Source: a virus (lineage: Duplodnaviria > Heunggongvirae > Uroviricota > Caudoviricetes). From it: 5,153 nt of DNA. The position numbers were made by a program, and so were the translations under genes. Location: the IMG/VR virus record IMGVR_UViG_2671181026_000008. One strand, written 5' to 3'. Positions 1 through 5,153 of this stretch are shown one piece after another; positions within the stretch are counted from its first letter, which is position 1, and every line of letters begins with the position of its first letter. The notes under the pieces are model-generated. The model did no database searches. It saw only the letters and a list, made by a program, of their open reading frames with translations, and was not told where the DNA came from.

Positions 1-49
1 TTAAAAAAAGAACAAATGGTAGTGTCCGCTATTGCCAGTACACCTCAGG
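1..49 (+). mobile_element. Right-terminal 49 bp of an IS3-family insertion sequence (window begins inside the element)
   Basis: Positions 1-49 are identical to 2700-2748, i.e. the last codon of the transposase ORF, its stop and the downstream terminal segment ending ...CACCTCAGG. Identity stops abruptly at 49/50 versus 2748/2749, as expected for an IS boundary. Confidence 0.6.
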
Positions 50-189
50 GTATAAGGGGTTATGGCCACCGGACTACCAAACGGCTGCCAGCCCTCTTTC
101 AGTTTATGTGTCAGCTTTTCCGCAAGATCTGACGGCGGCGCCGCCCTGACAACATCATAGTGTTTAAATGCCATGGTTCTTTCCACCAT
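1..189 (-). CDS. Small prophage protein, possibly DUF1737-like (family from memory, unverified); C-terminal ~16 residues and stop codon are encoded by the IS terminus
   Basis: 62-aa ORF from the track. The second in-frame ATG (172-174) has a GGTGGA/GGAAAG Shine-Dalgarno about 8 nt upstream, so the real start is probably there (MAFKHYDVV...). The last residues RCTGNSGHYHLFFF and the TAA stop lie in the 1-49 segment shared with the IS end. Confidence 0.45.
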   Translation of the reverse strand: MVERTMAFKHYDVVRAAPPSDLAEKLTHKLKEGWQPFGSPVAITPYTLRCTGNSGHYHLFFF

Positions 190-434
190 CTGAAAAATAA
201 TTCTTTAAAATACCTGACATGTAATACAGAAAAAACACAAAACCATACCTTAAATAAAAACCTGATTATCAAGCAGATATGCATGGATAAACTACAAGAC
301 GAGATATAAACCACCCTGCATTTAAATAAACAATAAACAACATCAGAAAAATAATTCTGCTCTATGGTTTACATTCAAAAATATCATTTATACTTTTCAG
401 AACATCACCAGCAAGGCATAAACAAGGAAACTAA

Positions 435-770
435 ATGAAGTGGATTGTGATTGATACAGTTATCCAGCCATCATGCGGAATATCTTTTTCAGTCATATGG
501 AGTAAAATAAAATTAATAATCTGGTATCAATCGGATGCTTTCTTACCTCCTGAAAGTATATTTACACTGACTCACACAGGCATCATGCTCAATAACAAAG
601 TGCTACCTGTAACCATTTACAACGTAGTACCATTCAATAAAACATTCTGGAATTCAATCAAAAATAGCCAGGAATGCCCTACAAATACAGATAACGTATT
701 GAATGAATGCTTTAATAACCGTTGCACTCTGCAAATATGTCCTTATGGACTAAAACAACAAAGTCCATAA
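435..770 (+). CDS. Hypothetical 111-aa protein encoded in an AT-rich segment; Cys-rich C-terminal part
   Basis: ORF from the track. AAGGAAA Shine-Dalgarno about 6 nt upstream of the ATG. No competing ORF on either strand across 190-800. AT-rich codon usage unlike the flanks. No recognisable family. Confidence 0.35.
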
Positions 771-806
771 GGAGTTTACTCACATCTGACAAAATCAATA
801 TAAACA

Positions 807-1025
807 GCCCCTCCGGAGAGGGGCTGGAGAGTGGCGCTATGTGCCATTGCATGGTGCCGGGTGCCTCCCGGTGAATTCAGTACCAGCACCTGAATCCGCG
901 ATTATCCCATATACCTACTCGCTGATTGCCCCTCCGCACAGGGGGATTCACCATGCCAGTTTCTTTTAACAAACTCCCCGCAAACCAGACAACAGTCAAC
1001 CGCCTGAATTGTGAAGTATTTAAAA
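807..1025. repeat. Dispersed repeat C, copy 1 (~219 bp, near-identical to 2947-3158); starts with GC-rich hairpin GCCCCTC-CGGA-GAGGGGC at 807-824
   Basis: Direct comparison of the two segments shows only a few substitutions and one 1-nt indel. The hairpin and an internal SD-plus-ATG element are conserved in both copies. Confidence 0.8.
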
Positions 1026-1217
1026 ATTTCTCCCGCTAACTGATACCCGGCTAACAGTCTGGCGTTTTCTTTTTCAGCAACGGGAAAGCAACAACCACCA
1101 CACCCGCCACCAGCACACCGTCAGCCAGCACTGACATTATCCGGCTGCTGCAATGCCATTCACAAAAACAGTAAGCAATCACTTTTTACCGTAACAGGTG
1201 ATAATCCAGATATGTAT

Positions 1218-1571
1218 CTACCCCAGATGAGTAATCCGAAGTTCATCCATACCACAGGTCCTGGCTATTCTGTTGTACTCCTGAACAAGAGCAAATAATT
1301 CTGAATTAGCAACCATGAACTCATCGCAAACCCTCTGTATAGCATCACTATTCAGAATAATAACGTCTCTTCCCGAAAGACGATCAGGAGTACAGAACAA
1401 AACTGTCAAACGGCTGAAGGCCTTTGCTCGTGCTGCATTGACTATATCAATACGCTGCCTAAGGATGAAACACCCCGACGCCTCATCAATATTCACTCTA
1501 CCCACACCATATGAATGATAAATATTTAATGCTGAAAAAACCATTAGACCGTATAACAAACACTCAATCAA
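1218..1571 (-). CDS. Hypothetical protein (117 aa from a TTG start; 108 aa from the first ATG at 1544), unrecognised family, sitting downstream of the tRNA array on the minus strand
   Basis: ORF from the track with a protein-like composition and hydrophobic N-terminus. It lies in a 655-bp segment (about 1027-1681) present only in copy 1. Weak point: no convincing Shine-Dalgarno before either candidate start. Confidence 0.3.
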   Translation of the reverse strand: MIECLLYGLMVFSALNIYHSYGVGRVNIDEASGCFILRQRIDIVNAARAKAFSRLTVLFCTPDRLSGRDVIILNSDAIQRVCDEFMVANSELFALVQEYNRIARTCGMDELRITHLG

Positions 1572-1681
1572 TACTTAACAGAACTTTTATTTTTGACAAA
1601 CATAAAATATTTTCAACAATATCCTGAGCCAGGTATATTTCAGTATAAGGCTCTGCCGGAAGGAATCTGGAAGAATGAATA

Positions 1682-1758
1682 TGGCGCGCTGTACTGGATT
1701 CGAACCAGTGACCGATTGCTTAGAAGGCAATTGCTCTGTCCGGCTGAGCTAACAACGC
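1682..1758 (-). tRNA. tRNA-Arg (anticodon UCU), 77 nt
   Basis: Reverse complement folds as a canonical cloverleaf: acceptor GCGTTGT/ACAGCGC (one G-U pair), D-stem GCTC/GAGC, anticodon stem ATTGC/GCAAT, loop CTTCTAA, T-arm ACTGG-TTCGAAT-CCAGT, discriminator G, encoded CCA. Confidence 0.85.
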
Positions 1759-1771
1759 TGAATACCGATAA

Positions 1772-1851
1772 TGGACCGCCATCGGGGACCCGCCCCCGCA
1801 CCAACAACCCTGTTATCGTGTCGTCTGCTCTTCCTGATAAGCTAATGGCGG
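1772..1851 (-). pseudogene. Degenerate tRNA-like sequence: acceptor stem, D-arm and encoded CCA retained, but the anticodon-arm-to-T-loop core replaced by non-canonical sequence
   Basis: Flanks are identical to the tRNA-Arg(UCG) at 3281-3357 (CCGCCAT...ATGGCGG-T-CCA), but the internal ~43 bp differ completely. No anticodon stem-loop can be drawn, and the only T-arm-like hairpin (CGGGG-GCGGGT-CCCCG) has a 6-nt loop without the TTC motif. Confidence 0.5.
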
Positions 1852-1858
1852 TTTGTGA

Positions 1859-1934
1859 TGGTGGCCCTTGCTGGATTTGAACCAGCGACCTGGCGATTAT
1901 GAGTCGCTCGCTCTCACCACTGAGCTAAAGGGCC
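1859..1934 (-). tRNA. ileZ: tRNA with CAU anticodon, ileX/ileZ-like (tRNA-Ile2 read as lysidine-CAU; automated tools may call it Met), 76 nt
   Basis: Reverse complement GGCCCTT-TA-GCTC...CTCATAA...GCTGG-TTCAAAT-CCAGC-AAGGGCC-A-CCA folds canonically. It closely resembles E. coli ileX as I recall it. Identical to the copy at 3365-3440. Confidence 0.85.
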
Positions 1935-1971
1935 GGGAGCAGAATAATAACGGTCCGTAATTAATTCCGCA

Positions 1972-1995
1972 ATAAAAAACCCGCTCGGCGGCGGG
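1972..1995 (-). terminator. Rho-independent terminator (tR'-like) on the minus strand
   Basis: GC-rich hairpin CCCGC...GCGGG (plus 1980-1995) followed on the minus strand by a run of six T (plus A-run 1974-1979). Confidence 0.5.
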
Positions 1996-2039
1996 TTGTA
2001 GAAACTCTTCTAACGTCAGGCATAAAACGCCCATAGTTA

Positions 2040-2075
2040 TGACGAATTTACCACAGATTCCGGAAAAATCAACCT
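2040..2075 (-). promoter_or_regulatory. Sigma70-type promoter resembling a lambdoid late promoter (pR'-like), minus strand
   Basis: Minus-strand -35 TTGATT (complement of 2067-2072), 16-bp spacer, -10 TAAATT (complement of 2045-2050). The terminator above lies about 60 nt downstream, the promoter-short leader-terminator layout expected for a Q-antiterminated late operon. Confidence 0.3.
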
Positions 2076-2119
2076 AGTTACCTTTTTTAACTGCCGCTCA
2101 GCCCATGCTTCTTCAATAT

Positions 2120-2748
2120 CAAACCGAGTCACCAAAGCGACTACGAACTCGAACCACAATCTGCCAGTTGCGCCAAATCTGCTGAACCAGACGTTCGCTC
2201 CTACAGCACCAAATCAGGTCTGGGTGGCGGACCTGACGTATGTTGCCACACAGGAGGGATGGTTGTACCTCGCTGGCATCAAAGATGTTTATACGTGCGA
2301 AATTGTCGGCTACGCCATGGGAGAGCGCATGACAAAAGAGCTGACAGGTAAAGCCCTGTTTATGGCGCTCAGGAGCCAGCGCCCACCTGCCGGGCTAATC
2401 CACCACTCTGATCGAGGTTCACAGTACTGCGCATACGATTACCGGGTCATACAGGAGCAGTCTGGTCTGAAAACATCAATGTCGCGTAAAGGTAACTGTT
2501 ACGACAACGCTCCGATGGAAAGCTTCTGGGGAACGCTGAAAAATGAGAGCCTGAGCCACTATCGTTTTAATAACCGGGATGAAGCCATCTCAGTAATACG
2601 GGAATACATTGAGATTTTCTACAATCGTCAGCGTCGTCACTCTCGTCTGGGGAATATCTCCCCGGCAGCCTTCAGGGAAAAATATCATCAGATGGCTGCT
2701 TAAAAAAAGAACAAATGGTAGTGTCCGCTATTGCCAGTACACCTCAGG
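2120..2748 (+). mobile_element. IS3-family insertion sequence remnant, 5'-truncated (no OrfA, no left end), intact right terminus
   Basis: Contains the C-terminal part of a DDE transposase OrfB. The element ends ...CACCTCAGG at 2748; on the other strand the terminus reads TGAGGTGTACTGGCAATAGCGGACAC, similar to IS3-type inverted repeats as I recall them. The left boundary is approximate, because repeat F extends to at least 2111. Confidence 0.8.
2122..2703 (+). pseudogene. IS3-family transposase OrfB, C-terminal fragment (DDE integrase core)
   Basis: In-frame translation gives TTNSNHNLPVAPNLLNQTF...PNQVWVADLTYV...HSDRGSQY...NCYDNAPMESFW...RRHS, the hallmark IS3 OrfB motifs including the D, D, E catalytic residues. 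The N-terminal third and OrfA are absent. The track ORF 2224..2703 starts at an internal GTG. Confidence 0.8.
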
Positions 2749-2946
2749 ATAGCGGTCATGTGATGCCGGTTTCCCGGTAACTCAGCACCGGTATCTGAGT
2801 CAACGTTTTCTCTACTGGGTCATTTCCGATACGCCCTGCCTGCTGACAGGCTTTCATCACATCTGAAAATATAGCACCCTGACTGATACTGTAGTACCTA
2901 AGGTTCCAGAAACTGTGATGTATCCGGCACAGAAAAGCCCCTCCGG

Positions 2947-3158
2947 AGAGGGCTGGAGAGTGGCGCTATGTGCCATTGCATGATGCCGGGTGCCTCCCGG
3001 TGAATTCAGTACCAGCACCTGAATCCGCGATTATCCCATATACCTACTCGCTGATTGCCCCTCCGCACAGGGGGATTCACCATGCCAGTTTCTTTTAACA
3101 AACTCCCCGCAAAACAGACAACTGTCAACCGTCTGAATTGTGAGACATTTAAAAAAAA
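2947..3158. repeat. Dispersed repeat C, copy 2 (near-identical to 807-1025); hairpin at 2947-2963 preceded by AAAA on plus, so a possible weak minus-strand terminator
   Basis: Direct sequence comparison with 807-1025. In this copy the segment directly abuts the tRNA-Arg(UCU) at 3191. Confidence 0.8.
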
Positions 3159-3190
3159 GGCCCGCAAAAGCGAGCCAGGGAAAATAAGTG

Positions 3191-3267
3191 TGGCGCGTTG
3201 TACTGGATTCGAACCAGTGACCGATTGCTTAGAAGGCAATTGCTCTGTCCGGCTGAGCTAACAACGC
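3191..3267 (-). tRNA. tRNA-Arg (anticodon UCU), 77 nt
   Basis: Same cloverleaf as 1682-1758, with one substitution that turns the G-U acceptor pair into A-U. Anticodon loop CTTCTAA. Confidence 0.85.
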
Positions 3268-3280
3268 ATGATGCAGATAA

Positions 3281-3357
3281 TGGACCGCCATCGGGGACTT
3301 GAACCCCGCGCAGCCAGCTTCGAAGGCTGGCGCTCTTTCCTGATGAGCTAATGGCGG
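3281..3357 (-). tRNA. tRNA-Arg (anticodon UCG), 77 nt
   Basis: Reverse complement folds canonically: acceptor CCGCCAT/ATGGCGG, D-stem GCTC/GAGC, anticodon stem CCAGC/GCTGG, loop CTTCGAA, T-arm CGGGG-TTCAAGT-CCCCG, discriminator T, encoded CCA. Confidence 0.8.
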
Positions 3358-3364
3358 TATGTGA

Positions 3365-3440
3365 TGGTGGCCCTTGCTGGATTTGAACCAGCGACCTGGC
3401 GATTATGAGTCGCTCGCTCTCACCACTGAGCTAAAGGGCC
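3365..3440 (-). tRNA. ileZ: tRNA with CAU anticodon, ileX/ileZ-like (tRNA-Ile2), 76 nt
   Basis: Identical to 1859-1934. Anticodon loop CTCATAA, T-loop TTCAAAT, encoded CCA. Confidence 0.85.
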
Positions 3441-3480
3441 GGGAGCCGCATAATAACGACGCGTAATTAATTCTTCAATA

Positions 3481-4539
3481 TCATCCGTTCTGGCTGACTA
3501 AATCCTGTACTTCCCGAACCGTCTGCTCAAAACGTTCAGTCTCCAGCTCAACGCCAATTGCACGACGCCCGAGCGCCAGTGCCGCTTTCACTGTCGAACC
3601 CAACCCCATGAAAAAATCTGCAATCAGGTCACCCGGACGACTGCTAGCGCTGATTATCTGCTGCAGCATTTCTGCCGGTTTTTCGCACGGATGTTTCCCG
3701 GGATAGAACTGCACCGGTTTATGCGTCCACACATCGGTATACGGCACCTGCACCGTCACGCCAAAATACCGCCGCAGATGTTTATATTCACTCAGCAGCT
3801 CCGCATACTGCCGGTTCAGTGAGGTATACGTATCCACCAGCTGGTGGTGGAGCTTTTCCAGTTCACCACGCCGATGCTTCTCTTCTGCCACCCGGGCAAA
3901 CAGCGCCTGTAATTTCAGATAATCGCTTTCATTCGGCAACTGCCACTGACCGGCACTGAACCAGTGCGACACCATGTTTTTCTTTCCTGTGGCATCTGCA
4001 ATCTGTTTTGCCGTTATCCCCAGGGCAGCTCGCGCATCACGAAAGTAAGAAATCAGCGGGGCCATCACATGCTGTTTCAGTGCACTGCCCTTCGCCGCAT
4101 ACCCGGCATCTTTCGGACGATACGGCCCCTGATAATGTTCCGCGAACAGAATGCGCTCTGTGGCGGGGAAATACGCCCGCAGGCTTTCCTTGTTGCATCC
4201 GTTCCAGCGTCCGGACGGCTTCGCCCAGATAATATGGTTCAGCACACTGAAGCGTTCACGCATCATGATTTCGATATCAGATGCCAGGCGATGACCACAG
4301 AACAGGTAAAGACTTCCGGCAGGTTTCAGCACCCGCCAGAACTGCGCCAGACACTGGTCCAGCCACTTCAGGTAATCATCGTCGCCCTTCCACTGGTTAT
4401 CCCAGCCCTCAGGCTTCACTTTAAAGTACGGCGGGTCCGTGACTATCAGGTCAACAGAATTTTCGGGTAACGACCGGATAAATTCCAGGCAGTCGGCGTT
4501 GATTAACTCACAACTGGATATTTTTACAGTATTAAGCAT
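3481..4539 (-). CDS. DNA methyltransferase, beta-class amino-MTase (N6-adenine or N4-cytosine), no cognate restriction endonuclease in the window
   Basis: 352-aa ORF. Catalytic motif IV DPPY (LIVTDPPYF) lies near the N-terminus and the AdoMet motif I FxGxG (DFFMGLGST) near the C-terminus, the circularly permuted order that defines beta-class amino-MTases. ATG at 4537-4539 is immediately preceded by an in-frame TGA. Shine-Dalgarno is weak. Confidence 0.9.
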   Translation of the reverse strand: MLNTVKISSCELINADCLEFIRSLPENSVDLIVTDPPYFKVKPEGWDNQWKGDDDYLKWLDQCLAQFWRVLKPAGSLYLFCGHRLASDIEIMMRERFSVLNHIIWAKPSGRWNGCNKESLRAYFPATERILFAEHYQGPYRPKDAGYAAKGSALKQHVMAPLISYFRDARAALGITAKQIADATGKKNMVSHWFSAGQWQLPNESDYLKLQALFARVAEEKHRRGELEKLHHQLVDTYTSLNRQYAELLSEYKHLRRYFGVTVQVPYTDVWTHKPVQFYPGKHPCEKPAEMLQQIISASSRPGDLIADFFMGLGSTVKAALALGRRAIGVELETERFEQTVREVQDLVSQNG

Positions 4540-4675
4540 GGATCATTAAGCCTGTCTCTGATAGGCTCATTCTGCTTTTGCGCAAAGCAGTGGGCCTGAG
4601 GTTTGCTTGTGAACCCAACGCATGAGCAGATGGCTGGTGGGTGCCCCTAACACCCACCAGCCGCCCATTTACCAC

Positions 4676-4703
4676 AAATAAAAAAGCCTTCACTGCGGAA
4701 GGC
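4676..4703 (-). terminator. Rho-independent terminator on the minus strand, overlapping the stop codon of the 65-aa ORF
   Basis: Hairpin GCCTTC-ACTGCG-GAAGGC (plus 4686-4703) followed on the minus strand by TTTTTTATTT (plus 4676-4685). Confidence 0.5.
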
Positions 4704-4887
4704 GTCTGTAACAACCGAACTGATAGTCTGCCAGACCCGCCATAACCAGCTGGGTCAGTATTAACTGGCAGCGTTCGCGTGAAAGGTAAGTATTCTGCGC
4801 TATCTCCCCGACTGTCGCCGGTTCGGTAACGCTTAATTCATTAAACACCACTCTGGCGGTTTCTGTCATATCCTGCTGTTTTAGCAT
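4690..4887 (-). CDS. Small (65 aa) putative winged-helix/HTH DNA-binding protein, unassigned family
   Basis: ORF with a good Shine-Dalgarno (AAGGAAAAG, about 6 nt before the ATG at 4885-4887). The segment TVGEIAQNTYLSRERCQLILTQLVMAGL has the hydrophobic/polar pattern of a helix-turn-helix recognition region. Bracketed by intrinsic terminators on both sides. Confidence 0.45.
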   Translation of the reverse strand: MLKQQDMTETARVVFNELSVTEPATVGEIAQNTYLSRERCQLILTQLVMAGLADYQFGCYRRLPQ

Positions 4888-5005
4888 GTCTTTTCCTTTT
4901 CCGGTTAACGTGACACACCAATAACTCTTGTCGAAAAAGCCAGCAAGCTGAAAGACAGGTATTCACCGCCACCAGCGCGTTTACTGTACTGACGCGATTT
5001 CAGTC

Positions 5006-5029
5006 ATAAAAAACCCGCTCGGCGGCGGG
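5006..5029 (-). terminator. Rho-independent terminator (tR'-like), second copy
   Basis: Same hairpin CCCGC...GCGGG (plus 5014-5029) followed on the minus strand by six T (plus A-run 5008-5013). Part of repeat F2 (5008-5153), which matches 1974-2111. Confidence 0.5.
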
Positions 5030-5074
5030 TTGTAGAAACTCTTCTAACGTCAGGCATAAAACGCCCATCGTTAT

Positions 5075-5110
5075 GACGAATTTACCACAGATTCCGGAAA
5101 AATCAACCTT
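5075..5110 (-). promoter_or_regulatory. pR'-like sigma70 promoter, second copy
   Basis: Minus-strand -35 TTGATT (complement of 5101-5106), 16-bp spacer, -10 TAAATT (complement of 5079-5084). This copy has an 8-bp tandem duplication (TTGTTACC/TAGTTACC) just upstream of the -35. Confidence 0.3.
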
Positions 5111-5153
5111 GTTACCTAGTTACCTTTTTTAACTGCCGCTCAGCCCATGCTTC

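Follow-up and report, generated by a model that had tools for sequence, protein, structure and literature searches.

The 655-bp segment at positions 1027 to 1681 of the window (i.e., the whole 5,153-nt stretch of prophage DNA analysed here) is probably a widespread allele of the moron slot of lambdoid phages, in which a cassette of the order X-tciA-tciB has decayed, leaving gene X intact and a remnant of tciB (tciB') behind. The slot is a variable accessory-gene site between the Q/tRNA block and the STnc100 small RNA and lysis genes, the site at which stx is found in Stx phages. The X-tciA-tciB cassette reads along the minus strand and is thus co-directional with the late operon; tciA has been reduced to its last few codons and tciB stripped of its start codon and of 20 nt of its 5' half, and the open reading frame left over from tciB encodes the second transmembrane helix (TM2) with its KKK tail, which is the 28-aa peptide or, as annotated by PGAP, a 43-aa protein. 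Judging from its orientation and position, the cassette would be expressed as part of the Q-antiterminated late transcript, which would read through the tRNAs, and its own weak promoter at approximately 1616-1589 may contribute. X would act through protein binding as a non-essential accessory factor, and the tciB' stump would be inactive.

Position and distribution of the insert

Late-region DNA of E. coli lambdoid prophages makes up the window as a mosaic, in which the minus strand corresponds to the direction of late transcription. A block consisting of tRNA-Ile2(CAT), tRNA-Arg(UCG), tRNA-Arg(UCU), and repeat C occurs twice, with an IS3-family fragment between the copies; repeat C at 821-1039 and at 2950-3168 shows a 94% match, and the tRNA-Arg(UCU) block at 1669-1789 and at 3178-3298 a 91% match. 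The core of repeat C is a gene for the STnc100 sRNA (796-985, minus strand), which matches Rfam RF02076 over its full length (132.4 bits, E=5.6e-30; gathering score, 47) and forms the downstream edge of the slot; the second STnc100 copy is located at 2925-3114 on the minus strand (RF02076, 124 bits), and each copy is closed by a hairpin terminator (826-805 and 2954-2936, respectively). STnc100 has been connected to prophage PasD sRNAs in a 2026 preprint (10.64898/2026.05.13.724894). The upstream edge of the slot is the argO-type tRNA-Arg(UCU) of copy 1 (1682-1758, minus strand; identified by ARAGORN and, with 68 bits, by the Rfam tRNA model), which corresponds to tRNA-Arg(tct) of copy 2 (3191-3267, minus strand; ARAGORN). 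The distance between tRNA-Arg(UCU) and repeat C is approximately 630-655 bp in copy 1, as compared to approximately 10-35 bp in copy 2, where the counterpart of the slot (3157-3190, minus strand) is free of cargo and carries an intrinsic terminator (GGCTCGC-TTTT-GCGGGCC followed by T8; stem, 3176-3159) directly after tRNA-Arg(UCU).

An earlier note on this DNA, made from the sequence alone, had described a copy-specific 655-bp insert. While copy 1 does contain this extra DNA relative to copy 2, the segment is common; of 5426 complete E. coli genomes, 1715 contain it, including 1183 (22% of all) that carry it at full length with 98.8-99.8% identity, and it is also present in the isolated Escherichia phage mEp460_ev081. 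The single-copy order methylase, tRNAs, insert, repeat C, and iraM is present in 417 complete E. coli genomes, and the typical context reads Q, (methylase), tRNA-Ile, tRNA-Arg, DUF3927, iraM, DUF1737, holin, YdfR, and lysozyme. The idea of a novel cargo can thus not be upheld, as the insert occurs in more than a fifth of the complete genomes and in an isolated phage and as databases already list both the 28-aa and the 43-aa peptide under DUF3927; the sequences of the insert are catalogued under PF13064, phrog_1470, and phrog_2873.

The assignment of the insert to the slot equivalent to that of stx was borne out, however, as was its description as accessory cargo oriented with the late genes. 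In Stx2 phages, the match to the window is confined to the tRNA block of copy 2 and breaks off after it, while stx-negative phages (e.g., Nil3 and Lahn2) match copy 2 along its whole length. Like the stx operon of Stx-converting phages, which is located immediately 3' of ileZ-argN-argO and 5' of the lysis region in the orientation of late transcription, the insert follows the tRNA genes; unlike the stx operon, it carries open reading frames that are unrelated to Shiga toxin or any AB5 toxin by sequence or family, and none of these showed a Pfam, NCBIfam, or PHROG match to the Shiga-toxin A or B subunit families.

With regard to the surroundings of the two copies, a gene for an N6/N4 DNA methylase (3481-4539, minus strand) is located ahead of copy 2, and copy 1 is followed by a gene for an IraM-type anti-adapter (435-770, plus strand; NF007393, 162 bits; phrog_4407) and by a truncated DUF1737 gene (1-189, minus strand) that is cut by an IS end. 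The iraM gene is antisense to the surrounding prophage late region and is located in very AT-rich DNA (GC content, 0.28-0.35). IS3-family fragments are found at 1-48 and 2112-2747, with a 5'-truncated transposase gene (rve integrase core, 2224-2703) that ends at approximately 2747, and the window opens with the same IS end (1-52 equals 2700-2751). None of the 5426 complete E. coli genomes contains this IS-bounded tandem arrangement of late regions (the best coverage was 83%, as the single-copy version), and the arrangement may therefore reflect an IS-mediated rearrangement, an origin in a different species (e.g., Shigella), or a join introduced during assembly. In copy 1, tRNA-Arg(UCG) (argN; 1759-1858, minus strand) is degenerate, with both of its ends aligning to copy 2 (3281-3357) and its middle replaced; ARAGORN did not call this tRNA, and only two tRNAs are likewise annotated in related genomes. 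Q-proximal segments are also duplicated (1965-2111 and 4999-5153), each with an intrinsic terminator on the minus strand (AACCCGCCGCCGAGCGGGTT and a T run, 1997-1978) that is probably tR' of the late leader; the tRNAs follow directly downstream of this segment in copy 1, while a 65-aa winged-helix-like open reading frame (4690-4887) and the methylase gene intervene in copy 2.

Extent and conservation of gene X

The larger open reading frame of the insert spans 1218-1571 on the minus strand and encodes 117 aa from a TTG start. Previously described as unrecognised, it matches phrog_2873 with E=3.8e-70 across profile positions 1-108 of 108 and is hence a full-length member of this family, with a weaker match to phrog_4827. 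X has no Pfam or NCBIfam family, and NCBIfam likewise holds no family for TciA or TciB. When 1.84 billion representatives were searched exhaustively with a profile, only 21 clusters were identified, to which a word-indexed profile search added members whose source records name the Citrobacter freundii complex, Salmonella, Serratia marcescens, Morganella morganii, and Xenorhabdus; with E. coli, X homologues are thus present in six genera, with 21-63% identity.

Several lines of evidence place the start of X downstream of the TTG. Full-length relatives are 91-110 aa in length and begin at the position equivalent to a GTG at 1496; in a 20-sequence alignment, in which R23, N64, and N75 are conserved, X shows the family length of 92-99 aa and a start at the MNID/MSEINF position. 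Relatives of X have good Shine-Dalgarno (SD) sites of their own at this position (AGGAG, AAGGGA, and AAGGA), one allele (L018) has in-frame stop codons just upstream of it, and PGAP annotates a 279-nt homologue in strain C311. In addition, the 25 N-terminal codons of the 117-aa frame showed four nonsynonymous SNPs, one synonymous SNP, and one frameshift among 81 copies of the insert. Gene X therefore comprises 1218-1496 on the minus strand and encodes, from the GTG start, a soluble 92-aa protein of the phrog_2873 family; no other gene of the insert is intact. The preceding 25 codons (1497-1571, minus strand) represent a non-conserved 5' leader that is probably untranslated. Both the TTG start and an ATG start that would yield the 108 aa implied by phrog_2873 were dropped in favour of the GTG. 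The open reading frame described as 117 aa in length thus contains a conserved coding sequence, but one of 92 aa.

As full-length copies of the insert in complete genomes are all at least 98.8% identical, which renders dN/dS within this population uninformative on its own, selection was assessed in the 81 copies (taken from IMG/VR and genomes and representing 31 haplotypes) together with divergent alleles. Comparisons of X with alleles that are 60-63% identical yielded dN/dS values of 0.22-0.27 at a dS of approximately 1.1. Among the 81 copies, X showed six synonymous and five nonsynonymous SNPs (pN/pS, 0.24), no disrupted copy, and an approximately 3-fold deficit of SNPs relative to the flanks (Fisher p=0.003). 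The earlier note had named the absence of a conserved reading frame in homologous loci as grounds for rejection; for the larger open reading frame, the frame proved to be conserved, with a bias towards synonymous change. Judged by these sequence comparisons, X is a real gene under purifying selection. The spacer upstream (1572-1681, minus strand), by comparison, is AT-rich (GC content, 0.34) and non-coding, with a SNP density of approximately 10% in the 81 copies; it contains a σ70-like site (TTGAAA-16-AAAAAT, 1616-1589, minus strand) that matches the consensus at 9 of 12 positions, a consensus match only.

We consider it extremely improbable that the 117-aa frame arose by chance and that the conserved element is non-coding (i.e., an RNA or regulatory DNA). 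Such a reading would agree with the missing PGAP call in this allele, the non-ATG start, and the weak ribosome-binding site, and the weakness of these sites is indeed as the earlier note cautioned (across all candidate starts, the best anti-SD duplex has an energy of -3.0 to -3.8 kcal/mol). It is effectively refuted, however, by the dN/dS values at high dS, by homologues with 21-42% identity in other genera that have the same length and good SD sites, by the confident structure prediction described below, and by the absence of any Rfam match within 1183-1681. PGAP leaves X uncalled in this allele even though the tciB stump is annotated, with no second CDS beneath the match in any of the approximately 70 genomes listed (e.g., L001 and L006), while it does call the approximately 60%-identical homologue in strain C311; the omission of X thus looks like a systematic annotation gap.

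An AlphaFold2 model of X based on the 20-sequence alignment (pLDDT 88.9, pTM 0.75) comprises a helix at residues 3-34, a β-hairpin at approximately 40-45, and a second helix at 50-81, and X is thus predicted with confidence to form a soluble coiled-coil hairpin of the order helix, β-hairpin, helix. X contains no transmembrane or other hydrophobic segment (GRAVY, 0.13). Prefoldin beta and generic antiparallel coiled-coil hairpins are among the closest known systems, while full-length matches are provided by 92-99-aa hypothetical proteins of phrog_2873 (e.g., WP_047088380.1 of E. coli C311 and P0136 of the Citrobacter freundii complex), which share length, start, genomic position, and orientation with X and show no essential difference from it beyond its missing PGAP annotation. 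A likeness of the first X helix to GapR/UPF0335, found in a profile search against PDB chains, was non-significant (E=0.05) and was set aside as coiled-coil noise. PADLOC defence models returned nothing for the X of the window and only marginal HEC-06/07 matches in a few relatives.

The small open reading frame and tciB

The small open reading frame at 1051-1137 on the minus strand exists as the earlier note described it; it translates exactly to MSVLADGVLVAGVVVVAFPLLKKKTPDC, a hydrophobic transmembrane helix (Kyte-Doolittle maximum, 2.7 over 15 residues) followed by KKK. These 28 residues are the C-terminal part of a 43-aa open reading frame with a GTG start (1051-1182, minus strand), which PGAP names "DUF3927 family protein" (WP_000562553.1). 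The 28-aa sequence is identical to a database protein found on 529 contigs (P0048), and a V16I variant (P0052) is found on at least 1000 contigs. The 43-aa frame is a member of the DUF3927/TciB-like family, as it matches PF13064 with 95.6 bits (E=1.7e-27; curated cut-off, 25 bits) and, over residues 12-40, phrog_1470 (E=7.8e-13), which PHROGs label TciB-like.

The system nearest to the small open reading frame is TciA/TciB of phage P1 and of the lambdoid phage JLK-2012, in which a TerB-like protein (PF05099) is combined with a DUF3927 protein (PF13064; phrog_1470). The tciB gene of JLK-2012 and the DNA downstream of it are 93% identical to the 3' 114 nt of the small open reading frame and its downstream DNA, and the JLK-2012 genes occupy a slot like that in the window, past the phage tRNAs and ahead of DUF1737 and the lysis genes. 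The name Tci originates from the P1 annotation and was chosen by analogy with TerB. P1 tciA, tciB, and tciC were non-essential in a CRISPRi screen (PMC10695390), and a search of the literature on TciB and DUF3927 yielded nothing functional beyond this non-essentiality.

Full-length TciB-like relatives are 50-54 aa in length (e.g., MTVKMRLAVVALLLFLVVMVDFSSRIMSVLADGVLVAGVVVVAFPLLKKKASGD) and contain two hydrophobic helices joined by a conserved loop, VDF(S/T)xR(I/L)MS; intact tciB is translationally coupled, with a 4-nt overlap, to the TerB-like tciA upstream of it, as in the pairs of JLK-2012, L007, and L016. Unlike P1 and JLK-2012, the window has lost tciA except for its last codons, and its tciB lacks the start, TM1, and the VDF loop. 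DNA homology to JLK-2012 tciB begins only at 1150, and an alignment of the window with three intact tciB genes showed a change of the start codon from GTG to GTT and deletions of 11, 4, and 5 nt. As a result, the out-of-frame sequence AYCFCEWHC takes the place of TM1 and the VDF loop, after which the frame resumes at SSRIMSV. The 43-aa frame thus retains only SSRIMS, TM2, and KKK of the full TciB architecture. Upstream of it, 1183-1210 (minus strand) represents a remnant of the last tciA codons and the tciB start region, with 85.7% identity to the JLK-2012 tciA/tciB junction, and with approximately 18 nt of the tciA 3' end left (1193-1210) there is no intact tciA to which tciB' could be coupled. 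Taken together, the lost start, the deletions, and the tciA remnant indicate, at the level of sequence, that the small open reading frame is what remains of tciB after decay and that tciA has been almost wholly deleted.

Variation among the 81 copies gave no sign of purifying selection on the 28-aa frame. Nine of its 87 nt are variable, as compared to 16 of 153 nt in the non-coding DNA upstream (p=1.0) and 10 of 279 nt in X, which corresponds to a SNP density approximately 3-fold above that of X (p=0.02); the SNPs are small in number (five nonsynonymous and four synonymous) and include L4P and G7C inside the helix. While the 28-aa frame is open in 81 of 81 copies, the GTG of the 43-aa frame is lost in 9 copies and a stop is gained in 3, and the divergent alleles L004 and L019 have an in-frame TAG within the stretch homologous to the 28-aa frame. 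Conservation of an intact frame in relatives, on which the earlier note had made its proposal for the small peptide depend, is thus absent, and tciB' is most likely a pseudogene remnant without selected function.

The suggestion of a purpose-built toxin or lysis peptide is consequently not supported, as the 28-aa peptide corresponds to the 3' half of a decayed 54-aa two-helix tciB, varies like non-coding DNA, and is interrupted by TAG in divergent alleles. A related possibility, in line with the earlier note but in our view quite unlikely, is that the 28- or 43-aa single-helix peptide is a functional membrane protein that kept or acquired a role after truncation, for instance in depolarising the membrane as a toxin, in modulating the holin, or in exclusion. 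Its strongly hydrophobic helix with a KKK anchor, a frame open in every copy sampled, its co-orientation with the late genes, and its annotation by PGAP would all fit such a role, and the one-helix stump might retain membrane activity. However, the start and TM1 of the two-helix gene are destroyed, the ATG corresponds to a Met inside the ancestral protein and lacks an SD site, helix-breaking variants (L4P and G7C) segregate at a non-coding SNP density, the start of the 43-aa form is lost in 12 of 81 copies, and alleles L004 and L019 carry stops. Comparisons with known families likewise fail to support a toxin or holin role; with regard to type I and other small membrane toxins (Hok, Ldr, TisB, Ibs, etc.), the small open reading frame matched no toxin family, its only Pfam match being DUF3927, and Rfam (E<=1) found no Sok-like or other antitoxin RNA within 1027-1681. 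There is also no holin Pfam match and no adjoining endolysin gene that would make the peptide a holin or lysis accessory; in related prophages, holin, YdfR, and lysozyme are located more than 1.5 kb further on, past STnc100, iraM, and DUF1737. A promoter-like site at 1165-1136 was ruled out as a driver of the 28-aa frame since its -10 hexamer overlaps the ATG.

Several TciB-like variants (P0022, P0061, P0115, P0073, and P0111) show in-frame expansions of 15-nt (GVLVA) and 9-nt (VVM) repeats within the transmembrane helices, which suggests that the tciB-like gene contains slippage-prone repeats.

Gene X and tci genes in other genomes

Intact cassettes of X, the TerB-like gene, and the DUF3927 gene occupy the same slot in E. 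coli L016, L020, and L022 and in Citrobacter L007, L103, and L104. In a Citrobacter prophage, the order is X, TerB-like TciA, DUF3927 TciB, two holins, and endolysin, and in E. coli L016, L017, L020, and L022 it is (methylase), [AraC-like], X, TciA, TciB, and holin. Serratia prophages carry, after Q and approximately 700 bp, X, two small genes, and lysozyme, with the Tci genes absent, while JLK-2012 and P1 have Tci genes without X. X is co-oriented with Q and the lysis genes, and hence part of the late region, in the window, in strains 64 and 300709, and in Citrobacter, Serratia, and E. coli prophages; the one exception is an orphan X near a K88-like fimbrial operon on an E. coli plasmid. A scan of genome contigs for related loci returned only two loci. 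Between Citrobacter L007 and E. coli L016, the identity amounts to 95% for TciA but only to approximately 40% for the adjoining X genes; this inequality and the occurrence of X or Tci genes alone elsewhere mark X and TciA/TciB, in terms of sequence, as separable modules that are often found in one slot. As X is retained where TciA and TciB have disappeared, and as Serratia prophages and plasmids carry it in their absence, we infer that X works independently of TciA/TciB. It is probably a non-enzymatic, protein-binding accessory factor, probably oligomeric, which the phage would not need for growth.

In alleles L004/L019, L016/L017, and L018, a co-oriented YdeO/GadX-like regulator of 241-242 aa is located immediately upstream of X, and a pair of an AraC-like regulator and X is found in approximately 80 complete genomes. 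The YdeO/GadX-like class includes the prophage regulators PatE, PsrA, and PsrB (PMC10877973). In some STEC-associated prophages (L004, L016, L018, and L019), the YdeO/GadX-like regulator is found where the tRNAs would be expected, with the methylase gene on one side and X on the other, and in L018 a PemK-family toxin gene follows Q. Adjacency to such a regulator in three distinct alleles, along with the small size, helical fold, and probable oligomeric state of X and with the orphan homologue beside a fimbrial operon on E. coli plasmids, would be compatible with X as an ANR-like (Aar, Rnr) anti-activator or partner of prophage AraC-like (Psr/PatE/YdeO-type) regulators. We nevertheless regard this role as very unlikely. 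ANR proteins are smaller than 10 kDa, with three helices and invariant A10, E14, A22, W26, A29, W43, and R47 (PMC4983702); as compared with this published signature only, X, with 92 aa, two long helices, and a β-hairpin, is not an ANR member, given that the signature is absent, this allele has no Trp, and length and helix count differ (PMC4983702). Furthermore, no AraC gene adjoins X in the allele of the window, in Citrobacter, or in Serratia, and the adjacency seen elsewhere may merely reflect two cargo genes in one slot.

Beyond the preferred reading of X as a protein-binding accessory factor, there is a small but real chance that X is the founding member of a small coiled-coil prophage family with a host-directed role; if so, it could counteract prophage AraC regulators of the Psr/PatE type as an anti-activator, assist the TerB-like TciA/TciB membrane module in exclusion or in resistance to stress, or serve as an anti-defence factor that is expressed first from the late transcript.

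The main value of these findings is one of correction, in that an apparently novel cargo in the toxin slot is a common, decayed accessory cassette; the finding itself is ordinary and will not surprise phage genomicists. Under the label "DUF3927 family protein", automatic annotation has entered a gene wreck of 43 or 28 aa in more than 1000 genomes, and it omits the conserved gene X next to it. The alleles of the slot (i.e., terminator only, X-tciB', X-tciA-tciB, Psr-like regulator and X, and stx) show a modular cargo site behind the tRNAs and, as natural variants, represent a clean set for probing the roles of X and of the TerB-like TciA/TciB pair.

Follow-up and report, generated by a model that had tools for sequence, protein, structure and literature searches.

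Late-gene control regions of two decayed Shigella sonnei prophages adjoin through an IS600 fragment in a viral sequence record

Among the known relatives of the control elements discussed here is the pR'/qut/6S RNA/tR' unit of phage lambda, in which the pR' leader is 194 nt long. Stx2a-converting phages and lambdoid phages related to them, such as Stx2_EH2246 (LC567837), have the order Q-pR'-tR'-orf65-DNA methylase-tRNA Ile2/Arg/Arg-stx2AB-STnc100 region-iraM-nanS-p. In E. coli ST131 strain EC958, a non-toxigenic lambdoid prophage (NZ_HG941718, 1.445-1.460 Mb) carries a single-copy module of this kind in which the methylase separates Q from the tRNAs, and the isolated phage vB_EcoS-640R1 has a methylase-free layout in which Q is followed directly by tRNA. 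The sRNA family STnc100 is associated with prophages and Stx phages and lies close to esterase genes (bioRxiv 10.64898/2026.05.13.724894), and yecE is an established Stx-phage integration site (PMC8065619).

The window, which is the whole 5,153-nt stretch of DNA analysed here, contains two late-gene control regions, each from a different decayed lambdoid prophage of Shigella sonnei, and all of its components are elements of already known kinds (Table 1). Comparison of the window with itself recovered the three minus-strand repeat families whose shared order the original prediction had noted: family C (803-1026 versus 2933-3155, 96.0% over 224 nt), the tRNA block (1669-1974 versus 3179-3480, 87.3% over 307 nt) and family F (1972-2111 versus 5006-5153, 93.9% with a single 8-nt indel), the last of which extends to 2134 when compared with the native locus. 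With lengths in the hundreds of bases and identities of 87-96%, these repeats are far above chance. A fourth repeat, absent from that prediction (1-52 versus 2700-2751), comprises the 47-nt right end of IS600 and 2 chance bases. On the minus strand both copies run from the 3' end of Q, the antiterminator gene, through pR' with its lambda-type promoter-proximal pause element, tR', the tRNAs and a cargo slot to STnc100 with its terminator. Only copy 2 has further genes between tR' and the tRNA genes, namely one for a DNA methyltransferase preceded by a 65-aa ORF; its cargo slot is empty, whereas that of copy 1 is filled with DUF3927 and phrog_2873 ORFs, and STnc100 of copy 1 is followed by iraM and the beginning of nanS-p.

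Table 1. Features of the window (positions in the 5,153-nt stretch).
Feature	Position	Strand	Details
IS600 right end	1..47	+	IS600 nt 1218-1264
nanS-p fragment	1..174	-	N-terminal DUF1737 (Pfam, E=1e-15); phage esterase gene cut by IS600
iraM homologue (anti-adapter protein), prophage-borne	435..770	+	NCBIfam PRK09919, E=5e-48
STnc100, copy 1	796..985	-	RF02076, 132 bits versus gathering score 47; whole model matched
Cargo (moron) slot, copy 1	1027..1681	-	DUF3927/TciB-like ORF 1051-1182; phrog_2873 ORF 1218-1571
tRNA array, copy 1	1682..1934	-	Arg(TCT) 1682-1758; Arg(TCG) relic 1759-1858; Ile2(CAT) 1859-1934
F1	1972..2135	-	Last 32 codons of yecE-prophage Q (2135-2037), pR'-like promoter, tR'
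F1 tR' terminator	1997-1978	-	Hairpin and U-tract
F1 promoter	-35 2072-2067; -10 2050-2045; pause-like AACTAT 2038-2033	-	Overlaps Q codons
IS600, 5'-truncated	2136..2746	+	nt 654-1264, 611 bp; 3' part of orfB, ORF 2224-2703
ompW-site prophage flank, non-coding	2747..2932		100% identity to L004/L005
STnc100, copy 2	2925..3114	-	RF02076, 124 bits; family C 2933-3155
Cargo slot, copy 2	3156..3190	-	Empty; terminator hairpin 3176-3159 only
tRNA array, copy 2	3191..3440	-	Arg(TCT) 3191-3267; Arg(TCG) 3281-3357; Ile2(CAT) 3365-3440
N6/N4 DNA methyltransferase, 352 aa	3481..4539	-	Pfam PF01555, E=8e-42
65-aa phage ORF	4690..4887	-	phrog_331; between tR' and methyltransferase
F2	5006..5153	-	Q 3' end of ompW prophage (5153-5112), then pR'-like promoter, tR'
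F2 tR' terminator	5031-5012	-	Hairpin and U-tract
F2 promoter	-35 5106-5101; -10 5084-5079; pause element AACGAT 5072-5067	-	

Family F was originally read as a pR'-like promoter followed by a terminator, and the sequence supports this: the -10 hexamer TAAATT and AACGATGGG are the same as in lambda pR', a -35-like TTGATT precedes the -10 and pause elements, and an intrinsic hairpin-plus-U-tract terminator follows in each copy. Downstream of the -10 in copy 2, AACGATGGG agrees without any difference with the sigma70-dependent pause element of lambda, whereas the corresponding element in copy 1 reads AACTAT. Further differences from lambda are a leader of only ~60 nt, a spacer of 16 nt rather than 17, and, in copy 1, a Q reading frame that covers the promoter; positions 2112-2135 are still Q-gene sequence and not IS. 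By analogy with lambda and Stx-phage biology, transcription from pR' would end at tR' after ~60 nt in the absence of Q, and Q loaded at the paused complex would probably allow polymerase to pass the tRNAs, the cargo and the sRNA toward the lysis genes.

The originally noted likeness of the layout to the Q-tRNA-stx region of Stx phages, minus the toxin genes, agrees with the gene order of Stx2a phages. Copy 2 shares this order and shows 92-93% identity to them over the methylase, the tRNAs and the post-stx region, the tRNA trio and its order are identical to those upstream of stx2A in Stx2_EH2246, and a region with sRNA and terminator follows the cargo slot in both. In contrast to Stx2a phages, the toxin genes are absent here, and the copy 2 slot, which occupies the position of stx2AB, measures 35 bp and holds a terminator only. 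The Q proteins also differ, with 273-284 aa and the Pfam domain Antiterm (PF03589) here and 126 aa in Stx2_EH2246; homology to Stx2a phages ends at tR' (window 5031) because the Q gene is of another type. Copy 1 has a close relative in the EC958 prophage, which is 99.1% identical over window 45-1973, a stretch that includes the relic tRNA, DUF3927, STnc100, iraM and the start of nanS-p, but which, unlike the window, has the module in single copy. In 417 E. coli genomes, matches within 3.6 kb seem to span 83% of the window; such an EC958-type single-copy module with methylase accounts for this.

The tRNA coordinates given originally coincide exactly with ARAGORN calls, and the genes, for Ile2, Arg(TCG) and Arg(TCT), are rare-codon tRNA genes. 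The Ile2 genes of the two copies do not differ and the Arg(TCT) genes are one base apart; the middle tRNA of copy 1 is only a degenerate relic. The counterpart of the CAT tRNA in the 99%-similar EC958 prophage region is named tRNA-Ile by PGAP. Family C corresponds to STnc100 (Rfam RF02076), a known sRNA gene of prophages: both copies match the full model well over the gathering score, with no notable differences. STnc100 forms the core of family C in copy 1 and ends at a terminator hairpin (826-805, z=-4.2), and the terminator-like hairpin of copy 2 (2954-2936), found by consensus scan, has a fold that cannot be told from that of shuffled sequence (z=-1.05).

Among the accessory genes, the cargo segment of copy 1 has a 99% identical counterpart in E. 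coli ST131 prophages, where it is placed likewise. The iraM homologue is convergent to late transcription, and both EC958 and Stx2a phages annotate IraM; the phrog_331 ORF likewise has the same placement in EC958 and Stx2a phages. The exact methyltransferase protein is found at the S. sonnei ompW-site prophage. At the left end of the window, the nanS-p fragment is a 57-aa ORF that ends inside the IS, and an identical 57-aa product is recorded in S. sonnei chromosomes; the native yecE locus continues leftward from here as a complete 1264-bp IS600 copy, which truncates nanS-p in the yecE-site remnant.

Comparison with S. sonnei genomes revealed 100% identity of window 1-2134 (copy 1) to the yecE-site prophage remnant (L014, L017 and L021) and of window 2136-5153 (copy 2) to the one at the ompW site (L004 and L005), L004 and L014 being from one and the same assembly. 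One locus is flanked by ompW/yciC/yciB and the other by a yecE fragment/yecN/cmoA/cmoB. In the three complete chromosomes in which both were located (CP104423, CBDDMI01 and HE616528), they lie 671, 666 and 782 kb apart, respectively, in the same orientation. Of the two origins offered originally, the joining of two closely related prophages is thus the correct one, and by their sequences the copies are xenologues rather than products of local duplication. Among the matches listed, Q at the yecE site is full length (284 aa) in 10 of 10 places, and at the ompW site copy 2 is followed in 10 of 10 by a full IS600 and then nanS-p, or by nanS-p directly. In most S. sonnei genomes a full-length IS600 sits natively in the ompW flank that the window contains; it is missing there in 53G, L011 and L012.

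The separator, initially called an IS3-family fragment, proved to be nt 654-1264 of IS600 (IS3 family, 1264 bp); this piece and the right end at 1-47 match S. sonnei/E. coli copies at 99.8-100%. In contrast to a complete element, the internal copy lacks nt 1-653 (the left inverted repeat, orfA and the 5' part of orfB) and is therefore unable to transpose; on the left it stops not at an IS end but at an internal breakpoint, nt 654. There it meets the last 32 codons of the yecE-site Q. This junction is non-homologous, with microhomology of 2 nt and a single unmatched base (2135), which matches neither native sequence. Against L013, the IS600 part and the yecE part are colinear (1882 to 2493, then 8041 to 10174), which corresponds to a 5,547-bp deletion.

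We prefer, as somewhat the more credible account, a two-prophage origin in which the yecE deletion is real in the isolate and the ompW flank was attached through IS600 by a mis-join during assembly. Copy 1 (1-2134) derives from the yecE remnant and copy 2 (2136-5153) from the ompW remnant, and their adjacency is made by the 611-bp 3' IS600 fragment fused non-homologously to the end of Q. This fusion would be a plain 5.5-kb deletion within the yecE locus, from the upstream IS600 copy into Q, and assembly through the multi-copy IS600 piece would then have made the link to the ompW flank. As the piece is identical at both loci, the switch between them could lie anywhere within its 611 bp, and it fits either a repeat-induced mis-join or strain-specific IS600 recombination. 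The window ends lack a consistent k-mer overlap of the sort that marks a short-read contig, which counts against this account. If the mis-join is true, the tandem arrangement is not present in the chromosome.

A real join, in which a strain-specific rearrangement placed the ompW- and yecE-site remnants in tandem, is a tentative possibility. One route would begin with an inversion between two inverted IS600 copies (a1 x b1) and a second one between a2 and the hybrid copy; the 5.5-kb deletion from IS600 nt 653 into the yecE-site Q would come next, leaving a single intact ompW-site Q upstream of both pR'-tR'-tRNA modules. IS-mediated inversions are frequent in S. sonnei (PMC12795559), and IS600-mediated exchange between both remnants occurs naturally: the complete genome LR213449.1 (L010) has an IS600 x IS600 inversion with both end points in exactly these two remnants. 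The IS600 copies of both loci are identical across the 611 bp involved, and the 2-nt microhomology with an unmatched base looks more like a scar of illegitimate recombination than like an error in a k-mer-based graph. However, since the loci share orientation in the reference arrangement, the joint is of the deletion type and would cost ~0.67 Mb. On the K-12 map this interval presumably contains essential genes as well as the terminus region. At least three separate events would be needed for a viable route, and the tandem arrangement was seen in none of the complete chromosomes read.

That the whole junction is artificial (a chimeric read or contig, or an in-silico splice of distant loci) and that the isolate lacks the deletion appears improbable. 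The junction is unique, with essentially nil homology and breakpoints within a gene and within an IS, base 2135 fits neither parent, and none of the three ORFs that span it is in the gene index. The junction 36-mer ATCAAACCGAGTCACCAAAGCGACTACGAACTCGAA was in no collection searched, with look-ups that covered the 24 longest-contig index blocks each, out of thousands; the negatives in genome_contigs and metagenome_contigs carry no weight because a native S. sonnei pattern used as a control was equally absent there. On the other hand, the breakpoint pair lines up exactly with a simple deletion within one locus, which a random chimera would do only by coincidence, and De Bruijn assemblers do not join sequences without a shared k-mer.

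Recent tandem duplication of one late-regulatory module with subsequent divergence by indels, the other origin originally offered, is very hard to credit: the identical order of the three families and the near-identity of the Ile2 and Arg(TCT) genes speak for it, but each copy is 100% identical to a separate locus of the same genomes, public complete genomes place these loci far apart, and the joint is of the wrong type. The copies differ by 4-13% (87-96% identity), and copy 1, at 99.1%, is closer to the EC958 prophage than to copy 2, so that neither copy is the other's closest relative; as far as public genomes allow, the locus identities and this divergence led us to reject duplication. The methyltransferase block, the 655-bp block and the relic tRNA all exist in unrelated phages or prophages, and the layouts with and without methyltransferase, like the relic, are pre-existing natural variants.

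Self-comparison of the window recovered the three repeat families of the original prediction, in a common order and orientation on the minus strand in both copies, together with a fourth repeat that had not been listed, the right end of an insertion sequence (see the table of coordinates). The predicted tRNA coordinates coincide exactly with ARAGORN placements. Family C, which had been treated as an anonymous repeat, was identified as the known prophage sRNA gene STnc100 (Rfam RF02076; 132.4 and 123.6 bits, gathering score 47); both matches span the full covariance model (positions 1-206 of 206), and a terminator-like hairpin closes each copy. STnc100 lies directly downstream of the cargo slot, the position 3′ of stx2B in Stx2a phages, and the family has been described as marking phages of the Stx type, in the vicinity of esterase genes (bioRxiv 10.64898/2026.05.13.724894).

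Window coordinates of repeats and features in copy 1 (yecE-site half) and copy 2 (ompW-site half)
Feature	Copy 1	Copy 2	Strand	Remark
Family C repeat	803-1026	2933-3155	minus	96.0% identity
tRNA block repeat	1669-1974	3179-3480	minus	87.3% identity
Family F repeat	1972-2111	5006-5153	minus	93.9% identity, one 8-nt indel
Insertion-sequence right end	1-52	2700-2751		fourth repeat
STnc100	796-985	2925-3114	minus	
Q gene 3′ end	2037-2135	5112-5153		
8-nt indel of family F	2064-2072	5098-5113		
G→T change in pause element	2035	5069		
tR′	1997-1978	5031-5012	minus	
Arg(TCG) relic	1759-1858			
Terminator hairpin in cargo slot		3159-3176	minus	
iraM homologue	435-770		plus	
IS600 fragment	1-47	2136-2746		nt 1218-1264 (last 47 nt) in copy 1; nt 654-1264 of the 1264-bp element in copy 2

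Alignment placed the Q segments of both copies at the 3′ ends of Q genes (Pfam Antiterm; annotated or called) in the retrieved genome regions L001, L003 and L014, and Q is present within the window only as these 3′ fragments. The reading of family F as a pR′-like promoter plus terminator was borne out by alignment of copy 2 to lambda pR′, where the −10 TAAATT and AACGATGGG are identical, the latter being the sigma70-dependent pause element of lambda pR′ and lying downstream of the −10 in copy 2, and by hairpin-plus-U-tract terminators (a 7-bp G+C-rich stem, then the T-rich tail TTTTAT) ~60 nt downstream of pR′. The pR′ assignment is a sequence-level one, and a generic promoter scan did not flag the site (8/12 matches, below threshold). 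In copy 1, a G→T change turns the pause element AACGAT into AACTAT. In copy 1 the stop codon of Q is lost through the 8-nt indel, which is located immediately upstream of the −35, so that Q at the yecE site is 284 aa long and reads across its own pR′; Q at the ompW site has 273 aa.

In copy 2 the stretch from tR′ to the cargo slot contains all three tRNA genes, Ile2(CAT), Arg(TCG) and Arg(TCT), ordered as in the Stx2a phage Stx2_EH2246; copy 1 contains two intact tRNA genes and a relic of Arg(TCG). The gene matching the CAT-anticodon Ile2 tRNA in a 99%-similar region of EC958, an E. coli ST131 strain with a related prophage, is named tRNA-Ile by PGAP. Both acceptor-arm ends of the Arg(TCG) relic are kept and its interior is replaced; the same relic is found in a 99%-identical E. 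coli ST131 prophage, which indicates that it is old and widespread. The cargo slot of copy 1 carries DUF3927 and phrog_2873 ORFs; that of copy 2 is 35 bp long and, directly after tRNA-Arg(TCT), is taken up by a strong terminator hairpin that has a T8 tract (z=−3.8 versus shuffles). Neither stxA nor stxB is among the ORFs of the window, in agreement with the toxin-free content first proposed, and the window does not classify as a Stx-converting prophage. Its protein content is that of an ordinary phage: a DUF1737 fragment of nanS-p, IraM, DUF3927 (TciB-like), phrog_2873, an N6/N4 DNA methyltransferase and a 65-aa phrog_331 ORF. The prophage-borne iraM homologue is restricted to copy 1, where it occupies the interval between STnc100 and nanS-p and is convergent with late transcription; the iraM product is an anti-adapter that stabilises RpoS, and Stx2a phages and ST131 prophages likewise carry iraM.

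Comparison with known phages supported the proposed likeness to the Q-tRNA-stx neighbourhood of Stx phages. Stx2_EH2246 has the order Q, orf65, methylase, three tRNAs, stx2A, stx2B, C region, iraM and nanS-p, and copy 2 shares this layout, but with an empty toxin slot. The EC958 prophage carries a single copy (Q, orf65, methylase, tRNA-Ile, tRNA-Arg, DUF3927, C region, iraM, nanS-p), and because such a single copy exists, 83% of the window is covered within ~3.6 kb in 417 complete E. coli genomes. A natural methylase-free form, in which Q is followed directly by tRNA, is found in phage vB_EcoS-640R1 (640R1). Since methylase-bearing and methylase-free layouts are both natural, the differences between the copies represent pre-existing module variants and not the insertions and deletions after duplication that had been proposed; the same variants occur in EC958, Stx2_EH2246 and 640R1. 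The layout is that of standard lambdoid late regions, and every component belongs to a described family (Q/pR′/tR′, rare-codon tRNAs, STnc100, iraM, nanS-p, methyltransferase and IS600).

By analogy with lambda and Stx phages, each module would form a Q-gated transcription unit. RNA polymerase started at pR′ is expected to pause at the −10-like element and, without Q, to stop at tR′, leaving a short leader RNA; Q would make the polymerase termination-resistant, so that transcription would continue past the tRNA genes, the cargo slot and STnc100 in the direction of nanS-p and the lysis genes. The tRNAs are predicted to decode the rare codons AUA, CGA and AGA/AGG. Lysis and morphogenesis genes lie beyond the window.

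Database matches assigned the two halves to different places in the S. sonnei chromosome. The methyltransferase protein is found residue-for-residue in S. sonnei chromosomes, in a prophage remnant beside ompW/yciC/yciB, and a 57-aa nanS-p/IS600 fusion ORF at the window start has an exact S. sonnei match in another prophage remnant, flanked by a yecE fragment, yecN, cmoA and cmoB on one side and by ipaH on the other. BLAST gave 100% identity of 1-2134 to the yecE locus (L014, L017, L021) and of 2136-5153 to the ompW locus (L004, L005), and one assembly holds both L004 and L014. As each half is identical to a separate locus and the copies are only 87-96% identical to each other, they are homologous modules of two different phages, not sisters; copy 1 is 99.1% identical to the EC958 prophage. 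In the three complete chromosomes with coordinates for both loci, the spacing is 671, 666 and 782 kb, in the same orientation. In the native ompW setting, a full-length IS600 comes after copy 2, with nanS-p, holin and DUF1327 genes beyond it; 53G and two further genomes lack the IS600, and nanS-p follows copy 2 directly. This IS600, at 2746/2747, is an insertion polymorphism, present in most of the S. sonnei chromosomes read (L003-L006, L008-L010) versus none in L007, L011 and L012 (53G, HE616528, and the two others). The native yecE locus retains an intact Q, and its nanS-p is cut by IS600 at ~codon 44 with no lysis genes behind, which makes this module a relic. Both S. sonnei prophages are defective.

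The IS3 remnant proposed between the copies is indeed an IS3-family fragment, IS600 (99-100% identical to annotated copies; NCBIfam transpos_IS3, an IS3-type DDE (rve) transposase, E=3e-59), but 2112-2135, which had been assigned to it, is Q-gene sequence. A complete IS600 (both TG...CA inverted repeats, orfA and orfB) is not contained in the window, which ends within the left piece. The junction reads ...GAGTCACCA-A-AGCGACTACG..., whereas in native Q the sequence goes on as GCGCATCAT and in native IS600 AGCGAC is preceded by CAG, thus revealing a 2-nt microhomology (CA) and a base (2135, A) unmatched in either parent. Both breakpoints are internal, 32 codons before the Q stop and at IS600 nt 654, and the junction is neither a transposition end nor an IS-end event. 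The IS600 fragment and the copy-1 half are colinear on the yecE locus (L013 1882→2493, then 8041→10174), a mapping that equals a simple 5,547-bp deletion there. Lost in such a deletion would be most of Q together with rusA, an IS21 element, a further IS3-family element and the 5′ half of the upstream IS600. The sole switch between loci would then lie somewhere within the 611 bp of IS600 that the two loci share without a difference, the place where either homologous recombination or an assembly error caused by the repeat would be expected.

Three further ideas were rejected. A shared IS600 site in homologous nanS-p genes fails because the bases common beyond the IS end are only 'GG', and the sites differ, one being inside nanS-p and the other ~530 bp upstream of nanS-p. 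An IS1 inside the upstream IS600 does not account for the breakpoint, as it lies at IS600 nt 506-514, not nt 654, and the window ends do not reveal the k of a de Bruijn contig, since they imply inconsistent values (~47-50 at the left, ~41 at the right). In some S. sonnei genomes, the upstream IS600 of the yecE-site module is split by IS1 (L014 1106-3145); the 159-aa orfB fragment called there equals that of the window but has an unrelated cause.

Searches with the junction 36-mer ATCAAACCGAGTCACCAAAGCGACTACGAACTCGAA (window 2118-2153) gave no match in viral_contigs; genome_contigs and metagenome_contigs also gave none, and both are uninformative because they are without this lineage, a control junction (native IS600/ompW flank, found in most S. 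sonnei genomes) being likewise missing from them. When the junction region was compared by BLAST with complete E. coli genomes, plasmids and phages, all matches were to IS600 or Q alone and ended at the junction. Gene look-ups gave no record of the three possible junction-spanning ORFs (40, 32 and 31 aa), and 10 contexts were returned for the 159-aa product of truncated orfB, none resembling the window. The informative negatives are those from the E. coli, plasmid and phage collections and from the ~50 S. sonnei contigs read. Literature searches found no match for the exact combinations ileZ/argN/argO with stx or S. sonnei with ompW, yecE and prophage.

Taken together, the proposed module identity and the alternative of two related prophages are borne out, the prophages occupying separate ompW and yecE loci; the adjacency itself is doubtful. 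With slightly better than even confidence, we read the deletion scar as real and the link across IS600 as a mis-join. That the whole arrangement is real in the source isolate is a more tentative alternative. In the reference orientation, a real join has the polarity of a deletion and would remove ~0.67 Mb, an interval that we take, from the K-12 map, to span the terminus region and to hold essential genes; to remain viable, the isolate would have had to pass through two IS600 inversions and the deletion, and none of the complete chromosomes read shows the arrangement. In its favour, IS-element rearrangement is frequent in S. sonnei (PMC12795559), and an IS600 × IS600 inversion that starts and ends in precisely these two remnants is already present in LR213449.1. 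It is possible, if rather doubtful, that successive IS600 inversions and a 5.5-kb deletion fused the ompW-site and yecE-site remnants of a S. sonnei isolate, placing one intact Q upstream of two pR′-tR′-tRNA-STnc100 modules. If so, this would document a step in the IS remodelling and merging of decaying prophages across the replication terminus. A junction that is purely chimeric is improbable; the unmatched base and the absence of the junction from the searches would fit this reading, and the colinearity of its two sides at the yecE locus speaks against it. The recent tandem duplication originally suggested is very improbable, as the copies are not each other's closest relatives, their loci lie 666-782 kb apart, the joint is of deletion and not duplication polarity, and the junction is in no collection searched.

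The main value of the window is a caution that paralogous late regions of co-resident lambdoid prophages can mimic tandem duplications when a single contig brings them together, and that Shigella genomes rich in IS600 readily undergo genuine IS-mediated exchange between prophages and are also liable to mis-joins caused by the repeats. A real join would add one more strain-specific S. sonnei structural variant, useful for typing and assembly quality control, and no new mechanism. In region L010 of the complete S. sonnei chromosome LR213449.1, positions 1-5428 align to 15555-10128 of L014, reflecting the ~0.67-Mb inversion between IS600 copies in the ompW and yecE remnants, which connects the yecE prophage at its right flank (the side with the Dam methylase), via IS600, with the ompW prophage in its early region.

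Follow-up and report, generated by a model that had tools for sequence, protein, structure and literature searches.

The tRNA-like element at positions 1772–1851 (minus strand; 80 nt; CCGCCAUUAGCUUAUCAGGAAGAGCAGACGACACGAUAACAGGGUUGUUGGUGCGGGGGCGGGUCCCCGAUGGCGGUCCA) is probably a non-decoding tRNA pseudogene, a decayed allele of the gene in the middle ('argN') slot of a lambdoid tRNA cluster. The window, i.e., the whole stretch of 5,153 nt that was analysed, carries two copies of this cluster, and the element, here termed the C-type allele, fills the middle slot of copy 1 in the order ileZ-X-argO. All window features described here lie on the minus strand. The gene ileZ (anticodon CAU; 1859–1934; called by ARAGORN; 72.5 bits with Rfam) is located 7 nt before the element, and argO, a tRNA-Arg(UCU) gene (1682–1758; called by ARAGORN; 68 bits with Rfam), is located 13 nt after it. 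The names ileZ-argN-argO are used as annotated in Stx2a phage records; the cluster is one of Stx and lambdoid phages.

Much of the tRNA body is retained in the element. The 5' strand of a 7-bp acceptor stem (CCGCCAU; 1845–1851) pairs with positions 1776–1782 in the minimum free energy (MFE) fold, and the 3' strand AUGGCGG is followed by a discriminator U and an encoded CCA (1772–1782); both strands are identical to those of copy 2. The D arm, GCUU-AUCAGGAA-GAGC (1827–1842), keeps A20 as well as G18 and G19 in its loop, and its 4-bp stem contains a U.G pair where the family alignment has C-G in the other alleles. An extra connector of 8 nt, AGACGACA (1819–1826), follows; it is common to the chromosomal yahM-type element described below and resembles nucleotide 26 plus the 5' strand of an anticodon stem. 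From the alignment, CGACA/CGAUA in this region looks like an apparent 5-nt tandem duplication. At the anticodon position, a 7-bp stem, CGAUAAC/GUUGUUG, is closed by a 3-nt loop, AGG (1802–1818), in both the MFE and the centroid fold, so the statement of the first-pass annotation that no anticodon arm can fold there does not hold. The T arm (1783–1798) has an intact CGGGG/CCCCG stem and a 6-nt loop, GCGGGU, without U54-U55-C56 and without A58. The MFE fold of the whole RNA is a four-arm cloverleaf, which is not significantly more stable than shuffled sequences (z-score −1.29), and for this reason the folding energy is not counted as evidence for the element.

Standard tRNA searches do not recognize the element. 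ARAGORN calls five tRNAs in the window, none of them at 1772–1851. With the Rfam tRNA model (RF00005), the five neighbours score 58–72.5 bits and the element has no match even at E ≤ 1. The middle gene of copy 2 is called by both programs and that of copy 1 by neither. None of the 22 alleles with the odd core is called as a tRNA by ARAGORN, and Rfam at E ≤ 1 over the window and the yahM and phiP27 loci returns no family for the element or its relatives. Of the features of a tRNA, the element has the 7-bp acceptor stem, the 4-bp D stem, G18 G19, the discriminator, the CCA and the T stem; it lacks a 5-bp anticodon stem with a 7-nt loop containing U33, an anticodon and purine 37, and it lacks a T loop of the form U54-U55-C56-R57-A58. 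It shares with argN the slot between ileZ and argO, downstream of Q, and not the UCG in a CUUCGAA loop on a CCAGC/GCUGG stem. Homology to tRNA combined with loss of essential features is what defines a tRNA pseudogene. The suggestion that this is a dead tRNA is supported by the missing 7-nt anticodon loop, the missing T54-Psi55-C56 loop, the uncalled alleles, and a polymorphism that appears to ignore structure (see below).

The allelic counterpart in copy 2 (3281–3357) is a canonical tRNA-Arg(UCG) gene, argN, as had been proposed; ARAGORN, Rfam (58 bits) and the fold (z-score −2.85) agree on this. The two middle genes indeed have common ends, comprising 29 nt on the 5' side (with one C→T change, in the D stem) and 18 nt on the 3' side including the encoded CCA. 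Their neighbours are nearly identical as described, with ileZ the same in both copies and the Arg-UCU genes one base apart, a difference that turns an acceptor-stem U-A pair into U.G. The core between the common ends had been described as 43 bp without similarity; what cannot be aligned is a block of about 28 nt (RNA positions 26–53), to which an altered T loop is added. Similarly, the GC-rich hairpin at the T arm had been called atypical, which is true of its loop (GCGGGU versus UUCAAGU in copy 2) and not of its stem, which is the same in both copies. Besides the slot, the acceptor stem, the T stem, the discriminator U and the CCA, argN shares with the element the covariance-model family introduced below, and its anticodon stem is two double compensatory changes apart from that of the family. 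In contrast to argN, the element has an anticodon/variable region from another lineage, 3 nt longer, and no CUUCGAA loop or UCG.

Between and around the tRNAs, copy 1 and copy 2 differ at 5 of 26 positions upstream of ileZ, 1 of 7 in the first spacer and 5 of 13 in the second. Owing to this divergence, a recent duplication cannot be concluded from how similar the neighbouring tRNAs of the two copies are. Judging from these differences, the two clusters are old diverged alleles from different lambdoid lineages, the tRNAs of which have been held constant by selection. The exact 5.1-kb arrangement of the window occurs in no complete E. coli genome, and the best matches are joined pieces.

The C-type allele is widespread. 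Its sequence is present unchanged in about 1,270 of the 5,426 complete E. coli genomes searched and in 5 phage records; over a 101-nt stretch, identity is at least 99% in 1,268 E. coli records and 100% in 5 phage records. The variant core recurs widely across E. coli and phages, and a sequencing error, which had been named as a possible source of the divergence, is excluded by its presence in more than 1,200 complete genomes and 5 phages. The odd core is common to phiP27-type prophages and to the invariant element upstream of yahM and, more distantly, to Yersinia and other enterobacterial phages.

Two kinds of change distinguish the C-type allele, and they bear differently on the earlier proposal of block replacement rather than gradual decay. 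The anticodon-arm/variable region is a discrete allele without intermediates, as block replacement implies, although it is old and widespread and was not made in the window. The T-loop change, however, is gradual: across alleles it forms the series UUCGAGU > UUCGGGU > CUCGGGU/CCCGGGU > GGCGGGU/AGCGGGU > GCGGGU. Graded T-loop decay also affects loci L228 and L068, in which the anticodon arm is still the canonical Arg one, and L228 is a recombinant that combines this canonical arm with a C-type T loop and a C-type spacer.

Polymorphism was surveyed in 89 C-type loci, a sample of closely related prophages. Among these, 43 have a core or T loop that departs from that of the main allele, 18 carry a pair-breaking G→C change in the anticodon-arm hairpin, and the length of the G run varies from 4 to 12 across alleles. 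Only 3 of the 89 loci are changed in the acceptor/D regions compared with the 43 changed in the core/T loop, a contrast that is not significant when non-singleton sites are compared (1 versus 4), the G run being a slippage hot spot. Nucleotide diversity of the middle gene is about sevenfold that of ileZ in each of two allele classes (0.015 versus 0.002; 0.072 versus 0.010).

Two relatives of the element are particularly informative. The first is the phiP27-type gene (locus L002, 3010–3090), which NCBI annotates as 'tRNA-OTHER'. It has the same odd core, AGACGACACGAUAAC-AGG-GUUGUUGGUG, at the same position as the window element, and it has retained a canonical T arm (GGGGUUCGAGUCCUC) together with a D-stem C-G pair. 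The window element, from which it differs mainly in the T loop, scores about 17 bits below it on the family model R1. In roughly half of the phiP27-type copies the T stem is broken (CCUGG).

The second relative is a chromosomal tRNA-like element of 81 nt upstream of yahM (locus L001, 3009–3089), which is unannotated in E. coli. Its first 33 nt and last 17 nt, including the CCA, are the same as in the window element, and further common features are the AGACGACA connector, a loop containing CAGG and the 3' strand UUGUUG. It differs in having a 7-bp stem with a 6-nt loop, CCAGGA, a canonical T loop, and a solitary location. This element, in the yahL-yahM intergenic region, has its own conserved sigma-70-like promoter of the form TTGACA-16-CATAAT. 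Of the complete E. coli genomes searched, 95% carry the element, and it is invariant at 81 of 81 positions across five Escherichia species, compared with 83 of 117 invariant columns upstream and 9 of 100 downstream. The sole variant within E. coli converts a G.U pair into G-C. The region 3' of it is highly variable between species, with yahM present or absent; the yahM promoter is reportedly repressed by IHF. The chromosomal element is under very strong purifying selection and looks functional, unlike the window copy.

The element and its relatives belong to a loop-variable family of tRNA-like genes, for which a covariance model of the argN-slot family, R1, was defined in the present analysis. 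The window element matches R1 over model positions 1–75 of 75 with 62.2 bits (E = 4e-15); copy 2 reaches 87.3 bits, the phiP27 type 79.4 bits and the yahM type 77.2 bits. Since unrelated tRNAs also match R1 (argO at about 57 bits and ileZ at 43), the margin of the element is small. The family motif [AG][CUG]AAC / GUUGU, then GGU[GA] and the T stem CGGGG, is present in it. The string AUAAC...GUUGU-UGGUG-CGGGG is common to the element, Yersinia phage YeP1 and g4, with AUAAC/GUUGU corresponding by homology to the anticodon stem of YeP1 and of the g1–g4 members. Two family traits are absent, namely the canonical T loop UUCGAGN and the 5–7-nt loop at the anticodon position, and it is on account of the missing T loop and the short loop that the element is called a decayed member.

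Members of the family have a normal acceptor stem, D arm, T arm and encoded CCA, and an 'anticodon' loop of 5–7 nt, typically 6, mostly without U33. ARAGORN assigns Ser-GGA to the yahM type, and it gives g1 and g2 'anticodons' of two bases. In the family alignment, 99.2% of cells are paired, compared with 29–49% in slid controls; double compensatory changes occur at three pairs, and pair 7:66 covaries between C-G and U-A. Pairwise divergence among 27 g1 loci is 3.8% in the scaffold, 27% in the loop and 29–38% in the flanks. On these divergences, the cloverleaf scaffold of the family is under selection and the loop is free to drift at about the rate of the flanks. Faster-than-neutral evolution of the loop, through diversifying selection or targeted hypermutation, was considered and set aside, as 27% is not above the 29–38% of the flanks and close phages share loops. 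In most family loci the tRNAs are packed 1–3 nt apart (Met-2-X-2-Thr/Gly), and some members stand alone in phages with no tRNAs adjacent. These stand-alone members, like the solitary copy on the chromosome, weaken the idea that entrenchment between packed tRNAs explains the whole family. The gene family may be functional, and it appears to be undescribed so far.

Two other origins of the odd core were tried. The segment GAGC-A-GACGA-C is a frequent junction between D stem and anticodon stem and resembles that of many Asn, Met and Ile tRNAs, but the motif is generic and does not point to the anticodon arm of another tRNA as the source. Inversion of the canonical arm was rejected by eye.

The operon context is that of a phage late region. 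The neighbours of the cluster are Q, a methylase, tRNAs and lysis genes, and Q lies upstream of such clusters in related loci. A terminator scan identifies a hairpin followed by a U run at 1978–1997, 44 nt upstream of ileZ, and this terminator module recurs at 5005–5153, upstream of copy 2. The hairpin at 1978–1997 is interpreted as tR', the late-operon terminator that is read through by Q.

As a pseudogene, the element most likely has a history in two layers. Its anticodon arm comes from an older tRNA-like lineage of the same slot and not from the Arg(UCG) arm seen in copy 2. In the E. coli branch, which comprises the phiP27 type and the copy upstream of yahM, this arm has been remodelled further, and in the window allele it shows the apparent 5-nt duplication and a loop reduced to AGG; on top of these, the T loop has been lost stepwise and the U.G pair of the D stem gained. 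Transcription is expected only within the Q-antiterminated late transcript, between ileZ and argO, and the product should be unreadable by the ribosome. The acceptor stem, T stem and 3' UCCA should still form a minihelix of the kind cut by bacterial RNase P, and the element is probably excised as a by-product of the maturation of its neighbours and then degraded. Its persistence is likely explained by its position between two selected tRNAs, with which it travels by recombination. At most, the element would act as a passive RNase P processing module.

Some observations sit less easily with a pseudogene. The element has its full length and shows almost no variation in the acceptor and D regions, which is compatible with residual constraint. 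Furthermore, the C-type is the commonest E. coli allele of the slot, and it is found in viable phages, e.g., mEp460.

The strong constraint on the yahM relative and the existence of stand-alone members mean that the family may have a function of its own, which the window copy could have kept in part. We consider it unlikely that the element is a functional trans-acting tRNA-like RNA that retains enough of the scaffold; in such a role it might sequester tRNA-binding enzymes, tRNA-targeting toxins or defence nucleases as a decoy or sponge, or be an RNase-P-matured regulator. The 3.8% scaffold divergence against about 30% in the flanks, the compensatory changes, the chromosomal relative that is invariant at all 81 positions in five species with far less conserved flanks, and the stand-alone phage members all speak for such a role in the family; in the window copy the acceptor stem, D arm, T stem and CCA are still present, and its match to the family model reaches 62 bits. 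However, the T loop, which forms the elbow of a tRNA, is destroyed in it, with a G run of variable length (4 to 12), pair-breaking G→C changes are common in its hairpin, its loop has 3 nt compared with 6–7 nt in conserved members, and its fold z-score is just −1.29; moreover, a literature search found no function for any family member. The general suggestion of a structured RNA with another role may hold for the family and is unlikely for the decayed window copy. A broader form of the idea is tentative and likewise improbable: the window element would be a fading member of an undescribed class of non-decoding tRNA-shaped RNAs that act via the tRNA body, one copy of which has been domesticated by Escherichia upstream of yahM. 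If this class is real, the function may already be provided by the chromosome, which might be why the prophage copies in E. coli decay.

RNase P recognizes the acceptor stem, T arm and CCA of its substrates, and the window allele retains exactly the acceptor/T-stem minihelix and CCA. It could therefore be proposed that the element is a selected cis-acting processing module, in which the 5' cut by RNase P makes the 3' end of ileZ and the fold protects both ileZ and argO from misfolding; selection would then act on it as a spacer and not on an RNA product. The spacers of 1–3 nt in most family loci leave RNase P as the sole plausible separator, and a constraint on the scaffold and not on the anticodon loop fits recognition by this enzyme. 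We regard such selection as distinctly improbable here, since the E. coli spacers of 7 and 13 nt imply a weaker dependence on X, a precise deletion of X would be equally effective, the stand-alone members and the solitary chromosomal copy are left unexplained, and covariation in the anticodon stem is not needed for RNase P.

Because tRNA-like genes are classic integration targets and the region 3' of the chromosomal relative is so variable, with yahM differing in its presence, the first-pass annotation's suggestion of an integration-site mimic (attP/attB-like) for an integrase deserves mention. It is very improbable: the element is part of the late operon, with the Q antiterminator and tR' on one side and the lysis genes on the other, and no integrase adjoins it; neither a duplicated 3' tRNA segment at its boundary nor a partial direct repeat of its 3' end is seen, and conservation in the family extends over the entire cloverleaf, beyond the 3' core. 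Hardly credible at all is a non-canonical decoding tRNA or a sequencing or assembly artefact, the former suggested by the four-arm cloverleaf fold and the ARAGORN anticodons on relatives and contradicted by the 3-nt loop, the absence of U33 or R37 context and of a T loop, and the lack of any ARAGORN or Rfam call, the latter contradicted by the same sequence in more than 1,200 complete genomes.

Among known systems, ptwF, pauD and pawZ are tRNA pseudogenes at E. coli K-12 prophage junctions, where they are partial duplicates derived from attachment sites. Read as a pseudogene, the window element resembles them in being non-functional, tRNA-derived and prophage-associated; it differs in that it is of full length, lies within a late-operon tRNA array, and combines an alternative allele with decay. 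'tRNA-Other' of Bacillus cereus, C4 of phages P1/P7 and CI of P4 are tRNA-shaped or RNase-P-processed RNAs outside translation. With their acceptor-like stem and CCA they offer a possible functional model for the family, as an analogy only, no sequence kinship being expected.

In the full-text literature, the sole mention of a pseudo-tRNA in this slot is a passing remark by annotators, who noted a 'tRNA - pseudo-tRNA - Arg' / tRNA-XXX arrangement beside stx2i (PMC13641118). The wider point is that the lambdoid middle slot, in phages of Escherichia, Yersinia and related phages, holds a tRNA-shaped gene in which the body is conserved and the anticodon loop is not. If the yahM-upstream element does yield a stable transcript, the best-studied bacterium would have a conserved tRNA-like RNA that had escaped annotation. 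The window element alone is probably an ordinary prophage tRNA pseudogene that matters mainly for annotation. The NCBI pipeline leaves its slot blank between tRNA-Ile and tRNA-Arg and labels the phiP27 type 'tRNA-OTHER', and across pipelines the annotation of the slot varies from blank through 'tRNA-OTHER' and 'pseudo' even to Lys, Ser, Gln or Pro.

The window carries two minus-strand copies of a lambdoid-prophage late-region tRNA cluster. In both, ARAGORN calls tRNA-Met/Ile2(CAU) (ileZ; 1859–1934 and 3365–3440) and tRNA-Arg(UCU) (argO; 1682–1758 and 3191–3267), and in copy 2 it calls the middle gene as tRNA-Arg(UCG) (argN; 3281–3357); the same five genes score 58–72.5 bits with the Rfam tRNA model. 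The 80-nt element in the argN slot of copy 1 (1772–1851, minus strand) is not called by ARAGORN, and the Rfam tRNA model has no match there even at E ≤ 1. As the first-pass annotation had read, ileZ is identical in the two clusters and the Arg(UCU) copies (1682–1758 and 3191–3267, minus strand) differ by one base. This sole difference turns an acceptor-stem U-A pair into U.G; other prophages have a third Arg(UCU) allele, in which the T stem is compensated (CAGUGG...CCACUA). The near-identical neighbours had been taken to indicate block replacement of the middle gene. The clusters are not recent duplicates, because they differ outside the tRNAs (5/26 positions upstream of ileZ, 1/7 in spacer 1, and 5/13 in spacer 2), and the identity of the neighbours is due to selection on functional tRNAs, not to recency.

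The two middle genes have common ends, as first described: they agree over the first 29 nt, apart from a C to T change in the D stem, and over the 18 nt at the 3' end, where CCA is encoded. The anticodon arm had been considered unfoldable; however, the MFE and centroid structures are both cloverleaves of four arms, in which a 7-bp hairpin, CGAUAAC-AGG-GUUGUUG, takes the place of the anticodon arm. The fold energy is not significantly below that of shuffled sequences (z = −1.29 vs −2.85 for copy 2). Nor is the T-arm region dissimilar as a whole: the T stem CGGGG/CCCCG is that of copy 2, and the loop alone differs (GCGGGU vs UUCAAGU).

A blastn search with a 101-nt query centred on the element found it in complete E. 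coli genomes at ≥99% identity (1,268 records) or at 90–99% (another 523), and at 100% in five phage records, including mEp460; the NCBI pipeline leaves the sequence unannotated between tRNA-Ile and tRNA-Arg. phiP27-like prophages have the same core with a canonical T arm (GGGGUUCGAGUCCUC), annotated 'tRNA-OTHER'. A survey of IMG/VR prophages, in which the search was anchored on the neighbouring tRNAs and the intervening sequence was read, gave 67 middle-region alleles in 212 loci. Many are Arg(UCG). The odd core occurs in type B (phiP27) and type C (window) alleles, and ARAGORN called none of either type. Also present are 80-nt deletion derivatives and Lys-like genes with a CCUUUAA loop (PPompW, vB_EcoS-689R5). 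A single base turns the UCG anticodon of the argN scaffold into UGG, called tRNA-Pro (phage TL-2011c, L266 1512–1588), or into UCU; locus L195 is listed with these single-base variants. Evidently, the anticodon identity of the middle slot is poorly protected, even in Stx phages.

The proposal of block replacement rather than gradual decay stands for one part of the gene. No intermediates between the canonical anticodon arm and the odd core were found among the surveyed alleles, whereas the T loop forms a graded series: UUCAAGU/UUCGAGU, UUCGGGU, CUCGGGU, CCCGGGU, GGCGGGU, AGCGGGU, GCGGGU. Several of these steps occur on genes that still have the canonical Arg arm (e.g. L228 and L068), and L228 combines this arm with a C-type T loop and a C-type spacer. 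The loss of the T loop is therefore gradual and is spread around by recombination.

The same query also matched, at 80.6% identity, a site directly upstream of yahM in nearly all E. coli genomes (5,169 of 5,426 complete genomes). The site holds an 81-nt tRNA-like element (L001 3009–3089 in E. coli C), referred to here as the yahM type. Its first 33 nt are those of the window element, and the two further share the AGACGACA connector, a loop containing CAGG, the UUGUUG strand, the T arm, and the 3' side of the acceptor stem with its CCA. In the cloverleaf fold of the yahM type, a 7-bp stem closes the 6-nt loop CCAGGA. ARAGORN reads the yahM type as tRNA-Ser(GGA), placing the anticodon at position 38, out of register, and it is called by neither Rfam nor RefSeq. 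The 81-nt sequence does not differ among E. coli, E. albertii, E. whittamii, E. ruysiae, and Escherichia sp. E1V33 (including loci L009, L010, L011, and L013), and a Shigella flexneri genome has one substitution. In a six-lineage alignment, 81/81 of its columns are invariant at the species level, as are 83/117 between the −35 box and the element and 9/100 downstream. Of 5,171 E. coli records, 4,822 carry the element without any difference; the other 348 appear to be the O157:H7 clade, judging from four sampled records, all O157:H7 or unserotyped. The sole variant seen, in the one O157:H7 genome read, is a single change of a T-stem G.U to G-C. The adjoining 81-nt leader is identical in just 2,964 of 5,169 records.

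A promoter-like site (TTGACA-16-CATAAT), conserved across species, lies ~88 nt upstream of the yahM-type element, and the yahM promoter is active and IHF-repressed in a reporter study (bioRxiv 10.1101/2025.05.13.653802). The annotated yahM start codon (ATGGCGGTCC...) falls within the 3' acceptor strand of the tRNA-like element (L001 3079–3324). In O157:H7 (L342 507–716) the ORF start is annotated farther downstream, and in E. whittamii and E. ruysiae yahM is missing downstream; the long start is probably a mis-annotation. We found no paper that mentions the yahM-type element or its sequence.

A search of phages with the yahM type as query led to Yersinia phages YeP1-3, in which genes annotated 'tRNA-OTHER / tRNA-Pseudo-TTG' lie downstream of Q (L265 3002–3079 in YeP1). 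Their arm, CG-AUAAC-CAUUGCC-GUUGU-AGGUG, includes the CGAUAAC...GUUGU.GGUG of the window element. IMG/VR pattern scans built on the YeP arm strands found a wider family in prophage contigs (L267–L341); L343 1201–1277 is a further member. The genes usually lie 1–3 nt after an ileZ-like Met(CAU) tRNA and 1–3 nt before Thr(UGU), Gly(UCC), or Arg tRNAs, and a few stand alone, without adjacent tRNAs. The flanks of two loci match E. coli lambdoid phages mEp237 and HK639 and Yersinia, Aeromonas, and Morganella phages. All members have the acceptor stem CCGCCA[CU], a D arm containing GGAA, an anticodon-position stem of [AG][CUG]AAC or ACGAC paired with GUUGU, a canonical T arm (CGGGG-UUCGAGN-C[CU][UC]CG), and an encoded N-CCA 3' end. 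The anticodon-position loop varies in sequence and length (5–7 nt, mostly 6), for example CCAGGU, CCAGAU, CUUGGU, CUCGAU, CUCAGU, CAGGAU, CAUUAA, CAUCAA, CGUUAA, CAUUGCC, CAUUUAA, and CUGAG. U33 is absent from most loops, and several 6-nt loops have U at the second position. For most loop variants ARAGORN returns 'tRNA-???', with two-base anticodons that correspond to 6-nt loops, and pipelines label the genes tRNA-???, Lys, Gln, Ser, Cys, Leu, OTHER, or not at all. Canonical argN aligns within the family, its stem CCAGC/GCUGG differing from ACAAC/GUUGU by two double compensatory changes.

In a 32-sequence alignment of the family, cloverleaf pairs are formed in 99.2% of cells, vs 29–49% with partners slid by 1–3 columns. 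Acceptor pair 7:66 shows a double compensatory change (C-G in 19 sequences, U-A in 13), as do two anticodon-stem pairs. In the largest subgroup, of 27 loci, pairs of sequences differ on average by 3.8% in the scaffold, 27% in the loop, and 29–38% in the 300-nt flanks, and loops are identical among closely related phages. By this comparison the tRNA body is under purifying selection, and the loop changes about as fast as the flanks, not faster. The discriminator base can be A, U, or G, so that a single conserved aminoacylation identity seems unlikely. Scored with R1, a covariance model built for the family, canonical argN of copy 2 reaches 87.3 bits, the phiP27 type 79.4, the yahM type 77.2, the window element 62.2, and the L241 allele, with its G12 run, 53.6; argO scores about 57 and ileZ 43. 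On this ranking, the window element reads as a recognisable but degraded family member.

Compared with the yahM type, the phiP27/window core has an extra CGAUA after CGACA, resembling a 5-nt tandem duplication; in addition, one base is deleted, one is substituted, and the variable region is shorter. Together, these four differences would replace the 6-nt loop by one of 3 nt on a 7-bp stem. The window type differs further from the phiP27 type in its destroyed T loop and a D-stem U.G pair. Core or T-loop departures from the main allele occur in 43 of 89 C-type loci, among them a G to C change that breaks a hairpin pair (18 loci), a connector A to G change, and G runs of 4 to 12. The T stem is mismatched in about half of the phiP27-type copies, and nucleotide diversity of the middle gene is ~7x that of ileZ in both allele classes. 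Acceptor/D-region changes occur in just 3/89 C-type loci, which would speak against simple decay, though the contrast involves few independent sites and a G run prone to slippage. The population pattern of the window type fits relaxed constraint, and we consider the window element probably to be a non-decoding tRNA pseudogene. The decayed T arm and adjoining sequence (1783–1811, minus strand) form a G-rich tract (AGGGUUGUUGGUGCGGGGGCGGG), regarded as prone to slippage because prophages differ in the length of its central G run (4 to 12).

A residual trans-acting function of the element would agree with the family-level constraint and the chromosomal yahM-type copy; however, the lost T loop, 3-nt loop, and disruptive polymorphism make it unlikely. 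A wider reading, in which the family comprises functional tRNA-shaped RNAs that do not decode and the window copy is fading from it, is similarly doubtful. Our literature search found no description of a scaffold-conserved, drifting-loop tRNA-like family, or of an invariant, promoter-bearing chromosomal copy. The window element itself is nothing unusual in kind: next to stx2i, a 'tRNA - pseudo-tRNA - Arg' arrangement or 'tRNA-XXX' has already been annotated (PMC13641118), as has 'tRNA-OTHER' in phiP27-like prophages.

A terminator-like hairpin followed by a U run (1997–1978, minus strand) lies 44 nt upstream of copy 1 ileZ, and related loci have the Q antiterminator directly upstream of the cluster and lysis genes directly downstream; the clusters thus seem to be part of a Q-dependent late transcript. 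Bacterial RNase P recognises minihelices of acceptor stem, T stem, and CCA, and separates tightly packed tRNA precursors. For this reason the element would probably be excised from the late transcript by RNase P, and excision may help to set the ileZ 3' end and the argO 5' end; selection for that role is conjecture. That the element is a selected processing spacer is distinctly improbable: the 1–3-nt spacing in other family loci suits the idea, the 7- and 13-nt spacers of the E. coli clusters fit less well, and the stand-alone members do not fit at all. An integration site, or a mimic of one as first suggested, is without any supporting context and barely plausible; a decoding tRNA or an artefact is excluded by the lack of ARAGORN calls and Rfam matches and by the recurrence in complete genomes.

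A ~130-nt module that ends in a minus-strand terminator-like hairpin is duplicated (1971–2100 and 5005–5153), the second copy lying upstream of cluster 2 and having an 8-nt insertion (TGTTACCT). It gives weak Trp-leader-like Rfam matches, and its two copies probably stem from the late promoter/tR' regions of different prophage lineages. Between this region and cluster 2 lies a DNA methyltransferase ORF (3481–4539, minus strand; Pfam N6_N4_Mtase, E=8e-42). A plus-strand 111-aa ORF (435–770) has no Pfam match, and related records annotate its counterpart as anti-adapter protein IraM. Full minus-strand copies of the STnc100 prophage sRNA lie downstream of each tRNA cluster (796–985 and 2925–3114; Rfam 132 and 124 bits), with a third, weak and partial match at 2698–2886 (minus strand; 21.8 bits). 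The exact 5.1-kb arrangement occurs in none of the collection's complete E. coli genomes. A truncated plus-strand IS3-family transposase ORF (2224–2703; rve integrase core domains, E=2.6e-21) is followed by a 50-nt repeat (2700–2750) that also forms the window start (1–50), and the two tRNA clusters appear to have been joined by an IS-associated rearrangement.

Follow-up and report, generated by a model that had tools for sequence, protein, structure and literature searches.

The window analysed here is a stretch of viral DNA of 5,153 nucleotides, in which a cassette of about 1.5 kb holds two genes, one for a 65-aa protein with a predicted winged-helix fold and one for a 352-aa orphan methyltransferase (MTase) of the beta class (DPPY...FxGxG). 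The coordinates of these genes and of the neighbouring features are collected in Table 1.

Table 1. Features of the window in and around the two-gene cassette, from high to low coordinates.
Feature	Position	Strand	Basis
Q antiterminator gene, 3′ end (last 13 codons + TAA; runs off the window)	5112..5153	-	sequence reading
pR′-like late promoter	5079..5106	-	sequence reading
tR′ intrinsic terminator, AACCCGCCGCCGAGCGGGTT + TTTTTTAT	5005..5031	-	terminator scan, junction analysis
Gene for 65-aa predicted winged-helix protein (PHROG 331; "TrmB family" in databases)	4690..4887	-	ORF, profiles, AF2
Terminator-like hairpin, GCCTTC-CGCAGT-GAAGGC + TTTTTTATTT	4677..4703	-	terminator scan
Conserved structured 5′ leader of the MTase, ~140 nt	4537..4678	-	folding, pair counts, covariance model
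M.EcoGII-family beta-class orphan N6-adenine DNA MTase, 352 aa	3481..4539	-	ORF, Pfam, sequence comparison
TTG codon for Leu313 within motif I (FFMG-L-GST); all relatives have Ser	3601..3603	-	sequence reading
ileZ-argN-argO-type tRNA cluster (context only)	3191..3440	-	tRNA scan; downstream of the cassette
tRNA Ile2-type CAT	3365-3440	-	
tRNA Arg-TCG	3281-3357	-	
tRNA Arg-TCT	3191-3267	-	

The MTase matched the Pfam profile PF01555 (N6_N4_Mtase) with E = 7.9e-42 and 144 bits (gathering threshold 26.7), residues 29–340 covering profile positions 1–219 of 221, and its motifs follow the beta-class order, with DPPY at residues 35–38, a central TRD and FFMGLG at residues 309–314. Over the full length it was identical to M.EcoGII at 324 of 349 positions (93%), the reference being taken from Suppl. 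Table S1 of PMC11551740, a machine-read text with a few evident reading errors; identity was 95% to the MTase of phage 1720a-02 and 98% to an MTase of an E. coli prophage. A preliminary description had recognised a beta-class DPPY amino-MTase, as the profile match and motif order confirmed, and had tentatively suggested the M.EcoGII type, in agreement with the identities to M.EcoGII and to the phage 1720a-02 enzyme.

M.EcoGII and M.EcoGI are non-specific adenine MTases from prophages of E. coli O104:H4 C227-11, and the M.EcoGII family is described as beta-class enzymes of prophages without sequence specificity, not expressed in the lysogen and deleterious upon expression; the phage 1720a-02 MTase was named there as a close relative of M.EcoGII (Murray et al. 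2018, PMC5778455). Enzyme family, prophage origin and silence in lysogens are already known. [quoted passage not shown] It differs from them by S313L in motif I and by G197, and its C-terminus reads ...DLVSQNG (352 aa), as in phage 1720a-02, whereas M.EcoGII ends with ...DLIV (349 aa). Most of the approximately 25 substitutions relative to M.EcoGII fall into residues 148–278 (central TRD/linker), so that, judged by sequence, a specificity shared with M.EcoGII is no given. Methylation of adenine in DNA, ssDNA and RNA regardless of sequence would be expected of this allele from the published work on its close relatives, although S313L makes this uncertain. Beta-class MTases in the PDB (M.RsrI 1eg2, CcrM 6pbd, M.MboIIA 1g60, 9c3u/8urk) aligned with the core at both ends (residues 8–114 and 281–343, E = 1e-14 to 7e-25), and the central 160 residues (TRD plus linker) gave no PDB match by sequence. 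The 2026 PDB copy contained no close relative, and M.EcoGII was without a reported solved structure as of the 2024 SUPREM paper (PMC11551740).

The surroundings of the cassette are present twice in the window. Repeat family D2 pairs 1831–1974 with 3337–3480 (94%) and D3 pairs 1965–2083 with 4999–5117 (96%); because D2 and D3 flank the missing part, copy 1 is the same stretch without the cassette, with the counterpart of the tR′ hairpin at 1972–1995. The segment restricted to copy 2 comprises 3481–5008 (1,528 bp, minus strand), starting directly past the T-tract of tR′ and running to the final base of the MTase stop codon; as read from the sequence, the junction is ambiguous by 3 nt ("ata"). 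It had been proposed as an insert at 3481–5007, absent from copy 1. The extent was correct to within 1 nt and the presence/absence difference was upheld; the direction implied by the word insert was not, since free phages have both arrangements. The arrangement with the cassette was found in at least 21 phage records; mEp460_ev081 and other free phages have the arrangement lacking it, with 96% identity over the junction. The cassette is a module that may be present or absent, and copy 1 may just as well have lost it by deletion as copy 2 gained it by insertion. A query of cassette plus tRNAs was matched by 286 phage records, 21 of these over at least 80% of the query length. The tRNAs themselves were rejected as members of the cassette, because they are found 3′ of the MTase in loci of the Escherichia type only.

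Positions 2136–5153 were 100% identical to Shigella sonnei chromosomes, in which they belong to a cryptic, IS600-riddled prophage. A different E. coli prophage matched positions 45–1973 with 98.9% identity, and IS600 sequence at 1–47 and 2136–2747 joins the two prophage parts. Copies 1 and 2 are, on this sequence evidence, not a recent duplication, because the two parts match different prophages and are joined through IS600. The arrangement of the window probably arose in a Shigella genome by rearrangement through IS600; a second instance of the IS600 junction at 2135/2136 was not found among the loci retrieved. In the identical S. sonnei loci the surrounding prophage was fragmentary, with several copies of IS600 and IS1, and carried no terminase or capsid genes near the cassette; within 10 kb on either side lay Q, RusA, DUF968, hok, IS elements, NanS-p esterase, holin and tail-fibre assembly genes. 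Given this fragmentary state, Q may never be expressed there.

In the 100%-identical S. sonnei loci, Q is a 273-aa protein of the family PF03589 (Antiterm), the gene of which ends at 5112. The adjoining pR′-like promoter consists of a −35 element TTGATT (5106–5101), a 16-nt spacer and an extended −10 element TGgTAAATT (5087–5079), followed by an AACGAT −10-like element. With its TAAATT −10 element and AACGATGGG downstream it presumably resembles lambda pR′. The consensus promoter scan omitted this site, which reached 8 of 12 hexamer matches at a tool cut-off of 9. Matches of the Rfam families isrK and Trp-leader over the pR′–tR′ region were taken as chance hairpin matches.

Five terminator-like sites were observed between 3100 and 5153, where 1.9 were expected from shuffles; among them are 5031–5012 (tR′, 5′ of the small ORF), 4703–4686 (over the stop of the small ORF) and 3176–3159 (past the tRNAs). 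The T-tract of tR′ forms one boundary of the cassette, and the TGA stop of the small ORF sits in the loop of the second hairpin (Table 1). A hairpin at the position of this second one, with a tail rich in T (5 T or more in 10 nt), was present in 27 of 43 long-leader loci; in roughly one third of those examined, the T-tract was poor. Each gene had been described as followed or preceded by terminators, which is partly true: the small ORF has tR′ upstream and a hairpin at its stop, and none was found directly after the MTase. The location past a pR′-like promoter was likewise as described before: the Q stop codon, the promoter and the tR′ hairpin lie directly upstream of the gene pair.

With the pair directly behind a lambda-like pR′/tR′, Q-dependent late expression is the natural reading, based on position and on published data on relatives. 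The order Q, small ORF, MTase, tRNAs, (stx or other morons), lysis genes was found in E. coli and in Stx2 phages, and in ten diverse Enterobacterales loci the cassette was preceded directly by Q genes of three Pfam families (8/10) and followed directly by holin or endolysin genes (7/10). "DNA methylase" genes between Q and tRNA/stx are present in phage 1720a-02, Stx2a_WGPS2, phiP27 and others; the stretch of small ORF, leader, MTase and tRNAs had 87–95% nucleotide identity to these Stx2 phages over 98–100% of the query, in the same order behind Q. Unlike in the Stx2 phages, the downstream cargo here consists of tRNAs, an STnc100-like RNA and IS600 with no stx, and the prophage is defective. 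As in the late control of lambda and Stx phages, the cassette lies directly behind Q, a pR′-like promoter and a terminator, in the slot used by stx. In Stx phages, which make the StxS short RNA, PR′ is constitutive and terminated at tR′ (PMC7547250); the distance from pR′ to tR′ is 258 nt in the phages of that paper, compared with approximately 65 nt of transcript here. Silence of the MTase in a lysogen would follow from its position behind tR′ and the second hairpin and from the published relatives; a homolog of M.EcoGI was found silent in ST131 by RT-PCR (PMC4659465).

The 65-aa protein matched PHROG 331, for which PHROG gives function unknown, with E = 1.4e-37. The Pfam family TrmB (PF01978) was hit at 18.0 bits (E = 0.0026), below its gathering threshold of 25.6, and matches were absent from NCBIfam and PADLOC. 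In the AF2 model (pLDDT 88.4), helices were predicted at residues 7–17, 26–33 and 37–49 and strands at 53–56 and 59–62, that is, a three-helix bundle followed by a beta-hairpin wing as expected for a winged helix, and Foldseek gave TM values of about 0.8 to the winged-helix domains of IclR, PcaR and MarR. The earlier assignment as a wHTH protein is thus supported by the model as far as the fold is concerned. Since the best Foldseek matches also include winged-helix domains that dimerise (those of O-methyltransferases) or bind RNA (that of SelB), a particular ligand does not follow from the fold alone. In 66 of 68 near-identical viral contigs, the gene of the 65-aa protein is followed by that of the MTase.

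The MTase is preceded by a leader that was predicted to fold into a long hairpin P1 (core 4632–4662), a long-range helix P2 and an inner hairpin P4a/b. The 3′ strand of P2 would end 4 nt before the MTase AUG, which has no Shine–Dalgarno sequence, so that the bases just 5′ of the AUG are predicted to be paired. Folding gave an MFE of −72.7 kcal/mol (z = −3.65). Because RNAalifold unaided returned a poor consensus (covariation term −0.3), recovering part of the final structure, the structure was drawn by hand; in a pair test, which leans towards a structure drawn from the tested sequences themselves (mean identity 83%), 93.5% of the cells were paired versus 31–43% with partners slid, and 11 pairs had changed on both sides versus 4.2 in shuffles. 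The support from covariation is, for this reason, real but modest. The excess of G-U over A-C cells (105 versus 18) favours the sense strand. A covariance model found the leader once per locus, directly 5′ of the MTase, in all 50 full-length matches (86 loci searched), ranging from Escherichia to Providencia and Morganella and including loci that lack the winged-helix gene. Xenorhabdus/Photorhabdus carry a short variant of the leader.

No Rfam 15 family matched the leader at gathering, and none convincingly at E up to 10; a match to P26 was located on the opposite (plus) strand with 24 bits versus a cut-off of 36 and was taken as chance. A coding uORF or translational coupling was rejected as the main explanation of the leader: the open frames in some loci differ in frame between loci, and the substitutions are compensatory, not three-periodic. 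An ATGA overlap was seen in some genera, and translational coupling may occur there. Convincing promoter hexamers were found in the leader neither by eye nor by scan.

Taken together, the two-gene cassette, with the winged-helix protein followed by the M.EcoGII-family orphan N6-adenine MTase, most likely takes the first position within the late, Q-dependent operon of a lambdoid prophage, similar to Stx phages, that has become degraded in Shigella. This reading starts from the observed identity, gene order, orphan status, position behind Q/pR′/tR′ and conservation of the partner ORF and leader, and takes non-specific activity, silence in lysogens and toxicity from published relatives. Placement in the late slot fits the published silence in lysogens and the toxicity upon expression. 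For the lysogen we infer a triple lock. Transcripts from the constitutively firing pR′ would stop at tR′, any read-through would run into the second terminator-like hairpin, where the small ORF ends, and in the remaining MTase mRNA the bases just 5′ of the AUG would be paired in the conserved leader helix; through this pairing, a toxic, sequence-independent methylase would be kept off. Upon induction, Q would render RNA polymerase resistant to termination, and the cassette would be transcribed late, with the lysis and morphogenesis genes. The enzyme would then methylate adenines in the progeny DNA regardless of sequence, and we infer a protective role as a shield against the restriction systems of the next host. 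Methylation and expression of this particular allele are predicted from its sequence and its relatives, and any role of the winged-helix protein is likewise putative.

M.EcoGII is sold as a reagent and used in the footprinting of chromatin and RNA; the confirmation of one more M.EcoGII-type copy adds little. The published accounts consulted on the control of M.EcoGII-type enzymes stop at "presumably switched on at induction", and they do not mention the placement behind Q/pR′/tR′, the upstream winged-helix gene or the leader. The anatomy of the cassette, with its slot behind Q/pR′/tR′, the further hairpin, a start codon predicted to be occluded by the conserved leader and the synteny of the winged-helix gene, offers a specific model, open to testing, for how a toxic and promiscuous methylase stays off and then comes on. 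We tentatively propose, with the chances close to even, that methylases of the M.EcoGII family carry a previously undescribed cis-regulatory unit of leader (P1/P2/P4), preceding terminator-like hairpin and, usually, the small winged-helix gene, which would serve, after transcription, as a safety lock or a switch for the toxic sequence-independent enzyme.

Other explanations were weighed for both genes. That the MTase might be half of a Type II restriction–modification system with its nuclease gene just outside the window is hardly conceivable: the label of the best PADLOC model, "Type II methyltransferase", points that way, but no restriction nuclease was found in the window or within 10 kb on either side of it in eight identical S. 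sonnei loci, and the neighbours in the ten diverse loci are Q and lysis genes. The MTase had been described as lacking a nuclease partner, and so it does over this range. That the MTase is a sequence-specific orphan serving the host epigenetically, as Dam and CcrM do, and not a promiscuous and phage-protective enzyme, is very unlikely. Its differences from M.EcoGII are indeed concentrated in the central part, where contact with DNA is expected, and partial matches to CcrM and Dam-type models were obtained; against this stand the 93–98% identity to enzymes that are non-specific by characterisation or by catalogue entry, NCBIfam scores that fall far short of the equivalog cut-offs of CcrM and YhdJ-type enzymes, and a slot behind tR′ in a late operon, which argues against expression in normal growth. 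It is also unlikely that the winged-helix protein is a dedicated, C-protein-like controller of the MTase, binding DNA or leader RNA to time or limit synthesis. A homolog is located upstream of the MTase in 60 of 76 diverse loci, on the same strand and always at 90–200 nt, even where identity falls to 39% for the small protein and to 61% for the MTase. This tight synteny, the modelled fold and the RNA binding of some winged-helix domains, SelB–SECIS complexes being among the Foldseek matches, speak for a controller. In the other 16 of the 76 loci, however, unrelated genes replace the winged-helix gene while leader and MTase are kept, so the MTase can do without it; no operator-like palindrome or C-box-like inverted repeat was found between tR′ and the start codon of the small ORF, and the searches of PADLOC and Pfam described above yielded no defence or regulator family. 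C proteins of restriction–modification systems are Xre-type HTH proteins. Like them, the 65-aa protein is small and has a predicted DNA-binding fold, and its gene directly precedes, in the same orientation, a modification gene that is harmful if mistimed; unlike them, the protein is a predicted winged helix, dispensable in the 16 loci, with neither a C-box operator nor a downstream nuclease gene.

The cassette as part of a late operon could also merely persist in the cryptic Shigella prophage as a decaying, dead remnant, S313L having abolished or crippled AdoMet binding, possibly because selection against leaky toxic expression favoured this change; we regard this as a distinct possibility without favouring it. 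It agrees with the late-operon reading on the identity of the gene and differs solely on whether the gene still works. Residue 313 is Ser in 134 of 134 unique relatives (61–97% identity), and owing to Leu313 motif I departs from the family-typical F-x-G-S/T-G-S/T-T, with Phe and both Gly kept; as a second lineage-specific change, G197 stands where 127 of the 134 relatives have Ser. With the invariant Ser of the AdoMet-binding motif I lost, the enzyme may be impaired and its activity reduced or lost (hypomorph or dead), and with a prophage broken by IS600 and IS1 it is doubtful that this allele protects any DNA. The exact allele was found in Shigella records alone; fixed there, it offers a naturally occurring change of an otherwise invariant residue in the AdoMet motif and could reveal how host or prophage disarms the enzyme. 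The expected effect of Ser to Leu is, however, read from conservation, and the allele was identical across about a thousand contigs with no frameshifts accumulating. The MTase ORF is of full length, with DPPY and the Gly residues of FxGxG intact, as are the leader, the small ORF, Q and tR′.

By sequence comparison, the window reads as two different lambdoid late regions lying side by side and joined through IS600. Nucleotides 2136-5153, with copy 2 (the cassette-bearing late region), matched Shigella sonnei chromosomes at 100% identity, within a remnant prophage adjoining ompW, and nucleotides 45-1973, within copy 1 (the shorter layout), were 98.9% identical to the prophage of an E. coli strain. 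Since the two regions match different prophages, the duplication implied by the term copy in the preliminary description was abandoned and the word is kept as a label. The two stretches of IS600 sequence, which bound copy 1, matched plasmid-borne IS600 copies of Shigella at 100% identity, and the Q gene of copy 1 is interrupted at ~2135 by an internally truncated IS600; the exact IS600 junction of the window was not found among the retrieved genomes.

The segment described as specific to copy 2 was confirmed from repeat families D2 and D3, which the two copies share, together with reading of the sequence: it spans 3481-5008 and adds 1,528 bp relative to copy 1, where the tR' T-tract indeed runs directly into the spacer before ileZ. 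On the coding strand, the cassette starts immediately after the tR' T-tract, and its end coincides with the final base of the MTase stop, with a 3-nt 'ata' common to both joints. It was carried by at least 21 free phage records (at least 80% of the query covered, 87-95% identity), mostly Stx2-converting and including 1720a-02 and phiP27, while mEp460_ev081 and several vB_EcoS phages are cassette-free and 96% identical across the tR'/ileZ joint. The cassette is a presence/absence module. Because both layouts occur in free phages, the earlier term insert stands for the extra segment in copy 2 and falls for the direction, insertion being indistinguishable from deletion in the other lineage.

Features of the window
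Feature	Position (nt)	Strand	Remark
Q antiterminator gene 3' end	stop 5114-5112	-	last 13 codons; sequence
Lambda-like late promoter	-35 TTGATT 5106-5101; extended -10 TGgTAAATT 5087-5079	-	5106-5079, which we take to be lambda pR'-like; sequence reading
tR' hairpin and T-tract	5031-5005	-	
Small ORF	4887-4690	-	65 aa
Terminator-like hairpin	4703-4686	-	small ORF stop codon in loop; then TTTTTTATTT
MTase leader	4537-4678	-	~140 nt; between hairpin and MTase ORF
MTase ORF	4539-3481	-	352 aa
Three tRNAs		-	after MTase ORF; Ile2-type CAT, Arg-TCG, Arg-TCT
Terminator	3176-3159	-	after tRNAs
STnc100-family RNA, copy 2	2925-3114	-	Rfam
STnc100-family RNA, copy 1	796-985	-	Rfam
IS600 sequence	2136-2747 (612 bp) and 1-47		
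Copy 1	48-2135		truncated Q, pR'/tR', ileZ, argO, PHROG-2873 ORF, DUF3927 ORF, STnc100, iraM, DUF1737 esterase gene start
PHROG-2873 ORF	1218-1571	-	function unknown; copy 1 late-region cargo
DUF3927/TciB-like ORF	1051-1182	-	43 aa; copy 1 late-region cargo
IraM anti-adaptor homolog	435-770	+	NCBIfam E=4.7e-48; copy 1 late-region cargo

The STnc100 matches, one per copy and downstream of the tRNAs, scored 132 and 124 bits (gathering score 47). In copy 1, at 1759-1858 (minus strand), neither ARAGORN nor Rfam called the middle tRNA, argN (Arg-TCG), despite flanks similar to those of copy 2, and this tRNA has probably degenerated or been deleted there; a related E. coli locus (L001) likewise has two tRNAs only. 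From the pR'-to-tR' interval at 5005-5079 (minus strand), a short RNA of ~65 nt would be made constitutively, in the manner of lambda 6S RNA or the StxS of Stx phages; Rfam gave a weak isrK match (16 bits, under threshold) that overlaps the same interval.

The position of the cassette was surveyed in 80 loci, one genome per species, ranging from Escherichia to Xenorhabdus, Photorhabdus, Providencia and Morganella, with MTases 61-96% identical to that of the window. Among ten diverse loci, a Q antiterminator gene lay directly upstream in eight, drawn from three Pfam families (PF06323, PF06530, PF03589), and a holin or endolysin gene directly downstream in seven, which places the cassette, as judged from gene order, in the opening slot of the late operon irrespective of the type of Q; tRNAs follow the MTase in Escherichia-type loci only. 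In Stx phages the stx genes occupy this same slot, and PR' is constitutively active there and terminated at tR' in lysogeny (PMC7547250), so that Q-dependent late expression would be the natural reading for the cassette as well. In some relatives a gene for a eukaryote-like Ser/Thr protein kinase was seen in the same late-operon slot, adjoining the MTase cassette, as in Providencia (L154, 5186-5935) and in L174 (3650-5154), in the latter together with a PP2C phosphatase gene.

The MTase belongs to a known, already characterised enzyme family and lies in the setting known for it. It matched Pfam PF01555 (E=7.9e-42) with the motif order of the beta class (DPPY at residues 35-38, FxGxG at 309-314); both ends align to solved structures such as M.RsrI, CcrM and M.MboIIA, and the central 160 residues gave no sequence match among solved structures. 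Its resemblance to M.EcoGII, suggested in the preliminary description, was borne out by 324/349 identical residues (93%) to the reference in Supplementary Table S1 of the SUPREM paper (PMC11551740), a machine-read text with a few evident errors, so that true identity may slightly exceed this value. Identity was 95% to the phage 1720a-02 MTase and 98% to an E. coli prophage MTase. M.EcoGII is a beta-class member of a very large E. coli prophage family, near the 1720a-02 enzyme; it methylates adenine regardless of context, is not expressed in its native lysogen and is deleterious once expressed (Murray et al., PMC5778455). Homologs from O111 strains (92-93% identity) are listed as 'nonspecific' and left no signal in the methylome of the lysogen, and an M.EcoGI homolog of ST131 was silent by RT-PCR (PMC4659465). 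Orphan status was upheld: a nuclease gene beyond the window had been named beforehand as evidence against it, and no restriction nuclease gene lies within 10 kb on either side of the identical MTase at eight S. sonnei loci, where hok, DUF968, RusA, Q, IS600 and IS1 copies, a NanS-p-type esterase, holin and tail-fibre assembly genes were found.

Aligned with 134 unique relatives (61-97% identical), the MTase of the window departs from the ≥90% consensus at G197, I306 and L313. L313 occupies the second x position of FxGxG within motif I (FFMG-L-GST), the AdoMet-binding loop, a site with Ser in 134/134 relatives; one C-to-T transition (TCG to TTG, 3603-3601, minus strand) accounts for the change. 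G197 is likewise lineage-specific. The exact protein was found in Shigella records, in ~1000 contigs, and is fixed there, so that it is not a sequencing error; the surrounding prophage is fragmentary. The S313L allele may be impaired, and this substitution is the sole point at which the function proposed earlier, late protection of progeny phage DNA, may fail, for this copy only.

The small ORF is a real gene. Its product matched PHROG 331 (E=1.4e-37, function unknown), and databases list 334 relatives, from Escherichia, Shigella, Salmonella, Klebsiella, Citrobacter and Buttiauxella. Many database versions (P0017, P0031 and P0051 among them) measure 94-106 aa from upstream in-frame starts picked by gene callers; in the window the corresponding stretch (4841-4972, minus strand) is in another frame and homologs from other genera share the start Met, all with MLKQ or MLNQ, so that the 63-65-aa form is the real protein. 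An AlphaFold model (pLDDT 88.4, 27 input sequences) has H-H-H-beta-hairpin topology, and Foldseek matches to winged-helix domains of IclR-, PcaR-, MarR- and Rrf2-type regulators agree with the predicted wHTH-type fold; SelB winged helices that bind RNA and the dimerisation domains at the N-termini of O-methyltransferases were matched as well. The 'TrmB family' annotation found in databases depends on a Pfam score that falls short of the threshold. Of 76 MTase loci whose upstream sequence was long enough, 60 carried a homolog (down to 39% identity) on the same strand, 90-200 nt ahead of the MTase, and unrelated ORFs replaced it in the other 16; in 66/68 viral contigs, the MTase followed a near-identical small ORF by 154-155 nt. 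Linkage to the MTase is hence well supported. The suggested regulator role is not, since neither an operator-like palindrome upstream of the small ORF nor a defence-system or regulator family match for the protein was found.

The ~140 nt immediately preceding the MTase, a stretch that the preliminary description does not mention, were kept in the 16 loci lacking the small ORF, and counterparts were located in loci L001, L002, L004 and L091-L167. This leader exceeds the flanking genes in DNA conservation, its alignment columns being 83% identical on average among genera with MTases only 62-80% identical. The window sequence folds at -72.7 kcal/mol (z=-3.65), and the proposed structure comprises an 18-bp hairpin (P1), an inner hairpin (P4a/b) and a long-range helix (P2, GRUCA-c-AAGCG / CGCUU-ac-UGAUC), whose 3' strand stops 4 nt before the AUG. 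In this structure, drawn by hand from the same closely related sequences used as its support, standard pairs filled 93.5% of cells (37 distinct sequences) versus 31-43% with partners slid 1-3 columns, and 11 pairs were altered on both sides versus 4.2 +/- 1.4 in shuffles (0/500 reached the observed value). G-U cells outnumbered A-C cells (105 versus 18), pointing to folding of the MTase-sense strand. RNAalifold unaided recovered the structure only in part, and Rfam has no family matching the leader.

No purine-rich Shine-Dalgarno was found before the MTase AUG, and the leader would probably act as a translational brake, complementing the two terminators. Whether it is a genuine functional RNA element we consider evenly balanced. 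In 27/43 long-leader loci the leader comes after a hairpin whose tail is T-rich; that leader, hairpin and syntenic winged-helix gene together form an undescribed control unit for toxic MTases is a possibility we rate slightly below an even chance. A covariance model built from the leader alignment gave exactly one match at each locus, in every case adjoining the start of the MTase (50 sources); its only other matches were a truncated remnant in contig L021, which has the small ORF and lacks the MTase, and a weak one (29.8 bits) ~800 nt further upstream in L095. Leaders of Xenorhabdus and Photorhabdus are a shorter variant in which a P1-like hairpin is kept.
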